Sequence record: KX130865
Length of the DNA: 64,000 nt
DNA from: Shigella phage SHSML-52-1
Direction: 5' to 3' (one strand)
Below are positions 1-64,000 of the stretch, one piece after another (within the stretch, counting starts at the first letter, position 1; every line of letters begins with the position of its first letter). The translations under genes were made by a program, and so were the position numbers. Under the pieces are notes generated by a model. The model worked only from the letters and a program-made list of their open reading frames with translations. It had not been told where the DNA came from and searched no databases.

Positions 1-1009
<1,009 letters not shown>

Positions 1010-1831
1010 TTATTGTTTTCTAGGACCAGGAGGGGTTGGTGGAGTCGGGATTGGAATATCATGAGTATAAGTTTGTTCAACTTCACCATTCCAATCTTGT
1101 GCTTCAACGTCTCTCGGTTTAATTTCTGTATCAACTGATTCAAAAACGCTGGCGGCTGTTTGAAGGTCTCGTTCATTAGCATGAAAATCAAGATAAGTCG
1201 TTTTAATAAGGCCTTCAGCTGCGCCTACCGGAGGATACATCCATCCATTTACTTCAAATGTTAATGACCACTCTAAACGTCGACGAGATAAATTATCACC
1301 GTCTATTTGTTCATCCATTGCTGCTGCCATCCATACGACTTTAATATCCCTTTCAAATGGAATATCCTGCCCATATTGCTCAATCATAGTCGTATTAAAA
1401 TGCGGCTGAAAATATGGAATAATTTGCTCAACGATTTGGAACATATCATCTTCATAACGAGTAAAGATGCTCAGTTCAAAAATCATTTTAATTGGTGATG
1501 GGTTGTATTGGTCTACAATATCCTTAGTCGATTTACTCAAAAGAGAGTTATTCAATATATTCGTTTTAAACGTTGGGTTATAAACGAAATCTACCATTTG
1601 GAGATTTATACGTGGTAGAATAGTTTCGACTTTAGCCACATCTTCTTGTGAGTTTATAGAGGTCCATTTATTAAGTTTCATCATAAAGTGCTCTTTAGAT
1701 GCATACGTAATAGGAACTCTAATTAATTTATTGCCTGTAGACAATTGACGGTTAACTTGGATATTTGAAAACAAATCGCCCATCATTGTGATATATCGCC
1801 TGAACGACGAGTTGTAAAAATAGCCAAACAT
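1010..1831 (-). CDS. 15: tail sheath stabiliser / tail terminator gp15
   Basis: 273 aa beginning MFGYFYNSSFRRY, near-identical to the T4 gp15 sequence I recall; synteny. Confidence 0.9.
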   Translation of the reverse strand: MFGYFYNSSFRRYITMMGDLFSNIQVNRQLSTGNKLIRVPITYASKEHFMMKLNKWTSINSQEDVAKVETILPRINLQMVDFVYNPTFKTNILNNSLLSKSTKDIVDQYNPSPIKMIFELSIFTRYEDDMFQIVEQIIPYFQPHFNTTMIEQYGQDIPFERDIKVVWMAAAMDEQIDGDNLSRRRLEWSLTFEVNGWMYPPVGAAEGLIKTTYLDFHANERDLQTAASVFESVDTEIKPRDVEAQDWNGEVEQTYTHDIPIPTPPTPPGPRKQ

Positions 1832-1883
1832 TATTTCTCCTAACCGGTCTTTCGACCGGTGTTTGCTTTATCTTATCTATTTA

Positions 1884-2648
1884 TTAATTCATAAACCCGT
1901 CATCAAATGGTGAATTTTGTCTACCACGGTTGTTAACTACTACATATGGTTCAACGTATTCACTTGCCTCTGAATTGATTTGCTCAACTTCAGAATATTC
2001 ATCGATATTAATGTCATGGATACCGTCAAGATTTCTAACAGGGTTAAGTTCCAAGTCACTAAATTCAGGTATATTGATACCTTCATTTTTCTGAAGCACT
2101 GGATTGATTTCTTCGCCAGAGTAAATAAACTTGCCTGCAGTAATTTTACGAATCGCATTTTTACCTACTTGATAGAATGGGTCATATGGTTCAACCCAGT
2201 TAATCTCAAACAAACTGTTGTCCATTGGGAAGTATATTAAATCACCTTCCTTAGGCTCCTGATTGTTGACCTGGTGTTTGAAAAGACCTGGGTTAATAGA
2301 TAATGTAACTTCGTCTTGAACTTGCATTCCGAAGTTGCTGAAGAACGATTTCGCTCCTTCATAACCTTCAAAAGAGTTCAGATATGCAGCAAATTTCCAT
2401 GCTTTAGTAAATTTATTTTTAAGGTCCTCACCAAAGATAAGGTCCACAGCAACATATTCACGTGGAACATAAAAACATTCAATACCGCGCATCTGTATGC
2501 TTTCTGCCACTAGAACATCAGCTAGGGTTTGACTATTTTCGTATTTGTTGAAGTTCACGTATTTGTTTAAAATCTCGGTCTCATTTGTCTGAGAATACCC
2601 ATCACGATTTTCTAGCTTGGCGAAAAGATTTTTATCATAAGTTGCCAT
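1884..2648 (-). CDS. 14: neck protein gp14
   Basis: 254 aa; T4 order 13-14-15; size matches T4 gp14. Confidence 0.85.
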
Positions 2649-2649
2649 A

Positions 2650-3576
2650 TTAACCTACCAAAATACCTGCAGGAGGGTCTAGTAAATATAACTCTTCTCG
2701 TAAAGCTTCTTTCTCTAAACGAGCTTCTTCAATTAATCGAACACCGTCGACAGTGACACCACCCGGTAACATCATACCTTGATGTTTAGCAAGAATTTGT
2801 CCGTTAAGCTCTTTAGCTAATGCAGTTGCATAATCTTTAACCCAGCGGTTGTTATATGCGCCTTGTTTAGTTGCAGGATCTTCACCAACTCGACGTCCGA
2901 CCAAATTATGGTCTGGATTATCATAACGTTCAGAAAGAGACCATGAATCACGAGGACCGACCTGTCCGTACCCTACTGTATTTCCTACCATCTTATGGGT
3001 CTCGATATAAGAGCGAACATACGATTCAACGATAATGACGTCTTTTTGTCTAAAGTTACCCATTACTTTTAATTGCTCGTTTGCAGAGTTAAACCAAAAA
3101 TCTGGAAGAGGAGCAATCATATCTTGAAGCATACCCATATAAGATACTAATTGAGAATAATACCCGAGATCAGCGCCAAAAGCGTTCGGGCCGTAGAATT
3201 TACCACAATTACTACCCATACCACCTGAAACGCCAGCCATTCCTAAAAGGAAATCAGTGAACCATGGATAAGTTGCATTACCATCCATTGAAGTAATAGA
3301 GCCAACGTTTGTTCTTATAATTCTTGTTACAGCAAATACATTAGAACCACGCATATCAAATACGCCATGACGGTATTTTTCTTCGTCATCAACAAAAAAT
3401 ACATGGAAACCTTTATTCAACCCGTCAAAATGGTATTCGCCATAAAGTTCTAACGCTCGTGAAATACAATCATAAATTTGGTCTGTAGTTAATTCAACAT
3501 TTACAATAGGAGCGCCTAAACGACGTAATATTACATCCTTTAATTCTTTAGGGTTTTGTGCATTATAACCTGACAT
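2650..3576 (-). CDS. 13: neck protein gp13
   Basis: 308 aa; synteny between wac and 14; size matches T4 gp13. Confidence 0.85.
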
Positions 3577-3608
3577 ATAAATCCTTTAGGGCCCGAAGGC
3601 CCTTTTCA

Positions 3609-5057
3609 TTAAGCTGTAGGAAGTTCAACCCATGCGCCATCTTTGCGAACATAGAATTTACCGTCTGAAGGAGCATCTTCAATATATCCAGCGTCCTTAA
3701 GAGTTTGGATTTCAGCTTCTGCAGCGGCCAAATCAGTTTCAAGAGTAGCAATTCTAGAAGTTAAACCATTAATTGTCGTATCATGACTTTTAACTGTAGG
3801 CAATATACCGCGTTCTTCAACAGTCGAACCATTTGGGTTGGTGCCATTTATAAGAGTATTTAATGTGTTTACAGAACCCTTAATTCCTGTGGAATTAGTC
3901 CCAACATCAGTTTGAATGTTCTGAATGTCATTACTCATCCCACTGATAGTTCCTTCAAGCTCGCGAGTACGATAAAGCAGAGAGCCGTCTGGTTCCGGTT
4001 TCCCACCTGAAGCGTCAACACCAACTACGTTATTTAACCATGACACATTAAAACGCAGTCCTGACGAAGAATCAGAGCCGACAACAGTGTTCAATGCTCC
4101 GATAGCATCAGTATTGAGTTTAATACGTCCTTGGATTGTAGTAGGCAAATCATCAGCGCCAATGGCAGTTTCTACTGTAGTCAAACGAGGTTTAATACCA
4201 CCTGATTGATTGAGCTCAAGATTAATGTCGTTTATTGCTGAACTATTCGCATTAGTTGTAGTAATAATAGAAGTCGTATTAGGATACCCAATAGACTGTT
4301 TAATGCCATCCAAGTCAGCATTTTGACGCGACAAAGTTAAATCAATACCGGAAAGACGACTAAACACTGGAGTAGTGAAAGAAGTGCGAGGTCCCATTTC
4401 TTCGCGCAAGTGTTCGACTTCAGTAGTTAAAGAGCCGACGTCAGAATCAGCAAATTTAGTTTCTAGATCAGTTAATCGAACACCGTGGTCAACAATTACG
4501 GAGCTATTAGTCATAATACGGCGTTTCATACCAGTGCTATCATTTCCTGGAGTAGGAACCCCATTAATATCTTGACCAGTATATTGTCCTAATTCATTTT
4601 TAATCCAAAGCAGGTCGTTACGAACCGTTCTATAAACTGAATCTTTTTCCTGATTATAAACACCAATATCATCAGTATTCGCATCAATATGTTCATTCAA
4701 ATCATTCAATTCACTAGCATGGGTTTGAACTGTGACTTTAATGACATCAATATCTTGGGTGTTCTGGCCTATCTGTGCAAGAGCATCAACATCCCCAGAA
4801 ACATCTAAAATACCTTGAATAACTTTGATATCTTCATTGGCCGTATTCAAAGAAGATGCTATAGTTTTAATATTAACATCTAACGCTTCTACGTTACGTT
4901 GAACTTCAACAATAGGACGGTTCATTACACCTTCAGAACCGTATTTTGTGTCAGCACCTGTTATTTCTTCATCGTTTTTAATCCATTCAATACGACTCTG
5001 ACCCGCGTCTGGCGGGCCGTCAACATATGGTAAATCTACCAGAGTTATATCAGCCAT
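3609..5057 (-). CDS. wac: fibritin (whisker / neck fibre)
   Basis: 482 aa; coiled-coil body and C-terminal GYIEDAPSDGKFYVRKDGAWVELPTA foldon-like end as in T4 fibritin. Confidence 0.9.
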   Translation of the reverse strand: MADITLVDLPYVDGPPDAGQSRIEWIKNDEEITGADTKYGSEGVMNRPIVEVQRNVEALDVNIKTIASSLNTANEDIKVIQGILDVSGDVDALAQIGQNTQDIDVIKVTVQTHASELNDLNEHIDANTDDIGVYNQEKDSVYRTVRNDLLWIKNELGQYTGQDINGVPTPGNDSTGMKRRIMTNSSVIVDHGVRLTDLETKFADSDVGSLTTEVEHLREEMGPRTSFTTPVFSRLSGIDLTLSRQNADLDGIKQSIGYPNTTSIITTTNANSSAINDINLELNQSGGIKPRLTTVETAIGADDLPTTIQGRIKLNTDAIGALNTVVGSDSSSGLRFNVSWLNNVVGVDASGGKPEPDGSLLYRTRELEGTISGMSNDIQNIQTDVGTNSTGIKGSVNTLNTLINGTNPNGSTVEERGILPTVKSHDTTINGLTSRIATLETDLAAAEAEIQTLKDAGYIEDAPSDGKFYVRKDGAWVELPTA

Positions 5058-6640
5058 TATTTTACCTTAATGATATAGTTTAAAGAAATGTTCCATGGAC
5101 GTGTTTCATTTCCAATTAATTCAGGACGATTTAATGTATATTTGGAATTTCGTTGTGATGCCGGGTCAATTTCATATCCGTCATTGGTGAAGTATGAACG
5201 GTTATCCCAGTCGAGTCCTTTACGTGTACCAACAAAATTTGATCTACGGGTATTACCGAATGCTCCAGAATCATCATGTTCACCAAAACCGCCAGCATGC
5301 TTATGATATGACATCTGTTGTTTCTGTACTTCACCAACATATCCACCAGTACAACCTACACCTAATCTAGGCTTACCAAACTGGTCATTACCATTAACAT
5401 TTGGATTTGTTAAGTGAGAGCCACGACCTGAGCCACGAACAAATAATCCACGCATATCAGGCAAGCCTGGGTTAGAAGAACTACCACCATATCGTGTCCC
5501 AATTCTGGAAGCATATACCGGACATTCTGAAGCAGAAACGGTCCCACCGTGACAGAAGCGCCAGTCAGAACTCGGTAAACTATCTGCAGCCCACATTGTA
5601 ATAGCGCCAACTGGAAGAATTCGGTCTAATTCATTTTGAGTCACAATACGATTGCCTTGAATATAACCACCGGTCATATTGACATTACCCGTTATATTAG
5701 CACCACCAGAACCAACCGTCAACGTATTATTAATGCGAAGCGTGCCATTAATAGTTTGTCCGCCTCGTTGGTGGATAACATCAGCATTCCAAGCAAGGGC
5801 AGAAGAACCATCACCACCTGATTGGTTACCCGCTTGTGTAGTTAAACGAACAACCCCGCGTAAAGAAGTTGTAGCACCACGTCCGTTTAATGTTGCGCCG
5901 GTCACTACAACTGAAGAGTTGTTACTATTTACTTCAGTCTGTGTCCCTAGTTTAACGACACCTTTATTAGTTTCTGATGCTACTGAATTCATAAAGGTAT
6001 AAGGTGAAATTGCATAGCCTTCACGCAGGGTGCCTTGTTGTGCTTGTGCAACTGTAGCTAAACGAACAACACCTGTAATAGATTCGGTGGCGTCACTATT
6101 ATTTGGAGCAATTTGTGAAATAAGTTTAATTGCTAATTGTTGTGTTTTTAACGGGGTCATTGCCGTTGTATCGTCAGAACCAGCTAATGCCGCAGCAGAA
6201 GTTGAAATTTTAATTACACCATTTGTTGCTTCTGTTGATACTTTTGTCTGGAATACATTGTCTATTTTTTGATTCAATTTAAGCGGAGTAATTGATGCAT
6301 CGTCAATAGCTCCGGCTACTGCTTCATCTTCAGTAGCATAACGAGTTAAACCATATTGAGTTTCGGTTGCATTAGGATATTGTAGACGAGCATTCAGTGA
6401 TGCCGGAGTAACAGCTTTACTATTATCTAATCCATCAATAACTTCTTGTGGAGTGGCTATTTGAATAATTCCAGGTGTAGTAGTTGTTGCTTCCGGTACG
6501 CCATTAACACCTGAAGGAGAAATAGCAGCTAATGCGGCTTGGACATTAGTGACTGTATCTGGAAAATTCGACCCAGTAGGGTCGAATTCAACGTAAATAG
6601 ATTCATTTGAAACGTGTTGGTATGTATTGTTATTACTCAT
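5057..6640 (-). CDS. 12: short tail fibre protein gp12
   Basis: 527 aa, identical length to T4 gp12; synteny between 11 and wac. Confidence 0.9.
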
Positions 6641-7296
6641 GAGGCTCTCACAAAGTGGTAGAAAACGGTAGGAGTATCATGGTTATCAAGAGTAACCGTT
6701 TGGGCACCTAATAAATTCCATGTTCCGTATCCGGATTTTGCTTCAGACAAAATTTCTTGCGAAATTGTTACACCAAACGAAGCATATGTTGGCAACACAT
6801 GACGTTGGTTATCTAAATATGTCACCTGAAGTTTATTACCTTCGGATGGATGGTCTTTATAAGAAGAAATAGCGATTTGATTAGCAATGGCTTCTTGTAA
6901 AGCTATACGAACTTGTGCCGTTAATTCGTTATCAGTCATACCGATTGTTGCTTTAACAGCAAGTCCAAATACGTTAATAACGACTGGCGTTCCAGTGGTC
7001 AAAGTATCGTCGAGAACATCACCAGAAAAAGTCCAATAATCAACTTGTGCTGTACCTTCAGGCGATACGCCTGAAGTGTTTGTGACAACAGTACCAATAT
7101 CAGCTCGTGCCATATTATGGACATCATTTATTGCAGATTCTACGTTAGCATCATAAAAACCACGAGCTAACTGAGAAATAGTCACGGAACCTACAGCTTG
7201 GTTGTTTAAAACATCAATTTGAGCTGGATTTTTTCGGTAATTCAAAAAATCAGCATGACGGGAAATAACTCCCGCCTTTGTATTAAGTACAGTCAT
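6637..7296 (-). CDS. 11: baseplate wedge subunit / tail pin gp11
   Basis: Track ORF starts at a TTG at 7314; I place the start at the ATG at 7296 ([13 protein letters not shown], 219 aa, AAGGA 7 nt upstream), matching the T4 gp11 length; the ATG overlaps the gp10 stop. Confidence 0.85.
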
Positions 7297-9101
7297 TATG
7301 CAATCCTTACCCAACGGTATACAGTTATAGATGGCTGAATATTAGTTATAGAACGCGCTGGAACATGAGATCCATTAGTCTTTGCATGGTCTTCACGATA
7401 TTTAGTGTAAATAGGACCTTCTTCATCCGGGTCATATTGGCAACCGCCTATAATTACTGTACCATTATCATCAGAAATAAGAACCTTTTCATCGGTTTGT
7501 GTAGCTGGTAAATCAGCATTTTCTAATGTGATGGTTGTTACACCAACGGTACCACCTGCGGTATGAGTAGGGTTACCATTGATGTCAAGGTCATTATTAT
7601 TTAATGCAAAATTAGGATCCGATGCGTCATCATTCCAACCGGCTAATACTTTGCCTTGTCCCCAAATTTTCCACGAACCAAAACCTAAATAAGTGGCCGG
7701 ATTATTAGGGTTAACCGCATTTTCGTAAATAGTCCCGACAGGATAAATTGTATCAAATATTGCTGAGATAGTCGAGAATTCACGTTCATACTTAGGAACA
7801 GGTTCTACATTAGGCCATCCAATTTTATCGAAATCGGTTAATGCAACGTCACCAGTAATTTCAATGTTAGACCCTTGAGAAACATATTTCTCATCAGCGA
7901 CATCAAGAATTTCTTCCATTTCAAGAAGAGTTCCTAAATCGTTATTAAACCATGTGATGGTAATAATGTCTTGGTCTTCAAATTGACGGTCAAACAGAAT
8001 TGCGCTAGGGATATTATCAGTATATTCAATCGCATAATCTGTATACGATTGAGTCCATGTCCCACCGAGATTAGCGCATGACTCTTCAGAATCAGCATCC
8101 ACACCTTCACAACGGAAAATAGGAGTTCCAACAGTACCAGCTAATTCTTGGAGAATACCATTGAAGCGAACTTCTAATGAATTCGGGTTAGGTGGTTCTG
8201 TAGGATTAATACCAAATGCTGTAAATGGAATAGACCGGAACGTACTCAAATCAGTGACGTAAATACTTCCGTCAATAGACTTTTTAGCAGTCAATTTACT
8301 ATCTAAAATGCGAACTTGGCGACGAGTATATGAACTACGCCACTGAGAAACACCGTCTAGGAATGTCTCAATTTGTACAGTGTCCCCAACATTACATGGT
8401 TGGCGTAATCTAATATTAAATCCATCAAGTGCAACCAGTTCACCAGGATTAGCACCAGGAGAACCAAAATCACTATTATCACTGAACACATCACCATAAT
8501 ATAATTCGTTGCCACGATGTTTTACGCGAATGTTGTTAACGTTATAAGAGGTCCCGTTAAAAACATCCATGAAATCGGTCTGACCTTGGGTTTCAACCAG
8601 ATATTCTCTACGAGCAACATTACTAATGTCAGAGCTAACTATTTTATCAATTTGTTTGTTCTTGATGTATTCCCAACGTCCAGGAGCACAATAAACTAAT
8701 TCTAAATCAGAGAACTGAACGTTAATTTCTACTGGAGATGAAGAACCTTTAATCGTGTCTCCGTTTGCCGGAATTAAAGTAACAGGGTTAATGTTCCAAG
8801 TTGCAAATACATCACGAGCACGAATAACTTTATTATAGTCTGCAATTGTCCCTTTAGGAAGATTTACCGAAACTCGCCCAGAAGTAGTATTAATTGCATA
8901 AGATTTACCCCAAGCAGCCTTAAGATTAAGACCATCAGCCGCATCATAAGTCTTCCATGCGCCAGCGGCATAAGGAACTTCACCATCACCTAATTCATAA
9001 TAGATTTCGTCGAAGTTCTCATTTATTTTTTCGCCACCTCGACGAAGGTAATCGCCTTGTCCGTCATCAACGACGTTACCAATTTTAATATTTTGTTTCA
9101 T
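7296..9101 (-). CDS. 10: baseplate wedge subunit and tail pin gp10
   Basis: 601 aa (T4 gp10 about 602); synteny. Confidence 0.9.
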
Positions 9102-9973
9102 TATTGAGCGACCCCAATTTTCTGTGTTGAGATAATTTTAACTGCTGAACGTAATCCAATAATATCGGATGTAATCGTCATAGTAGCAAAGTTGTTAATA
9201 ATACTAAAGCTAATATTAGCAATCTCGTCGGTTTCATCTACGTTACCAACTCGCATTACTGCAAATTCGGTAGAAAGAACTTCTGAGTTAATTGTATCTA
9301 TTAGAATATTTATTTCGCATGTTTTTATTTTTCTACCGTCGGCGGATTGGCATGTAACAAGCAATTTAGCCATATTATAATCTGTGCGATAAAACAGAGG
9401 AATAGAAACTGTGTTTCCTGTAAGACTCCAAGTCCCATCGACAGGAGATTCTTTCTGCCCAAACATGCTATCAGTAGAATAATTCCATACTGAAGTTGGC
9501 CCATTAAGTTCAATACAACGAAGAACAACATGGGTATAAGGGGTGGAAATAACAAGATTATTAAGAACACCTTTAATTGAACCATCAGTTACTTGGATAC
9601 TTAAAGGATTGTTAACAGAAATAGACCCATTAGAGTTTATGAATTCTACAGAGTCACCTAATTCAGGACGGTCAATAATAACAATCACACCACCATCAGA
9701 AGCATCAATATCATGCATAGTGCCTGGTTTAATAGGAGTTTGATAATCGGCTGCCTTTCCTTTTTGATAATAACCTGTGGCATGAATAGTTTGACCTGTA
9801 GGTCCGGTTCCATCTGCTACGGCCATTTTACGTTGATCGCCAAATGCATTGTAAATAGCGTTGATATCGTCATTTATTTTATTACCACCGTCGAATAAGA
9901 TATCACCTGTTGAGGCATTACCAATTTCGCCGGTATCGATTAATTGTTTAGGAGTTTGCTTAAAAAATGCCAT
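9101..9973 (-). CDS. 9: baseplate wedge protein gp9 (long tail fibre socket)
   Basis: 290 aa; synteny between 8 and 10; late promoter immediately upstream. Confidence 0.85.
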   Translation of the reverse strand: MAFFKQTPKQLIDTGEIGNASTGDILFDGGNKINDDINAIYNAFGDQRKMAVADGTGPTGQTIHATGYYQKGKAADYQTPIKPGTMHDIDASDGGVIVIIDRPELGDSVEFINSNGSISVNNPLSIQVTDGSIKGVLNNLVISTPYTHVVLRCIELNGPTSVWNYSTDSMFGQKESPVDGTWSLTGNTVSIPLFYRTDYNMAKLLVTCQSADGRKIKTCEINILIDTINSEVLSTEFAVMRVGNVDETDEIANISFSIINNFATMTITSDIIGLRSAVKIISTQKIGVAQ

Positions 9974-10005
9974 AATTCTGCCTTTTGTTGTCCGATATTA
10001 TATTC

Positions 10006-10013
10006 TATTTATA
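10006..10013 (-). promoter_or_regulatory. T4-type late promoter TATAAATA (for gene 9)
   Basis: Plus strand TATTTATA at 10006-10013, between the gene 8 stop and the gene 9 start. Confidence 0.55.
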
Positions 10014-10017
10014 GATA

Positions 10018-10042
10018 CAAAAATGGGAGCCCGAAGGCTCCC
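10018..10042 (-). terminator. intrinsic terminator downstream of gene 8
   Basis: GGGAGCC-UUCG-GGCUCCC hairpin followed on the minus strand by AUUUUUGUA. Confidence 0.55.
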
Positions 10043-10045
10043 TAA

Positions 10046-11050
10046 TTAAAACATAAACAAAATGTTAATTTCTTCTGTTTGGTCCATTGCCATAATAACA
10101 GGTGGGCGGTTTTCCATATAAATCATTTCACCAGAATGACGTTGTAGGTCTCTAGGGTCGTAATAATCCTTTTCTGCTTTAACATTAGGGTCATTTGGAT
10201 TTTTCTTAGCTTCTAATGGGTTTGCGATAATTGATATCTGTCTAAACCCCTTGTTACCAGGCAAAGCTGCCTCAGGGAAATAAACCGAATCAAAATATGC
10301 TTTAAAGCGCATCGTATTAGCTTTAACACGGTAAATCAAGCCGTAGTCATCTTGTTGCCAAGTTAAGTTATTTTCATATCCCCAACGGGTGGGGTCTTCT
10401 TTAATTTCTTCCGGCCATGGAACTACAAGATATTCGTTAGTGCAACGGTTAATTGACACATCGGCAGGAATCTCATAAAGATATTCCCAAATATATCCAT
10501 CACCGGTTTCGATAACCCCATTAGCATCGCCTCTGCCTTCAGGAGGAGACATAGAACGAACAGACGGGGTCCATTTACCACCTAATTTAAGACATTCATC
10601 TTTATTATCTAAAGATTCTATTGAACAGAGCCCTACGTCAGGGACATCTAAACAACGGTAAATTAACCAACCGGCTCCAACTTCTGTCGCGTTGTACGGA
10701 GCAGTATTACATGCGACTATATCGTTAATTCTAAACGTGTAAGGGTCTGGATATCGCACATCTCCCCAATCACGTCTAGGAATAACAGAATCTAACATTG
10801 AAGGTAAAACTTTAACGGTACCCATCATATGGGTCCACATATCAGTAACACCAAGAACAGAATCTGTAGGATAAGGTGGGGCGAAGCCCACCTCATTTTC
10901 ATTTGACGCCCAAGGCTCTGAACGTCCAAACGTAATATAAATGGAGTTCTTATCATCTCCATCCCCAACTGAATTATAAAAATTCAGCATTTTCTCTGTT
11001 CTAAATTTTGATGTAACTATTGCACGATAGATAACACTTGAATCATTCAT
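10046..11050 (-). CDS. 8: baseplate wedge subunit gp8
   Basis: 334 aa, same length as T4 gp8; synteny. Confidence 0.9.
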   Translation of the reverse strand: MNDSSVIYRAIVTSKFRTEKMLNFYNSVGDGDDKNSIYITFGRSEPWASNENEVGFAPPYPTDSVLGVTDMWTHMMGTVKVLPSMLDSVIPRRDWGDVRYPDPYTFRINDIVACNTAPYNATEVGAGWLIYRCLDVPDVGLCSIESLDNKDECLKLGGKWTPSVRSMSPPEGRGDANGVIETGDGYIWEYLYEIPADVSINRCTNEYLVVPWPEEIKEDPTRWGYENNLTWQQDDYGLIYRVKANTMRFKAYFDSVYFPEAALPGNKGFRQISIIANPLEAKKNPNDPNVKAEKDYYDPRDLQRHSGEMIYMENRPPVIMAMDQTEEINILFMF

Positions 11051-14000
11051 CTAATTTAACCTGTGGTGGATTCACGGGGTCTCTTGGATTTCCTACATTA
11101 TCGATTAACCGTTGTTCAACCAAATCTCTAAATCTAGAGAATGTTGTTCCGGACGCATCAAATAATGGGCTCATCAGTTTACGTCGTTCCGATGGAAGTT
11201 GACCTTGAAATATGGAGTTATTGTTTTCAGCGTTATAATCTTCAGGCAATGGATAATCTTGACCAGCCATAGGGCCTATTTCATATATCGCTTTACCTGT
11301 AATAGGGTCAAACTCAACATTTCCTTGTGGGTCTAATTTAGCCACTCGGTCTGCATATTTAGTCGGTAATCCAGAATCCCACTTATAGTTTTTGTATTTA
11401 TTAATAATGGTTTCAACATGTTTAAGTGTTAATCCGGTGTTAATAAACATTGTGAGAAGGGTAATTGCGATAAATCCAAATCCAACCGGATGAACAAAAC
11501 GTAATACGTCTGATTTCCAACGAGATGATGGAAGTTTAGATTTAATCTTCATTACGTAGTATGCTCTACCACGATTTATGTAATCGATGTTGTTCTGAGA
11601 AAGCTCTTTACCTTTAATACCACGAACAATTTCACCTTCAAAACCCGGGAGTCTTTCAGCTTTAACTTCCTGTCCTTGGATTAAACGACCTAAGAGGTTG
11701 TGAATTGTTACAGTCCATTGTAATTTACCTTTAGAGTAACTTCTCTCGATATACGTCACATTACAACGTCCTGTAGCGGTGTATATGGTTTGTCCGACCA
11801 AATCTTCTGTCAACGAATCAGATTCAATGATGATATCATATTCGGTCCCGGAACTAGATTCAATTTCAATTTCAACATCTTCGTTATAAAGCACTTTAAA
11901 CAAGAATTTATATGACGCTTCAGTTCCTTTAGTTGAATAGAAGTCATAACTTCTTGATTCAAAGAAACGAGACACTAAATCGCGTTTTTCGGCGTTTAAG
12001 TAAATGTTTCGTTTATAAATCTCAGACCATAAATATTCCCACGCATGTTCTTCTCGCGGATATTGATTTTTAATAAGATTCAAAAGGTTGTTATAATGGG
12101 TCCCATAACCGTCAGAAAGATACTGAATATAAGCCTCGCAGAATGCTTCGAAGTTTGTATTATCTAAAAGATAAGACTCCGGCATCATTGTAGTGAGCAA
12201 TGGTCGTAAATCTGGGTCCGCAATGCCGTTCTCTTCTACAGGAGTCCATGTGGTATCTTTTTCTTGGTTTTGTAACGATGCTGTTAAGAATATATTAGTA
12301 GGCTTCCAAATTATAGAAACATTATCTCTAACACGATAACTAAAATCATAATAAGAAATAATCTCACCTGATGATTTATAGAAAATCATGCCGGATGCAT
12401 ATTTTTTAAATCCGGTGAAATCCACGTTAGGCATCACTATTGTACAGTCACCGTCCTTCCAATATTCATGAACTTCACGGTCTGAAGAACTAAGTGGATG
12501 ATTCTCAATAACCTTAGTGTAAAGTAAATCAGAATAAATTACAACGGCCTTGTCTGAGTTATTAATCCAACAACGAGTACCAGACTTTCTAGAATAACTA
12601 AAGAATGGCTCAGCATAGTATTCCATCGGTTGAGGAGTGAACGATTCCCATTGAGAGTCTTCAGTTGAAATAAATGCCATCATATGATAATGTTTATCAG
12701 CCAACCATTCGCGAGGATACTCATATTTAACAGCACCGATTAAACCGTACTTGATTTGTGTTTTTGGGTCATCAACAATATCCGATTCTAGAAATTTAAA
12801 ATTACTAGATGAAATAGATAACTCAACACCATCAGTAGACATACTGGTGTACCCAGGTTCAATACGACGGCGTTCTTCTTCAGTATTACCAAACACACGT
12901 TTAAATGTGCCAGCATCATGGTCTAGAACGTAAACGCCCTTATCAGCAGAATCAACAATAGGAGTGGTCCTCGGGTCGTCATTAAGATTAACAACTTCGC
13001 CGATAATCAGTGCAAATATTTTACCGCCAACAGAATCCATTTTATAGCAAACTGCCTTAGGGTTACCTGTGATGTTAAATGTTTCTTGTTCAAACAAACG
13101 TTCGGAATATGTCGGAGATAACGGGTCTGAATCAATAGGGGCATTACTAGTTTTAATAAAACGAACTTTATCTCGAGCAGCAACGTATACATAATCGTCG
13201 TTGCAAACGATAGCTTCTGCAATACGTGATACGTTAGCAGGTAATGATGCGTAGTTACCAAATATTTCTACATCAAATCCTAAATTTAACTGGTCACCAA
13301 TTTTAGCAAATGTTATATCTTGAGAACTAAATCTCACATCATCAGCAGACCAACGAACGTCAGTTGATTTACGGCCGTAAAATAATTTATCATACCCAAG
13401 AACATACGTGGTATAACCTGTTTGGTAATACACTGTTCTTGATACAGGGTACCCTACACGGTCATTAAACAATTTAACCGATTTCCAGGTTTGTCCCTTA
13501 TCATTAGAGACTTTAACCACAGGCTGATACCGTTCAAACAAATAAAGAATTCCTTCAGATTCCATCAAATAAACACGGTTTATATCATGACACACCTGTT
13601 GAATCGAACCTTGAATTTCATGATACTCATTTTCGCCAATAATGAAATTTTTAATAGATGAAATATCCGCATAAGCAGGGCTAAATTGGAACGATTCATT
13701 CATTAGAGCTGCCATTATAGTGTCGTTATTAAAATCGACATAAGCCATGTTGTTATTTGTAAATTTTTCTCTAATAAAAGTGTTAGCCAATTGCATTTCA
13801 ATCATATGTTGAAATGTATACGCGTTAGTCTGAAATGATTCAAATATTTCGGTGTATACCCAATCAGATCTCTCGAAGCCTTCAGCGGCAGTTGATACAC
13901 GAATAATATAAGAAGTTAATGGGTCTAAGCTACTTTCGAACCAGTTGCTATTAGGAGTATATCCTAAATTTATCCATCTGTAGCTGGCAGGAGGAATTAT

Positions 14001-14141
14001 TTCCCCGTCTGCCGTTTTAGTCTCAGCGATTTCTACGAAATAGTAGAAATTAGCACCAACGTCATCCCAGCGTATTTGAACTTGGTTAGCGGACAACTTG
14101 GATATTCTGAGACTTGTGACTGCTGGCGCTTTTACTGTCAT
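11043..14141 (-). CDS. 7: baseplate wedge subunit gp7
   Basis: 1032 aa, same length as T4 gp7; synteny. Confidence 0.9.
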   Translation of the reverse strand: MTVKAPAVTSLRISKLSANQVQIRWDDVGANFYYFVEIAETKTADGEIIPPASYRWINLGYTPNSNWFESSLDPLTSYIIRVSTAAEGFERSDWVYTEIFESFQTNAYTFQHMIEMQLANTFIREKFTNNNMAYVDFNNDTIMAALMNESFQFSPAYADISSIKNFIIGENEYHEIQGSIQQVCHDINRVYLMESEGILYLFERYQPVVKVSNDKGQTWKSVKLFNDRVGYPVSRTVYYQTGYTTYVLGYDKLFYGRKSTDVRWSADDVRFSSQDITFAKIGDQLNLGFDVEIFGNYASLPANVSRIAEAIVCNDDYVYVAARDKVRFIKTSNAPIDSDPLSPTYSERLFEQETFNITGNPKAVCYKMDSVGGKIFALIIGEVVNLNDDPRTTPIVDSADKGVYVLDHDAGTFKRVFGNTEEERRRIEPGYTSMSTDGVELSISSSNFKFLESDIVDDPKTQIKYGLIGAVKYEYPREWLADKHYHMMAFISTEDSQWESFTPQPMEYYAEPFFSYSRKSGTRCWINNSDKAVVIYSDLLYTKVIENHPLSSSDREVHEYWKDGDCTIVMPNVDFTGFKKYASGMIFYKSSGEIISYYDFSYRVRDNVSIIWKPTNIFLTASLQNQEKDTTWTPVEENGIADPDLRPLLTTMMPESYLLDNTNFEAFCEAYIQYLSDGYGTHYNNLLNLIKNQYPREEHAWEYLWSEIYKRNIYLNAEKRDLVSRFFESRSYDFYSTKGTEASYKFLFKVLYNEDVEIEIESSSGTEYDIIIESDSLTEDLVGQTIYTATGRCNVTYIERSYSKGKLQWTVTIHNLLGRLIQGQEVKAERLPGFEGEIVRGIKGKELSQNNIDYINRGRAYYVMKIKSKLPSSRWKSDVLRFVHPVGFGFIAITLLTMFINTGLTLKHVETIINKYKNYKWDSGLPTKYADRVAKLDPQGNVEFDPITGKAIYEIGPMAGQDYPLPEDYNAENNNSIFQGQLPSERRKLMSPLFDASGTTFSRFRDLVEQRLIDNVGNPRDPVNPPQVKLDE

Positions 14142-16111
14142 TGTGAAATAGGCTCCAAATCTATAGTTAAGTACTGAGGACGTAAGTCATTTTCGAATAC
14201 GATTAAAGAACCATCCTTTGTAAAAATAATATCATCTGCAGGGTCGGAATAAAGTTCAATTGTTTGAACTTCAAAACGGTCTGAAGTGAGGTCAATTTTA
14301 GCAATGTTCCAATAAATCGAATCGGCAGGATAATTCACTTCACCAATTGAATAGTATTTGTTTCGTCCGTCAGTAACAGCAAGTTTATTAAAATCATTAC
14401 CTGTATAAGGTTGTATATTTTCGTTTTCAACAACATCACCGTCGGCAAATGGACCGATAATAACTTGACCTATGCCACGGTCATTACGGTCAGAAGATAC
14501 TATGCGAACACCGTATTTAATAGTTTCGTTTGCATTTTCTGGATTAGGTCTGTGCGAATCAAACGAGAATATATTAGATTCCATCGATCTATCTTTAATC
14601 TGATTATTGTATTTAATACCGGCCTCAGGCGTTTTATAAAAGTTCTGTACTTCGCGAACCATTTGAATAGTAGCTGAAGAACCAATAATAGAAATATCTG
14701 CATCATCGACATAAGTTAGCATTTTAGATTTTGCAAACGATGAGTTAAAAATTTCTACATCTTCAATATAATATCGGTCAATTTTATTAATAATTTGCCC
14801 TTCAAGATATTGTTCTGATTCTTGGAGTTTATTCAACGCGTATGTAACTTTGATATTCATTTTGATAAACAAATAATCAGGCGAAATAACAACAGGTGTA
14901 ATAGTCCCTAAGTTATAATCATTTAAATAGTTTTTGATATCATCACGTTGAACAGAAGTCAAATACAATCCAGATTTAGGCTTAGCAGCAATATATGCGT
15001 ACCCTGGTTTAGATGAATCTGTGAATGTTTGAACCGCTTGAATAATAGAACCAAACCGCTCAGAAACGAATGTGTCATAGTCGGAAGCGGTTACACAACG
15101 TTGTTGAGTTTCGCGTTTAATTGTGCCTAATTCGCGGATACGTTCAATATCTTCAGGGTCACCACCGCCATCGGCCCCGACAAAGTCTGGGTTATTGCTA
15201 GGGTTCTCGTTAATATCGATTACCGTGATATTAGCTAATGTATCTGCATAAGAAAATCCTACAGCACCGTTAGCATCTGCGCCATTAGTAGAAATATACT
15301 CAATTACGATTTTAGAACCCTGAACAGGTTTAAGGCCACCAATATAGTTGGATGTTAACGCGCCTTCTGATGTGTTAATAGAGATTTCGCCTTCACCAAA
15401 ATAAAATTCGGTGTTCCCATCAACTGTTTCACGCATATAATAGATTGTTGACGTAGAACCAGCGTGAACCATCGACTTACGAGTCCAGTTAATCCATTCT
15501 GCTCCGTCAACATACAACTTAACCAAATTACGGTCAATATTCTTATCACGAATAATGATAGGTTTTAATCTATCAAATGTTAATTCAGTGCGAACAATAC
15601 GACCCTGAGCTAATCGAAGACGTGGGAAATATTGGTTATTTTTGTCTTTAACTACAATGACATCTTCAGTAGAAACAAAGTTATACGGGTTAACAGAAGT
15701 ATCTTTAGCGTATGCTAAGAAACGAGTGCCACGTGGAATGGTGATATAGTTTCTATTTAATGCATCTGTACATGTGAGCATAATTTCTGTTTGTGCTGCT
15801 GATTTAGATGAAGGCAGATATCCGTTATCTTGAGCCGCTTGTACAACAGAGCTACGCAAGTTTGCAGTGCGCATAAAACTTTCATACACTGCGCTATTAC
15901 TAAACTGTTGGATGTAAAGAGTGTTATATGCTAAAAGGTCGCACAATACGTTTAAGCGTGAACCTTCAAAATCATAATCAAGAAATTCATTCTGTCCATG
16001 GAGCCATTCGATAATGTTTTGTTTGATTTCGGCAAATGTGCCCCCGATAAAAATCTCGGGAATAGCATTCGCTGTTCGGGTTAATTGATAATTTACAGGA
16101 GTGTTTGCCAT
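14138..16111 (-). CDS. 6: baseplate wedge subunit gp6
   Basis: Start placed at ATG 16111 (MANTPVNYQLTRTANAIPEIF, matches T4 gp6 N-terminus; AGGA upstream) rather than the upstream track start; about 657 aa. Confidence 0.9.
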   Translation of the reverse strand: MANTPVNYQLTRTANAIPEIFIGGTFAEIKQNIIEWLHGQNEFLDYDFEGSRLNVLCDLLAYNTLYIQQFSNSAVYESFMRTANLRSSVVQAAQDNGYLPSSKSAAQTEIMLTCTDALNRNYITIPRGTRFLAYAKDTSVNPYNFVSTEDVIVVKDKNNQYFPRLRLAQGRIVRTELTFDRLKPIIIRDKNIDRNLVKLYVDGAEWINWTRKSMVHAGSTSTIYYMRETVDGNTEFYFGEGEISINTSEGALTSNYIGGLKPVQGSKIVIEYISTNGADANGAVGFSYADTLANITVIDINENPSNNPDFVGADGGGDPEDIERIRELGTIKRETQQRCVTASDYDTFVSERFGSIIQAVQTFTDSSKPGYAYIAAKPKSGLYLTSVQRDDIKNYLNDYNLGTITPVVISPDYLFIKMNIKVTYALNKLQESEQYLEGQIINKIDRYYIEDVEIFNSSFAKSKMLTYVDDADISIIGSSATIQMVREVQNFYKTPEAGIKYNNQIKDRSMESNIFSFDSHRPNPENANETIKYGVRIVSSDRNDRGIGQVIIGPFADGDVVENENIQPYTGNDFNKLAVTDGRNKYYSIGEVNYPADSIYWNIAKIDLTSDRFEVQTIELYSDPADDIIFTKDGSLIVFENDLRPQYLTIDLEPISQ

Positions 16112-16119
16112 TTTAATTC

Positions 16120-16413
16120 CTATTTTATAAAGACTTTTGACGAGGCCTGAGAAACAGTATCCCCGCATGAAATTGGGTCAGCCATTTGAACGGCCTTTTT
16201 ACCGGTGACGTATACTTTAGATGTACGAGGTTCAGTAACACCCCCATGAGTCTCGTATGGTTTTTTAATTTCTGTATGAGGTGTTATTTGGTCTCCTGCT
16301 ACAAGAACAGGAATACCACCGGTGAATACTTTAGATTGAGAAGCGTTAATTACCGTAGGAGGCCATGCTTCATGACCTGTTGTAACGCACTGGTCGTAAC
16401 TTAAGCCAGACAT
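16120..16413 (-). CDS. 5.4: PAAR-repeat spike tip protein gp5.4
   Basis: 97 aa from ATG 16413 ([21 protein letters not shown]...), matches T4 gp5.4 length and sequence. Confidence 0.85.
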
Positions 16414-16415
16414 TT

Positions 16416-16931
16416 TTATGGCCTCATATAAACATAGTTTCGTAATTGTTGTGCCCATTTGCTCCAATTTCCTACTATAGTTTTTGTATAAACCTTAGTA
16501 AGAGTTTTTTGTACTGGAGCCGGTGGAGGTTCTGTACCAGAGTCACTTCTTGTGCCGCCTGATGAACTTTCTTCTTGGTAGTTATAAATCATTTCAACCG
16601 TATAACTAAACACTTTACGAAGATTCTGAGGAGCTCTCCACAAATATAACTGTGTGGACTCATCTTTTGGTAAATCATCCCATGAAGATGCGGTTTCAAA
16701 ATCATCATTTAATCGGTATTTCAATGCGTCCGAAGAAAAGCTAAACACACTTTCATATGTTCCATATAAACGATTACCATCTACCGTAATGCCTTGTGTC
16801 GGTTCATAATCTGTTATATTTATTGACACTAAAGTTTCGGTTGTTTCTAACTGTGGAGTAAAAAGGACGTCAATAGACGCCCCTTCCATGTCTTCTCCTA
16901 AGTCGGTATTTAAAGGAAGTATTTGTGCCAT
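16416..16931 (-). CDS. 5.1: conserved hypothetical protein gp5.1
   Basis: 171 aa ORF between 5 and 5.4, as in T4. Confidence 0.65.
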
Positions 16932-16934
16932 ATA

Positions 16935-18668
16935 TTACCCAATATCAATACGAGATCCGTCAACAGTATATTGTCCTGAAGCTATTGAGCTCATTGTAGT
17001 CATTGTCTCAGACCAATTGCCAGCAACAGTCATATCAACATTACCATTGACGGTCCATTTAACATTACCATTGACAGTATAGTCATGATTCCCTTCAACT
17101 TGAGTCTTAGCATCACCTTTAACAAGAATATCTGCATTTCCGTCAACAACTATTTTGATATTGCCCTTAACGTAAAGAGTTCCATCGCCTTCAACAGTTT
17201 TAGATTGGTTACCACGAATAAAGATTGTGTCATTACCGTCTATTTGATGGAGGCGGTCTGCCATGTTATAATATATTTCATTAGCACCAACGTTAACAAG
17301 TTTATCACCAGAAATCAAGAAGTTCCCATCGCCATTAGTGATGTCAAAAAGGTCTTCTACAGTTTTACGAGTACGACGACCGGATGGAGAAACTTCCTCA
17401 TATGACCCTGTTGGATGAACTAAGCGATAACGCTCATTACCTGGAGTGTCGTCAAACTCTTGGATATGTCCGCTTTCTGTTTCCATAGCATGAACATACG
17501 GGTATTCACCGCGATAACTTGATTCCGGTTCTTTAAAAAGGATACGTGAATCTAACGGAACAGGAGGACTAGCCGGATCTTCTGGATCTGTATTTCTAGT
17601 AACTAAATCGGCACCAACACCAGGCGAAGGTGGTGTTTTAACAGGAACACCGTATGATTCCATGTTACCAGTTAAAATAATTGTTGTTACGCGTGAAGCA
17701 CGTCCTTTAGTCTGTTGGAACCATAACGAATCACGCCCAGATTTGTATGCAGTTTTCCAATCGCCTGCGGCCATTGCTTTAAGCATAGTATTGAATTTTG
17801 CTACACCGCCAACACCCATTTGGAAGCACATGTTTTCTAATGCCATTTGGCGAGACCTGTTCATTTTAGCATAAACAGGACCTACTTTAGAATTAGAACG
17901 AATGTCTTTCTGCATCTTAGCAAGGTCTTTCTCAAATAACGCTGTTGCTTCTTCTAATGTAATAGTTCCCGGATTTCCTGTTACTTCACGCCCTACTTGA
18001 TCGGATAACAATTTATTAATTCGAGACATATCTCGGGTCTTTTCCATTACGATAAGGTGTCCAATACCTACGGTAGGATACCCGAGATGGTCCCAATACA
18101 CTTTATCACGAAGTCCTTCGTCACGACGTAACATTTCTGTTATTGTAAAATTAGGGTCATCATCTTCTGGAATATTTGCTAAATCTGTATCATCTGGGTT
18201 TATACCATAATCCAAGTTGTTATCTTGAATTACGTTAGAGTTTGAATAATAACCAGCTTCACCACCTTGGTTTAATACGTTCGTATCATTACCTAAACGT
18301 CGCGGATATTGGCCAGTCGGGTCTGAAAAACCTTCAAGTCTATTAGGCTTTTCGCGTACAATTCCACCATATGTACCAAGTACAATCCCGTTTGTTTTCC
18401 ATTTGTCTAAGAAATGACCATATACTCGAGTTCCTTCAACAGGACCTGTAACAGAACCACCAATACCTGACATTGATGCAGACGTAATAGGTTGAATAAC
18501 AGTCATCCATGGAAGTTTTTCTGTAGGAATACCTTGTACGTCACCTTGTGCTCTCTGTGCTGGATGAAGACCAACGACTCGAACTCGAACTCGCCCTTGT
18601 TTTAATGGGTCCATTCTGTCCTCGACAACACCCACGAACCAATTAAGGCTACTGCTAATCATTTCCAT
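16935..18668 (-). CDS. 5: baseplate hub subunit and tail lysozyme gp5
   Basis: 577 aa; N-terminal OB domain, central lysozyme region (EGLRDKVYWDHLGYPTVGIGHLI), C-terminal VxGxxxxxx beta-helix repeats. Confidence 0.92.
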   Translation of the reverse strand: MEMISSSLNWFVGVVEDRMDPLKQGRVRVRVVGLHPAQRAQGDVQGIPTEKLPWMTVIQPITSASMSGIGGSVTGPVEGTRVYGHFLDKWKTNGIVLGTYGGIVREKPNRLEGFSDPTGQYPRRLGNDTNVLNQGGEAGYYSNSNVIQDNNLDYGINPDDTDLANIPEDDDPNFTITEMLRRDEGLRDKVYWDHLGYPTVGIGHLIVMEKTRDMSRINKLLSDQVGREVTGNPGTITLEEATALFEKDLAKMQKDIRSNSKVGPVYAKMNRSRQMALENMCFQMGVGGVAKFNTMLKAMAAGDWKTAYKSGRDSLWFQQTKGRASRVTTIILTGNMESYGVPVKTPPSPGVGADLVTRNTDPEDPASPPVPLDSRILFKEPESSYRGEYPYVHAMETESGHIQEFDDTPGNERYRLVHPTGSYEEVSPSGRRTRKTVEDLFDITNGDGNFLISGDKLVNVGANEIYYNMADRLHQIDGNDTIFIRGNQSKTVEGDGTLYVKGNIKIVVDGNADILVKGDAKTQVEGNHDYTVNGNVKWTVNGNVDMTVAGNWSETMTTMSSIASGQYTVDGSRIDIG

Positions 18669-19243
18669 TATGCAATCTCCATCTCACGAATCAAATCAGT
18701 AATAAACGAGTTTATATCTTCTTTTGCAACAATTTTTATTTTACGAAGTTTTTCATTATCTAATACTGCCGCTTCATAAGTATCTACTGCAGCTAAAGGA
18801 CCTTTATATTGCGGATACTTACGAGCTTCATCACCTTTATCATACCACACTAAAGGCTCATCCGGATATGAAACTAAATTGTAAAATTTCTCACGGTTCT
18901 CGTTAATATGGTAAAGAATTTGGTCTCCGCCAGCATTTGCATATTTCTGAATAGAAGCTTGATACGCTGCTTCCTGAGATGTAATCCAACCATAATACGG
19001 GTCATAGTTATCATTACACATCAAAAGGACCCAGTATAATTGTGGGTTGCCATAAATTATGTTTGCTAGTTCTTCAGGACGCGGAGAGCCTTTAATATAA
19101 TAAGAACGTAATCTATAATTGGCAGCCACACGCTTAAAGTACTCTTTATAGTTACGAAATATGTCTGTCATAGGAATAGTAGGTGCATTCTTATCAACTG
19201 TTTTAGCACTATATCCTATTGGGTCGAAGAATGTAAATAACAA
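18668..19243 (-). CDS. 53: baseplate wedge subunit gp53
   Basis: 191 aa beginning MLFTFFDP as in T4 gp53; the only available start is TTG at 19243 with AAGGAG 6 nt upstream. Confidence 0.85.
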   Translation of the reverse strand: MLFTFFDPIGYSAKTVDKNAPTIPMTDIFRNYKEYFKRVAANYRLRSYYIKGSPRPEELANIIYGNPQLYWVLLMCNDNYDPYYGWITSQEAAYQASIQKYANAGGDQILYHINENREKFYNLVSYPDEPLVWYDKGDEARKYPQYKGPLAAVDTYEAAVLDNEKLRKIKIVAKEDINSFITDLIREMEIA

Positions 19244-19270
19244 AATAGTCTCCTTCCAATATTAAATTGG

Positions 19271-19278
19271 TATAAATA
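19271..19278 (+). promoter_or_regulatory. T4-type late promoter TATAAATA (for genes 4-2)
   Basis: Exact TATAAATA 27 nt upstream of the gene 4 ATG; divergent partner of the gene 53 late promoter. Confidence 0.6.
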
Positions 19279-19285
19279 ATAATAC

Positions 19286-19293
19286 TATTTATA
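19286..19293 (-). promoter_or_regulatory. T4-type late promoter TATAAATA (for gene 53)
   Basis: Plus strand reads TATTTATA at 19286-19293, i.e. TATAAATA on the minus strand, about 43 nt upstream of the gene 53 start. Confidence 0.6.
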
Positions 19294-19304
19294 AGGAGGA
19301 CAAC

Positions 19305-19754
19305 ATGGCCTACTCTGGTAAATGGGTCCCGAAAAATTTAAAAAAATACCGTGGAGACCATACCAAAATAACGTATCGTTCAAACTGGGAAAAATTCTTT
19401 TTCGAATGGTTGGATAAAAATCCGGAAATTATTGCATGGGGTAGTGAAACAGCAGTAATTCCATATTTTTGTAATGCTGAAGGTAAGAAACGTCGATACT
19501 ATATGGACATATGGATGAAAGATGCATCAGGTCAAGAGTTCTTTGTAGAAATAAAACCAAAGAAAGAAACTCAGCCACCTATTAAACCGGTGAATCTTAC
19601 AACTGCGGCTAAGAAACGTTATATGAATGAAATCTACACATGGTCTGTGAACTGTGACAAATGGAAAGCTGCTTCAGCTGTTGCTGAAAAGAGAAATATA
19701 AAATTTCGAGTTCTAACCGAAGACGGACTTAGGAAACTCGGATACAAGGGGTAA
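19305..19754 (+). CDS. 4: head completion protein gp4
   Basis: 149 aa; divergent from 53 as in T4; size matches T4 gp4. Confidence 0.85.
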
Positions 19755-19756
19755 TT

Positions 19757-20578
19757 ATGAGCATATTCCAAATTATATCTGAAGGCGTACAAGCCCCTAA
19801 GATTGCTCAGTCTATGAATGAAAGAAAATGGATTGAGATAGGATTAGAATACAAGAAAGCTAAAGAGAAAGGAATCACTGCAAAAGCATTTGCAGAATCA
19901 AAAGGAATAAAATACTCGTCGTTTACATCTGCAATGTCTAGATATGCATCATCTATTAAGACTGCACAGAAAATTGAAACGCTTGAATCTAAACCTAAAA
20001 ATAAACTCAATAAGCAAGAACGTCAACTTCTGATGATAAACTCGTTTCGCAGTTCAATACGAGAAAAGATTAGAAATGAAGGCGCAGCAGTAAACAACAA
20101 ATCATCTAAGTGGTTTGTTGAAACAATTAAGAAAAGTGTAAAAGGTCATAAAGTAGTCAAGCCTACGCCAGGCAAAATTTATACTTACGTGTATGATGCT
20201 AAACATAAAGATACTCTGCCGTATTGGGACAGATATCCTTTGATTATTTATTTAGGATTAGGTAAACATAATTTGATGTATGGATTAAACTTGCACTATA
20301 TCCCACCTAAAGCACGTCAACAGTTTCTTGAAGAATTGCTGAAGCAATATGCTAGCACAACTACTATTACTAATAACACAAAGTTGAAGATAGACTGGAG
20401 CAAGGTGAAAGGATTTCAAGGTGCTGACAAAATGATTAAAGCATACCTGCCAGGCCACATTAGAGGAACAATAACAGAAATAGCTCCTAAAGACTGGGCT
20501 AACATAATCATGTTACCTACTCAGCAGTTTATGTCAAAAGGAAAACGTTTCTCTGCGAATACTGTTTGGAAATCTTAA
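19757..20578 (+). CDS. 2: DNA end protector protein gp2
   Basis: 273 aa (T4 gp2 274); synteny 4-2-3-1. Confidence 0.85.
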
Positions 20579-20680
20579 TTCTATTCTCTTCCGTTCTTCT
20601 GATATTCTGTTGAACCGGATTAATGGAAGAGACCTAAAACCATTATACTGCATTTTTATTAAAGCGTTTTTGAGGTGCTT

Positions 20681-21265
20681 ATGACTCGTCCAACGAGACA
20701 GATTTTTAACCAAACAAATATAACAAACTTTGTTGTGGATATCCCAGATAGTACACGAACTTCAGGTTTTGTGCTCAATGCCCAAACGGCTCCACTGCCA
20801 GGTGTGAGAATTCCTGTTGTTGAAACTGTGACAGGCACAATGGGGCTAGGTCGTGCAATGCGTGCAGGCACCACATTTGAATATGACCCTTTTGTTGTAC
20901 GATTTATAGTTGATGAAGACATGACGTCCTGGATGAACATGTATAAATGGATGCTCAGCACTAATAACTATATAACCGGGCATAATACGGCCCATGCTGA
21001 TGGTCCTGAGTTTGTTACTTTGCACATTTTAAACAACAATAAGACCGAAGTAGTTTTGACTGCGAATTTCTATAAACCATGGATTTCCGATCTGAGCGAA
21101 ATTGAATTTAGTTACACTGAAGATTCTGACCCTGCCGTTACGTGCGTAGCAACTATTCACTTCGCGTATATGACGATAGAAAAAGACGGCGAAGTCATTG
21201 TATCTCAACAACCACGTCAAGTGGTCGAATCTAAATCCATTTCTAGACACCCTTCTTTGCGTTAA
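20681..21265 (+). CDS. 3: tail completion / tail tube terminator gp3
   Basis: Start set to ATG 20681 (GAGGTG SD) rather than the GTG at 20675; identity from position between genes 2 and 1. Confidence 0.7.
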   Translation: MTRPTRQIFNQTNITNFVVDIPDSTRTSGFVLNAQTAPLPGVRIPVVETVTGTMGLGRAMRAGTTFEYDPFVVRFIVDEDMTSWMNMYKWMLSTNNYITGHNTAHADGPEFVTLHILNNNKTEVVLTANFYKPWISDLSEIEFSYTEDSDPAVTCVATIHFAYMTIEKDGEVIVSQQPRQVVESKSISRHPSLR

Positions 21266-21318
21266 TCGCTTCTAGCTCTGTATGTTATAATCATTCATAA
21301 ATTATATGAGGAAAACCT

Positions 21319-22053
21319 ATGGAGCTAATCTTTTTAAGTGGCATCAAACGTAGTGGTAAAGACACTACTGCTGATTACATCAATTCAAACTTTAAATCCG
21401 TAAAATACCAATTGGCATATCCGATTAAAGACGCTCTAGCAATAGCCTGGGAGCGTAAACATGCTGAAAACCCCGACGTATTCACCGAGTTGAAATACGA
21501 ATACTTTGAAGGCATTGGATACGACCGTGAAACACCATTAAATCTCAATAAGTTGGATGTTATTGAATTATTGGAAGAAGCGATAATTTATTTACAAAGT
21601 CAATATTTACCAATTAATAATGTTAAAGTATTATCATCATTAGAAGGTGGATATTCATATCTAGATATTAAACCATATGAAGCCCTGCGTGAAGCTATAA
21701 ATAATATCAACGACACATGGTCAATCCGCCGTCTTATGCAAGCCCTCGGTACGGATGTTGTCGTTAATTTATTTGATCGTATGTATTGGGTTAAACTTTT
21801 TGCATTAAACTATATGGATTATATTGGAAGTGATTTCGATTACTATGTTGTAACCGATACACGTCAAGTCCATGAAATGGAAACCGCTAGAGCGATGGGT
21901 GCTACAGTTATTCATGTGGTTCGCTCTGGTACGGAATCCACCGATAAACATATTACAGAAGCTGGGTTGCCTATTGAAGAAGGCGATTTAGTTATTACAA
22001 ACGACGGCTCTTTAGAAGAGCTTTATTCTAAAATTGAAACAATCTTAAGGTAA
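21319..22053 (+). CDS. 1: deoxynucleoside monophosphate kinase gp1
   Basis: 244 aa beginning MELIFLSGIKRSGKDTTADYI with P-loop GIKRSGKDT; close to the T4 gp1 sequence I recall. Confidence 0.9.
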   Translation: MELIFLSGIKRSGKDTTADYINSNFKSVKYQLAYPIKDALAIAWERKHAENPDVFTELKYEYFEGIGYDRETPLNLNKLDVIELLEEAIIYLQSQYLPINNVKVLSSLEGGYSYLDIKPYEALREAINNINDTWSIRRLMQALGTDVVVNLFDRMYWVKLFALNYMDYIGSDFDYYVVTDTRQVHEMETARAMGATVIHVVRSGTESTDKHITEAGLPIEEGDLVITNDGSLEELYSKIETILR

Positions 22054-22057
22054 TAAA

Positions 22058-22743
<686 letters not shown>

Positions 22744-22820
22744 TTTTCACAAAACAGTTTACATAAGGATGATGGCGTGATACTATCATCCTATCAAATA
22801 AACAACCTCAAGGAAATAAA

Positions 22821-23108
22821 ATGAAAACCTATAAAGAATTTATATCACCTGATGCTAACGTTTCTACTCTGACCGAAGCGACCCTTACTTCCGAAGTTAT
22901 TAAAGCAAATAAAGGACGTGAGGGTAAACCAATGATTAGTCTGGTTGACGGCGAAGAAGTAAAAGGTACTGTTTACTTAGGGGATGGATGGTCTGCTAAG
23001 AAAGATGGCGCTACTATTGTTATCTCTCCGGCCGAAGAGACCGCACTGTTTAAAGCTAAGCATATTTCTGTAGCTCAGCTTAAAATTATTGCAAAAACCC
23101 TTCTGTAA
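22821..23108 (+). CDS. ipI: internal protein I (IPI)-like, capsid-targeted
   Basis: 95 aa as T4 IPI; starts MKTYKEFI (capsid targeting sequence); L-T-E at residue 19 gives a 76-aa mature form like T4 IPI*. Confidence 0.7.
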   Translation: MKTYKEFISPDANVSTLTEATLTSEVIKANKGREGKPMISLVDGEEVKGTVYLGDGWSAKKDGATIVISPAEETALFKAKHISVAQLKIIAKTLL

Positions 23109-23112
23109 GTAG

Positions 23113-23149
23113 TTTACATGCTAATAGGACTATGGTATAGTAGTCCTAT
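23113..23149 (+). promoter_or_regulatory. early promoter cassette (-35 GTTTAC, -10 TATAGT inside inverted repeat)
   Basis: GTTTAC 23113-23118, 17-nt spacer, TATAGT 23136-23141; arms ATAGGACTA 23124-23132 and TAGTCCTAT 23141-23149. Confidence 0.6.
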
Positions 23150-23171
23150 CAAAATTAATTAGGAAAATAAA

Positions 23172-23480
23172 ATGAAAACCTACAAAGAATTTATCAATGA
23201 AGCGGCTGCACCAAAGACATTCGTTATTAATACTCAAGCGAGTCTTGATGATGAGTACGCGGAAGCAATTCTGAGGTCACTTGCTAAGAACGGCGTTGAA
23301 GTAACTGCATCAGACTTTAAGAAAGGGGCTCCCGAGATGTTTATTTCTATAGTTAAAGGATCTAAAGCTAAGATTAAATCATCATTCGGAGTTGCTCGTA
23401 CCGATCAAATCGACAGTCATGACTTTAAACAAACCGGCGTTAAACGGCAGAATACGATTGCATCACGCGGAATAAAATAG
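23172..23480 (+). CDS. capsid-targeted internal protein-like (CTS MKTYKEFINE)
   Basis: 102 aa; N-terminal MKTYKEFINE with I-N-E gp21-type cleavage context; body unrelated to the other CTS proteins. Confidence 0.6.
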   Translation: MKTYKEFINEAAAPKTFVINTQASLDDEYAEAILRSLAKNGVEVTASDFKKGAPEMFISIVKGSKAKIKSSFGVARTDQIDSHDFKQTGVKRQNTIASRGIK

Positions 23481-23492
23481 TTTATAAAACCG

Positions 23493-23530
23493 TTTACTTT
23501 TAGATAGGGTAGTGATACTATTACCCTATC
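23493..23530 (+). promoter_or_regulatory. early promoter cassette with 9-bp inverted repeat
   Basis: GTTTAC 23493-23498; TACTAT 23516-23521; arms GATAGGGTA 23503-23511 and TACCCTATC 23522-23530. Confidence 0.6.
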
Positions 23531-23549
23531 AACTACTGAGGAGAATAAA

Positions 23550-23735
23550 ATGAAACGCGCTGAACTGATTCGTAATGTTGCTGTAGTAATTGCTTCAATG
23601 GCTTTTAGTTTTTCGATGTTTGTAGGATTCATTTGTGGACTACTGACAACAACTGAAAATTCTATCTCATTGGTAGTAGCATTTCTAATCGGTTTAATCG
23701 CTATTGTTATGGATAAAATTGCAAAAGGTGAGTAA
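23550..23735 (+). CDS. small membrane protein (two predicted TM helices)
   Basis: 61 aa, hydrophobic stretches VAVVIASMAFSF and LVVAFLIGLIAIV; GAGGAG SD. Confidence 0.5.
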   Translation: MKRAELIRNVAVVIASMAFSFSMFVGFICGLLTTTENSISLVVAFLIGLIAIVMDKIAKGE

Positions 23736-23736
23736 A

Positions 23737-24099
23737 ATGAAATATCACGTATATGCGGATTTTGAAGCAAATCCTTCTAAAGACCCGGATTGTCGTTTAT
23801 TCCGTAATCCGTTTGATTCAGCAGCTCAAGCATGGGCCTGGATTAAAACTTGTACTCCTTCTTACACTTTCTTTGAAGTGGTAGATGATAATGGTGTTTT
23901 GCATCCAGAACCTACAGAAACTATTAATTTCCTTCTGTTTGCTGGTTATGACTGTTATCCTCTTGGTGGTATTGACGACCTTGTTGCTACAGGAAAAACT
24001 GTTGAAGCTCTTCGCGAAATTTATAAAAACGCAGAAGAAAATTTTGACTGGTATCATATTGTTGATGCTCATACCTTTGAAGTGGTGGAACATTCATGA
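23737..24099 (+). CDS. hypothetical protein
   Basis: 120 aa from ATG 23737 (MKYHVYADFEA) 2 nt after the upstream stop. Confidence 0.55.
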   Translation: MKYHVYADFEANPSKDPDCRLFRNPFDSAAQAWAWIKTCTPSYTFFEVVDDNGVLHPEPTETINFLLFAGYDCYPLGGIDDLVATGKTVEALREIYKNAEENFDWYHIVDAHTFEVVEHS

Positions 24100-24386
24100 T
24101 TCTTTATGCTAAGGTAAAATCCGTTGAGAATGGATATGAAAGCGATCAACGTGCAGCTAAAGCACTAGTCGATTACTATGGTATTTTGACCCACTTTGAA
24201 GTTGAAAAGGTTTACGTCGACCGTTCATCTTCACAGGTTAAATTACTTTGGGAAGACCGCAAATTTAATAGTGTGAACTTTGATTTCTTTATTGAAACAG
24301 AAAAAGGTCCTCTTGAATATGATATTTTCAAGAATCCTTTAAATCTTGAATGTATTGAGTATAATTACATTAATATGGTACGGTGA
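24096..24386 (+). CDS. hypothetical protein
   Basis: 96 aa; ATGA start-stop overlap with upstream gene. Confidence 0.5.
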   Translation: MILYAKVKSVENGYESDQRAAKALVDYYGILTHFEVEKVYVDRSSSQVKLLWEDRKFNSVNFDFFIETEKGPLEYDIFKNPLNLECIEYNYINMVR

Positions 24387-24390
24387 GTAA

Positions 24391-24906
24391 ATGAATATTT
24401 GTTTAGGCAGTACAATTCCTAAGGGTTATGTAATTGATGTCACTACCTATGAAAATGACGGGGACAACTATAAAACCAAAACATTGTTTGAAGTGGAAGA
24501 GCATGAGCTCCAACAGTTTAAATATCTCTTGAAGAAATTTAAGAGTCGTCATTCCAGCACTAAAGCTGAACGTTACTGTGGTAATACACCATTCAGTGAC
24601 TGCTCGCTTATTATCTACGAATATCTGGTTGAAGGGCTGTTCTCAGACCAACTCCGACCAGAATTTATTAAAAAGGTCTTTGGCATCGAAGTAGACCTTG
24701 GTGATAAATCTGAAGAAGACGAAGCCCGCGTATTCGACCTGTTCTTTGTGAAAGGCGATGAGATATCTCAAGGACTTATTGATATTCTTGGCTATGCTTC
24801 TGAATACTATGATTACGATTTCTTGCGTGTAGTTGAACGTGTCGAATTTGCTTATATTGAAGAAGAAATTGTTTTGCCAACTGTTAAAATGATTGATTTG
24901 CTTTAA
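24391..24906 (+). CDS. hypothetical protein
   Basis: 171 aa ORF tightly packed after upstream gene. Confidence 0.5.
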   Translation: MNICLGSTIPKGYVIDVTTYENDGDNYKTKTLFEVEEHELQQFKYLLKKFKSRHSSTKAERYCGNTPFSDCSLIIYEYLVEGLFSDQLRPEFIKKVFGIEVDLGDKSEEDEARVFDLFFVKGDEISQGLIDILGYASEYYDYDFLRVVERVEFAYIEEEIVLPTVKMIDLL

Positions 24907-24985
24907 GAATTATGTGTTATTATTAATTCATACCCTCTATTACCAAAGGTGCTCTAAAGTGCCTTTCATAATAGAAAGTTATTAA

Positions 24986-25060
24986 GGCCCTGTAGCTCAA
25001 TGGGAGAGCTGTCAGCTCATAACTGATAGGTAGCTGGATCGAAACCAGCCAGGGTCACCA
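24986..25060 (+). tRNA. tRNA, anticodon CAU (Met or lysidine-type Ile; cannot distinguish)
   Basis: Hand-folded cloverleaf: acceptor GGCCCTG/CAGGGTC, D stem GCTC/GAGC, anticodon stem GTCAG/CTGAT with loop CTCATAA, T stem GCTGG/CCAGC, encoded CCA. Confidence 0.8.
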
Positions 25061-25063
25061 ATT

Positions 25064-25140
<77 letters not shown>

Positions 25141-25158
25141 ACTTCAAGTGAGGAAAAT

Positions 25159-25503
25159 ATGAAAGGTAATATTTATCTGGTAGTTCATGATTTAACGTTT
25201 TATTTTAACGAACAGGATACAGTTATTTCCGACCGGTTGATTAATTCATTATATCAACACGCTGATTACGTTTATTTCCAAAATGAATTTGGCCATTGGA
25301 AGTTTCTTAAAAACCGTTCCGGGTTAACTAGTTTTGAATACTTTGACCGTAAAGACCTTTTAAACGAAATCCCATTGCAACATCGGTTCCAGAAACGCGA
25401 ATCACTATACTATTGTCGCCATATACCAAATGCTGAATGTGTTTATGAAGCGATTAATCTATGGCGTCGGCGTCGAGAGCAAATTGATGATATGCCAAAA
25501 TAA
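25159..25503 (+). CDS. hypothetical protein
   Basis: 114 aa from ATG 25159 (GAGGAA SD); the longer track ORF from 25111 would overlap tRNA-Arg. Confidence 0.5.
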   Translation: MKGNIYLVVHDLTFYFNEQDTVISDRLINSLYQHADYVYFQNEFGHWKFLKNRSGLTSFEYFDRKDLLNEIPLQHRFQKRESLYYCRHIPNAECVYEAINLWRRRREQIDDMPK

Positions 25504-25815
25504 GAAGCCGGGTCGCTACCGGCAAGTCGTCGGACTGATGTTCCCTGAGTAAGGACTGGTCTTAATAAATCTTTATGATTTGTTAATATCCCCTTACATC
25601 ACAGCAGAAACGGCGCACAAAATTATCGATTCGAGGAAATATCTTTGCCGTAATCCGAGTAGCGTTTTTGACGGAACGTTCGGATATGGTCGAGATATGG
25701 CCTTTTAAAAATATTGAGTAGCGTCAACTGCTTAATAACCAGGTTCAAATCCCGGCGTTTCGTACAAACACTTGCCTTAGCAGGTGGAACCCCGACAAGG
25801 TTGCCGCAAGGCTTA

Positions 25816-25841
25816 GCCCCTTCCGAAAGGTTGGGGCTTTT
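25816..25841 (+). terminator. intrinsic terminator (GCCCC...GGGGC + T-tract), copy 1 of 3
   Basis: AGCCCCTTCCGAAAGGTTGGGGCTTTT: GC stem with GAAA loop then U-tract. Confidence 0.65.
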
Positions 25842-25886
25842 GGCATAATAATAAATAGATAAGTTAATTAACTTAGGAAAAGCAAC

Positions 25887-26351
25887 ATGAAATCATACGC
25901 TGAATTTTTGACTGAACAATCTAGTTCAGATGTAAAAGCCGCTGCGATTGCAGCAATTCAAGCAGGTAAATATTCTTACAAAGACGCCTCTGATGAAGAA
26001 CGTTTCCGTTTTATTAGAGATTTTAAAGCCGAAGGTTTTACTAATGCTAATACTGTTAGCCGAGTTTTTAAAAGCCTAGCTGCATCAGGTGAATTGTTCC
26101 AGAAAGCTACAGGTAAAGCACCTGCGCCAAAAACAGACCCTAAAGCAGCTCAAGAAAAAAATATCGCCAAAGGAATTATTTCTAAGTATGAAGCAATTCT
26201 TAAAGAGCTTTTAGTAATCAAAACAGAAGGCCAGAAACTGGCACGAGCACATAGCTTCAAAGATAATCCTCACGCTCATAGCCTTGAGTATGTTGAAGAT
26301 ATCCAAAAACTTATTAAAGACCGTATCTGGTCTGCTAAACAAATTAAATAA
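25887..26351 (+). CDS. capsid-targeted internal protein-like (CTS MKSYAEFLTE)
   Basis: 154 aa; N-terminal MKSYAEFLTE with L-T-E cleavage context. Confidence 0.6.
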   Translation: MKSYAEFLTEQSSSDVKAAAIAAIQAGKYSYKDASDEERFRFIRDFKAEGFTNANTVSRVFKSLAASGELFQKATGKAPAPKTDPKAAQEKNIAKGIISKYEAILKELLVIKTEGQKLARAHSFKDNPHAHSLEYVEDIQKLIKDRIWSAKQIK

Positions 26352-26357
26352 TAGAAT

Positions 26358-26384
26358 GCCCCTTCCTTATGGTTGGGGCCTTTT
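26358..26384 (+). terminator. intrinsic terminator, copy 2 of 3
   Basis: GCCCCTTCCTTATGGTTGGGGCCTTTT immediately after the stop at 26351. Confidence 0.7.
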
Positions 26385-26417
26385 GGTATCTAGGGCATAA
26401 AAATATTTCATAAAGAT

Positions 26418-26446
26418 GTTTACTTCTTCCCTAGATGTGTTACTAT
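26418..26446 (+). promoter_or_regulatory. early promoter (-35 GTTTAC, -10 TACTAT)
   Basis: GTTTAC 26418-26423, 17-nt spacer, TACTAT 26441-26446. Confidence 0.55.
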
Positions 26447-26474
26447 AGACCTATCAAAACATGGGGAGAATATT

Positions 26475-26978
26475 ATGAGTCTTTACACTGAACTGAATAA
26501 AAAATCTGAAGAATCTGCTGAAACTATTTTTAAAAACGTGCAAAAGCGTATTTTGGAAAAGATGTACGATGCAGCATCTAAAGGTGAAAAATCTTGCCGG
26601 TTTCCGATGAGGTGTTCTTCTGATTTATGCGCAAATACTATTGAATGGCTGGAAAGTGAAGGTCTTACGGTAGAGAAAAACCCGGCGACTTCTATTGACA
26701 GTGAATCATATATTAGTATTTCTTGGGATAAATCAAGGGTAGAAGAGAAAGATGGTGATTGGGTTGTAGATGTTAAAACTTCTGATGGTGGACGTTCTGT
26801 TGAAGTTTCAGCTGTAGTTAAAGGTACCCACGAACAAAGGACTTGGGGTTGGGGTGGTGAAGAAAAAGAAATTGTTCTTAGTGTGATTGCCAGGTCAACT
26901 AGTAATAAAATTGCACAAAGCATCATCTATGCTGCATGTATCGAAGCTGGAAAAATTTGCAAAATTAAAAATAAATGA
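26475..26978 (+). CDS. hypothetical protein
   Basis: 167 aa; SD GGGGAG; downstream of early promoter. Confidence 0.55.
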   Translation: MSLYTELNKKSEESAETIFKNVQKRILEKMYDAASKGEKSCRFPMRCSSDLCANTIEWLESEGLTVEKNPATSIDSESYISISWDKSRVEEKDGDWVVDVKTSDGGRSVEVSAVVKGTHEQRTWGWGGEEKEIVLSVIARSTSNKIAQSIIYAACIEAGKICKIKNK

Positions 26979-27035
26979 TGTACAAACACCATGGACGGTG
27001 TTACTATAGACCTATCAAATCAAGAGGAAAACAAA

Positions 27036-27263
27036 ATGGCTACAGTTAGTATTGATGTCGTTGATTATGAATACACAGAAGAAGTTATTCGCAACCGTCA
27101 CCCTGAAGTTCGTATTGATTCAGTACAAGATTCCAAGTTCTGGACAACTGAGCTTAATCTGAGTGGTCCTTATGAAGCTGTTAAGAAGTTCATGGTTGAA
27201 GAATACTGCGAAGGCATGCACCCCGAAGACGCCAAGTTTTATGTCAATTTGATTAAAAAATAA
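27036..27263 (+). CDS. hypothetical protein
   Basis: 75 aa from ATG 27036 (AAGAGGAAA SD). Confidence 0.5.
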   Translation: MATVSIDVVDYEYTEEVIRNRHPEVRIDSVQDSKFWTTELNLSGPYEAVKKFMVEEYCEGMHPEDAKFYVNLIKK

Positions 27264-27298
27264 TTTACAAACTCTTGAGAGCAGAGTATAATGCTCTC
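27263..27298 (+). promoter_or_regulatory. early promoter cassette (-10 TATAAT flanked by GAGAGC/GCTCTC)
   Basis: ATTTAC 27263-27268; TATAAT 27287-27292; arms 27277-27282 and 27293-27298; near-duplicate of the cassette at 57854. Confidence 0.55.
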
Positions 27299-27334
27299 AT
27301 GGATAATAAACCCACTAATTGAAAAGGTAATAAT

Positions 27335-27928
27335 ATGAACACTCTGAAGAAACTTGTTGAATTCATTCGCACTAAACTGGGTACTGCCATGGCTAAAAAT
27401 CTGACTGTCGAAGAACAGTATAACGCAGCTGCAGATAAGTTGATTACCCAAATCAAAGAACTAAAAACGGCTTCTGTTAAATCTATTAATGAAGAAAAAC
27501 GTATTCGCGAACTTGTTAATGAAAAGAACAAGCAAGCCGCTTCTAAGGAACGTGAAATTCGTAAACTCCTGGCTGAAGGACAAGATGTTACCATGCATGC
27601 TAAGCTTGGTCTTCTGTATCGTCGAACTGCCGAACAACTTAATACAAAAGCTGACGGGTATGCCGCTATGCGAATTGAAATTGCTCGTAAGGTGGTTGAA
27701 CTTGACGATGCTCGTCAGAACCTGGCAATCAAACTCGAATACATTCGTGAAACTCGAGCAGCCAATGCCCTTGGTATCTCTACCGCTGACGATGTAATTG
27801 AAATCGCTGCACTGACTAAGGTTGATATCGAAGACACTCTGACTCGTGTTGAAACGTTCAATGGCACTCCAGCTGGTGTCGAAACCACTTCTGCTGATGT
27901 ACAAGAATATATTAACTCTTTGAAATAA
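27335..27928 (+). CDS. coiled-coil protein, possibly PspA/IM30-like
   Basis: 197 aa, almost entirely heptad-like helical sequence with an amphipathic N-terminus; family assignment is a guess. Confidence 0.5.
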
Positions 27929-27936
27929 AATAATAC

Positions 27937-27958
27937 GGAGGACTCCGGTCCTCCTTTT
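27937..27958 (+). terminator. intrinsic terminator
   Basis: GGAGGAC-TCCG-GTCCTCC followed by TTTT, right after the stop at 27928. Confidence 0.7.
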
Positions 27959-27977
27959 GGATAATAAAGGAGTTAAC

Positions 27978-28580
27978 ATGCGAAACCAAAATAATGATAT
28001 TGACTCAATGTTCGAAGAGTTCCGAGATAAGGTAAATCCACCTACGTCTTTAGTTGATTCATTACGATATGTTGCAACCGGACGTAAATGGTACTGGTCG
28101 TCTTCTTATGAGACCACCGAGAAAACGGCTAGCCATAGCAGAAAATCTTTATTAGCCCCAGGTATTATGATTCATGATATCGGAGCTATTGCTAAACTAG
28201 TTGCAGACCATGATATTAGATTCACTGATTTCGTTGCTCCTACGTGGTCTGTTTGTTGTTTAAACACTGAATGGGAATATATCAGCGAACGCTCTGAAGA
28301 TTATTATGGTTTTAGAGATAAGCTTCTGAGGTCTAATATGTTTTATATCGATACAGAAGTTCTAGTCGATAATAAAAAATATTACTTTACGTTAATCATC
28401 GATTCTGAAACTATGTATGAAGGCAAGCCTTTGCTTAAAAGAGTTGATGCTTTAAGTGCTATTGATGCGCTTTATGAAACTATGGTTGTTAGTCCTAATT
28501 TCACTAACAATTTAATCCTTGAGCAATTTATTATGGAATGTAGAGAATATGTCAAAGCCAACCCTATACATGCCAAGTAA
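27978..28580 (+). CDS. hypothetical protein (C-terminal FIMECRE tail)
   Basis: 200 aa from ATG 27978 (AAGGAG SD); C-terminus overlaps the start of the next gene. Confidence 0.55.
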   Translation: MRNQNNDIDSMFEEFRDKVNPPTSLVDSLRYVATGRKWYWSSSYETTEKTASHSRKSLLAPGIMIHDIGAIAKLVADHDIRFTDFVAPTWSVCCLNTEWEYISERSEDYYGFRDKLLRSNMFYIDTEVLVDNKKYYFTLIIDSETMYEGKPLLKRVDALSAIDALYETMVVSPNFTNNLILEQFIMECREYVKANPIHAK

Positions 28581-28944
28581 GCCTTGGGCCTACGAATACA
28601 AACGTAAATTAATCCCGTATGAAGTATTATTTGGTCCTATTTTAGCTTTAGCATTTTTAATCTTTATGATTATAGGAGCTATTTTAGATTCTAGTGAAGT
28701 TATATCGTCTGATGCAGCGTTTTCATTAATGTTCGTCGCACCATTTATTGTACCGTTTTTATTAATGCCTATTAATTGGGTAGGATATTGGCACCAAGGC
28801 CGTCATCACAGAGCCCGATTAAGAGAATGGAAAGTTCAGTGCGCAAAAGCCCAAGCTCAGTATGATGAAGCTGTTAAAAAGTATGAATATGAAGAAGCTA
28901 TGGAATTCGTTAAGGAAATAAGATGCAAAAGCCTCAACTCTTAA
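28549..28944 (+). CDS. small membrane protein, FxKExR-tail family member A
   Basis: 131 aa; two hydrophobic helices; C-terminus EFVKEIRCK overlaps the next start. Confidence 0.5.
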   Translation: MSKPTLYMPSKPWAYEYKRKLIPYEVLFGPILALAFLIFMIIGAILDSSEVISSDAAFSLMFVAPFIVPFLLMPINWVGYWHQGRHHRARLREWKVQCAKAQAQYDEAVKKYEYEEAMEFVKEIRCKSLNS

Positions 28945-29282
28945 CCGTATGGCCTTCTCTTGGTGAGAACATTCTAATTTTTATTATGAGTATTGGCATG
29001 GGATTTGCCTTTGGATTAGTTGGATTTCTTATTGACGGCGTTGTGTTAGGATTTATAGGGAACACTGGTGGATTCACAGACCAATGGCAGGACTTACGGT
29101 ATACCCAAGCCTTTGCATCCATCGCATCATTTTGTACTGTAGTCTATTTTTACTACGATTTTATAAACCACAACAAGAAAAATAAAAAGGTTTACGCTTC
29201 TCAAATGATTAGTTATAATGAACTCCTAGCTAGACGTGAAAATGAAACAATCGAAAACTTTATTAAGGAATGTAGAAAATGA
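28923..29282 (+). CDS. small membrane protein, FIKECR-tail family member B
   Basis: 119 aa; hydrophobic N-terminal half; ends ...ENFIKECRK with ATGA overlap to next gene. Confidence 0.55.
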   Translation: MQKPQLLTVWPSLGENILIFIMSIGMGFAFGLVGFLIDGVVLGFIGNTGGFTDQWQDLRYTQAFASIASFCTVVYFYYDFINHNKKNKKVYASQMISYNELLARRENETIENFIKECRK

Positions 29283-29584
29283 GTAAGATTATTGAAATTA
29301 AAGTACCAGAGTTTAATGATGCCAAATCCGCTTCAGATGCAATTTATAAACTTCTGAATCAAGCTGAACGTATCGAAGAAGAAGCAACAAAGATCGCAGA
29401 CCAATATGCCGTATCATTTTCTGTAGGTGATTATGGTAGCGGTCGTACTTATTATCCTAAGGGTGAAATCGTATCCCAGTGGATGAAAGATGAAATTGAA
29501 AATAATGGCGGCGATGTTAAGCGTGAAGGTAATGGATACGTTATTACTGAAGGTGCTTGGGTTTCGTCTTCTGCGTTGTGCTAA
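29279..29584 (+). CDS. hypothetical protein, WVSSS-x-x-C tail family (1 of 3 tandem paralogs)
   Basis: 101 aa ending GAWVSSSALC. Confidence 0.55.
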   Translation: MSKIIEIKVPEFNDAKSASDAIYKLLNQAERIEEEATKIADQYAVSFSVGDYGSGRTYYPKGEIVSQWMKDEIENNGGDVKREGNGYVITEGAWVSSSALC

Positions 29585-29593
29585 GGAATCATT

Positions 29594-29866
29594 ATGTCTA
29601 AAGAACAAACCGAACTGGCTGAAGCTGTAGCAAAAATCTATGCCGCTATTGAGGCTGCCAAAGAAATTGCTGATAAACAAAACACAACATTCAACTTGTA
29701 CCCAGCTTATGGTATGGGTGGAACCTATCATTCACCCGGACATCTTAAAGCCGATCTTGAACGTTGTACAAAAAACGGTTATGCCGAATGGGCTGACGTT
29801 TACCAATACGACTACAACCTGAGCCTCGAAACTGGTGGTTGGGTCGCATCTTCTCACACTTGCTAA
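29594..29866 (+). CDS. hypothetical protein, WVSSS-x-x-C tail family (2 of 3)
   Basis: 90 aa ending GGWVASSHTC; 9-nt intergenic spacer with AAGGAA SD. Confidence 0.55.
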   Translation: MSKEQTELAEAVAKIYAAIEAAKEIADKQNTTFNLYPAYGMGGTYHSPGHLKADLERCTKNGYAEWADVYQYDYNLSLETGGWVASSHTC

Positions 29867-29875
29867 GGAAACAAT

Positions 29876-30073
29876 ATGTCTCGTGAATTAGATTGTGCTG
29901 TACGTACGGCAGTAGCTGCTCTGGAAAACCTGTTCCAAATTGCAACAGAAGAACGCGAAGAAGTTACATTATGGATTGAAGATAACGCAGGTCTGAATCT
30001 CCAGGACGCGATCTCATTATCCCACAATAGTATCACTTTTCAAGGCTGGGTATCATCTAGTTATTCTTGCTAA
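29876..30073 (+). CDS. hypothetical protein, WVSSS-x-x-C tail family (3 of 3)
   Basis: 65 aa ending QGWVSSSYSC. Confidence 0.5.
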   Translation: MSRELDCAVRTAVAALENLFQIATEEREEVTLWIEDNAGLNLQDAISLSHNSITFQGWVSSSYSC

Positions 30074-30077
30074 AACA

Positions 30078-30116
30078 GTTTACAACAAGATAGGGCTATG
30101 TTATAGTAGTCCTATC
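30078..30116 (+). promoter_or_regulatory. early promoter cassette (ATAGGACTATGTTATAGTAGTCCTAT family)
   Basis: GTTTAC 30078-30083; TATAGT 30102-30107 within an imperfect inverted repeat. Confidence 0.55.
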
Positions 30117-30135
30117 AAAACAAATGGAGTCCACA

Positions 30136-30375
30136 ATGATTTATTACGAAAGTATCGGAACCAAAGTGGTTGGTAAAACCATTACTCGTGAAAAGTTTGC
30201 AAAGATATTCGATATGCGTTATAAAAAATCTGAACACAAAGGCATCCGATTCGAAGATGCGCACTGTACAATTTGCCCTTATAATGAAGACATAAACGGT
30301 ACAATCGTTCCATTGGTAGAGGCTTCACATGATGACCTCTGGGATGAATATAATATCGCATGTCGTGAAATTTAA
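30136..30375 (+). CDS. hypothetical protein
   Basis: 79 aa from ATG 30136. Confidence 0.45.
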   Translation: MIYYESIGTKVVGKTITREKFAKIFDMRYKKSEHKGIRFEDAHCTICPYNEDINGTIVPLVEASHDDLWDEYNIACREI

Positions 30376-30403
30376 GTTAATGAATTAATCCGAGGAAAAT
30401 ATT

Positions 30404-31360
30404 ATGATGTTAGTTATTGGTTCTCGTGCACTTCACTATCACGGTCTTATTGATTCTAGCGCTATTAAAAATAGTGATTGGGACTTTATTGCGGACCAAG
30501 GTTCTTGGAATGCATTCAAAAATCAAATGATGGGTGTATATGTTCACCAAGATAACCCTGATGTCCAAGTTTTCAAATGCTTCCATAATGGACGCGAAAC
30601 TCATTTTGAAGCATACATCGTTCCGGCTATCACTAACGTTCGCGAACTAGTCGGTGAACTCACTCCTGAAGATTTCACGTCTTCTTATGACCTTTTAAAA
30701 TACGCCAAGAAAAATTTGACTAAAGACCGTTTGAACGGGTTTTACTGGGCAACTCCTGAGATATGTCTTGCAATTAAGATGTCTCATCGTTTCAAGAAAA
30801 ATAATCCATTCTTTTTAAAGACTATGAACCATATTCAGTATCTTCGTGGTAAAGGTGTTACACTGAACGATGAACTTACTGAAATTATGCTGAAGCGCCA
30901 GAAAGAAACCTTGAATTATGCTCACCCAGTTCTTGACACTTCTAAAAGTGCGTTCTTTAAAGATGACATCTATACATATGACCATGATACTATTCATGAA
31001 GCCATTGCACTAACAGACCGTCCAGCGTATACATTTTATATGAAAGATGGTTCTGAAGTCATGACCTCACGCGAGAAGTTCGAATCATTACCAGAAATGG
31101 TCAAATTGGCCGGCGTATACGAAGAATCATGTGTACTAGCGTTAGAACGTTCTCAGATTCCTAATAATTTTGAAATCCATCCACGTGATAGTTTTATGAT
31201 GGCCCTTGAAAAGGTCTGTACATCAATCACATCAGGATGGTTCCGTGAGTTCGCTTGGGAAAATTATAGCAAAGTAGTAAGTATGTACCAAAGCTTAGGA
31301 CACGACGATTACGTCAAGCGTTTCAAACAAAACTTTCATATGGTAAAACCTTTCAAATAA
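30404..31360 (+). CDS. hypothetical protein (318 aa)
   Basis: Long ORF with AGGAAAA SD; N-terminal GS...SDWDF loosely resembles a nucleotidyltransferase motif but the spacing is atypical. Confidence 0.6.
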   Translation: MMLVIGSRALHYHGLIDSSAIKNSDWDFIADQGSWNAFKNQMMGVYVHQDNPDVQVFKCFHNGRETHFEAYIVPAITNVRELVGELTPEDFTSSYDLLKYAKKNLTKDRLNGFYWATPEICLAIKMSHRFKKNNPFFLKTMNHIQYLRGKGVTLNDELTEIMLKRQKETLNYAHPVLDTSKSAFFKDDIYTYDHDTIHEAIALTDRPAYTFYMKDGSEVMTSREKFESLPEMVKLAGVYEESCVLALERSQIPNNFEIHPRDSFMMALEKVCTSITSGWFREFAWENYSKVVSMYQSLGHDDYVKRFKQNFHMVKPFK

Positions 31361-31372
31361 TTTCACAAAACA

Positions 31373-31402
31373 GTTTACAAGGTCTGTAGTTGTTGATACT
31401 AT
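31373..31402 (+). promoter_or_regulatory. early promoter (-35 GTTTAC, -10 TACTAT)
   Basis: GTTTAC 31373-31378, 18-nt spacer, TACTAT 31397-31402. Confidence 0.55.
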
Positions 31403-31440
31403 AGACCTATCAAAACAAATGAGTGAATGGAGATATAAAA

Positions 31441-31641
31441 ATGACTACTTTGAATAAACGTTTCGGTAAAGCTAAACCTGGTTGTGCAGCAGAACGTCGT
31501 TATGTTTTCGCTCAGTTAGAAGATGTAGAGTATCAGATTAATCAAGTTCACATTACTGGTATCGAGCCTATGTGTGGCCTTGAAGCTCTTCGTGAAGTTC
31601 GTGATGGGTATCGTCGTGACATCGAAGAAATGTCAAAATAA
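31441..31641 (+). CDS. hypothetical protein
   Basis: 66 aa from ATG 31441 (GGAG SD). Confidence 0.45.
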   Translation: MTTLNKRFGKAKPGCAAERRYVFAQLEDVEYQINQVHITGIEPMCGLEALREVRDGYRRDIEEMSK

Positions 31642-31642
31642 G

Positions 31643-31679
31643 TGTACAAACTGATAGGACTATGTTATAGTAGTCCTAT
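31643..31679 (+). promoter_or_regulatory. early promoter cassette (ATAGGACTATGTTATAGTAGTCCTAT family)
   Basis: GTGTAC 31643-31648; TATAGT 31666-31671; arms 31654-31662 and 31671-31679. Confidence 0.55.
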
Positions 31680-31699
31680 TAAAACATGAGGAGAATATT

Positions 31700-32005
31700 A
31701 TGAAATTAGGCGAAACCAACCGAATTGGTCTTTTAACAATATTTGTATCACTTTTTTACGCAGCTCTTTCTGTTGCAGTATTACAAAAGGCTTACAGTAT
31801 GGATGGTGTTCCTGGTTTTGTATTCTTATCGCCGTTTTTGCTATTCGTTGGAGCATTGTTATTATATGCCACGACTAGTTTCGACCATAACGTCTGGGTC
31901 AATTATAAATGTAAATTGTCTGAAGAAGAACACGCAGAAGCTCGTAAAAAAGCTATTGAATCTACCAATCTAGAAAATTTCATTAAAGAATGTCGAGGAA
32001 AATAA
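31700..32005 (+). CDS. small membrane protein, FIKECR-tail family member C
   Basis: 101 aa; two hydrophobic helices; ends ...ENFIKECRGK two nt before the next ATG. Confidence 0.55.
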   Translation: MKLGETNRIGLLTIFVSLFYAALSVAVLQKAYSMDGVPGFVFLSPFLLFVGALLLYATTSFDHNVWVNYKCKLSEEEHAEARKKAIESTNLENFIKECRGK

Positions 32006-32006
32006 T

Positions 32007-32693
32007 ATGAATAGTTCTAAAGTGTTTAATAGTCAAGCTCGTGCAGTAGGTGGTTTTGCTCATGCGATTAAAAATGACCAGATTAAAAACGAGCCTATGT
32101 TCTTTAACTGCGATTTGAATTTTGCTTTTGATAATGGCGGTCCAATTACTCGTAGCTTCATTATGAACTTGCCGGATGATTGGAACACCGACCAGGGTGT
32201 ATTTGATTCACGAGTCCACATGCTGATGCCTGGTTGGTACCCTGCTATCCCAGGTTATCACCATGACGATGTACCACGTCCGGATATTCCGGTTGGTCAA
32301 CATTTTATTACTGCAGGACAACCTGACTATGACAATCCTCGTTACCATTCTGAACATATTCTTGGTCTTGTTAACGCTGATGTGTGTCCTACTCATTTTG
32401 CAACAGGAACTGCAGAGTTCAGTCAGATTCCTGATGGCGAACTTATCTATCGCCAGTGGCACAAAGAAGTCCTCGAAAAAATTGAAAAAGGTGAACTAGA
32501 GAAATGGGAAGCTCCAGACCGTACTCTTCTTCAGTTTGATTGGCAAACATGGCACACTGGTTCTCGTGCAATTAGTAATGGATGGCGTTGGTTCGGACGT
32601 GTATCTCGTAATACAGACCGAGTTAAAAAGATTACCAATGAAATTCGTGTCAATGCTCAAGTTTATCTGGAATTCCCTATGGAAGGCTGGTAA
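32007..32693 (+). CDS. hypothetical protein (His-rich; possible metal-dependent enzyme)
   Basis: 228 aa; HHDD near residue 85 and WHTGSR near residue 185 could be an HxD...H metal site; speculative. Confidence 0.55.
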   Translation: MNSSKVFNSQARAVGGFAHAIKNDQIKNEPMFFNCDLNFAFDNGGPITRSFIMNLPDDWNTDQGVFDSRVHMLMPGWYPAIPGYHHDDVPRPDIPVGQHFITAGQPDYDNPRYHSEHILGLVNADVCPTHFATGTAEFSQIPDGELIYRQWHKEVLEKIEKGELEKWEAPDRTLLQFDWQTWHTGSRAISNGWRWFGRVSRNTDRVKKITNEIRVNAQVYLEFPMEGW

Positions 32694-33184
32694 TGATTAA
32701 CAAAACATATTGGTCTAATATAGACGATGGCAACGAAGGTATTTCGTACTATTCAGTGGATTGGACAGGATGTCCATCCTACTTAGTGAAACGTATTTGC
32801 CAAGAATTTAAAATCGACCAGCCAGCAGGTATTATCGTGAACAGATACATTAATGGATATCAACCTATCGATGAAGTAATACGAACAACTCAAGCTGAGC
32901 TTGAAAAGTTTTTCAATAAGTGCCAATGGATAACAGGATGGATTATATTTGTACCGTCGGTATGGTTTTTCAGTACTAAGGTGAGTTCTTTCGGTTTTGT
33001 TGATATTATTGCTATCTTATTAGCATCTAGTATCGTAAGTGTTGTTGGTGGCATCATTGGCGGCGGTACCGCCGCCATCATTATTAATCTTATTAAAAGT
33101 AGTTTACAAGAACATAAAGACAAGATAAAAGCCAAGAATAATGAAGTTGAACGTTTTATTACCGAATGCAGGAATTTGAGATGA
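32693..33184 (+). CDS. membrane protein, FIKECR-tail family member D
   Basis: 163 aa; hydrophobic central region with G-rich helix; ends ...ERFITECRNLR overlapping the next start. Confidence 0.55.
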   Translation: MINKTYWSNIDDGNEGISYYSVDWTGCPSYLVKRICQEFKIDQPAGIIVNRYINGYQPIDEVIRTTQAELEKFFNKCQWITGWIIFVPSVWFFSTKVSSFGFVDIIAILLASSIVSVVGGIIGGGTAAIIINLIKSSLQEHKDKIKAKNNEVERFITECRNLR

Positions 33185-33417
33185 GTATAGCAATTTACAT
33201 TAAATCAGAATCATGTGATAGTTATCTGTACACATATGATAAAGATGTGTCAGAAGAAAAAATCAAAGACGACCTTAATACGGACCTTGATATGTTCTGT
33301 CCTATTGCAGATTACAAACTTGCGGTCTCTAATAGTGAAAGTCCATCTAAAGAAACGCGCATTGAAGAATTTATGTCTGAATTAATGGCCAAATCATGGG
33401 ACCGAGATGATGAGTAA
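33181..33417 (+). CDS. hypothetical protein
   Basis: 78 aa from ATG 33181 (ATGA overlap with upstream stop). Confidence 0.45.
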   Translation: MSIAIYIKSESCDSYLYTYDKDVSEEKIKDDLNTDLDMFCPIADYKLAVSNSESPSKETRIEEFMSELMAKSWDRDDE

Positions 33418-33865
33418 GAAAAATAAAGTGAAAGAGCTATCAGCCGGTATTATTTTCCTTACCGAAGATAAAGAGTTATTCATGGGGCGTGTAACTGGTT
33501 CTCGTCCTAAAGGTGCATTAACTCATCGGTGGGATATTCCTAAAGGCCGTGTCGAACCTGGCGAATCTCCTATTGAAGCCGCTATTCGTGAATGCGAAGA
33601 AGAAACTGGGTTTACACAATATGACCCTGCCTTCCTGAAAGACCTAGGTGAACATCATTACTCAGACAATAAGAATATTCATCTGTTCCTATATACCATC
33701 CCTGTAGAGCACGAGCAATTCAGAAACAGTGTTTGTAATTCCTATCATACATTCCAAGGCGGACGACAGATTCCTGAATTTGATGCATTCGCTTTAATTA
33801 AACCTTCTCAATGGGAATATGTAATGGGCAAATCGTTATATAAGGTGCTCACTACCCTCCTATAA
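33407..33865 (+). CDS. nudE: Nudix hydrolase NudE (e.1)
   Basis: 152 aa; Nudix box GRVEPGESPIEAAIRECEEETG; adjacent to lysozyme e as in T4. Confidence 0.85.
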   Translation: MMSKKNKVKELSAGIIFLTEDKELFMGRVTGSRPKGALTHRWDIPKGRVEPGESPIEAAIRECEEETGFTQYDPAFLKDLGEHHYSDNKNIHLFLYTIPVEHEQFRNSVCNSYHTFQGGRQIPEFDAFALIKPSQWEYVMGKSLYKVLTTLL

Positions 33866-33867
33866 GT

Positions 33868-33897
33868 AATAAATACCTCCTATAAACGTGGGAGGTA
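33868..33897 (+). promoter_or_regulatory. late promoter-like AATAAATA plus SD-sequestering hairpin of gene e
   Basis: AATAAATA 33868-33875; arms TACCTCC 33874-33880 and GGAGGTA 33891-33897, the right arm being the SD of e; same layout as the classic T4 e control region. Confidence 0.6.
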
Positions 33898-33899
33898 TT

Positions 33900-34388
33900 A
33901 TGAATATATTTGAAATGCTTCGTAATGACGAAGGTCTTAGACTGACTTTATACAAAGACACTGAAGGCTTTTGGACGATTGGCATAGGCCATTTAGTAAC
34001 AAAGAACCCGTCTTTAGCCGTAGCTAAAGCTGAACTTGACAGAATGATCGGCCGTAAATGCAACGGTACAATTACCCTTGATGAGGCTGAAAAGCTATTT
34101 AATGAAGACGTTGATAAAGCTGTCCGCGGAATCTTGGGTAATGCTAAACTTAAACCGGTATATGATTCTTTAGATGCAGTTCGTCGGTGTGCATTGGTCA
34201 ATATGGTCTTCCAAATGGGTGTAGCAGGAGTCGCCGGTTTTACTAATTCTCTTCGTATGCTTAAACAGAAACGTTGGGATGAAGCGGCAGTAAATCTAGC
34301 TCAATCTAAATGGTATCGTCAGACACCTAATCGCGCGAAACGCGTAATCTCAACATTTAAAACAGGAACTTGGAAAGCGTATATATGA
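33900..34388 (+). CDS. e: endolysin (T4 lysozyme e)
   Basis: Begins [32 protein letters not shown], near-identical to T4 lysozyme; start at ATG 33900 not the upstream GTG. Confidence 0.95.
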
Positions 34389-34666
34389 AAACATATAGTG
34401 AATTTTTATCAGAATCTATTCTTAACGAAGCTACTGACACATTTGCAACTAAGCTAGGTGCAGCTTTGGTTGAAGCTGAAAGTCTATTAGCACGTATTTC
34501 TGAACTTGCTAGTAAGATAGATACTCGCAAATTTGAACGTACCAGCGATATCGCTAAGCTTGAAGCCTTGTTGCGTATGTGCGATAAACCAGAAGAAATC
34601 GCTAAGAACGGCTCGCTGATGAAACAACGTCTTGAAAAATATATTTCAGGCGCTTCAGAAAAATAG
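34385..34666 (+). CDS. capsid-targeted internal protein-like ([13 protein letters not shown])
   Basis: 93 aa from ATG 34385 (ATGA overlap with the e stop); L-S-E cleavage context. Confidence 0.6.
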
Positions 34667-34667
34667 T

Positions 34668-34697
34668 GTTTACTTCCTCTAAGGGTTTTGATACTAT
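34668..34697 (+). promoter_or_regulatory. early promoter (-35 GTTTAC, -10 TACTAT)
   Basis: GTTTAC 34668-34673, 18-nt spacer, TACTAT 34692-34697; upstream of denV. Confidence 0.55.
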
Positions 34698-34724
34698 ACA
34701 TTCATCAACTACTTGGAGGAAATT

Positions 34725-35138
34725 ATGACTCGTATCAATTTAACACTTGTTTCTGAACTGACCGATCAACATCTTATGGCTGAGTATCGTGAATTACCAC
34801 GCGTATTTAGTGCAGTCCGTAAACATGTCCAAAACGGTAAACGTGTAAAGGATTTTAAAATCTCTCCAACATTTATCTTAGGCACAGGTCACGTAACATT
34901 CTTTTACGACAAACTCGAATTTTTACGTTTACGTCAAATCGAGCTAATTGCCGAATGCTTGAAACGTGGTTTCAAAATCAAGGACACGACAGTCCAGGAT
35001 ATTTCCGACATCCCTGCCGAATTTCGTAATAATTATGTCCCGTCCGAAGCGTCCGTTGCGATAAGTCAAGCACGCTTAGATGAAAAAATTGCTCAACGTC
35101 CTACTTGGTACAAATACTATGGTAAATCAATTTACTAA
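34725..35138 (+). CDS. denV: endonuclease V (pyrimidine dimer DNA glycosylase)
   Basis: 137 aa beginning [28 protein letters not shown], near-identical to T4 DenV; GGAGG SD. Confidence 0.95.
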
Positions 35139-35144
35139 GGAAAA

Positions 35145-35405
35145 ATGAAAATGTATCAAGAATTTATCATTGAAGCAGATGCCAAAGGTCCTAAATTTAA
35201 AGTTAAAGCTTTCATTGGTGATGCCGAAGACTTTGGCTCATTAAAACGTAATGGGTATTCTTTCTTAGGTGGCGATGGTAAAGAAATCAACACCTATGCA
35301 AAACGTAGTGAAATTGCTTATGTTGTAGTAAATCCTAAAGTAGATGTTGACGATATTGGATACGATTTTAACAACTTCGGAATTATTTCTGGCGGTAAAG
35401 CTTAA
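35145..35405 (+). CDS. capsid-targeted internal protein-like (CTS MKMYQEFIIE)
   Basis: 86 aa; I-I-E cleavage context at residue 10. Confidence 0.55.
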   Translation: MKMYQEFIIEADAKGPKFKVKAFIGDAEDFGSLKRNGYSFLGGDGKEINTYAKRSEIAYVVVNPKVDVDDIGYDFNNFGIISGGKA

Positions 35406-35408
35406 ATT

Positions 35409-35438
35409 GTTTACGCTTAAGTATTAATATGGTATAAT
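35409..35438 (+). promoter_or_regulatory. early promoter (-35 GTTTAC, -10 TATAAT)
   Basis: GTTTAC 35409-35414, 18-nt spacer, TATAAT 35433-35438. Confidence 0.6.
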
Positions 35439-35469
35439 TACTCTATCAAAACAAACAAGGAAACAAAAA

Positions 35470-35772
35470 ATGAAAACATATCAAGAATTTATTACTGAAG
35501 CGCGAGTGAGTGCAGGTAAATTAGAAGCCGCTATAAATAAAAAGGCCCATTCATTTCATGATTTGTCCGATAAAGACCGTAAGAAACTTGTAAGCCTTTA
35601 TATTGACAAAGAGCGTATTCTCGCTCTTCCTGGCGCTAATGAAGGTAAACAGGCCAAGCCTTTGAATGCTGTCGAAAAGAAAATTGATAACTTTGCTTCT
35701 AAATTCGGTATGTCTATGGATGACCTTCAGCAAGCGGCTATCGAAGCAGCTAAAGTAATTAAAGGTAAATAA
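35470..35772 (+). CDS. capsid-targeted internal protein-like (CTS MKTYQEFITE; IPII-sized)
   Basis: 100 aa, same length as T4 IPII; I-T-E cleavage context. Confidence 0.6.
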   Translation: MKTYQEFITEARVSAGKLEAAINKKAHSFHDLSDKDRKKLVSLYIDKERILALPGANEGKQAKPLNAVEKKIDNFASKFGMSMDDLQQAAIEAAKVIKGK

Positions 35773-35885
35773 CAGTTTACTTTCTCCTAGAATTGTGATA
35801 GTATATTCATAATTACTTAGAGGGGTAAATACAGAAATGGACAATTCATGCGCCACGGAATGGCCCAACCTAAAAGAGAAACTAA

Positions 35886-36425
35886 ATGAGAACATTTTTA
35901 ACTGGTCCTTATCTATCCCTGATGAATGCTTTTACACACCATTCTGATGCTAGAGTAGAAGAAATTTGTAAGAACGGTTATGCCCCACCATTTGAAGACG
36001 TACTCAAGCAGTACTGTACACTTCGTTTAGACGGCGGCAGACAATCAGGTAAATCAATTGCTGTGACTAACTTTGCTGCTAATTGGCTGTATGATGGTGG
36101 AACAGTTATTGTTCTTTCTAATACTTCAGCTTATGCTAAAATTTCTGCTGGCAACATTGAAAAAGAATTTTCTCGTTATTCTAGCGATGATATTCGATTC
36201 CGTTTATTTACTGATTCTGTCCGTAGTTTTATTGGCAATGAAGGTTCTAAATTCCGTGGATTAACGCTTTCTCGTATTCTGTACATAATTGACGAGCCTA
36301 TTAAAGCTCCTGATATGGATAAGATTTACAATGTCCATATTAAAACAGTCCAACACTGTTGCAAAAGCAAATATTGCATCGGCGGTATTGCTCGTCCTCA
36401 ATTTTTTGTGATTGGAATGCAATGA
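35886..36425 (+). CDS. small P-loop NTPase-like protein
   Basis: 179 aa; Walker A-like GGRQSGKS and Walker B-like ILYIIDE. Confidence 0.5.
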   Translation: MRTFLTGPYLSLMNAFTHHSDARVEEICKNGYAPPFEDVLKQYCTLRLDGGRQSGKSIAVTNFAANWLYDGGTVIVLSNTSAYAKISAGNIEKEFSRYSSDDIRFRLFTDSVRSFIGNEGSKFRGLTLSRILYIIDEPIKAPDMDKIYNVHIKTVQHCCKSKYCIGGIARPQFFVIGMQ

Positions 36426-36730
36426 TGACCGCTATTGAAGTTTTTGAATATTGTTATAACAGCCCAGTATGCAATAAAAGGGCTCTTGTAGAAAATTACG
36501 AGATTTACCATTTTAAACCTAAACGATACCGTTTGACTAAAGGTCCGTTCGCAGGGCAGCAGGTTCTTTGTACTGCTCCTAATGCACGGTTGATGACTAG
36601 TATTCCGCATTTCAAAATGGAATTTATTGATGGGCCGTTTAAGGGATTAATCACTCAAAGTTTAATGGCGTTTAATTCTGACCCATTTTTGATTAAAGAA
36701 AAAACTTGGATAAATTTATTTTCTAATTGA
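36422..36730 (+). CDS. hypothetical protein
   Basis: 102 aa from ATG 36422 (ATGATGA overlap with upstream stop). Confidence 0.5.
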   Translation: MMTAIEVFEYCYNSPVCNKRALVENYEIYHFKPKRYRLTKGPFAGQQVLCTAPNARLMTSIPHFKMEFIDGPFKGLITQSLMAFNSDPFLIKEKTWINLFSN

Positions 36731-36736
36731 GGTTAT

Positions 36737-37099
36737 ATGAAAGCATATCAAATTCTTGAAGGCACACACAAAGGCACTATTTATTTTGAAGACGGTACTC
36801 AAGCCCGGATTATTGTCTCTAAGACTTTTAAAGAAGACGCTATTGTAGACCCGGAAATTTTCTACGGTTTACATGCCCGCGAAATTGAAATTGAACATCA
36901 ACCTAAAGTTAAAATTGAAGGTGGTCAACACCTGAACGTTAATGTTCTGCGTCGTGAAACTCTGGAAGATGCAGTTAAGCATCCAGAAAAATATCCGCAG
37001 TTGACCATCCGTGTATCCGGTTATGCAGTTCGCTTTAACTCTCTGACTCCGGAACAGCAGCGTGACGTTATCGCTCGTACCTTTACTGAGAGTCTATAA
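36737..37099 (+). CDS. autonomous glycyl radical cofactor (GrcA/YfiD-like)
   Basis: 120 aa; C-terminal half [60 protein letters not shown] matches the E. coli GrcA glycyl-radical domain as I recall it. Confidence 0.85.
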
Positions 37100-37323
37100 T
37101 GGCTAAATTGATTATAGAAGGGTCTGAAGATGTTTTAAAATGTTTTGCCGCCTGGTTTAGTTGCTCAGGCGAGCAATCATTCATTGAAGCATTTAGAATG
37201 GGTGATATTACTGGAAACTATCCGGCAACTGATATCACTGTACGTGGATATGGTATTAATGAGCCTATCCAATTGGTCGAATATGACCTTGCCACCGATG
37301 AGGAAATTCCTTATGTCGATTGA
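37099..37323 (+). CDS. hypothetical protein
   Basis: 74 aa; TAATG overlap with upstream gene. Confidence 0.5.
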   Translation: MAKLIIEGSEDVLKCFAAWFSCSGEQSFIEAFRMGDITGNYPATDITVRGYGINEPIQLVEYDLATDEEIPYVD

Positions 37324-37579
37324 AGATATTAAAGGCTACAAGCCACATACCGACGATAAAATCGGTAAAGTGAACGCTATTAAAGATGCAGAAGTCCGTC
37401 TTGGATTGTTGTTTGATGCTCTGATTGAAGAAGCATATATCTTGAAAGAAAATGAAACAGAGCAACAAACCAAAGAAGATATGGATGCAGTACAGGCTCT
37501 TAAGTATGCTAAGCAACATCTAAAAGAAGCCAGCATGTGGGCCTGTCGTGCAGTATTTCGACCTGAGGAAAAATACTAA
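37313..37579 (+). CDS. hypothetical protein
   Basis: 88 aa from ATG 37313; chosen over the 144-aa overlapping track ORF from 37145. Confidence 0.45.
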
Positions 37580-37878
37580 TGGCTCAAATCCTATCGGGCT
37601 TTGGAACTCATTATGAAGCATCTCGACGCATAACTGAAAGCAATCCTTTTGGCCTTGTTCCGAAGCACAAGAAAATTCAAAGCCTTGATGACTTTGAGAA
37701 CCGCCTATGGGCCCTCTTTAATGAGTACAAGGCATATCTGAAAGAAGACGCTGACGATTGTCTTGAAGAAGATGAGATTGCGTATTACGAACAACGCCTT
37801 GAACAGCTCAAGAACTTCCATCAGGTTCGTGACGAAGTATCTAAAGCAGTTAAAAAGTTAATTCCTTTCAAAGAGTAG
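37579..37878 (+). CDS. hypothetical protein
   Basis: 99 aa; ATG overlaps upstream stop. Confidence 0.5.
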
Positions 37879-37926
37879 TTTACTTCTCCTCTAGTTGTGT
37901 TACTATAGACTTGTCAACTAGAGGAG
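37878..37926 (+). promoter_or_regulatory. regB early promoter cassette with 12-bp perfect inverted repeat containing the SD
   Basis: GTTTAC 37878-37883; TACTAT 37901-37906; arms CTCCTCTAGTTG 37886-37897 and CAACTAGAGGAG 37915-37926. Confidence 0.65.
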
Positions 37927-37934
37927 AAATCAAA

Positions 37935-38393
37935 ATGACTATCAATTCGGAAGTTTTTATCCGCCGTAATAAACTCCGTCGAATCTTTGAAACGGAGTTC
38001 CGCAAAATAAATGCCGGTATAAAAGATGCTGCAAAGTCTCTTGGACTACCAGGCTTTCATATCAAGTATTCTCAACATCTCTTAGATCGTGCCATCCAGA
38101 GAGAAATAGATGAGAATTACGTTTTTGAATTATTTCATAAAGTAAAAAATCATGTTAAAGAAGTTGCAGAATTTTTATCAATGCCGGCACGTCCAGATGT
38201 TGATGAAGATTTTGTCGAAGGTGTCGAATATCGCCCAGGCCGTTTAGAAATAACTGACGGAAATCTTTGGTTAGGACTTACAGTTTGTCGCGAAAATCCA
38301 GCATTCAAAATGAAGACTCTTCAATGCAGAATGGCTATTATTAACAGTAAACGACTACCAGGAAAAGCTTCTAAAGCAGTGATTAAAATCTAG
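37935..38393 (+). CDS. regB: RegB site-specific endoribonuclease
   Basis: 152 aa beginning MTINSEVFIRRNKLRR and ending RLPGKASKAVIKI, near-identical to T4 RegB. Confidence 0.92.
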   Translation: MTINSEVFIRRNKLRRIFETEFRKINAGIKDAAKSLGLPGFHIKYSQHLLDRAIQREIDENYVFELFHKVKNHVKEVAEFLSMPARPDVDEDFVEGVEYRPGRLEITDGNLWLGLTVCRENPAFKMKTLQCRMAIINSKRLPGKASKAVIKI

Positions 38394-38401
38394 AGGTAAA
38401 C

Positions 38402-38944
38402 ATGAGAAAAGCACTACTCGCTGGTCTATTTGCTCTTTCGTTATCAGCACATAGCTCCGAGCATACTTTTAGTAATGTCCAACTCGATAACTTGAATTAT
38501 GCTTATCAGTTTGGGGAACAGTTTTCTAAGGATGGAAAATTTAAAACGCATGAAAATATGCATAAGAAAGGACTTGGATACATAATGGCCGCAATACTAT
38601 GGCAGGAATCATCTGCCGGTATTAATCTTAAAGATAAGAAAGGTCACCATGCGTATGGAATGTTCCAAAACTATCTACCAACAATGAGGGCAAGAATTAA
38701 CCAGCTTGGTTATAATATGACTGATGCCCAAATTAAGAAAATGCTATCTAAGCGGTCTAATTCAGCAAGATGGGCTTATATCGAATTTTCTTATTGGTTA
38801 AATATACATAACGGGGATATAAGAAAAGCTATATCCTCATATAATGCGGGATGGAAGACAAGTGCTGGAAGTAAATATGCTTCTGAAGTCCTAGAAAAGG
38901 CTAATTACCTTAAATCAAATAAACTACTGGAAATAAAAGAATGA
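38402..38944 (+). CDS. secreted lytic transglycosylase-like protein (SLT/lysozyme-like fold)
   Basis: 180 aa; signal peptide MRKALLAGLFALSLSAHS; catalytic-like ILWQESSAG and MFQNY, YNAGW motifs. Confidence 0.6.
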   Translation: MRKALLAGLFALSLSAHSSEHTFSNVQLDNLNYAYQFGEQFSKDGKFKTHENMHKKGLGYIMAAILWQESSAGINLKDKKGHHAYGMFQNYLPTMRARINQLGYNMTDAQIKKMLSKRSNSARWAYIEFSYWLNIHNGDIRKAISSYNAGWKTSAGSKYASEVLEKANYLKSNKLLEIKE

Positions 38945-39288
38945 CCAAAATGTTGGCTTTAATAGTTGGCTTGGTTTCATTTAACGCTCTTGCTAATACT
39001 ACATATACTGATGTAACGGAGTATACAAACAGAACGGCGTCTGATTATTGTGGTAAAAGTCAAGAGTGTAAAGTAGATTTTTCACAAAAATTGTTATATG
39101 CGTATAAAGACGGAGAAAAAGATGGGGCGTCTAGTAGGTTCAAGGCGTCTACCTTAATTAAAAGATACTATAAAAAATGGCAAATATTAGAATGCTCGGT
39201 GGCGGAACCTAAAGATAAGGCAGCATGCAATTCTATGGTGGACCGTCTAGTTGACTCTTATACTAGAGGACTTGCAGCAAGTGATTAA
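38941..39288 (+). CDS. secreted cysteine-containing small protein
   Basis: 115 aa; signal peptide MTKMLALIVGLVSFNALA; 5 Cys. Confidence 0.5.
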   Translation: MTKMLALIVGLVSFNALANTTYTDVTEYTNRTASDYCGKSQECKVDFSQKLLYAYKDGEKDGASSRFKASTLIKRYYKKWQILECSVAEPKDKAACNSMVDRLVDSYTRGLAASD

Positions 39289-39748
39289 AAACTATATCAA
39301 GGGCGATATTGTCGCCCTGTTTTCTAAAGGTAATAATATTGCTCATGGGTGCAATTGTTTTCATACAATGGGCGCTGGTGTAGCAGGTCAATTAGCAAAG
39401 GCTTATCCAAAAATTTTAGAAGCCGATAAACTTCAAACCGAATTCGGAGACGAGTCTAAACTCGGTTCCTATTCGGTTTATGAAAAATATTTTAAGACCC
39501 ATAAAGCTTATTGCTTTAATCTTTATACACAGTTTGAGCCGGGACCTAATTTTGAGTACTATGCTTTAATGAATTGTATAATAGAATTAAATGAATTCGG
39601 AAAAAATAAGATAACAAAGCCTGTAATTTATATGCCAAGAATTGGTGCAGGTATAGGTGGTGGAAACTGGGATATCATTGAAGAAATTCTTGATACATAT
39701 TCCACTAAACTAGAAATTGTGATTGTTGATTGGGAACCATTATTATGA
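39281..39748 (+). CDS. macro-domain-like protein (possible ADP-ribose binding/hydrolase); start codon uncertain
   Basis: No in-frame ATG near the 5' end; GTG 39281 is preceded by AGAGGA; motifs GNNIAHGCNCFHTMGAGVAG and PRIGAGIGGGNW resemble macro-domain ligand-binding loops. Confidence 0.45.
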   Translation: MIKNYIKGDIVALFSKGNNIAHGCNCFHTMGAGVAGQLAKAYPKILEADKLQTEFGDESKLGSYSVYEKYFKTHKAYCFNLYTQFEPGPNFEYYALMNCIIELNEFGKNKITKPVIYMPRIGAGIGGGNWDIIEEILDTYSTKLEIVIVDWEPLL

Positions 39749-39957
39749 ATGTGCATTACCCACATCCGTTTGATCCTAAAAATAAAGCAGTAATTATTCG
39801 TCAATGGGAACGCATTTGTCGTACTAAATGTCCAATTAATAGTCCACATGATGTCGATAAAGACTACATTGGAACATTCGTTGAATATACCTTTATTGAT
39901 AAGAAAGGTCGTAAACAGCATGTAGAAGAATACTGCTTAAAGGTGACATGGTTATGA
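39745..39957 (+). CDS. hypothetical protein
   Basis: 70 aa from ATG 39745 (ATGA overlap). Confidence 0.45.
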   Translation: MNVHYPHPFDPKNKAVIIRQWERICRTKCPINSPHDVDKDYIGTFVEYTFIDKKGRKQHVEEYCLKVTWL

Positions 39958-40139
39958 GTTTAAGTAAAGAACAAAAAGACAAACTCTTTTCTCTTATCCA
40001 CGAAGTTATGGATAAAAATAGCGAATTGGAAAAAGTTTGTAATGAATGCGGTCCTTTTAATACTGACGAATACGAAGAACTGTGTAAAGATTTTGACGAT
40101 AAAGAGCAAGAACTTATTGATTATATAAATTCATTATGA
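39948..40139 (+). CDS. hypothetical small acidic protein (paralog of next gene)
   Basis: 63 aa; LSKEQKDKLFSLIHEV aligns with ITREQKNEILFLVGEI of the next ORF. Confidence 0.45.
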   Translation: MVMSLSKEQKDKLFSLIHEVMDKNSELEKVCNECGPFNTDEYEELCKDFDDKEQELIDYINSL

Positions 40140-40333
40140 TTACTCGCGAACAAAAGAACGAAATATTATTTTTAGTTGGTGAAATTATTAGTTTAGAAAA
40201 GGATTTGTCTTTTGAAATATCTTCTGAATATGGAGATGCCGAAACATATTACGAATTAGTAAAATCTATCAATAAAGCTGAAAATGATTTAGAAACATAT
40301 TTAGAAAATTTAACTAAGGACTCTTATGGCTAG
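40136..40333 (+). CDS. hypothetical small acidic protein (paralog of previous gene)
   Basis: 65 aa; overlaps both neighbours by a few nt. Confidence 0.45.
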   Translation: MITREQKNEILFLVGEIISLEKDLSFEISSEYGDAETYYELVKSINKAENDLETYLENLTKDSYG

Positions 40334-40907
40334 TTTAATTTTTACCTATGCCGCTATGAACGCTGGTAAGTCTGCTTCATTACTTACTGCCGCACATAAC
40401 TATAAAGAACGTGGCATGGGTGTATTAGTTCTTAAACCGGCTATTGATACTCGTGATTCAAAAGGTGAAATAGTCTCTCGTATTGGTATTCGTCAGGATG
40501 CCAATATAATTACAAAAGACATGGATATCTTTGAATTCTATAAATGGGCTGCAGCACAAAAGGATATTCACTGCGTATTTGTTGACGAAGCTCAGTTCTT
40601 AACTACTGAAAAGGTGTATCAACTTAGTCGTATTGTTGACGTATACAATGTGCCGGTAATGGCATATGGACTACGAACAGATTTTAAAGGTAATCTATTT
40701 GAAGGTTCTCAAGCATTAATGGCTATTGCCGATAAGCTTGTTGAACTTAAAGGTGTCTGTCATTGTGGTAAAAAGGCCACAATGGTAGCTAGAGTCACGG
40801 AAGACGGTCTTCCAATTACAGATGGCAGTCAAATTGAAATTGGTGATACCGATAGATATGTGTCATTATGCCGGAAGCATTGGAATGATTTGACAGGGTT
40901 GTTATAA
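40326..40907 (+). CDS. tk: thymidine kinase
   Basis: 193 aa as in T4; P-loop AMNAGKS, VDEAQF, zinc ribbon CHCGKKAT...C. Confidence 0.92.
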   Translation: MASLIFTYAAMNAGKSASLLTAAHNYKERGMGVLVLKPAIDTRDSKGEIVSRIGIRQDANIITKDMDIFEFYKWAAAQKDIHCVFVDEAQFLTTEKVYQLSRIVDVYNVPVMAYGLRTDFKGNLFEGSQALMAIADKLVELKGVCHCGKKATMVARVTEDGLPITDGSQIEIGDTDRYVSLCRKHWNDLTGLL

Positions 40908-40934
40908 ATACTAATATCTAACCAAGAGGTATAT

Positions 40935-41147
40935 ATGCAGCAATTAAACGAAAGACAACTTCGTAATCTTACTGTAACCCAATTGGATGAAATCCGAAGA
41001 GAATTAGGACATTCTATTTCTCATTTAAACGAGGATATCCGTCAAACTGGTTCTAAAGCTGATTATACACGCAAGCGAAAGCTGGAAAAATACCTCGCAG
41101 ATGTTAAGGCCGTCCAAAGGCGAAAAATAAATACTGGCCAAAATTAA
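40935..41147 (+). CDS. hypothetical protein
   Basis: 70 aa basic helical protein; AAGAGG SD. Confidence 0.5.
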
Positions 41148-41159
41148 CAGGAGGCCTAT

Positions 41160-41462
41160 ATGGCCTTAAGAGCGATAGCCATTGTGGCGATGCTGGGGTT
41201 TTTTGCAGCAACGACTCCTATTGTTGGCACTGCATATGTTGACCCATACTTTGATAACTTTATGGAATCAGGGATTAAAAACGTATATACTTTGTTCGAA
41301 ATTCAAAATGTTGAGAATTCTGAAAAATTTTATAAGTATATGGCAAAGCATTACAAAAATAGCCCCTGTGATGATGCATTTGAATGCCAGGAACAAGGCA
41401 TAAAAACTGCCAGACAATTTGCTGAGTTCATGAAAATAAAATTAGAGCCTACATCTATCTAA
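41160..41462 (+). CDS. rI: lysis inhibition regulator rI (antiholin-binding periplasmic protein)
   Basis: 100 aa; signal-anchor MALRAIAIVAMLGFFAA; VDPYFDNFMESGIKNVY...KNSPCDDAFEC close to T4 RI; adjacent to tk as in T4. Confidence 0.85.
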   Translation: MALRAIAIVAMLGFFAATTPIVGTAYVDPYFDNFMESGIKNVYTLFEIQNVENSEKFYKYMAKHYKNSPCDDAFECQEQGIKTARQFAEFMKIKLEPTSI

Positions 41463-41469
41463 TTTACTA

Positions 41470-41496
41470 GCCCCTTCCTTATGGTTGGGGCTTTTT
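41470..41496 (+). terminator. intrinsic terminator, copy 3 of 3
   Basis: GCCCCTTCCTTATGGTTGGGGCTTTTT right after the rI stop; identical stem-loop to 26358. Confidence 0.7.
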
Positions 41497-41507
41497 GGCG
41501 TCTATCA

Positions 41508-41557
41508 GTTTACTTCTCCTCAGGTTGTGTTATAGTAGTCTTTACTTACTAGAGGAG
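41508..41557 (+). promoter_or_regulatory. early promoter cassette (-10 TATAGT; CTCCTC/GAGGAG arms)
   Basis: GTTTAC 41508-41513; TATAGT 41531-41536; right arm GAGGAG 41552-41557 is the SD of the next ORF. Confidence 0.55.
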
Positions 41558-41563
41558 AACGTT

Positions 41564-41743
41564 ATGACACGTAAAGAAAAGATTTCTAAGTTGATGTTTT
41601 TGATTGAAGAGTACGCTAATGCGGTATCTGATTGGGAAAATGCTCATGGTTGCGAAGATGGAGACATCGACATTAACAGAGCTATGAAAAAGATGGCCGA
41701 CGCCCACACTGAATTGCAAATGTATGTTAACGAGATTATGTGA
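41564..41743 (+). CDS. hypothetical protein
   Basis: 59 aa from ATG 41564 (GAGGAG SD). Confidence 0.45.
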   Translation: MTRKEKISKLMFLIEEYANAVSDWENAHGCEDGDIDINRAMKKMADAHTELQMYVNEIM

Positions 41744-41750
41744 GGATATT

Positions 41751-41957
41751 ATGCTTTACGATTATACTGGAAAATCTGAAGACGGTGTGGTTGAACTTTT
41801 ACCTGAAAGCGCTGAAGATGATGATATGGTGGCAATGTTTTGTAAAAATGGTCCTGGGGATAAGGGATGGATTTATCTTCGTCAAGAAAATGACCTAATT
41901 GTTTTAGACCCAAAACAAGTTGAAGAACTTTATCAACATTTAAAACACAATCGGTAG
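41751..41957 (+). CDS. hypothetical protein
   Basis: 68 aa from ATG 41751 (GAGGA SD). Confidence 0.45.
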   Translation: MLYDYTGKSEDGVVELLPESAEDDDMVAMFCKNGPGDKGWIYLRQENDLIVLDPKQVEELYQHLKHNR

Positions 41958-41994
41958 TTTACATCTTGATAGGACTATGTTATAGTAGTCCTAC
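41957..41994 (+). promoter_or_regulatory. early promoter cassette (ATAGGACTATGTTATAGTAGTCCTA family)
   Basis: GTTTAC 41957-41962; TATAGT 41981-41986; arms 41969-41977 and 41986-41994. Confidence 0.55.
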
Positions 41995-42014
41995 CAAAAC
42001 AAACGGAGAACAAA

Positions 42015-42125
42015 ATGAAACTTTTGCTTATCGCTTATGTTGTAGTACAATACAATTATCCGATGTTTACTTATAACATGGTAAACGGCATAGTGAATCT
42101 TATTGAAACGAGTATGGTAAAATGA
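42015..42125 (+). CDS. possible small hydrophobic peptide (36 aa)
   Basis: ATG 42015 preceded by GGAGAA; MKLLLIAYVVVQY...; below the ORF track threshold. Confidence 0.3.
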   Translation: MKLLLIAYVVVQYNYPMFTYNMVNGIVNLIETSMVK

Positions 42126-42301
42126 CCCGTGAACAAGCTAATAAATTGATGGACCTTATCCGTGACCTACGTGAAGCCGATTCAGATTTGAATGATGTAG
42201 CTTATCACGCGGTAAATGATAACGGAGACTTTTATGAAAATCAGGTTGATGCGTGCCAGAATGCTTTGGTGAATTTTGTTGAAACTTTAATTGGTGAATA
42301 A
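42122..42301 (+). CDS. hypothetical small protein (59 aa)
   Basis: ATGA overlap with previous ORF; fills the gap before 42303. Confidence 0.4.
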   Translation: MTREQANKLMDLIRDLREADSDLNDVAYHAVNDNGDFYENQVDACQNALVNFVETLIGE

Positions 42302-42302
42302 T

Positions 42303-42833
42303 ATGAAAATTGTAATTGAAACAACCGAGTTGTTTGGTGATTTATGTATCGAAAAACGTGGTTATGCTTACGTTCTGACACAAGAAGATGATTCTGTTAC
42401 TATTCTTCCTATGGAACTAGACAAGATTTTGAAACTCAATCCGCCAGGCCATGCAGCTGTAATTAACATCGATGAAGACCTCCAAGTTCGTTTTTATCCT
42501 GGACTTTACAACGCGGCCAATATCGAAACTGAAGACGAATGTTTTTCTATTAATAATTGGAAAACATTCGTCACTAAGGTGAAAGAATTAATGGAATCTG
42601 AAATAGCCAAAAAGGCCAAACTTCAATGGGCTAAATGCCGTAATGCTTTTATTACAAATCAGGACCGCCCTGACTATACAACAGTCCTAGGCGTTAATCC
42701 TTCTTATGAAGATGGCGATGTTGTAGTTATTCGTCAAATTGATGACCTTCGTCAACATATCGTTACATTAGACAAAGATGAAGCAGTTGCTCTTAAAGCT
42801 TATCTCGATTCTATTATCCCGACTTTGAAATAA
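42303..42833 (+). CDS. hypothetical protein
   Basis: 176 aa from ATG 42303. Confidence 0.55.
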   Translation: MKIVIETTELFGDLCIEKRGYAYVLTQEDDSVTILPMELDKILKLNPPGHAAVINIDEDLQVRFYPGLYNAANIETEDECFSINNWKTFVTKVKELMESEIAKKAKLQWAKCRNAFITNQDRPDYTTVLGVNPSYEDGDVVVIRQIDDLRQHIVTLDKDEAVALKAYLDSIIPTLK

Positions 42834-42842
42834 GGAATTATT

Positions 42843-43316
42843 ATGATTATCAATGAAAACTCTTGGCACTTTAAAATTTATGCCGCGTTCAATAGTACAT
42901 GGAATCGCCCGAAAACGTTGTGTGCTTATTTTTGGAAAACGTTAATCCCGGTGCTGGCTGCTTCAATTATTGGATTTGCGATTTTAGCAGCAGTCACAAT
43001 CATTGGCCAGGAAATTTTAACTAAATTCTTTGTTTTTAGCAGTCTATGGACATTAGTTCCAGCTTCAATTGGTGTAGGCATTTTAATTGTAGCAGTCATG
43101 GCTTTTATTGCTACAGGGTTGATAATTGGTCCGTCTTGGTTGTTAGACAAATATAACGACAGAAAATATTATAAAGAAATTGAGCTCATTGCACAAAACC
43201 AAGAACGAATTAAAAATGGACTTGAGCCTATTGAACGTAAGAAATCATTAATAGGTGAATACCTTAAAGCTCGTAAAGAAAAAGTCTGTCCTACTCTTGA
43301 ATATAAGGCTAAATAA
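42843..43316 (+). CDS. membrane protein (2-3 TM helices)
   Basis: 157 aa; long hydrophobic segments; Lys-rich C-terminus. Confidence 0.55.
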   Translation: MIINENSWHFKIYAAFNSTWNRPKTLCAYFWKTLIPVLAASIIGFAILAAVTIIGQEILTKFFVFSSLWTLVPASIGVGILIVAVMAFIATGLIIGPSWLLDKYNDRKYYKEIELIAQNQERIKNGLEPIERKKSLIGEYLKARKEKVCPTLEYKAK

Positions 43317-44302
43317 TGAAAACGATTGTTAAGGCTTACTTTGGTAGCCACCTTTATGGAACGTCTACTCCTGAATCTGACGTTGATTTTAAAGAAATTT
43401 ATGTCCCTCATGCTCGTGATATTTTGACCGGTAACGTTAAAGAACATATGAGCAAGAACACGAATAACACATCTTCTAAGAACACAAAAGACGACGTAGA
43501 CCATGAGTTGTATAGTCTCAAATATTTCTTTAAACTAGCTGCAGATGGTGAAACCGTCGCATTAGATATGCTTCACACTCCACCGAGTCTAGTAGTTAAA
43601 TCTGATTTGCCTGATGTATGGAAGTATATTCAAGATAACAGATCTCGTTTCTATACCACTAACATGAAATCTTATTTAGGGTATGTCCGTAAGCAAGCTT
43701 CTAAATATGGCGTCAAGGGTTCTCGTCTGGCTGTTCTCCGACAAGCCCTTAAACGTTCTAATGAATGGGGACAATACTTTGATAACGGTGCAGTAATTCG
43801 TTTATCACATATGAAGAATGTTCTGCCTATAGGTGAATTTGCTTCGTGGATTGAAACCGAAAACGAGAAAACAGGTAAGCAAACATTCTATAATCTGTTA
43901 GACCGTAAATTCCAAGACACGTTAACCAATAAAGAGTTCAATGCCATCCTGGTTAAACTGGAAGAGAACTATGGTGAACGTGCTCGTAAGGCAGAAGCTA
44001 ACGAAGGTATTGATTGGAAAGCATTGAGTCATGCATGCCGTGGTGGACTTCAGCTCTTAGAAATTTACAAAACCGGCGACCTGGTTTACCCGCTTCAGGA
44101 TGCTCCATTTATTCTCGATGTTAAGCTTGGTAAACATACGTTTAAAACCGTACAGGAATTCTTAGAAGATATCGTTGACCAAGTTGAACATGCCGCAGAA
44201 CAAGCCGCTAAGAACGGTATGCAGCAAAAAGTAGATATGAGTTTCTGGGATGACTTCCTTGAGCAAGTCTACTTAGAAAACCACAATTCATACTATAAAT
44301 GA
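43316..44302 (+). CDS. Pol-beta-superfamily nucleotidyltransferase-like protein
   Basis: 328 aa; N-terminal FGSHLYGTSTPESDVDF fits the hG[GS]x(9-13)DhD nucleotidyltransferase signature. Confidence 0.6.
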   Translation: MKTIVKAYFGSHLYGTSTPESDVDFKEIYVPHARDILTGNVKEHMSKNTNNTSSKNTKDDVDHELYSLKYFFKLAADGETVALDMLHTPPSLVVKSDLPDVWKYIQDNRSRFYTTNMKSYLGYVRKQASKYGVKGSRLAVLRQALKRSNEWGQYFDNGAVIRLSHMKNVLPIGEFASWIETENEKTGKQTFYNLLDRKFQDTLTNKEFNAILVKLEENYGERARKAEANEGIDWKALSHACRGGLQLLEIYKTGDLVYPLQDAPFILDVKLGKHTFKTVQEFLEDIVDQVEHAAEQAAKNGMQQKVDMSFWDDFLEQVYLENHNSYYK

Positions 44303-44304
44303 TA

Positions 44305-44320
44305 AGGGCCTTCGGGCCCT
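44305..44320 (+). terminator. UUCG-loop hairpin (weak terminator or RNA stability element)
   Basis: AGGGCC-TTCG-GGCCCT directly after the stop at 44302; only a short T-run follows. Confidence 0.4.
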
Positions 44321-44349
44321 TTAGGGGGTCAAAATATTTTTAAAAAGTA

Positions 44350-44378
44350 GTGTACATGCTTTTAGGATATGTTATTAT
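44350..44378 (+). promoter_or_regulatory. early promoter (-35 GTGTAC, -10 TATTAT)
   Basis: GTGTAC 44350-44355, 17-nt spacer, TATTAT 44373-44378. Confidence 0.5.
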
Positions 44379-44409
44379 AGGACCTATCAAAACAAGAGGA
44401 GAAAACAAA

Positions 44410-44628
44410 ATGAAAACCAAAATGTTAGAAATGATTCGTGAAGCTGGTGATAAAGGTCTTATGGTTAACACTCGTAATGCAGACCAACGTCAAGCATTCG
44501 GTAAACTGAAATCTAAAGGTCTGGTTAAAGCATCCTTGGGAATCGGTAATGCATTACGAGTCACTTTGACTCCTGCCGGTAAAGCAGTGTTCTTTCAACC
44601 TCTTACCAAAAAATCTCGTCGCAAATAA
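44410..44628 (+). CDS. small basic protein (possible DNA/RNA binding)
   Basis: 72 aa from ATG 44410 (AAGAGGAGAAAA SD). Confidence 0.5.
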   Translation: MKTKMLEMIREAGDKGLMVNTRNADQRQAFGKLKSKGLVKASLGIGNALRVTLTPAGKAVFFQPLTKKSRRK

Positions 44629-44630
44629 TT

Positions 44631-44659
44631 GTTTACTTTTGCTTTAAACATGTTATTAT
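44631..44659 (+). promoter_or_regulatory. early promoter (-35 GTTTAC, -10 TATTAT)
   Basis: GTTTAC 44631-44636, 17-nt spacer, TATTAT 44654-44659. Confidence 0.55.
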
Positions 44660-44698
44660 AGACCTATCGAAACGAAATGAGTAAATTTGGAGAATAAA

Positions 44699-45679
44699 AT
44701 GTTCAACGTTCAAATCAAAAAAGGTATCTATCGTAATAACGAAATCTCTGGTTCTTATGTTGCCACAAAGACATGGTTCCCGGCAAAGCTTAATCCTGAA
44801 TGTTCCCACTTAGGTGACGGTAAAATTTTCGTTATGATTGATGGTTCTGAACGTGGAGTATGGGTCTTCAAATCAGACATCGTAATGGAAGGAGTTGAGA
44901 CATCACCAGTTGCAGTTGTTGAAAGCACTGAAGATATGAAAACTCGTATCAACAAACGCTTTAAAGTAATGAACATGATGACGAATGGTATTATCGATGG
45001 CAAAATTTGTTCACTCATTATTTCAGGTGCAGCCGGTATTGGTAAGACGTATTCTCTGGATAAAGCACTTAATAATGCTAATGATAACGGTTTCATCAAA
45101 TACAAAAGCATTAATGGTAAAATCTCTGGTATTGGCCTTTACGAACAACTTTGGCTCAACCGTGATGCAGACAGCGTTCTCTTAATCGACGACGTTGACG
45201 TATTCTCGGATATGGACATCTTGAACCTTCTTAAAGCAGCATTAGATACTGGTGATAAACGCAAAGTTTGCTGGAGCACTGCGTCATCTTATCTCGATGA
45301 TAAGGGTATCGATAAAGAATTTGAGTTTGAAGGTACTATCGTTTTCATTACAAACGTTGATATTGATAAAGAGTTAGAACGCGGTTCGAAACTTGCTCCA
45401 CACCTTCAAGCTTTAGTATCTCGTTCAGTGTATTTGGACCTTGGAGTACACTCTAATGAAGAGATTATGGTTCGAGTTGAAGATGTAATATTATCTACTG
45501 ACATGATGCAGAAACGTGGCTTGACTGATGCTGAAACGTACAAAGCATTGTCCTGGATGAAGGCTAACGTATCTCGTCTTCGCAATGTATCATTACGTAC
45601 GGCTCTTTATGTAGCAGATTTTATTTCAACTGATAAAGATGGTTGGGAGGAAATCTCTGAAGTAACTTTATTGAAATAA
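44699..45679 (+). CDS. AAA+ ATPase-like protein
   Basis: 326 aa from ATG 44699; Walker A GAAGIGKT, Walker B VLLIDDVD. Confidence 0.65.
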   Translation: MFNVQIKKGIYRNNEISGSYVATKTWFPAKLNPECSHLGDGKIFVMIDGSERGVWVFKSDIVMEGVETSPVAVVESTEDMKTRINKRFKVMNMMTNGIIDGKICSLIISGAAGIGKTYSLDKALNNANDNGFIKYKSINGKISGIGLYEQLWLNRDADSVLLIDDVDVFSDMDILNLLKAALDTGDKRKVCWSTASSYLDDKGIDKEFEFEGTIVFITNVDIDKELERGSKLAPHLQALVSRSVYLDLGVHSNEEIMVRVEDVILSTDMMQKRGLTDAETYKALSWMKANVSRLRNVSLRTALYVADFISTDKDGWEEISEVTLLK

Positions 45680-45817
45680 GCTTACAGGAAGTCCTGAGGT
45701 AACAAAAGCCACAAAGATTAATAACCATATGGCTTACCTCAAAGAAGGACACCAGGAACCTACTGAGGGCATAGAAATATTTAAAAATAATGATGTACAA
45801 ATCAAAGAGGATATGTT

Positions 45818-46105
45818 ATGGATTTTATGCAAAAAATCAAAGCCGCAGTCGAACTGTATGCACATCGTATGGTTAGTTCTACGATGCAATATAGCGAGGA
45901 AGTTCGCCAGGACTCTTCCTTGAAAGGAAAAACTAAAGCCTTAATTACCTTAGATCGTTTGCAAAAGAATGCCCTAGAGATGCTCCAGTACGACAAGGGA
46001 GTATATAAGAAAGAACAGGAAGAGAAACTTAAGTCTGAAAAATTACAAAAAATCCCGAAGTCTGTTTGGTTCAGTGGAAAAAATACTGAAAAAAGTTTCT
46101 TTTAG
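45818..46105 (+). CDS. hypothetical protein
   Basis: 95 aa; AAGAGG SD 7 nt upstream of ATG. Confidence 0.5.
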   Translation: MDFMQKIKAAVELYAHRMVSSTMQYSEEVRQDSSLKGKTKALITLDRLQKNALEMLQYDKGVYKKEQEEKLKSEKLQKIPKSVWFSGKNTEKSFF

Positions 46106-46107
46106 TT

Positions 46108-46136
46108 GTTTACAAGGTCTATGGTTATGTTATTAT
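46108..46136 (+). promoter_or_regulatory. early promoter (-35 GTTTAC, -10 TATTAT)
   Basis: GTTTAC 46108-46113, 17-nt spacer, TATTAT 46131-46136; AGGTCTAT/ATAGACCT arms. Confidence 0.55.
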
Positions 46137-46163
46137 AGACCTATCAACTACTGGAGGTAAAAC

Positions 46164-46691
46164 ATGAACGCTAAAGATATTTTCAACCTGGTAAATTATA
46201 ACGACGGTAAATTTAAATCTGAAGCACAAAGCAAGTTCTTTAATGACGTTGCTTATGATAACGAGATTACCGTGGACGGAGGTCAGATTTTCAAATCTCG
46301 CTGGAATTGGATTGTTATCATCGATTCAGTTGGAATTGTGGAAGTCTACAAAAACACTAACAAAAAACGTACATTATTCTGGTCTCGTGAAACTAACGAG
46401 CAGTACAAAAAGGATAAAGCGTCTCGTTTATCCAAAGTAACCCAGGAAGATATCGAGTTTATCAAGAAAGATATCGAGATGTACGAAAATTTAATCGCTG
46501 AAGACCAGGCAGTACTCGACAAGTTTGATGAAATTAAAGCTTCTCGTGAAATCCCTGACTTCATGAAAGAAACAGTAAACGAACGATACGCTCTCACTTC
46601 AGAACGTATTGCAAACTATACAAAACAGAAAGCAGAACGTATTAGTACTCTTCGGAAATTTGAAGAACGTTTAAAGACGGTTCACGCATAA
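46164..46691 (+). CDS. hypothetical protein
   Basis: 175 aa; GGAGG SD. Confidence 0.55.
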   Translation: MNAKDIFNLVNYNDGKFKSEAQSKFFNDVAYDNEITVDGGQIFKSRWNWIVIIDSVGIVEVYKNTNKKRTLFWSRETNEQYKKDKASRLSKVTQEDIEFIKKDIEMYENLIAEDQAVLDKFDEIKASREIPDFMKETVNERYALTSERIANYTKQKAERISTLRKFEERLKTVHA

Positions 46692-46753
46692 ACGCTTTAC
46701 CCAAGGACGGGTTATAATGGTTTTGAGTTCCAATTCAATCTGAGGAAATAGTT

Positions 46754-47749
46754 ATGAGTATTACATCTGATGCGGTAAAACATGAAATTAACGGTTTATG
46801 TGCTTCACAGATTAAAGTGTGGTTTAAAGACCATAATGATCGCAGAGCACTTAATTACGAGCAAATTGCTATCCAAGTTCATCAATTACTGACTAGTAAA
46901 TTTGATTTTCATATGCCGTCTGAAATCTATACTAATCTGCCGCTAGCACTTATTAAAGCGTGTAAAGGTTATGGAAAATCAATGGCTGATGGAATCTTCA
47001 GCGCGCTGAATAAACTTAACGTTCTGTCGATGATTAACTCTAACAACATCCTGCGTAATCTAGGATGTACTGATTTGTTCGGTCGTGAACAGGGTAAAAT
47101 GCCTTTGAAATGGATTGTTGCTCATCTTAACGAGAACCAAACACGTTTTATGGCCGTAACAGCACGTTTACAAATGGGCCTAGATCGTCAGATGAACTTT
47201 AAAACTCATCCACGTTATTCAGGTTCAACAGACTTTTATAAATGTGAGCTTCAAAAGGTCGGTGGCAAAACTGTCTTAGTAGTTCGTGTAACGTTTGAAG
47301 GACGACGTCAAGGATATTTTGACCTAATCGGCTCTGGTCTTAAACATTGCGGATTTATCGACGAAGTTGATATCAAGCGAGACGGTATCCAATACCGTAT
47401 TGGGTATGTTTGTACTCTTAAAGAAGAGATTTCAGGACCGGCACCAGGACTAAAAGATGTTAGATATAAAAACGAGTTCGTTGAAGAAATAAAAGAAGTT
47501 GAATATGATATCAACCAAGAAGATGCTCTTAAAGACCTTATTGATGAACTGAACCAAGACGTTATTCCGGTTCAGAAATTTGAATCAAAACATGCTGAGC
47601 AAATCAAATACTTTGAAGCTTTGATTAACGAACTTAATGTAACTATTCAACAGACTGACGATGAAATCTCACGATTAGCAGGCTTAAATGGTAAAAATAA
47701 AACAGAACGAGCTAATCTTATTCAAGTAGTAAAACTTCTTAAGGAATGA
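46754..47749 (+). CDS. hypothetical protein with C-terminal coiled coil (331 aa)
   Basis: Long ORF; last ~70 aa heptad-rich. Confidence 0.6.
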   Translation: MSITSDAVKHEINGLCASQIKVWFKDHNDRRALNYEQIAIQVHQLLTSKFDFHMPSEIYTNLPLALIKACKGYGKSMADGIFSALNKLNVLSMINSNNILRNLGCTDLFGREQGKMPLKWIVAHLNENQTRFMAVTARLQMGLDRQMNFKTHPRYSGSTDFYKCELQKVGGKTVLVVRVTFEGRRQGYFDLIGSGLKHCGFIDEVDIKRDGIQYRIGYVCTLKEEISGPAPGLKDVRYKNEFVEEIKEVEYDINQEDALKDLIDELNQDVIPVQKFESKHAEQIKYFEALINELNVTIQQTDDEISRLAGLNGKNKTERANLIQVVKLLKE

Positions 47750-47779
47750 TGTACAACCAAGGATGGTTGGAGTATAATA
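47749..47779 (+). promoter_or_regulatory. early promoter cassette, duplicate A (TACAACCAAGGATGGTTGGAGTATAAT)
   Basis: 27 nt at 47752-47778 identical to 48772-48798; -10 TATAAT 47774-47779; AACCA/TGGTT hairpin between -35 and -10. Confidence 0.6.
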
Positions 47780-47804
47780 AATTTTTCAACATGAGGAATA
47801 TAAA

Positions 47805-48764
47805 ATGGCTTTTATTACACGTAGAGAACTTATCAAAGAATTTACCTCGAACGCATATACTCCAGGACCTAATCCTATCCGTATGCCTGTAAAAACTCCT
47901 GAAGAGATTGAGGAAATCTGTTCATATTATGGGATTACTTCTCGTATGTTTACTCAATTTGAATGTGTTACTAACACGCCCGTTAAAGAGTTCATTAAAA
48001 ATGGTGAGTTCAGCCGTTTATTAGCCAAACAGAAACTTCGTAATTTTTGTATTGGCGGTGAAGGTCAATATTTCGCTAAGCAGTTCCGGAATAACCTTAA
48101 CAATCTGATGGCCATTGCTTCTCGTATTCGTCCTCAAGCAATTAACATGAAACATTTAAAATATACTTACGATAAGTTAGAAATCATGGTTATCAGCGAG
48201 AACGAGTTCACTCTTACGTATAAACCTAAGAATGATAACGTTGCTCGTGTATTCCACCAAGCGTTGGAAGTTTTAGGTGATAATATCCACCAGATTAAAG
48301 CAATTTATTCTCGTGAGCTTAATATTATCGACCCTATCAAGAATAAGGGCCATATCGCTATCCAGGCTCGTGTATCTATTGGTAAAAAGGTTCCTGCGCC
48401 GTGGTGGCACAAAGACTCTGAATACTATCAAAATCTTAAAAAGGAAAATGCAACATTTGAAGCGTCAATTACTGCAACCCCAATTGGTAATGCTGAAGTT
48501 CTAGGTTCATATTCTACTTCGGGTAAATCAATGTTTAAAGGTTTGCCAAATGTGTGCAAACTGTCTGCAGTAAAACTAAATGTTTCTAATGACCTTCTTC
48601 CGGTCGAAGATTACCATTACAATCAAATCAAGGCCACTATGGACCAACTGTCTGTTGAACTTGACAAAGCACAAGCTAAGCTTCGTGATGCTCAAAGTGT
48701 TGTAACGAATCTCCAGTTGCAGTACTCTAAACTTTTTAACGCAATGAATGCATTAAAATCATAA
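47805..48764 (+). CDS. hypothetical protein with C-terminal coiled coil (319 aa)
   Basis: Downstream of duplicated promoter cassette A. Confidence 0.6.
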   Translation: MAFITRRELIKEFTSNAYTPGPNPIRMPVKTPEEIEEICSYYGITSRMFTQFECVTNTPVKEFIKNGEFSRLLAKQKLRNFCIGGEGQYFAKQFRNNLNNLMAIASRIRPQAINMKHLKYTYDKLEIMVISENEFTLTYKPKNDNVARVFHQALEVLGDNIHQIKAIYSRELNIIDPIKNKGHIAIQARVSIGKKVPAPWWHKDSEYYQNLKKENATFEASITATPIGNAEVLGSYSTSGKSMFKGLPNVCKLSAVKLNVSNDLLPVEDYHYNQIKATMDQLSVELDKAQAKLRDAQSVVTNLQLQYSKLFNAMNALKS

Positions 48765-48768
48765 AATA

Positions 48769-48799
48769 GTTTACAACCAAGGATGGTTGGAGTATAATG
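48769..48799 (+). promoter_or_regulatory. early promoter cassette, duplicate B
   Basis: GTTTAC 48769-48774; TATAAT 48794-48799; same 27-nt core as duplicate A. Confidence 0.6.
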
Positions 48800-48826
48800 A
48801 ATCTATCTTAACTAGAGGAAAATATT

Positions 48827-49777
48827 ATGACACGTTCACATTACATTGAATACTTTGCCGGTCTTATCGCTAACGTTCATGCTCAGCGCGCTTCTGGTGC
48901 ACTAGGATTTGATGTTCCACACCGAGATGTAGTAAGTGGTATTCTTCGCGATTTTGGTACATACACAGGCCAAGAAAATCATATCTGTAAAGATACTCAG
49001 AATGCATATTCTCATTCATTAGGGACACTGCTTCAATGGTTCAAACGTTCTCGTTTATTATCTTCTACTGTAGCTCGCGATAACATTAAAAACTTTATGA
49101 AACCGAGCTTTATTAAATCTGTGACATCTAAAACCGATTTGGTTGAATTCACTATTGTTAATGATGTTAAAAAGACTCATTTAGCTGATTGGTTATCTAC
49201 CATTCCTGAAACTAAATTTGCTGATAAATTTGCTTGTGAATTCAATAACCAAGTGAATATGCTTTTTAAACATTCTTGTAAATTATTCACGGGCGGTGAT
49301 GGTCGTACAAATAAAGTTCATGTTAAAGATTGGGTTACTGCAGTATTCAAACCAACAGGTAATGGTAACGCATCATTATCAATTGATATCCAGGTTCCTT
49401 ATTACTACTCACGTAATCTCGGTACCATGAAAGCTGAAGAAATTAATAAGCATAACAAAACCGTTCGTTCATTGTCTTATAAACTTATTACATTGTTAGA
49501 GACTATGGATGTTGTTGAAACGTTCGACGAATCCGAAGATAACGGTTCAATGTTATACAGTTCTCGTACCCGAATTAAGCTGAAGAACCCTAATACGTAT
49601 AAACCTAAGCTTATTAAAGAACCTAAAGCAGAAAAGGTTGATATCATGGCTGAAGAACGTGAGTACCTCAAATCTCGTCTGAAAGAAGTCGAAGCCCAGA
49701 TTGCAGAACAAACTAAATCGTTAAAAGCTCTGAATGCGAAAGCGGACGGTTTACGAAATGCCATTGAGGTGTTATAA
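48827..49777 (+). CDS. hypothetical protein with C-terminal coiled coil (316 aa)
   Basis: Downstream of duplicated promoter cassette B. Confidence 0.6.
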   Translation: MTRSHYIEYFAGLIANVHAQRASGALGFDVPHRDVVSGILRDFGTYTGQENHICKDTQNAYSHSLGTLLQWFKRSRLLSSTVARDNIKNFMKPSFIKSVTSKTDLVEFTIVNDVKKTHLADWLSTIPETKFADKFACEFNNQVNMLFKHSCKLFTGGDGRTNKVHVKDWVTAVFKPTGNGNASLSIDIQVPYYYSRNLGTMKAEEINKHNKTVRSLSYKLITLLETMDVVETFDESEDNGSMLYSSRTRIKLKNPNTYKPKLIKEPKAEKVDIMAEEREYLKSRLKEVEAQIAEQTKSLKALNAKADGLRNAIEVL

Positions 49778-50082
49778 TGAACCTACGTCTTCTAGAGGAT
49801 ATTGATATGAGCACTAATCATGGCTTAGTTAAGTTTATTGATGATAGTTCAAAGATTGAATTTGTTCAGCGAGATAAAATTCATGGTGAAGAAGAGTTCG
49901 TTCCTCCAGCATGGAACGAAATAATGAAAATGGTTGAACGACGTGAAAATGCTGCCAAATCGGCAGCAAAACATCCATGTCCGGAATGTGGAACTATCCA
50001 AGTCCAATTGGTTAACTGGACCAGTGATAACTTGAAATTGAAATGCCGTAAATGCTTCCACAAATTTGAGAGAACATTATAA
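49777..50082 (+). CDS. zinc-ribbon protein
   Basis: 101 aa; CPECG...CRKC four-Cys motif. Confidence 0.5.
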   Translation: MNLRLLEDIDMSTNHGLVKFIDDSSKIEFVQRDKIHGEEEFVPPAWNEIMKMVERRENAAKSAAKHPCPECGTIQVQLVNWTSDNLKLKCRKCFHKFERTL

Positions 50083-50495
50083 TGAGATATAGCCTTCGTT
50101 GTTTTATCGCAGCTTTAGTTTTTGCTATTATTCCATTCATTTGGAACAGCCAGAATACTTACATGGAAACTAAAGTAATTCCTGTGGAGGTAGTGGAATT
50201 AATTTCGGGTCAATCTACAGGAAAATATTCTAAATTAGAATTTATTGCAGTCTATAAAGACGAGCAAGGACGAGTTTTTGACAGGCGTGTATCACCGTCG
50301 TTTTATACGCTTCTGAATAAAGGTGATACGATAGCTATAGAAATTCGTGAGATGGATATCAAACAAACTACTAAAGATAACTTGATTTGGTTCTTTGGTA
50401 CAGTGTTGTTGGTTTCTATCTGTATCACAGGTTTTATTACATGTATTGTATTTGGCATTGCATATTTAATCGATGAAAGGAAAAATAATGTTTAA
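50082..50495 (+). CDS. membrane protein (N- and C-terminal TM helices)
   Basis: 137 aa; hydrophobic segments at both ends. Confidence 0.5.
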   Translation: MRYSLRCFIAALVFAIIPFIWNSQNTYMETKVIPVEVVELISGQSTGKYSKLEFIAVYKDEQGRVFDRRVSPSFYTLLNKGDTIAIEIREMDIKQTTKDNLIWFFGTVLLVSICITGFITCIVFGIAYLIDERKNNV

Positions 50496-50751
50496 AGTGT
50501 ACGGGTATGACTCTACTATTCATAAATGCATTTATTGTGATAATGCGAAACGATTGCTGACTGTTAAGAAACAGCCATTCGAATTCATTAATGTTATGCC
50601 AGAGAAAGGTGTATTTGATGAAGAAAAAATTGACGAGCTTCTGAATAAACTAGGACGTGAATCACAAGTTGGATTGACTATGCCTCAAGTGTTTGCTCCT
50701 GACGGAAGTCACATTGGTGGATTTGACCAACTGCGAGAATATTTTAAATGA
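50488..50751 (+). CDS. nrdC: thioredoxin/glutaredoxin NrdC
   Basis: 87 aa beginning MFKVYGYDSTIHKCIYCDNAKRLL (CxxC), near-identical to T4 NrdC. Confidence 0.92.
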   Translation: MFKVYGYDSTIHKCIYCDNAKRLLTVKKQPFEFINVMPEKGVFDEEKIDELLNKLGRESQVGLTMPQVFAPDGSHIGGFDQLREYFK

Positions 50752-51044
50752 GTATTGATTTAACTTTCCCGGGCCCTTATGATCAGGGCGAATTAGAAGC
50801 TTTGTTATATCAAGAAATGTGTTCTCGTGCTAAGAACGATATCCAATATGCTATCGATAATCCATGGGGTGAATTTCGTATATTAATGGGTAATCGAATC
50901 ATAGGTGTTCAATGGCGATTCGTTGGTCTTGAACCTGAAGACTACGAAGAAAACGAGCACGGTGACTGGATTCCTGTTGGTGAATATCACTGGAAATACG
51001 GTGGTCCTGATTTCGAAGTTTCCTATGCCTGGGTAGAACAATAA
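50748..51044 (+). CDS. hypothetical protein
   Basis: 98 aa; ATGA overlap with nrdC. Confidence 0.5.
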   Translation: MSIDLTFPGPYDQGELEALLYQEMCSRAKNDIQYAIDNPWGEFRILMGNRIIGVQWRFVGLEPEDYEENEHGDWIPVGEYHWKYGGPDFEVSYAWVEQ

Positions 51045-51062
51045 ACTGCGAGAATATTTTAA

Positions 51063-51419
51063 ATGACATATTCATTAAATCTTAAAGATTTCCAAGATGC
51101 ATACGAAGTTTGTGTATCAGAGCTTGGTCCTGATGCTCCAACTATTATTGAAGTTTTAAATGTGCTTCCTTCATCATTAGCTTACGAAGCCAAATCATGG
51201 GGTTGGAACGACACTGTCGTTCGTGATGACCTTTACGTCCTGATGAACGATATGATGGTTAAAAAGGCAGAACCGGTTGCACCAATGGTTACCATTACCG
51301 TTGAAGAATATAATCGCCTGCAAGCCATTGAAGAGCTTCTGTGGAACATTGAATGTGACCTGCCGTCAGGGCTAGAATCCTGGATTGATTATGAAGAGCT
51401 CAATAAACTCCGGGGTTAA
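51063..51419 (+). CDS. hypothetical protein
   Basis: 118 aa ORF. Confidence 0.5.
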   Translation: MTYSLNLKDFQDAYEVCVSELGPDAPTIIEVLNVLPSSLAYEAKSWGWNDTVVRDDLYVLMNDMMVKKAEPVAPMVTITVEEYNRLQAIEELLWNIECDLPSGLESWIDYEELNKLRG

Positions 51420-51547
51420 ACCGTGGTATTCTGCTCGATGGGAGACTGTCGAGCCAGACGTCGAAACAGTTTACAACGACGAAGAACCATGTTATGATGA
51501 ACCTTCAATAAATGAATTAATCGATATGGAAATGGGAAGAGATTATT

Positions 51548-51718
51548 ATGCAAGTTAAATTATTGTACCGTTTATTAAAAAATGGCAAGCGTGATTGGTA
51601 TTTGCTTATTAAAACCGATCCGAATTTTTTCTCTGGACAACCATTTACAGTTCGTCCTACTAAACGTCAGCTTCGCAAATCTAAACGTTCTCATCGTAAC
51701 TTTTATAACATTTACTAA
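51548..51718 (+). CDS. hypothetical small basic protein (56 aa)
   Basis: ATG 51548 preceded by GGGAAGAG; below the ORF track threshold. Confidence 0.35.
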   Translation: MQVKLLYRLLKNGKRDWYLLIKTDPNFFSGQPFTVRPTKRQLRKSKRSHRNFYNIY

Positions 51719-51720
51719 AT

Positions 51721-51728
51721 TATAAATA
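51721..51728 (+). promoter_or_regulatory. T4-type late promoter TATAAATA (gene 49)
   Basis: Exact TATAAATA 30 nt upstream of the gene 49 ATG; ACCCTTA/TAAGGGT hairpin arms follow. Confidence 0.6.
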
Positions 51729-51757
51729 CCCTTATCTATTTAAGGTAAGGGTTTATC

Positions 51758-52232
51758 ATGTTATTATCAGGCGCAAAATATAAAGAAGAAAAAACAAAAA
51801 TTTTATGATGCACAGAACGGTAAGTGTCCTATTTGCCACCGTGAATTAGACCCTGATGTTCAAGGTAACCATCTTGACCACGACCATGAATTAAACGGGC
51901 CAAAAGCTGGTAAGGTTCGTGGTTTACTATGTAACCTGTGCAATGCAGCAGAAGGTCAAATGAAGCATAAGTTCAACCGTTCTGGTCTTAAAGGTCAAAA
52001 TGTTGATTACCTCGAATGGCTTGAAGCTCTTCTTGCTTATTTGAAACAAGATTATTCTGATAATAATATCCATCCTAATTTTGTTCCAGACAAAACTAAA
52101 GAGTTCTCAAGACTAGGTAAAGAGGAAATGATGACCGAGATGCTTCAAAGAGGATTTGAATATAATGAATCTGATACTAAAACACAATTAATAGCTTCAT
52201 TCAAAAAGCAGCTTAGAAAGAGTTTAAAATGA
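51758..52232 (+). CDS. 49: endonuclease VII (gene 49), interrupted by a frameshift in an A6 run
   Basis: ATG 51758 gives MLLSGAKYKEEKTKIL then TGA at 51806; the other frame continues ...QKFYDAQNGKCPICHRELDPDVQGNHLDHDHELNGPKAGKVRGLLCNLCNAAEG... to 52232, matching T4 gp49; removing one A from 51789-51794 restores a 157-aa ORF. Confidence 0.6.
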
Positions 52233-52766
52233 AAATTGAAAAAGAAATTGAAGGATTAATTCATAAAACTAATAAAGACCTTTTAAACGAGAATGCTAAT
52301 AAAGATTCTCGTGTTTTTCCAACTCAACGGGACCTTATGGCTGGTATTGTGTCTAAGCACATTGCCAAAAATATGGTCCCGTCTTTTATTATGAATGCGC
52401 ATGAAAGTGGAATTATCCACATGCATGATATTGATTATTCTCCTGCTCTTCCGTTTACTAATTGTTGTTTAGTCGATTTAAAGGGGATGCTTGAGAATGG
52501 ATTTAAATTAGGCAATGCTCAAATTGAAACGCCTAAATCTATTGGCGTTGCTACTGCAATTATGGCACAAATTACTGCACAAGTTGCTTCGCATCAATAC
52601 GGCGGAACGACTTTTGCTAATGTAGATAAAGTACTTTCTCCTTATGTTAAACGCACCTATGCAAAACATATTGAGGATGCAGAAAAATGGCAAATCGCTG
52701 ATGCGTTGAATTATGCTCAATCTAAAACAGAAAAAGATGTCTATGACGCATTCCAGGCGTATGAGT
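52229..52766 (+). CDS. nrdD: anaerobic ribonucleotide reductase NrdD, exon 1
   Basis: Begins MKIEKEIEGLIHKTNKDLLNENANKD, near-identical to T4 NrdD; reading frame breaks after ...DAFQAYE. Confidence 0.9.
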
Positions 52767-52977
52767 TAATTTAATTCAGGCTCATGTAAAACCGGTCTAA
52801 ACGGGGAACCTCTCTAGTAGACAATCCCGTGCTAAATGTTCTTTTGAACTAAATGCCTAACGACTAACCGTGATGAATGTAGCGGTGTAGAATAGAAGCT
52901 AATGCTATTCGAAACGGCCGGCATCGAAAGATGAAGATATAGTCTAATCTGCATGGCGACATGCAGCAGTCATCTTG

Positions 52978-52985
52978 TATAAATA
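52978..52985 (+). promoter_or_regulatory. T4-type late promoter TATAAATA upstream of I-TevII
   Basis: Exact TATAAATA 30 nt upstream of the I-TevII ATG, inside the intron. Confidence 0.55.
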
Positions 52986-53014
52986 AGATTATCTTATGAA
53001 TACGAGGTGAAACA

Positions 53015-53785
53015 ATGAAATGGATAAAAAGACGTTGTACTAAAATAAAAGATAAAGACGCATTTACATACTTAGTTAAGTTTTCTAATGGTGACATTTA
53101 TATCGGTTATAAAAAATTTAGAACAATTAAAAACAAGCCCACAAACTGGAAAACTTACACAACGTCATCTAAGTATATAAATGAACGCTTAAAAACTGAT
53201 ACACCTACTAAATGGATAATTTTAAAAACATTTGATAGTTATAAAGATGCATTAAAACATGAAGAAGAGGTCATACGTAAATATTTTTATAGCAAAAAAT
53301 GTTTAAATAAATCCATAGGCGGTAAAAAGTTTTATAAGCATCCGGATACTGAAGAACATATTCAAAAATTAAGAGATGCTCATAAGGGTAAAGTGTTATC
53401 CGAATCTCATAAAAACAGTATAAAATCTTCTGTAGCTGAATATTATGCTAAAAACGGAAGATCTAAGGAACATGTGCAAAATAATATCAATAGTCGAAAA
53501 AGTAAAAAACAAGTATCGATAAAGCTTAAAAATAAAACTTTTAGAAGTTTTAAAAAAGCAGCGGAATATTTAAATTGCACTGAAAGTGAAGTCGAAACTC
53601 ATCCTCTTGTTTTGAGTATTAAGACTACTATTCATAAAGTTCCTGAATATGTGGTTGTTGACGGTATTAAGTATACGTCTTATATAGAAGCAGCTAAAGC
53701 GCTAAATTTTCATCCTAGCACTATAAAAGAACGTTGCATATCTATGGACTATCCAAATTTTGTTGTTTCATATAAACGGGCATGA
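53015..53785 (+). CDS. I-TevII: intron-encoded GIY-YIG homing endonuclease I-TevII
   Basis: 256 aa inside the nrdD intron; N-terminal GDIYIGYKKF...KHEEEVIRKY is GIY-YIG-like; size and position as T4 I-TevII. Confidence 0.85.
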   Translation: MKWIKRRCTKIKDKDAFTYLVKFSNGDIYIGYKKFRTIKNKPTNWKTYTTSSKYINERLKTDTPTKWIILKTFDSYKDALKHEEEVIRKYFYSKKCLNKSIGGKKFYKHPDTEEHIQKLRDAHKGKVLSESHKNSIKSSVAEYYAKNGRSKEHVQNNINSRKSKKQVSIKLKNKTFRSFKKAAEYLNCTESEVETHPLVLSIKTTIHKVPEYVVVDGIKYTSYIEAAKALNFHPSTIKERCISMDYPNFVVSYKRA

Positions 53786-53811
53786 ATTTGCGACTCATGC
53801 TGAATATAATG

Positions 53812-55091
53812 ATGAAGTAAATACACTTTTCAGCTCTAATGGACAAACGCCTTTTGTAACAATTACATTTGGTACAGGAACTGACTGGACTGAACGAATG
53901 ATTCAGAAAGCAATTCTGAAAAATCGTATTAAAGGTCTTGGTCGTGATGGGATAACTCCTATTTTCCCTAAGCTTGTTATGTTCGTTGAAGAAGGTGTTA
54001 ATCTTTATAAAGACGATCCGAACTATGATATTAAACAGCTTGCTTTAGAGTGCGCAAGCAAAAGAATGTATCCTGATATTATTTCAGCTAAGAACAATAA
54101 AGCTATCACCGGTTCATCTGTTCCTGTTTCTCCAATGGGTTGCCGTAGTTTCTTGAGCGTATGGAAAGATTCGACTGGTAATGAAATTCTTGATGGACGT
54201 AATAATCTTGGTGTTGTAACACTGAATCTTCCTCGCATCGCGTTAGATTCTTATATTGGAACACAGTTCAATGAACAGAAATTTGTTGAGCTATTTAATG
54301 AACGAATGGATTTATGTTTTGAAGCTTTGATGTGTAGAATTAGTTCCTTAAAAGGAGTTAAAGCGACTGTTGCTCCTATTCTTTACCAAGAAGGTGCATT
54401 CGGGGTTCGTCTTAAACCTGATGACGACGTAATTGAGTTATTTAAAAACGGTAGAAGTTCAGTGTCTTTAGGATACATTGGTATTCATGAATTGAATATT
54501 CTTGTCGGTCGTGATATTGGACAAGAAATTTTAACTAAAATGAATGCTCATCTTAAACAGTGGACTGAAAGAACTGGATTTGCTTTTAGTTTATATTCTA
54601 CTCCTGCTGAAAACCTTTGTTATCGCTTCTGTAAACTTGATACAGAAAAATATGGAAGTGTAAAAGATGTTACCGATAAAGGCTGGTACACTAACAGTTT
54701 CCATGTTTCAGTAGAAGAAAATATTACTCCATTTGAAAAGATTTCTCGTGAAGCGCCATATCATTTCATTGCGACAGGTGGTCACATTTCTTATGTTGAA
54801 CTTCCAGATATGAAAAACAATTTAAAGGGACTTGAGGCTGTCTGGGATTATGCTGCACAACATTTAGATTATTTTGGTGTTAATATGCCAGTAGATAAAT
54901 GTTTTACATGCGGAAGTACTCATGAAATGACTCCTACTGAAAATGGATTTGTTTGTTCTATTTGTGGAGAAACTGATCCTAAAAAGATGAACACAATAAG
55001 AAGAACGTGCGGTTATTTGGGAAACCCGAACGAACGCGGATTTAATCTCGGTAAAAATAAAGAAATCATGCATAGGGTTAAACACCAATGA
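53812..55091 (+). CDS. nrdD: anaerobic ribonucleotide reductase NrdD, exon 2
   Basis: Continues YEVNTLFSSNGQTPFV... to the Cys-cluster/glycyl-radical C-terminus (CFTCGSTHEMTPTENGFVCSICG...RTCGYLG); exons sum to 605 codons. Confidence 0.9.
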
Positions 55092-55558
55092 ATTATGATA
55101 GATTTTATCCTTGCGATTTTGTGAATGGCCCTGGTTGCAGGGTCGTTCTTTTCGTTACGGGTTGTTTGCATAAATGCGAAGGGTGTTATAATAAATCAAC
55201 ATGGAATGCTAGAAATGGTGCTCCATTCACTGGAGAGACACTAGAACAATTAATTGAATGCTTGAATAATGATTATATAGAAGGATTGACTATAACCGGA
55301 GGTGACCCTCTCTATCCTGATAACAGAGATGTGATTCACTCTGTGGTTCAAACTATTAAAAATCTTTATCCCAATAAAAGCATTTGGTTGTGGACAGGAT
55401 ATAATTTTGAAGATATTAAACAACTAGAAATGCTTAAATATGTTGACGTTATTATTGATGGGAAGTATGAGAAAAATCTTCCGACCAAAAAACTGTGGCG
55501 AGGATCAGACAATCAGCGACTTTGGACAAATACCGATGGGGTGTGGAAACATGATTAA
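55088..55558 (+). CDS. nrdG: anaerobic RNR activating enzyme NrdG (radical SAM)
   Basis: 156 aa beginning MNYDRFYPCDFVNGPGCRVVLFVTGCLHKCEGCYN; ATGA overlap with nrdD. Confidence 0.92.
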   Translation: MNYDRFYPCDFVNGPGCRVVLFVTGCLHKCEGCYNKSTWNARNGAPFTGETLEQLIECLNNDYIEGLTITGGDPLYPDNRDVIHSVVQTIKNLYPNKSIWLWTGYNFEDIKQLEMLKYVDVIIDGKYEKNLPTKKLWRGSDNQRLWTNTDGVWKHD

Positions 55559-55672
55559 ATTGAATTATATTATGGATACTATAAATGATATGATTTTTCA
55601 TTTTGGTCCAGAATTTTATTCCCAATATAGTTTAGTGCTTATCAATGCTTGGTTAATCAATTAAGGGTAAAT

Positions 55673-55888
55673 ATGTATAAATTTCGTAAAGGTTTAGCTG
55701 ATTTTCTTACAACTGTAACATTCTTTCTGTTTATGGCAGTTGGAGCTATTTTTCTTATTCCTTTTACTGGTGTATTTTTCGTGATTAGTTTAATTTCTCC
55801 GGAAAAGGGTTTATCTTCCAGCGAATTCAACGAACGTTTGGACAAAATTACTAATAAACTGAATTCTGTTCTTGATAAAAAGGCTTAA
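55673..55888 (+). CDS. small membrane protein
   Basis: 71 aa from ATG 55673; hydrophobic core FLTTVTFFLFMAVGAIFLIPFTGVFFVISLI. Confidence 0.5.
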   Translation: MYKFRKGLADFLTTVTFFLFMAVGAIFLIPFTGVFFVISLISPEKGLSSSEFNERLDKITNKLNSVLDKKA

Positions 55889-55890
55889 TT

Positions 55891-56208
55891 ATGATTAGTT
55901 TTGAGCGGTATGTGGTAGAGAGTTGGAACGGTTTTGATATGTTCGGTAATGACTATTATTTTTACGAATGTAGTCTAAATCCTAGTTTTTGGGCCGGGCG
56001 TGAACGAGATCTCGAAGAAATTAATGCTCGTGCCGAATTGTTAGGTGAACTACCTACAGTTTATTTTACCTTTGATGAGTCTGGATTTGTTATCCAGGTT
56101 TATTTTCCTGAAGAAAACTCTGGCGAGGATTCTGTTAATCCTCCTTATTGGGCTTACCAAGGAATTATTTCTCGTGGAACAAAACTCGAACTTAAAGAAC
56201 AAGATTGA
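55891..56208 (+). CDS. hypothetical protein
   Basis: 105 aa ORF. Confidence 0.5.
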   Translation: MISFERYVVESWNGFDMFGNDYYFYECSLNPSFWAGRERDLEEINARAELLGELPTVYFTFDESGFVIQVYFPEENSGEDSVNPPYWAYQGIISRGTKLELKEQD

Positions 56209-56497
56209 AATTTATGGCATCCCTGAAGAAGTAGGACGTTGTCCAGGATGTTATACTGTTACAAAACTTTTAAAGGAGCTCAATGCTCCTTATACATTTT
56301 ATAAAGTCCTCACTAATAATGGTAAGATTGAATATGACCGTCCTTTAATCGTATCTCTTGCTAAACGTGCAGGATTCACTTCACTTAATATTCGTTATCC
56401 TGTCATATTTTTAAATGATAAGAAACAAAAGAATATTGCAGAGTTTAAAAAGTCCTTGATTTCATTAGGATACGACTCTGATATCATAGAAGATTGA
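56174..56497 (+). CDS. glutaredoxin/NrdH-like redoxin; start uncertain
   Basis: C-terminal ~90 aa KIEIYGIPEEVGRCPGCYTVTKLL... has a CPGC redox motif; no ATG available, GTG 56174 proposed; overlaps upstream ORF by 35 nt. Confidence 0.45.
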   Translation: MEQNSNLKNKIEIYGIPEEVGRCPGCYTVTKLLKELNAPYTFYKVLTNNGKIEYDRPLIVSLAKRAGFTSLNIRYPVIFLNDKKQKNIAEFKKSLISLGYDSDIIED

Positions 56498-56520
56498 CCA
56501 GGTGCCGCCTGGTCTTCTTT
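56496..56520 (+). terminator. intrinsic terminator
   Basis: GACCAGG-TGCCG-CCTGGTC followed by TTCTTT, starting at the stop codon. Confidence 0.6.
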
Positions 56521-56605
56521 ATCCCATTTCTAATATAATCTATTGGAATCCTCACTTCACTATCTCCTTGTGCCCCTCTCAAATCAAAAATATTTTCATA
56601 AAACA

Positions 56606-56634
56606 GTTTACATCCTCAATAGTTGTGTTAAGAT
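56606..56634 (+). promoter_or_regulatory. early promoter (-35 GTTTAC, -10 TAAGAT)
   Basis: GTTTAC 56606-56611, 17-nt spacer, TAAGAT 56629-56634. Confidence 0.45.
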
Positions 56635-56662
56635 TAAACCATCTACTATAGAGGAAAATAAA

Positions 56663-56911
56663 ATGATTAGTTTAGATTCAAAGAAAGTTGTTCTAACCCT
56701 TAAAGTTAATGACGAGCGTCCGGTATTCGTTACCATTTCCGATTTGCATGTTGAAATTGCTAATGGTGTTCGTACTTATCAAGCAAATAAAACTCATTGG
56801 GACTATATCCCAATGTTGACGCTTACTCAGCGTTTAGAATCAATCGGTCTTAAAGACCTTTCAGTAAGTGAAGTGAATTTTATCAAACGCATTGTATCAA
56901 TCAACCTCTGA
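56663..56911 (+). CDS. hypothetical protein
   Basis: 82 aa from ATG 56663 (GAGGAAAA SD). Confidence 0.5.
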   Translation: MISLDSKKVVLTLKVNDERPVFVTISDLHVEIANGVRTYQANKTHWDYIPMLTLTQRLESIGLKDLSVSEVNFIKRIVSINL

Positions 56912-56918
56912 GGTACTT

Positions 56919-57212
56919 ATGGGTAAAACGTATCGTCGTAAAGATTTGAAAGTTCGTGATTACGACTATTTTGGTAAACGTAAAGCTCCTGACGGTGTTA
57001 GCCACAAAGACATGGTTGAAAACATTTTCCGCTCAGATAAATGGAAACGTATGAAAGGCGTTGATTCTGAAGTCAAGAATGAAATGAATCGACAACTCCG
57101 CAAAGAAGTTCGTAAGTTGAAAAAAGATGTTTACAGTAAAGAAGAGTATGATTATAATACTTCTCATACTGAAGCCAAACGTAAAGCTAACGAATGTTAC
57201 CGTTACAGTTGA
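56919..57212 (+). CDS. highly basic small protein (possible nucleic acid binding)
   Basis: 97 aa from ATG 56919; Lys/Arg-rich. Confidence 0.5.
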   Translation: MGKTYRRKDLKVRDYDYFGKRKAPDGVSHKDMVENIFRSDKWKRMKGVDSEVKNEMNRQLRKEVRKLKKDVYSKEEYDYNTSHTEAKRKANECYRYS

Positions 57213-57219
57213 GGAAATT

Positions 57220-57354
57220 ATGAATATCAAACGAATGCTTTTTAAGCAGGGATTATATACTTTAAATGTTAATCCAAAGGGTGATACAACTAAATGGTCT
57301 GTAAATGACTGGATTAAGTTCATCGATGAAAATGGGGCGTGGAACACAAAATGA
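57220..57354 (+). CDS. hypothetical small protein (44 aa)
   Basis: ATG 57220 with GAGGAA SD. Confidence 0.35.
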   Translation: MNIKRMLFKQGLYTLNVNPKGDTTKWSVNDWIKFIDENGAWNTK

Positions 57355-57551
57355 ATCCTGAAAATATTGTGTCATGGCAACTTCGTGAAGAACGAGCCGA
57401 ATTCTTTGCCAACATGAAACTCAATGGTGTTGAGGACGAAGACTTCTTACGCTGGTTCTGGATTTACAAATACAAAGAATGCCAGCACGCTGTACTACTG
57501 ACTTGTGCAGTTATGTACGAAGGCTGGAAAGGCGCTAAAAAGTTCGGTTAA
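57351..57551 (+). CDS. hypothetical protein
   Basis: 66 aa; ATGA overlap. Confidence 0.45.
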   Translation: MNPENIVSWQLREERAEFFANMKLNGVEDEDFLRWFWIYKYKECQHAVLLTCAVMYEGWKGAKKFG

Positions 57552-57614
57552 TAATGTACAACGATAGGAAGACATGTTATTATCTTCCTATCGTCTTAAA
57601 ATTAGGAAAATATC

Positions 57615-57854
57615 ATGGCCCAAGAATTAGATTTTATCAAATTCAAAAAACACCTCGACGTTAAAATTGGGGATTCAAATGTTAGGATTGAGTATGACAT
57701 TTTAACAGATGCTATTACTGTTAGTTGTGATGGAAATAGTTTCAGCTTCGATACAACCGAAAACAAATACCCAATCTATAAAGGCATCTTTGATATGGGT
57801 GTTGATATTACTCCACGTGATACAAATTACTTACTTTTCATGCTTAAAAAATAA
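57615..57854 (+). CDS. hypothetical protein
   Basis: 79 aa; AGGAAAA SD. Confidence 0.5.
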   Translation: MAQELDFIKFKKHLDVKIGDSNVRIEYDILTDAITVSCDGNSFSFDTTENKYPIYKGIFDMGVDITPRDTNYLLFMLKK

Positions 57855-57890
57855 TATACAAACTCTTGAGAGATGAGTATAATTCTCTCG
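57854..57890 (+). promoter_or_regulatory. early promoter cassette (near-duplicate of 27263 cassette)
   Basis: ACAAACTCTTGAGAG...GAGTATAAT...CTCTC shared with 27266-27298; -10 TATAAT 57878-57883. Confidence 0.55.
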
Positions 57891-57920
57891 TTGGATAATA
57901 AAATAACCGAGGAAAATAAT

Positions 57921-58253
57921 ATGTCTACTAAAATCAAAAACGTAGTTAATTCTTTCGCTTTCGATAAAGTTGTTGCTCTTCTGGAATCTGGCAATATTGT
58001 TACTCCTCAAGTTCTTGACGCATGGGAATTCCGTCTTTATGAAATCATGCAAAAACACGACCAGAAAATTGGACGTAATTCTATTCGTGAAATTCTAGTA
58101 CAATATATTCTTTCTGAATTTGACGTTGCTGCGTTTGGCGTTGAATCTAAAGCTTATCAGAAACATGAAATCTCTGAAAAGACTATCCGTCGTATGAAAA
58201 ATCAACGTAAGAAAAAATTCGTTGACCTGAAAATTGTTAAGGCGGTAAAATGA
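57921..58253 (+). CDS. hypothetical protein
   Basis: 110 aa from ATG 57921 (GAGGAAAA SD). Confidence 0.5.
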   Translation: MSTKIKNVVNSFAFDKVVALLESGNIVTPQVLDAWEFRLYEIMQKHDQKIGRNSIREILVQYILSEFDVAAFGVESKAYQKHEISEKTIRRMKNQRKKKFVDLKIVKAVK

Positions 58254-58477
58254 GCGTATTAACAGAAACTTTGATTAATGACCTGCGTCTAGCTGGTTAC
58301 GAAGTTGGTACAAATAGCCTAGGTCTTCCTCAGATTGAAGGTCCTGGATTTATTCTTGAATACGAATTCAAACGATGGTGGTTATATGCTACGGTTGACG
58401 ATGCGTTGAATATTGATTTTGTTGACCAATTTGATTCGTTGGATGCTGCCTTATTTGCAGCAAAGGAAATAGAATGA
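58250..58477 (+). CDS. hypothetical protein
   Basis: 75 aa; ATGA overlap. Confidence 0.5.
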   Translation: MSVLTETLINDLRLAGYEVGTNSLGLPQIEGPGFILEYEFKRWWLYATVDDALNIDFVDQFDSLDAALFAAKEIE

Positions 58478-58573
58478 AACTATCTCAAATCGCTATAACC
58501 GAAGAAAAGTTTGGTGAATTTTAAGTCGACGACTTTATAAAAGTTATGTATCTTTGATATTGATAGTATCTCG

Positions 58574-58597
58574 TGCTTTAAGATAGGTCTCTAAATA
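58574..58597 (+). promoter_or_regulatory. middle-promoter-like element (MotA box TGCTTTA + TAAATA) upstream of gene 55
   Basis: TGCTTTA 58574-58580, 11-nt spacer, TAAATA 58592-58597; a TATAAT at 58604-58609 sits inside the ATAGGTCT/AGACCTAT inverted repeat. Confidence 0.45.
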
Positions 58598-58638
58598 TTA
58601 TGATATAATAGACCTATGAATTGAGCCAAGAGGTACTT

Positions 58639-59196
58639 ATGACTGAACAAAAACCTAAAAATAACTATGTGAATAATAAAGAGCTTCTCGCCGCTATAAT
58701 CGAGTGGAAAAAGGAGCTCTTAAATAATAAAGACCCAAACAAAATTATTCGTCAGAATGATACCATCGGTTTAGCAATTATGCTTATCGCCGAAGGCCTG
58801 TCCAAACGTTTCAACTTTTCAGGATATACCCAGTCTTGGAAGCAGGAGATGATTGCAGATGGGATTGAAGCCTCTATTAAGGGACTTCATAATTTCGACG
58901 AAACTAAGTACAATAACCCACATGCATACATAACTCGAGCTTGTTTTAATGCTTTTGTCCAACGTATCAAAAAAGAACGTAAGGAAGTTGCAAAGAAATA
59001 TAGTTACTTCGTTCATAACGTCTACGACAGTCATGACGATGATATGGTAGCGTTGGTAGATGAAACGTTTATTCAAGACATCTACGATAAAATGACGCAT
59101 TATGAAGAATCCGCTTATAAAGCTCCTGGGGCTGAAAAGAAGGAAGTTGTTAGCGATTCGCCTAGTTTGGATTTTTTATATGAGGATGACAATTGA
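58639..59196 (+). CDS. 55: late sigma factor gp55
   Basis: 185 aa beginning [35 protein letters not shown], near-identical to T4 gp55. Confidence 0.92.
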
Positions 59197-59395
59197 CATC
59201 TCTAACTACTTAGAAGAACCTTTTGACGAAGCAATCCCTTATTTGGTAAAACTGTTGGGTCGAGAATTTAAAATTAATTTTGACATCGACCCTTTGAACC
59301 CACATGACGTGTCATTTTCGATAAATGGGACTCCGGTTGAGTATGAGTTCTGTGTTGAAGAGGACGGACGTTTTTATTTTAATTTAATGAGATAA
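59186..59395 (+). CDS. hypothetical protein; start uncertain
   Basis: ORF overlapping the gp55 3' end; ATGs at 59180 and 59186. Confidence 0.4.
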
Positions 59396-59396
59396 T

Positions 59397-59720
59397 ATGA
59401 CTACCGAGATTATTGAAAATAAAGAAGCAGAAGATGCAGTAGCTAAAATGCTACAAGAAATCCAAAAGAAAAATGAAGCTGAAGCACGTAAAAAATCCGA
59501 AAAGATTCTTAAAAAGAATCGTTTTGAACTAAACCGTCTTTATGCTCATGCTCAAGAAGCAGCAATTCAAAACAACTTCGAAGCTTATGAATATGCTATT
59601 AAGAAATCTCGGGATATTCTACGACAACCATATAATGACAAGTTAATTAAAATCCAGTGGGTTACTACTCGTCAGGCTATTGAGGACATCATTAATGGCG
59701 CTAGTTCAAACAAAGTTTAA
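59397..59720 (+). CDS. hypothetical protein
   Basis: 107 aa helical, Lys/Glu-rich. Confidence 0.5.
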   Translation: MTTEIIENKEAEDAVAKMLQEIQKKNEAEARKKSEKILKKNRFELNRLYAHAQEAAIQNNFEAYEYAIKKSRDILRQPYNDKLIKIQWVTTRQAIEDIINGASSNKV

Positions 59721-59901
59721 ACGTCTGAAGCTGAACGCAGGGTTCACCCTTAAATTGGGAGGTCCTCTTTGTGTTAAAATTTCTGAAAAGGAATATCACG
59801 ACGGTTCTATTACAGAAATTTGTCCGCCTATTGTAAAGGCAGACCCAAAACAACTCGTGTGGGTTGATTCATTTCAAGTTAAGAAATGGTGGAAACGATG
59901 A
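59695..59901 (+). CDS. hypothetical protein
   Basis: 68 aa from ATG 59695. Confidence 0.4.
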   Translation: MALVQTKFKRLKLNAGFTLKLGGPLCVKISEKEYHDGSITEICPPIVKADPKQLVWVDSFQVKKWWKR

Positions 59902-59914
59902 GAGATGATTATGC

Positions 59915-60088
59915 ATGACGAACATCCCGACTTCTGAAAATTTCGATAAAATCCGTAAAGGCAAAGCAGAAAGAATGAGACGTTTTAAAGAGTCTTATGA
60001 TAAAGCTAAAGCCGAAGGAACTATTACATACAAGCCCATTCGATTTAAAAGTTCAAATGAGCCTCTGTACGGTGTACTATGTGGATAG
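59915..60088 (+). CDS. hypothetical small protein (57 aa)
   Basis: ATG 59915; stop is the first base of the terminator hairpin. Confidence 0.4.
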   Translation: MTNIPTSENFDKIRKGKAERMRRFKESYDKAKAEGTITYKPIRFKSSNEPLYGVLCG

Positions 60089-60113
60089 GAACTCTTCGGA
60101 GTTCCTTTTTTTT
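60088..60113 (+). terminator. intrinsic terminator
   Basis: GGAACTC-TTCG-GAGTTCC followed by eight T. Confidence 0.75.
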
Positions 60114-60159
60114 GCTTTATAAACGGATGATAGAATGAATTAACTAATGAGGAAATAAT

Positions 60160-61179
60160 ATGAAAATTTTGCACTTAGGCGACTTCCATATCGGAGTCAA
60201 ACAAGATGACCCATGGGTTCAAGATATTCAACGTGATGGTATTCGTCAAGCAATTGAATACTCTAAGAAACACGGGATTAAAACTTGGATTCAGTACGGT
60301 GATTGGTTTGACGTCCGTAAAGCAATAACACATCGTACGATGGAATTCAATCGTGAAATCGTTGATATGATTTCTAAAGCAGGCATTCACGTTCATGTCA
60401 CGATAGGAAACCATGACATGGCGTTTAAGAATACAATAACACCTAACACTGTTTCTGAATTGTTAACTCAATTTGAAAACTTTACTATTTACGAGCATCC
60501 AACTACCGTAGATTTTGACGGATGTTTGATTGATATCGTTCCGTGGATGTGTGAAGAAAATACAGGTGAAATCTTAGAGCACATCAAGACTTCTTCTGCG
60601 GCGTATTGTGTCGGGCACTGGGAACTGAATGGCTTCTATTTCTATAAAGGAATGAAGTCTCATGGGCTTGAACCTGATTTCTTAAAGACCTATAAACAAG
60701 TCTGGTCTGGCCACTTCCACACAATCTCTGAAGCTGCTAACGTCAAATATATTGGGACACCATGGACCCTTACTGCAGGCGATGAGAACGACCCACGCGG
60801 ATTCTGGGTATTTGACACTGATGTTGAACGTATGGAATTTATTCCTAATGAAACAACATGGCATCGACGAATCACTTATCCGTTTAAAGGCAAAATCAAT
60901 TATTCTGATTATACTAATCTAGCCGTACGTGTTATAGTATCAGAAATTGATTCAGAGTTGACTAAGTTTGAATCTGAACTTGAAAAAGTAGTTCACTCTC
61001 TTCGTATGGTTTCTAAAGTTGATAACAGTGTTGAATCTGATGACGACCAGGAAATCGAGATTAAATCACTTCAAGATATCATTAAAGAATATATTGACGC
61101 GATTCCAGATATCTCAGACGAAGACAGAGAAGCGCTGGTCAAATATTCCAACGAACTTTATATTGAGGCAACACAATGA
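60160..61179 (+). CDS. 47: recombination endonuclease subunit gp47 (Mre11-like)
   Basis: 339 aa as T4 gp47; phosphoesterase motifs LHLGDFH, GDWFD, GNHD. Confidence 0.92.
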   Translation: MKILHLGDFHIGVKQDDPWVQDIQRDGIRQAIEYSKKHGIKTWIQYGDWFDVRKAITHRTMEFNREIVDMISKAGIHVHVTIGNHDMAFKNTITPNTVSELLTQFENFTIYEHPTTVDFDGCLIDIVPWMCEENTGEILEHIKTSSAAYCVGHWELNGFYFYKGMKSHGLEPDFLKTYKQVWSGHFHTISEAANVKYIGTPWTLTAGDENDPRGFWVFDTDVERMEFIPNETTWHRRITYPFKGKINYSDYTNLAVRVIVSEIDSELTKFESELEKVVHSLRMVSKVDNSVESDDDQEIEIKSLQDIIKEYIDAIPDISDEDREALVKYSNELYIEATQ

Positions 61180-61433
61180 CTTTAGATGAATTTAACAATG
61201 CTGGGCTCGGGCTTGAAGTTGAAATAGACGTTAAAGATGATGATGGGTTCGAGAACACTATCAAGTATTGGATTGAGCCGTTACGCGTTGAAGGCAATGA
61301 AGTTAAAGCAGTTCATGTCTGCACCGACTGGGCTATTGAATTTAGCTTTAATATAATGGACAACGATACTCCTGGCTCTATTCTGAAAATGGCTGAAGCG
61401 TGTATTGAGGATGCGTATAATGACGAAGACTGA
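61176..61433 (+). CDS. hypothetical protein
   Basis: 85 aa acidic; ATGA overlap with gene 47. Confidence 0.5.
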   Translation: MTLDEFNNAGLGLEVEIDVKDDDGFENTIKYWIEPLRVEGNEVKAVHVCTDWAIEFSFNIMDNDTPGSILKMAEACIEDAYNDED

Positions 61434-61659
61434 CTATGAAATCCATCGTCATGAATTTAGTATTGGTGACGGTTATATTGGTATCGTTGAATGGACTGAG
61501 AATTACGAGGAATCAACTCCTCGTTTCTTTGGAACAATGTATGTTACCTGTGAGTACGCACCAGGTGTTGTTATGTATGCAGAACTAGATGAATATTTTG
61601 CTGATAGGGATGACATGTTAAAATATGTAGAGGACTTCATTCGAAGAGAATACATATGA
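61420..61659 (+). CDS. hypothetical protein
   Basis: 79 aa from ATG 61420 (GAGG 9 nt upstream). Confidence 0.45.
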   Translation: MTKTDYEIHRHEFSIGDGYIGIVEWTENYEESTPRFFGTMYVTCEYAPGVVMYAELDEYFADRDDMLKYVEDFIRREYI

Positions 61660-63344
61660 AATCATTTAAATTAAATCGTGTTCGTTATCAAAACATCATG
61701 TCGGTAGGTGGGAATCCTATCGATATCCAATTAGATAAAGTCCAAAAGACATTAATCACTGGTAAAAATGGTGGTGGTAAATCTACGATGTTAGAAGCCA
61801 TTACTTTCGGACTTTTCGGTAAACCATTTCGTGATGTTAAGAAAGGACAAATCATTAATAGCACGAACAAGAAAGAGCTCTTAGTTGAGCTTTGGATGGA
61901 ATTCGATGATAAAAAATACTTCATTAAACGCGGCCAAAAGCCCAATATTTTCGAAATCTCCGTTGACGGTGTTCGTCTTGATGAATCTGCCAGCAGTCGC
62001 GACTTCCAAGAAGAATTTGAACGTAGCATCGGAATGTCATACGCGTCTTTTAAACAAATCGTTGTGCTTGGGACGGCAGGGTATACCCCTTTCATGGCTC
62101 TTAGCACCCCTGCTCGTAGAAAACTTGTCGAAGACCTTTTAGAAGTCGGCACACTCGCTGAAATGGATAAAATCAATAAGTCTCAAGTTCGAGAACTTAA
62201 TTCCCAGGGGCAAGTTCTCGATGCCAAGAAAGATGGTATTATCCAACAAATTAAGATTTATAACGAGAATATCGAACGTCAAAAGAAATTATCTGGTGAT
62301 AATGTAGCGCGTCTACAGAATATGTATGACGACCTAGCCAAAGAAGCTCGTTCATTAAAAGCAGAAATTGAAGAAGCTAACGAGCGTCTACTTAATATCG
62401 TTCTTGACGAAGACCCTACTGAGGCATTCAACAAGATAGGACAAGAAGCATTCTTGATTAAATCTAAAATCGACTCATATAACAAAGTTATTAAGATGTA
62501 TCATGATGGTGGCACATGTCCTACTTGTGCATCACAGTTGCACCAGGGTGACCCTATTGTCTCTAAGATTACCGATAAGCTTCATGAATGTAATCACTCA
62601 TTCGAGCAACTTACCTGTCACAGAGATAATCTGAGTGTCCTAGTGGACGAATATCGAGCTAATGTTAAGACTAAACAGGACCTTGCATCTGATATTCGTA
62701 CCAAGAAACAAGCAATGATTGCCACTATCGATAAAGCTAAGAAAGTTAAAGCTGCAATAGAACAAGCCTCAGCAGAATTTATCGACCATGCTGATGAGAT
62801 AGCTTTGCTTCAAAAAGAACTTGATAAAATCATTAAAACAAAATCGGATATCGTTCTTGAAAAATACCATCGTGGTATTATCACAGATATGTTAAAAGAT
62901 TCTGGTATTAAAGGTGCTATCATTAAAAAATATGTGCCTCTGTTCAACAAACAGATTAACCATTATCTTAAAATCATGGAAGCTGATTACGTGTTTTCTA
63001 TTGACGAAGAATTCAATGAATCTATAAAATCACGCGGTCGTGAAGATTTTAGCTATGCTTCATTTAGTCAAGGTGAAAAAGCACGTATCGATATCGCGTT
63101 GTTGTTTACATGGCGAGATATTGCTGAAAAGGTCTCTGGTGTTAAAATCAACACTCTTATTCTTGACGAAGTTTTTGATGGTGCTGTTGATTCTGAGGCT
63201 GTTAAGGCTATAGATACCATCCTTGGTAGTTTACAAAATACTAACGTGTTCATTATCTCTCATAGAGACCACGATCCTCAACGTTACGGACAACATCTTC
63301 AGATGAGCAAAGTTGGACGATTTACTGTGATGACTGTTTCATAA
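61656..63344 (+). CDS. 46: recombination endonuclease subunit gp46 (Rad50-like ATPase)
   Basis: 562 aa; Walker A GKNGGGKST, central coiled coil with CPTC zinc hook, signature SQGEKAR, Walker B LILDEVFD. Confidence 0.92.
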   Translation: MKSFKLNRVRYQNIMSVGGNPIDIQLDKVQKTLITGKNGGGKSTMLEAITFGLFGKPFRDVKKGQIINSTNKKELLVELWMEFDDKKYFIKRGQKPNIFEISVDGVRLDESASSRDFQEEFERSIGMSYASFKQIVVLGTAGYTPFMALSTPARRKLVEDLLEVGTLAEMDKINKSQVRELNSQGQVLDAKKDGIIQQIKIYNENIERQKKLSGDNVARLQNMYDDLAKEARSLKAEIEEANERLLNIVLDEDPTEAFNKIGQEAFLIKSKIDSYNKVIKMYHDGGTCPTCASQLHQGDPIVSKITDKLHECNHSFEQLTCHRDNLSVLVDEYRANVKTKQDLASDIRTKKQAMIATIDKAKKVKAAIEQASAEFIDHADEIALLQKELDKIIKTKSDIVLEKYHRGIITDMLKDSGIKGAIIKKYVPLFNKQINHYLKIMEADYVFSIDEEFNESIKSRGREDFSYASFSQGEKARIDIALLFTWRDIAEKVSGVKINTLILDEVFDGAVDSEAVKAIDTILGSLQNTNVFIISHRDHDPQRYGQHLQMSKVGRFTVMTVS

Positions 63345-63398
63345 ACGCTTTAACACGATGTGGTTATAATGACCACATCAAATTAAATGGAGAACAAC

Positions 63399-63587
63399 AT
63401 GGAGTATTCAACTGGACAACATCTTCTTGTTGTCCCTGAAATTAAAAAATATGTTTTGACCAATACGTTTTCAGGTGAAGAACATATTGTTACTGAACAA
63501 ATGCTCAAATCTGCTTTTAAAGATGAGTATAATAAAATAATGTCTAATCGCAATTCCGCATGGACAGTTACCGACTTCTACGAATAA
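63399..63587 (+). CDS. hypothetical protein
   Basis: 62 aa from ATG 63399 (GGAGAA SD). Confidence 0.45.
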   Translation: MEYSTGQHLLVVPEIKKYVLTNTFSGEEHIVTEQMLKSAFKDEYNKIMSNRNSAWTVTDFYE

Positions 63588-63599
63588 GAGAGAAATAAT

Positions 63600-64000
63600 A
63601 TGTTTACTACTGCTAAAGGTTTCACTGCTGCTGATCTGAAAGTTACTTCTATCCGTACTGACGCTAACCCGCATAACCATAATCGTGTTCGTAAAGCATG
63701 GGTCCTGCATTGTGATGACGCAAGTGCTAAAAAGCTTCAATCTTTGCCACAAGAAACTCGTTTTATGATTTATGGTTTTATTGATAACGATGTATCTGAT
63801 ATGTGGATTCATCTGATGCGTAAGCACTATAAAGATTCTATCGAAGCAGGTGCTAAAATTGTTCTTGATAAAGATGGTTCTGAGCGTCTGGAAGATTTCT
63901 ATTGTGTTGATGCCGACGAACAACTAATTGCAGCTGGCGAAATTGTTGCTTCTAAAATTCCAGAATATATTGAATCACTGCCTGAAGCTATTAAAAAGCA
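63600..64000 (+). CDS. hypothetical protein, 5' part (runs off window end)
   Basis: ATG 63600 after AGAGAAATAATA; open to 64000 (MFTTAKGFTAADLKVTSIRTDANPH...); absent from ORF track because no stop. Confidence 0.55.
   Translation, partial: MFTTAKGFTAADLKVTSIRTDANPHNHNRVRKAWVLHCDDASAKKLQSLPQETRFMIYGFIDNDVSDMWIHLMRKHYKDSIEAGAKIVLDKDGSERLEDFYCVDADEQLIAAGEIVASKIPEYIESLPEAIKK

Follow-up and report, generated by a model that had tools for sequence, protein, structure and literature searches.

Tandem genes of similar length that lie behind identical promoters raise the question of whether they were copied recently, or whether the regulatory DNA has a history distinct from that of the genes. Such an arrangement occurs in Shigella phage SHSML-52-1 (sequence record KX130865), of which we analyzed a stretch of 64,000 nucleotides (hereafter the window). 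An earlier note, made from the letters of this sequence, had described three consecutive ORFs, the second and third of which are preceded by exact copies of a promoter core, and had read this as a recent cassette duplication or as gene replacement behind a conserved promoter.

Identification of the phage and the three genes

The DNA of the window is 96–98% identical to Mosigvirus genomes, and by this measure the source phage is a Mosigvirus, i.e. an RB69-like phage of the T4 type. The three tandem ORFs (331, 319 and 316 aa) were all recovered on the + strand where the earlier note had placed them:

46164–46691, upstream of ORF1: nrdC.8-like gene
46754..47749, + strand: ORF1, 331 aa, NrdC.6 family (phrog_2257; PF26899 in close homologues)
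47805..48764, + strand: ORF2, 319 aa, NrdC.5 family (Pfam DUF7235/PF23882; phrog_2351)
48827..49777, + strand: ORF3, 316 aa, NrdC.3 family (phrog_1435; PF26897 in homologues)

Judged by sequence similarity, ORF1–3 are early genes of the nrdC.6, nrdC.5 and nrdC.3 families, respectively, and lie in the variable region bounded by nrdC.8 and nrdC. ORF1 shares 30% identity with T4 NrdC.6 over 230 aa (E 1e-17); in Tequatrovirus genomes tblastn covered its residues 67–330, and the N-terminal part of approx. 66 aa is without a match in most T4-like genomes. The identity of ORF2 to T4 NrdC.5 is only approx. 25%, but ORF2 matches the Pfam DUF7235 HMM over its full length (405.5 bits, cut-off 30; E 2e-121), the score of T4 NrdC.5 against the same model is 417.8 bits, and T4 NrdC.5 and the Dhakavirus homologues match it at E ~1e-120. 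ORF3 is 56% identical to T4 NrdC.3 over 317 aa (E 9e-112) and matches phrog_1435 at E 3e-101.

The locus resembles the T4 nrdC.3–nrdC.6 cluster in that ORF2 belongs to the same family and occupies the same relative position as nrdC.5, and all of these genes are early and non-essential. It differs in that Mosigvirus lacks nrdC.4, its nrdC.7 homologue sits downstream of nrdC.2, and the nrdC.6–nrdC.5 gap contains a promoter that is absent in T4. Sequence searches of solved structures gave only three chance-level matches (E 0.13–0.46), to the C-terminal region of ORF1, and a search of NCBIfam returned nothing useful. When ORF1 was compared by phmmer with 1.8 billion representatives, six matches were obtained, all of them members of its own family or fragments, with no link to ORF2 or ORF3. 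The search for related loci in IMG/VR yielded seven loci only.

Relationship between the three proteins

The best 42-aa heptad window of each whole protein proved to be C-terminal, starting at residues 259 (ORF1), 278 (ORF2) and 270 (ORF3). The scores were 0.60–0.68, compared with shuffled maxima of 0.47 ± 0.07 (p about 0.055, 0.01 and 0.02 for ORF1, ORF2 and ORF3, respectively), and the same scan gave no signal in two neighbouring control proteins. The following segments were delimited:

residues ~259–331 (nt 47528–47746): ORF1 C-terminal heptad segment, from the heptad score
residues ~267–319 (nt 48603–48761): ORF2 C-terminal coiled coil, from the heptad score and AlphaFold2
residues ~270–316 (nt 49634–49774): ORF3 C-terminal coiled coil, from the heptad score and AlphaFold2

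The heptad-rich C-terminal segments of the earlier note are present in all three proteins, with a length of approx. 45–55 aa instead of the 50–70 aa given there; that of ORF1 is broken by GLNG. AlphaFold2 predicted a single long terminal helix in ORF2 (266–318) and ORF3 (275–315) with a pLDDT of 70–83, which is the sole confident part of the C-terminal regions in these models; the input alignments were shallow (Neff about 1.2) and the pLDDT of the whole models was 56.7 for ORF3 and 39.9 for ORF2. When the low-confidence ORF3 model was used as a Foldseek query, BFVD returned its own family and, at low TM, uncharacterised proteins of ~300 aa from other T4-like phages, and PDB returned nothing at E 1e-3. 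The three proteins have the same layout: a globular body of approx. 250 aa is followed by a C-terminal coiled coil.

BLASTP detected no similarity among ORF1–3, which are assigned to three separate Pfam and PHROG families, and the first, shallow profile–profile comparisons of these families also gave nothing. The family alignments were then deepened with T4, Dhakavirus and IMG/VR homologues and compared by hhalign, for which reversed sequences and unrelated families served as controls (scores 10–22.5). NrdC.4 matched NrdC.3 with a probability of 98% (E 4e-13), and NrdC.5 matched the merged NrdC.3+4 profile over its full length (probability 93%, E 2.9e-7, score 57, 272 columns). Shared motifs, e.g. 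F(K/I)K..(L/F)S...A...(L/I)(K/R)NF and FA.(Q/E)F.N..N.L, are aligned in register, and in the low-confidence ORF2 and ORF3 models the predicted secondary-structure elements follow one another in an order consistent with the alignment. In the case of NrdC.6, a single comparison, with merged NrdC.3+4+5, gave a probability of 21% (E 0.001, score 32.6, 246 collinear columns). On these profile comparisons, the view that NrdC.5 and NrdC.3/NrdC.4 are ancient tandem paralogues is well supported, and NrdC.6 is weakly linked to the same family.

Two other origins of the three genes have to be weighed against this. The proteins could be unrelated, their size and coiled-coil tails being convergent (e.g. 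a common oligomerisation module attached to different effector domains), which would agree with the failure of BLASTP and of the shallow profiles, with the pairwise scores of NrdC.6 against NrdC.5, NrdC.4 or NrdC.3 (16–20, within the control range), and with the ability of coiled coils to inflate profile scores. We consider it unlikely, however, given that the NrdC.5–NrdC.4 signal persists when the last 70 columns are cut off (score 34.6, E 3e-4; reversed and unrelated-family controls 10–20), and that NrdC.5 aligns with merged NrdC.3+4 from end to end with its motifs in register. Far less probable still is a recent tandem duplication of a promoter plus gene cassette whose coding parts then diverged or were replaced. 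Although an exact 27-nt repeat, equal spacing to the start codon, similar gene lengths and the coiled coils in all three proteins would suit such an event, the genes share no BLASTP similarity and fall into separate families, each has orthologues in Tequatrovirus and/or Dhakavirus, and the identity of the repeat breaks off precisely where the promoter core does, and the 5′ UTRs differ. Since each ORF has its own T4 orthologue (NrdC.6, NrdC.5 and NrdC.3), the duplications are older than the split of these genera, and the recent cassette duplication of the earlier note has to be abandoned. The genes being old and diverged, the identity of the promoters is no measure of gene age but a product of constraint on, and/or recombination at, the promoter itself.

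Promoters of the locus

The 27-mer TACAACCAAGGATGGTTGGAGTATAAT, reported in the earlier note, does occur in two exact copies (47752–47778 and 48772–48798), separated by 1,020 bp. No further match with up to 3 mismatches was found in the window; 100 shuffles likewise gave none (0 expected by chance). The wider match around the 27-mer extends over 43 nt (86% identity). The exact repeat ends on one side one base inside the −35 hexamer (TGTACA versus TTTACA) and on the other directly after TATAAT. The promoter elements of the locus are:

46109..46136, + strand: predicted early promoter before the nrdC.8-like gene, TTTACA-N16-TATTAT with TG
46696..46718, + strand: shortened relative of the element upstream of ORF1, TTTACC-N11-TATAAT, with the hairpin ACCC-AAGGAC-GGGT at 46699–46712
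47750..47778, + strand: predicted early promoter copy 1 (ORF2), TGTACA-N17-TATAAT
48770..48798, + strand: predicted early promoter copy 2 (ORF3), TTTACA-N17-TATAAT

Both copies were called as sigma-70 promoters in a promoter scan (17-nt spacers, 10/12 and 11/12 matches), and each TATAAT is followed, at a distance of 26–28 nt, by GAGGAA plus ATG. ORF2 and ORF3 are therefore each predicted to have their own T4-type early promoter, belonging to a sub-family of the form (T/G)TTACA-N17-TATAAT with a hairpin in the spacer. The scan made no call at the shortened element (46696–46718), which, because its spacing is too short, is probably not an independent −35/−10 promoter; the promoter at 46109..46136 is the likely source of read-through transcripts into ORF1.

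The hairpin in the promoter spacer

The spacers of the two promoters contain the same hairpin:

47754..47769, + strand: hairpin in the spacer of copy 1, CAACC-AAGGAT-GGTTG
48774..48789, + strand: hairpin in the spacer of copy 2, CAACC-AAGGAT-GGTTG

The predicted structure has a stem of 6 bp and an AGGA tetraloop (about −6.9 kcal/mol). Hairpins of this type are short (−7 to −8 kcal/mol) and, in a longer sequence context, not significant by folding energy (z −0.5). Promoters with an AAGGAY-loop hairpin were also found before T4 nrdC.7, nrdC.4, nrdC.3 and rIIA.1, and before Dhakavirus nrdC.6 and nrdC.4. Among such sequences, which were partly picked by a stem filter, 89.7% of the stem cells are paired (66% in shuffles), and the covariation score is 0.534 versus 0.117 in shuffles, a value reached by 0/500 of them and by none of the slid controls (≤0.167). 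Compensatory changes affect 4/6 stem pairs, and the CC-AAGGAY-GG core is conserved. An unfiltered scan, which mitigates the bias of the filter, gave a background chance of 0.022 for a stem of at least 4 around any 6-nt loop. The locus shows that the stem-loop is able to sit inside a promoter, and by the pattern of substitutions it is under selection for pairing.

A terminator scan found no site at either promoter copy, and no T-run follows the 5–6-bp stem, so that the structure does not have the look of a terminator. No Rfam family matched within 44000–51500 at E up to 1, and the matches listed in an IMG/VR scan for CCAAGGAYGG-N0-8-TATAAT were mainly single chance hits. Two further candidates were set aside: a hairpin with the same loop at 38528, which is part of a coding ORF and was regarded as a chance occurrence, and a mini-ORF starting from the hairpin ATG (ATGGTTGGAGTATAA), the ATG of which is lost in the common AAGGAC variant and whose length and sequence are not conserved.

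Loss of ORF2 and exchange of cassettes

Comparison with related phages revealed that ORF2 is precisely deleted, with a contiguous junction, in 21 of 152 Mosigvirus records. This number fits the 131 records that contain ORF2 and the roughly 150 that contain ORF1. In all four junctions examined (ESCO47, AV110, F2 and WFL6982) the 3′ end of ORF1 is followed by one promoter core and an ORF3-type 5′ UTR, and the promoter is in every case a single hybrid, flanked on the left as in copy 1 and on the right as in copy 2. The genomes lacking ORF2 are scattered: their nearest relatives by ORF1 and by ORF3 all carry it.

Other rearrangements were observed at the same elements. The hairpin of ESCO47 is a mismatched hybrid whose 5′ arm is of the Mosigvirus type and whose 3′ arm is of the Dhakavirus type, and phage moha carries a copy of the ORF2 3′ end plus promoter upstream of ORF2, beside an inserted 66-aa ORF. 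Moreover, the slots between these promoters are occupied by different genes in Tequatrovirus, Mosigvirus and Dhakavirus. As ORF2 is absent from some relatives and the contents of the slots differ, the locus is not invariant; the comparison proposed in the earlier note thus identified ORF2 as the copy that is missing from some phages.

The genome comparisons support the view that exchangeable gene cassettes are delimited by the conserved promoter; to this extent the earlier suggestion of gene replacement behind a conserved promoter holds, apart from the recent duplication coupled with it. In our reading, phage homologous recombination between the 27-nt copies, which flank ORF2 as direct repeats at a distance of 1,020 bp, deletes ORF2 as a self-contained unit of promoter plus gene, and the unit could in principle be re-inserted by the same route. 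The machinery would presumably be that of general homologous recombination (phage UvsX/UvsY).

Comparison with known systems

Shuffling of genes at promoter-early stem-loop (PeSL) elements has been described in T4-type phages, where the T4/PST promoter consensus is TTTACW-N17-TAYWAT (Arbiol et al. 2010, PMC2839356; Comeau et al. 2014, PMC4122927). The present locus shares with it (i) a repeated sigma-70-type early promoter close to this consensus, together with a short stem-loop, an SD sequence and a start codon, (ii) a position between non-essential genes of a hyperplastic region, with self-contained units of promoter plus gene, and (iii) indels that distinguish close relatives and whose crossover falls within the repeated element. 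The published stem-loop is of the terminator type and lies upstream of the promoter, whereas here it is inside the −35/−10 spacer and has no T-run; its loop is AAGGAY, and the published stems are GN/CN (RB49), AGNA/TCNT (PST) and A3-4G3/C3T3-4 (nt-1). PeSLs are further characterized by mini-circles generated by recombination between neighbouring elements. Except for the stem-loop inside the promoter, it fits the published PeSL shuffling model. Mosigvirus was not among the phage pairs analyzed in the PeSL papers (PMC2839356, PMC4122927).

Canonical PeSL-like units (GC hairpin, T-run and promoter) are present elsewhere in the window, at 26358–26480 and 41470–41545.

The locus also resembles the anti-defence islands of T4-like phages (tifA/dmd/adfA, gp49.2, nrdC.1), which consist of small-to-medium early accessory genes, vary in content between close relatives through gain, loss and amplification by recombination, and contain individual members that neutralise single host defences. 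Recombination in those islands involves short homologies or the homing endonuclease SegB (PMC13096335); here it is the genes' own promoters that recombine. The likeness to integron cassettes is one of analogy: there are arrays of exchangeable single-gene units and short repeated sites with an imperfect hairpin, and an excised unit would give a circle. However, the locus lacks an integrase and attC/attI sites, its cassettes carry their own promoters, and it does not belong to the integron family.

Constraint, recombination and possible roles of the hairpin

Taken as a whole, the account of old paralogues with hairpin promoters that recombine in the PeSL mode, and with a likely function in counter-defence, is in our judgement probably correct. 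Its main competitor, which we regard as possible but clearly less likely, is constraint alone, by which promoter and hairpin form a selected regulatory element and the deletions of ORF2 are an incidental by-product of the 27-nt repeat. It is favoured by a stem that covaries around a loop that stays AAGGAY in three genera and at several loci, and by the retention of the hairpin upstream of ORF1 despite the broken promoter spacing; no Rfam family matches the hairpin, however, and constraint is compatible with recombination, which the genomes show directly. As a possible variant, the hairpin in read-through RNA may be a RegB/S1 processing site or a protective 3′ end of the upstream cistron. RegB cuts at GGAG/U in early-gene intergenic regions, and its substrates need an unpaired GGA and a constrained fourth base (PMC3014915). 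In the predicted loop GGA is unpaired, with the fourth base taking part in the A–U pair that closes it; in the Mosigvirus, Dhakavirus and T4-nrdC.3 copies the stem is immediately followed on its 3′ side by GGAG and then by A/U-rich sequence; and the window encodes a RegB homologue (78% identity, 37935–38387). The AAGGAC loop variant is nevertheless common, GGAC is not a reported RegB motif, and the T4 copies before nrdC.4 and nrdC.7 lack the 3′ GGAG. Recognition at the DNA level, in which a phage or host protein would bind the inverted repeat and regulate the promoters or mark them for recombination, seems decidedly improbable. A protein bound between −35 and −10 would control initiation, the CC-AAGGAY-GG core is conserved, and the PeSL authors speculated on a stem-loop-specific recombination helper (PMC2839356), but the centre AAGGAT is itself not palindromic and the outer arms have no fixed half-site sequence. 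The outer-arm positions change in a compensatory manner, which is the signature of base pairing and not of dimer half-sites.

We also considered a wider and rather speculative view, namely that the hairpin-in-spacer promoter is a dedicated dual-purpose element of an nrdC anti-defence array. As DNA, it would provide a strong early promoter and a short patch of homology, through which single counter-defence genes might be excised, lost, reassorted or captured between co-infecting phages, an integron-like behaviour without an integrase. As read-through RNA, the conserved hairpin with its AGGA loop, either by itself or together with the neighbouring GGAG, would act as a signal for RegB/S1 processing and 3′ stabilisation that uncouples the cistrons. 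Were this the case, the covarying stem and invariant loop would constitute a new structured regulatory RNA/DNA motif of T-even phages.

Probable function and significance of the locus

The nrdC.5 gene of T4 restores infection of cells carrying dsr1, the product of which is a sirtuin (SIR2-domain) defence, and large deletions are tolerated in the nrdC.x region (Srikant et al. 2022, PMC9391042). Furthermore, gp49.2 inhibits OLD (PMC13096335) and nrdC.1 inhibits Septu (bioRxiv 10.1101/2025.11.20.689424). Because T4 NrdC.5 counteracts Dsr1 and neighbouring genes inhibit OLD and Septu, ORF1–3 are, by analogy, most likely diversified counter-defence or host-range factors that are expressed immediately after infection. 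The anti-Dsr1 activity itself may not be conserved in ORF2, since its identity to T4 NrdC.5 is so low.

The nrdC region of T-even phages increasingly looks like a reservoir of counter-defence genes (NrdC.5/Dsr1, gp49.2/OLD and NrdC.1/Septu). If NrdC.3, NrdC.4, NrdC.5 and probably NrdC.6 form one family, the relatives of NrdC.5 are obvious candidate inhibitors of other defences, and the family would be a case of paralogue diversification under host pressure. The locus is a clear and well-sampled example of PeSL-type shuffling in a genus outside the analyses of the PeSL papers. Mosigviruses with and without ORF2, which differ by a clean promoter-to-promoter deletion, offer near-isogenic pairs with which to probe the role of this gene, a role that bears on the host range of therapeutic coliphages.

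Genes of the nrdC locus

The three tandem genes described in the earlier note are present where it placed them:

46754-47749, + strand: ORF1, 331 aa
47805-48764, + strand: ORF2, 319 aa
48827-49777, + strand: ORF3, 316 aa

A 4.5-kb region around the locus shares 96-98% identity with Mosigvirus genomes (OLB35, Shf125875, ATK47 and RB69 relatives), and gene names were assigned via annotated relatives and T4 itself. The 175-aa ORF located 5' of ORF1 is NrdC.8 (83% identity to T4), ORF1 and ORF2 are homologues of T4 NrdC.6 (30% identity, E 1e-17) and NrdC.5 (25% identity, E 3e-10), respectively, and ORF3 is NrdC.3 (56% identity to T4); NrdC.2, an NrdC.7-like membrane protein and the NrdC thioredoxin follow 3' of ORF3. 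The Pfam model DUF7235 covers the whole of ORF2 (E 2e-121) and is matched at about 1e-120 by T4 NrdC.5 and by the positionally equivalent Dhakavirus proteins. PF26899 and PF26897 are found in close homologues of ORF1 and ORF3, respectively, and the three ORFs are assigned to three different PHROGs.

Several further features of the region were recorded. The membrane protein is encoded by a 137-aa ORF (50082-50495, 40% identity to T4 NrdC.7) placed 3' of nrdC.2; since nrdC.7 of T4 lies between nrdC.8 and nrdC.6, this gene has moved between genera. In the T4 reference (NC_000866), nrdC.6 (52066-52893) encodes a 275-aa product that ends in a different frame from that of its 295-aa relatives, and the alternative frame yields ...SKAKSEREKLIKIVDLLKS, matching the C-terminus of ORF1; we attribute this end to a frameshift or to a sequencing error in the reference. 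A 330-aa NrdC.10 homologue (44687-45679, phrog_1250) shows weak P-loop/AAA matches (AAA_22, AAA_16, nSTAND3; E 3e-4 to 9e-3) and may be an NTPase. In many public Mosigvirus records (e.g. ATK47, moha and mogra) the whole nrdC.2-nrdC.11 series is labelled 'thioredoxin', evidently by inheritance from the gene names, nrdC alone being the thioredoxin.

Kinship of the three proteins

Pairwise BLASTP among the three proteins revealed no similarity, nor did profiles compared on the initial shallow alignments of their families, and a PDB sequence search with the three returned no relative. The AlphaFold2 models of ORF3 and ORF2 were poor (pLDDT 56.7 and 39.9, respectively) because the input homologues were near-identical only, and fold searches with them were uninformative. 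Since neither the shallow profiles nor the poor models gave an answer, wider alignments were built from T4, other Tequatrovirus, Dhakavirus (JS10, VR5) and IMG/VR loci, and were compared using hhalign. Reversed sequences served as controls, as did NrdC.10 and NrdC.11, two families from this region that are similar in size but unrelated.

Table. hhalign comparisons of the NrdC families
Comparison; probability; E; score; columns
NrdC.4 vs NrdC.3; 98%; 4e-13; 94.1; 288
NrdC.5 vs merged NrdC.3+4; 93%; 2.9e-7; 57; 272
NrdC.5 vs NrdC.4 minus last 70 columns; 39%; 3e-4; 34.6; 189
NrdC.6 vs merged NrdC.3+4+5; 21%; 0.001; 32.6; 246
Controls (range); at most 1.7%; at least 0.03; 10-22.5

In the merged-profile comparison of NrdC.6, the controls scored 12.6-17.5. 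The NrdC.5 signal remained after removal of the coiled coil, which is therefore not its source. Two motifs lie in register in all three families, (i) WFKRSRLLSSTVARDNIKNF (ORF3), FIKNGEFSRLLAKQKLRNF (ORF2) and LNKLNVLSMINSNNILRNL (ORF1), and (ii) FACEFNNQVNMLF, FAKQFRNNLNNLM and IVAHLNENQTRFM, and the helix/strand order predicted in the low-pLDDT models of ORF2 and ORF3 is consistent with this alignment. In our reading ORF2 and ORF3 are paralogues of ancient origin, probably together with ORF1. Separate orthologues of each gene exist in other genera, so the duplications are old; this, together with the lack of BLASTP similarity, speaks against the recent cassette duplication suggested in the earlier note.

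The best 42-residue heptad window, by a simple heptad score, was C-terminal in each of the three proteins (0.60-0.68 vs shuffled maxima of 0.47 +/- 0.07), with no heptad signal in two neighbouring proteins scored as controls, and AlphaFold2 placed a single long terminal helix at residues 266-318 of ORF2 and 275-315 of ORF3. Heptad-rich C-termini had been noticed before in all three proteins; their length is nearer 45-55 residues than the proposed 50-70.

The repeated early promoter and its hairpin

The 27-nt core TACAACCAAGGATGGTTGGAGTATAAT occurs exactly at 47752 (copy 1, before ORF2) and 48772 (copy 2, before ORF3), as first observed, 1,020 bp apart; no further copy with up to 3 mismatches was found in the window, and none in shuffled sequence. 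The identity of the two copies is bounded one base into the -35 hexamer (TGTACA vs TTTACA) and directly after TATAAT, and the 5' UTRs of ORF2 and ORF3 differ. The two cores do not differ in six of nine Mosigvirus genomes checked; each of the remaining three has a single-base difference, with a different base or copy affected each time, and no difference between the copies is fixed across the nine.

Among sigma-70-type matches in the region the two copies rank highest (predicted promoters, each with a 17-nt spacer). Judged from its sequence, the repeat is a T4-type early promoter with an inverted repeat in the spacer (CAACC-AAGGAT-GGTTG), and the predicted RNA fold has a 6-bp stem, an A-U closing pair and an AGGA tetraloop (-6.9 kcal/mol). 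Related hairpins were found at the following sites:

ACCC-AAGGAC-GGGT: upstream of ORF1, shortened element, abutting TATAAT directly
ATACC-AAGGAT-GGTAT: T4, upstream of nrdC.7
GCCAC-AAGGAT-GTGGT: T4, upstream of nrdC.4
AGCC-AAGGAT-GGCT: T4, upstream of nrdC.3
CATCC-AAGGAY-GGATG: Dhakavirus, upstream of nrdC.6 and nrdC.4
TAGTTTACTTTACCAC-AAGGAT-GTGGTATAAT: T4 (NC_000866 position 2444, - strand), upstream of rIIA.1

The window and the first 55 kb of T4 were scanned, unfiltered for stems, for any A[AG]GGA[TC] followed by TATAA[TA]. Stems of at least 4 were found only at the three sites of the locus in the window, and in T4 at the three nrdC sites and one site upstream of rIIA.1; all other matches had stems of 0-1 (background chance of a stem of at least 4, 0.022). 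The rIIA.1 and nrdC.4 hairpin promoters of T4 are one base apart in sequence (a G-T pair becomes A-T) and about 48 kb apart in position. A hairpin with an AAGGAT loop and an 8-bp stem at 38519-38541, within the ORF 38402-38944, is probably due to chance.

In an alignment of 13 distinct variants, 89.7% of cells were paired (66% when shuffled), four of the six stem pairs showed compensatory double changes, and one pair occurs as A-U, C-G, U-A and G-C. The covariation score (0.534 vs 0.117 shuffled) was reached in none of 500 shuffles, and slid controls gave at most 0.167. For this small and partly related set, these values are good evidence, not proof, of selection on the pairing.

The hairpin is located upstream of the predicted start site and would therefore be present in RNA only on read-through from upstream promoters; on such transcripts it lies 3' of the stop codon of the preceding gene. 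An Rfam search of the hairpin region gave no family match. A speculative and rather unlikely role is that of a processing site for RegB, which cleaves GGAG/U in intergenic regions of early genes and requires an unpaired GGA with a constrained fourth base (PMC3014915). The predicted AGGA loop with its A-U closing pair is exactly this arrangement, GGAG and then A/U-rich sequence stand directly 3' of the stem in most copies, and the window encodes a RegB endoribonuclease homologue (37935-38387, 78% identity to T4 RegB); a cut here would separate the cistrons and leave the upstream one with a 3' hairpin. However, the AAGGAC loop variant is common, and the flanking GGAG is absent from two T4 copies.

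Exchange of genes at the promoter repeat

Most Mosigviruses share the gene arrangement of the window. ESCO47 lacks ORF2: the 3' end of ORF1 is followed by TGATGTACAACCAAGGACGGATGGAGTATAAT and an ORF3-type 5' UTR, that is, by the left flank of copy 1, a single core and the right flank of copy 2. The same type of junction, with a perfect core, is present in AV110, F2 and WFL6982. The ESCO47 junction used as a query was contiguous in 21 of 152 Mosigvirus records and matched the others in two places, consistent with the protein counts (ORF1 in about 150 records, ORF2 in 131). The locus thus varies among related phages, and the exchange behind a conserved promoter proposed in the earlier note as part of its cassette interpretation is upheld by these junctions, unlike recent duplication.

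The nearest relatives of ORF1 and ORF3 of each ORF2-less genome carry ORF2, and within a single such genome the neighbours of ORF1 differ from those of ORF3; the ORF2-less genomes do not form a single lineage. ESCO47, whose ORF1 has about 70% protein identity, is clearly a case apart. In its hairpin, a 5' arm of Mosigvirus type is joined, with mismatches in the stem, to a 3' arm of Dhakavirus type, so that a crossover falls within the loop. Phage moha carries a 66-aa membrane ORF inserted 3' of ORF1; between it and ORF2 lie, in this order, a copy of the final ~27 nt of ORF2 and the promoter. The order of the nrdC genes in the three genera (P, hairpin promoter) is:

T4: 8 P 7 6 5 P 4 P 3
Mosigvirus: 8 P 6 P 5 P 3
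Dhakavirus: 8 P 6 (small ORF) 5 P 4

Probable function

An evolved T4 clone missing a block of accessory genes had become unable to infect cells with the Dsr1 sirtuin defence, and expression of T4 nrdC.5 restored infection of Dsr1-carrying cells (Srikant et al., eLife 2022, PMC9391042). Reported inhibitors of OLD (gp49.2; PMC13096335) and Septu (nrdC.1; bioRxiv 10.1101/2025.11.20.689424) are encoded in the same cluster, a few hundred bases downstream. Family membership and this context suggest that the role of ORF1-3 is most likely counter-defence, with the coiled coil most likely used for oligomerisation. The array is non-essential, as exemplified by Tequatrovirus ACG-C40 (NC_019399, 3305-3713), in which a deletion that extends from codon ~71 of nrdC.5 to codon ~245 of nrdC.3 took out the whole of nrdC.4; its endpoints are not at the promoters. 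In one IMG/VR contig nrdC.4 is broken into two ORFs.

Relation to PeSLs

Promoter-early stem-loops (PeSLs) are repeated early promoters with a stem-loop, concentrated in the hyperplastic regions of T4-type phages; when they recombine with one another, ORFs are deleted, inserted or swapped and mini-circles arise (PMC2839356, PMC4122927). Copies 1 and 2 resemble them in fitting the T4/PST consensus TTTACW-N17-TAYWAT and in the indel at the ORF2 locus. In contrast, published PeSLs have a stem-loop that ends transcription and is placed immediately 5' of the promoter; the hairpin described here is in the spacer, with no T-run. On these sequence features, we file the nrdC element as PeSL-like in its working and as a variant member of the class.

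Canonical PeSL-like units, with a GC-rich hairpin (GCCCCTTCC..GGTTGGGGC) and a T-run, also occur in the window:

26358-26480
41470-41545
25816-25850

The T-run is followed by an AT-rich stretch, GTTTAC-N17 with a -10 hexamer, and then SD and ATG; two of the three copies of the hairpin directly precede near-identical early promoters. In other early-promoter sub-families, inverted repeats straddling the -10 hexamer were found at 23109, 30075, 31639 and 41954 (family D3) and at 27250 and 57841 (family D15), examples being ATAGGACTA..TAGTCCTAT around TATAGT and GAGAGC-AGAGTATAAT-GCTCTC, and promoter-overlapping hairpins seem to be general in this genome. Six small ORFs (at 22818, 23169, 25887, 34385, 35142 and 35467) share a start of ~30 nt, ATGAAAAC(C/A)TAT..GAATTTAT (MKTY.EFI...), and appear to be a dispersed family of small early paralogues.

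ORF1-3 are already known accessory genes of T-even phages, and the nrdC promoter repeat is a new, well-documented case of a known shuffling mechanism, in which the placement of the hairpin is unusual.

Follow-up and report, generated by a model that had tools for sequence, protein, structure and literature searches.

Gene 49 of phage SHSML-52-1, the gene for endonuclease VII, stands in the deposited sequence KX130865.1 as a pseudogene form of a T4 gp49 family member, its reading frame being split by one additional A in a short homopolymer. The split frame is really there in the deposited sequence and is no chance pattern, and it is the single unique coding anomaly of an otherwise clean record. 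The explanation that we consider best, and that we hold to be probable though some way from assured, is that a mistake in the deposited consensus created the extra A and that the phage itself has a run of five A (A5) and a normal enzyme of 157 aa. We infer this artefact status of the indel from comparisons with relatives, and the promoter and hairpin mechanism proposed below for the gene is taken from T4. Throughout the text, "the window" refers to the whole stretch of 64,000 nucleotides of SHSML-52-1 that was analysed, and positions are counted from its first letter. Eight proteins distributed over its length are identical to SHSML-52-1 entries (ANN87xxx / YP_0092891xx).

SHSML-52-1 (ATCC PTA-121241) is one of the five phages in ShigActive/ShigaShield, a commercial cocktail with doses of about 1e9 PFU (PMC4745833; PMC5376334), and endonuclease VII mainly serves to resolve DNA branches during packaging (PMC3016281). 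The extra A matters little as biology, and its value is practical. KX130865.1, and probably its RefSeq copy too, should be flagged for curation, as it presents a phage used in a food-safety and therapeutic cocktail without an intact copy of an essential packaging resolvase. Comparisons of gene content or "core genes" among Mosigvirus-type phages that rely on the record would wrongly score gene 49 as absent or truncated.

Reading frame and products of gene 49

Direct reading and translation agree that the ORF that opens with the ATG at 51758-51760 encodes MLLSGAKYKEEKTKIL and stops after 16 codons at the TGA at 51806-51808, as the initial annotation had claimed. The homopolymer in GAAAAAAC was read directly as six A (A6) at 51789-51794. 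No single uninterrupted frame covers the whole of gp49: the 0 frame ends at 51806, and the remainder lies in the +1 frame, which is open from 51744 to the TGA at 52230-52232 and encodes ...KQKFYDAQNGKCPIC..., as well as ...KQKFYDAQNGKCPICHRELDPDVQGNHLDHDHELNGPK..., through to ...KKQLRKSLK. The part of the gene left in this second frame encodes four cysteines that align with Cys23/26/58/61 of T4, the HLDHDH segment and the dimerisation domain, and it carries most, not all, of the Endonuclease_7 domain. The initial annotation had also described this remainder as having no start codon before its first glutamine, and a scan of the +1 frame agrees, finding no ATG, GTG or TTG from 51744 until the ATG at 51960. 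An alternative +1-frame start for the nuclease domain was ruled out by the same absence. The only near-cognate codons in this frame before 51960 are ATA 51780, ATT 51831 and CTG 51936, and the 20-mers upstream of these three contain no Shine-Dalgarno sequence of the GGAG, GAGG or AAGG type.

Table 1. Features of the gene 49 locus, in window coordinates
Feature	Position	Strand	Basis
TATAAATA motif, T4-type late promoter consensus, just 5' of gene 49	51721..51728	+	direct reading
10-bp RNA hairpin, arms 51728-51737 / 51743-51752, loop 51738-51742	51728..51752	+	folding
Truncated 5' frame of gene 49, 16 codons MLLSGAKYKEEKTKIL + TGA	51758..51808	+	sequence, translation
A6 run with the extra A; A5 in relatives	51789..51794	+	comparison with relatives
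Rest of gene 49, +1 frame, Q13 to K157 + TGA	51795..52232	+	translation, Pfam, T4 alignment
Internal in-frame ORF, 90 aa, MKHKFNRSG..., dimerisation domain only	51960..52232	+	ORF list, Pfam
ATGA overlap, gene 49 stop / nrdD start	52229..52232	+	sequence, ORFs

The removal of one A restores an ORF of 157 aa, and the claimed colinearity with T4 gp49 was borne out by an alignment over residues 1-157 with T4 endonuclease VII (PDB 1E7D/1EN7, E = 8e-94). In this repaired protein, PF02945 (Endonuclease_7, H-N-H type) covers residues 9-96 (E = 2.9e-20; 72.4 bits against a cut-off of 23.6), and PF09124, the EndoVII dimerisation domain, covers residues 104-157 (E = 9.8e-32). The segments GKCxIC, HLDHDH and LCNLCNAAE are identical in the alignment with 1E7D, and we take the aligned Cys and Asp/His/Asn to be the zinc ligands and catalytic residues of the T4 structure. 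Translation, Pfam and the T4 alignment thus agree with the identification of the gene as gene 49, encoding endonuclease VII and split by a single added A. Like T4 gene 49 (PDB 1E7D/1EN7/2QNC; PF02945 + PF09124), the repaired gene has a length of 157 aa and both domains, with Cys23/26/58/61 and HLDHDH conserved, and its stop overlaps the start of nrdD in an ATGA; unlike in T4 gene 49, codons 11-13 in the window contain A6 in place of A5, and the frame ends after 16 codons.

The repaired protein is 100% identical to gp49 of phiE142, and the coding sequences of the two differ by 7 synonymous and 0 non-synonymous changes, which argues that gene 49 has been under purifying selection up to the present. 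Against the other relatives, 9-11 synonymous and 2-7 non-synonymous changes were counted.

The regulatory anatomy around the gene is intact as well, including the late-promoter motif, the hairpin, the Shine-Dalgarno sequence and the internal start. The TATAAATA motif is identical in the relatives, in which the adjacent flank was compared, and its resemblance to T4 late promoters suggests a late-promoter role. The hairpin folds with -12.9 kcal/mol (z = -3.0; 0 of 200 shuffles equalled it), and its 3' arm contains AAGG/TAAGGG, the Shine-Dalgarno sequence of ATG 51758. The internal start has its own, GAAGG at 51951-51955, four bases 5' of ATG 51960 (upstream 20-mer GCAATGCAGCAGAAGGTCAA). Together, these elements make up a layout for nested products, with the function of each part suggested by T4. 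T4 gene 49 was reportedly found by Barth, Powell, Trupin and Mosig in 1988 to give two nested proteins. The long early transcripts of the T4 gene are said to hide the first ribosome-binding site, so that only the short protein is made, and its late transcripts are said to begin inside the hairpin and to give the full-length nuclease. By analogy, SHSML-52-1 transcripts arriving from upstream would fold the hairpin at 51728-51752 and mask the first ribosome-binding site, leaving the 90-aa product from ATG 51960, and late transcripts, which would start just 3' of TATAAATA and within the 5' arm, could not form the hairpin. Translation of these late transcripts would begin at ATG 51758 and give the full-length nuclease, for the resolution of branched DNA before packaging.

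The 90-aa ORF corresponds, on this T4 model, to the nested short gene 49 product. It begins at the residue aligned with Met68 of T4, past the zinc-binding cysteines and the HLDHDH and LCNLCN segments, and its Pfam match is to PF09124 only, without Endonuclease_7. Thus, consisting only of the dimerisation domain, it cannot act as a nuclease. The suggestion in the initial annotation that this short product alone might be expressed therefore stands in one respect and falls in another: such expression is mechanically predicted from the deposited sequence, but the product is no replacement for the enzyme, as the nuclease domain is absent. No difference from the nested arrangement of T4 was seen in the regulatory anatomy of the window; unlike in the T4 pair, the frameshift in the deposited record leaves no sizeable gene 49 polypeptide predicted other than the internal product. 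Apart from its broken frame, the locus is ordinary for the T4 gp49 family in every respect that was tested. There is no new kind of system here, only one base, not conserved and confined to one record, in a gene that is very well understood.

The A run in relatives and the quality of the record

The locus has 96-98% DNA identity to RB69-like (Mosigvirus-type) T-even phages, and nine relatives were fetched for comparison: ECCR664, phiE142 (two copies), CCU7, RB69, JK45, a Logan assembly, JM10 and a GenBank contig. Base-by-base inspection found A5 in all nine (10 loci), with near-identical flanks, reading GAAGAAAAACAAAAA. An intact gene 49 of 157 aa is present in eight of the nine, and the exception, ECCR664, has a separate frameshift at the 3' end. 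The contigs of Logan SRR25448148, JM10 and GCA_019973095.1 belong to different phages and likewise encode an intact gp49 of 157 aa. The gp49 genes of phiE142, RB69 and the other Mosigvirus-type phages thus differ from that of the window in having A5 without exception and, apart from ECCR664, an intact ORF.

Wider searches gave the same picture. A 75-base query centred on the A run had no exact match among 132 matching phage records, and the top matches all showed 74/75 identities over a 74-base span, that is, a one-base gap. No copy of the A6 form was found in IMG/VR, JGI metagenome contigs or GTDB genomes with an exact 36-mer and a degenerate 30-mer, the latter of which also covers T4-like sequences; the corresponding A5 patterns matched 1, 6 and 6 loci. 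The A6 allele is therefore unique among all of the comparators. The collections searched contained no independent assembly of SHSML-52-1, and the proteins unique to this phage were found in the NCBI record only.

The genome was assembled de novo from MiSeq reads with CLC Genomics Workbench 7.0.2 under default settings, and the report describes neither polishing nor Sanger confirmation (PMC5376334). We surveyed the window for comparable anomalies by blastn against JK45 over 62,230 aligned bases, which revealed about 25 further sites at which the length of the indel is not divisible by 3. Placed on the annotation of JK45, these are intergenic, belong to a pair in the tRNA region, fall at HSP ends at replaced segments or form one compensated pair. 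The compensated +1/-1 changes, at 49499 and 49505, are 6 nt apart within an ORF (48827-49777, 316 aa) that is intact in the window. Across 23 kb of structural genes, there were no indels relative to JK45 other than multiples of 3, and the A6 run of gene 49 is the only uncompensated coding frameshift in the 64 kb with respect to that phage.

Homopolymers in general are also well behaved. The window has 56 runs of at least six bases, 54 of which could be aligned to JK45, and only two differ in length, namely the A6 run of gene 49 and an intergenic run of eight T at 60106. Among shorter runs, the five A at 56586 are shared with 23 other phages and the four T at 25838 with 14, in exact matches, so both are real polymorphisms. 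In the sister phage SHBML-50-1 (KX130864.1), which went through the same pipeline, no split gene was found among those checked in 50 kb, and gene 49 of that phage is intact with 474 nt. The JK45 indel survey, the two differing runs among 54 and the sister genome together rule out an assembly that is generally noisy at homopolymers.

The frameshift of ECCR664 (OL631257.1) is an observation of its own. This genome has four A, against five in the window and the other relatives (TTCAAAAGCAG versus TTCAAAAAGCAG), at about 2705-2710 of its locus (window equivalent 52204-52208), which shifts the frame near codon 150. Gene 49 is unannotated in this sparsely annotated record of 134 kb. As in the window, a single-base change in an A run breaks the same conserved gene in one record; the change in ECCR664 is a deletion near codon 150 in a sparsely annotated record, while that of the window is an insertion at codon 12 in a clean assembly. 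The A4 of ECCR664 is probably another homopolymer error in a deposited genome.

Explanations for the extra A

The uniqueness of A6, combined with the lack of any other decay in the gene, implies that the extra A is either absent from the phage or only a few generations old. The initial annotation had offered a sequencing error and a phase-variable tract, besides the short product discussed above, as explanations and had left them unranked. It is the first that we find best supported. The production of this phage at high titre for a cocktail is hard to reconcile with a loss of branch resolution in packaging, and homopolymer indels do occur in the deposited genomes of relatives, for instance in ECCR664. 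Two considerations weigh on the other side. Consensus errors at six-base homopolymers are uncommon with Illumina sequencing, which counts against an artefact. Furthermore, given the clean homopolymers of the window and the 50 kb of the sister genome, nothing independent points to a pipeline that makes such errors.

For these reasons, we give some weight, though clearly less, to the possibility that A6 is a real and very recent slippage mutation in the stock that was sequenced. It could be present as an A6 sub-population complemented by co-infecting A5 phage in high-multiplicity lysates, or it could be a fixed but leaky mutation, and an A6 genome would then yield the 16-aa peptide, the catalytically dead 90-aa fragment and traces of full-length enzyme. 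A-runs are classical hot spots for frameshifts in T-even phages through Streisinger-type slippage, and the otherwise accurate homopolymers of the window and of the sister 50 kb lower the prior for an error. The absence of other damage to gene 49 is equally compatible with a lesion a few generations old and with an artefact. Against such a mutation stands the conservation of the gene, which is intact in eight of nine relatives, has A5 in all of them and differs from its closest allele by synonymous changes only. Such intactness and synonymous-only change indicate strong purifying selection, under which A5 revertants should outcompete a null. A return from A6 to A5 would likewise be strongly selected, so that a deleterious A6 should not stay the majority allele. 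SHSML-52-1 is, moreover, propagated industrially, and no second assembly of it exists in the collections to confirm the mutation.

A more demanding version, in which A6 is real and fixed in a commercial phage that still grows, seems to us very unlikely, as either low-level slippage would have to suffice or gp49 would have to be dispensable for packaging. Were it so, the amount of resolvase needed for packaging would be far lower than has been assumed, and a stock confirmed to carry A6 would provide a natural test of the minimal requirement for endonuclease VII in a T-even phage.

We regard it as extremely unlikely that A6 is real and that gene 49 is expressed by recoding, with enough full-length endonuclease VII for growth. 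The frame could be shifted by tRNA-Lys slipping +1 at one of two AAA-A sites, codon 12 (51791) and codon 14 (51797), or by RNA polymerase dropping one A of the A6 run. The local sequence would allow it: two AAA codons are each followed by A, permitting perfect +1 re-pairing before the 0-frame TGA, although such sites are common in AT-rich genes; the 0 and +1 frames overlap over 51744-51806 without a +1-frame stop; and slippage would yield either the wild-type gp49 or one with the change Q13T. The frame shift is, however, conserved in no relative (0 of 132 records, none in the three collections, and one frame at the run in 9/9 relatives), and a recoding signal absent from all relatives is not one that has evolved for the purpose. 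Nor is a stimulator evident, the stop context UUA-UGA bars re-pairing of the prfB kind, and the codons past the slip sites (ACA and AUU) are ordinary. Efficient transcriptional slippage is known at tracts of about nine or more, and six A fall short of that.

The proposal of a phase-variable (contingency) tract, by which endonuclease VII would be turned on and off, found no support and has next to no probability. In its favour is only the position of the lesion, a homopolymer close to the gene's 5' end; against it, the tract is A5 in every relative and metagenomic copy examined, six bases are short for a contingency tract in a genome in which runs of at least seven bases are almost absent (3 in 64 kb), and we know of no benefit of an OFF state for a resolvase essential to packaging.

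Variation around gene 49 and elsewhere in the window

Gene 49 lies directly upstream of nrdD, in the same order as in RB69, phiE142 and JK45. On its upstream side, the relatives are polymorphic for an indel of about 600 bp that adjoins the gene and corresponds to the presence or absence of pin, the Lon protease inhibitor. In RB69 (locus 1503-2262), ECCR664 and JK45, pin and a small ORF are found 5' of gene 49, whereas the window (51548-51757), like phiE142 and CCU7, has no pin between an ORF of 56 aa (51548-51718) and gene 49.

On the downstream side, an insertion of 1045 nt (52767-53811) separates exon 1 of nrdD (52229-52766) from exon 2 (53812-55091); the boundaries of the insertion were set by alignment to an intron-less nrdD. 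The insertion contains an ORF (53015-53785) for a GIY-YIG-type homing endonuclease of 256 aa that is annotated as I-TevII in JK45; in Pfam, it has a weak match to SegE_GIY-YIG and a faint one to NUMOD1. No group I intron was called in the insertion by Rfam at the gathering threshold. An uninterrupted nrdD of 605 aa occurs in RB69, phiE142 and a Logan assembly, so that the window differs from RB69 and phiE142 in having an intron in this gene.

Further from gene 49, two overlapping blastn HSPs between the window at 56586-56690 and the JK45 locus at 21250-21416 skip a segment of about 150 nt of JK45, which is apparently absent or replaced in the window and holds the 60-aa "55.6 gene product". Two tRNA genes, for Met (CAT) and Arg (TCT), are located at 24986-25140, and the D-loop region of tRNA-Met shows small indels with respect to JK45.

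The window contains 295 homopolymers of at least five bases and 56 of at least six, compared with only 3 of at least seven bases in the 64 kb, a scarcity that fits selection against slippage-prone tracts in an AT-rich genome. The intergenic run of eight T at 60106-60113 is the only one of at least eight bases. It corresponds to six T in JK45 and apparently to nine in phages SF and phi25-307, and it looks hypervariable. With the gene 47 homologue on one side and a small upstream ORF on the other, it may be part of a terminator or promoter region.
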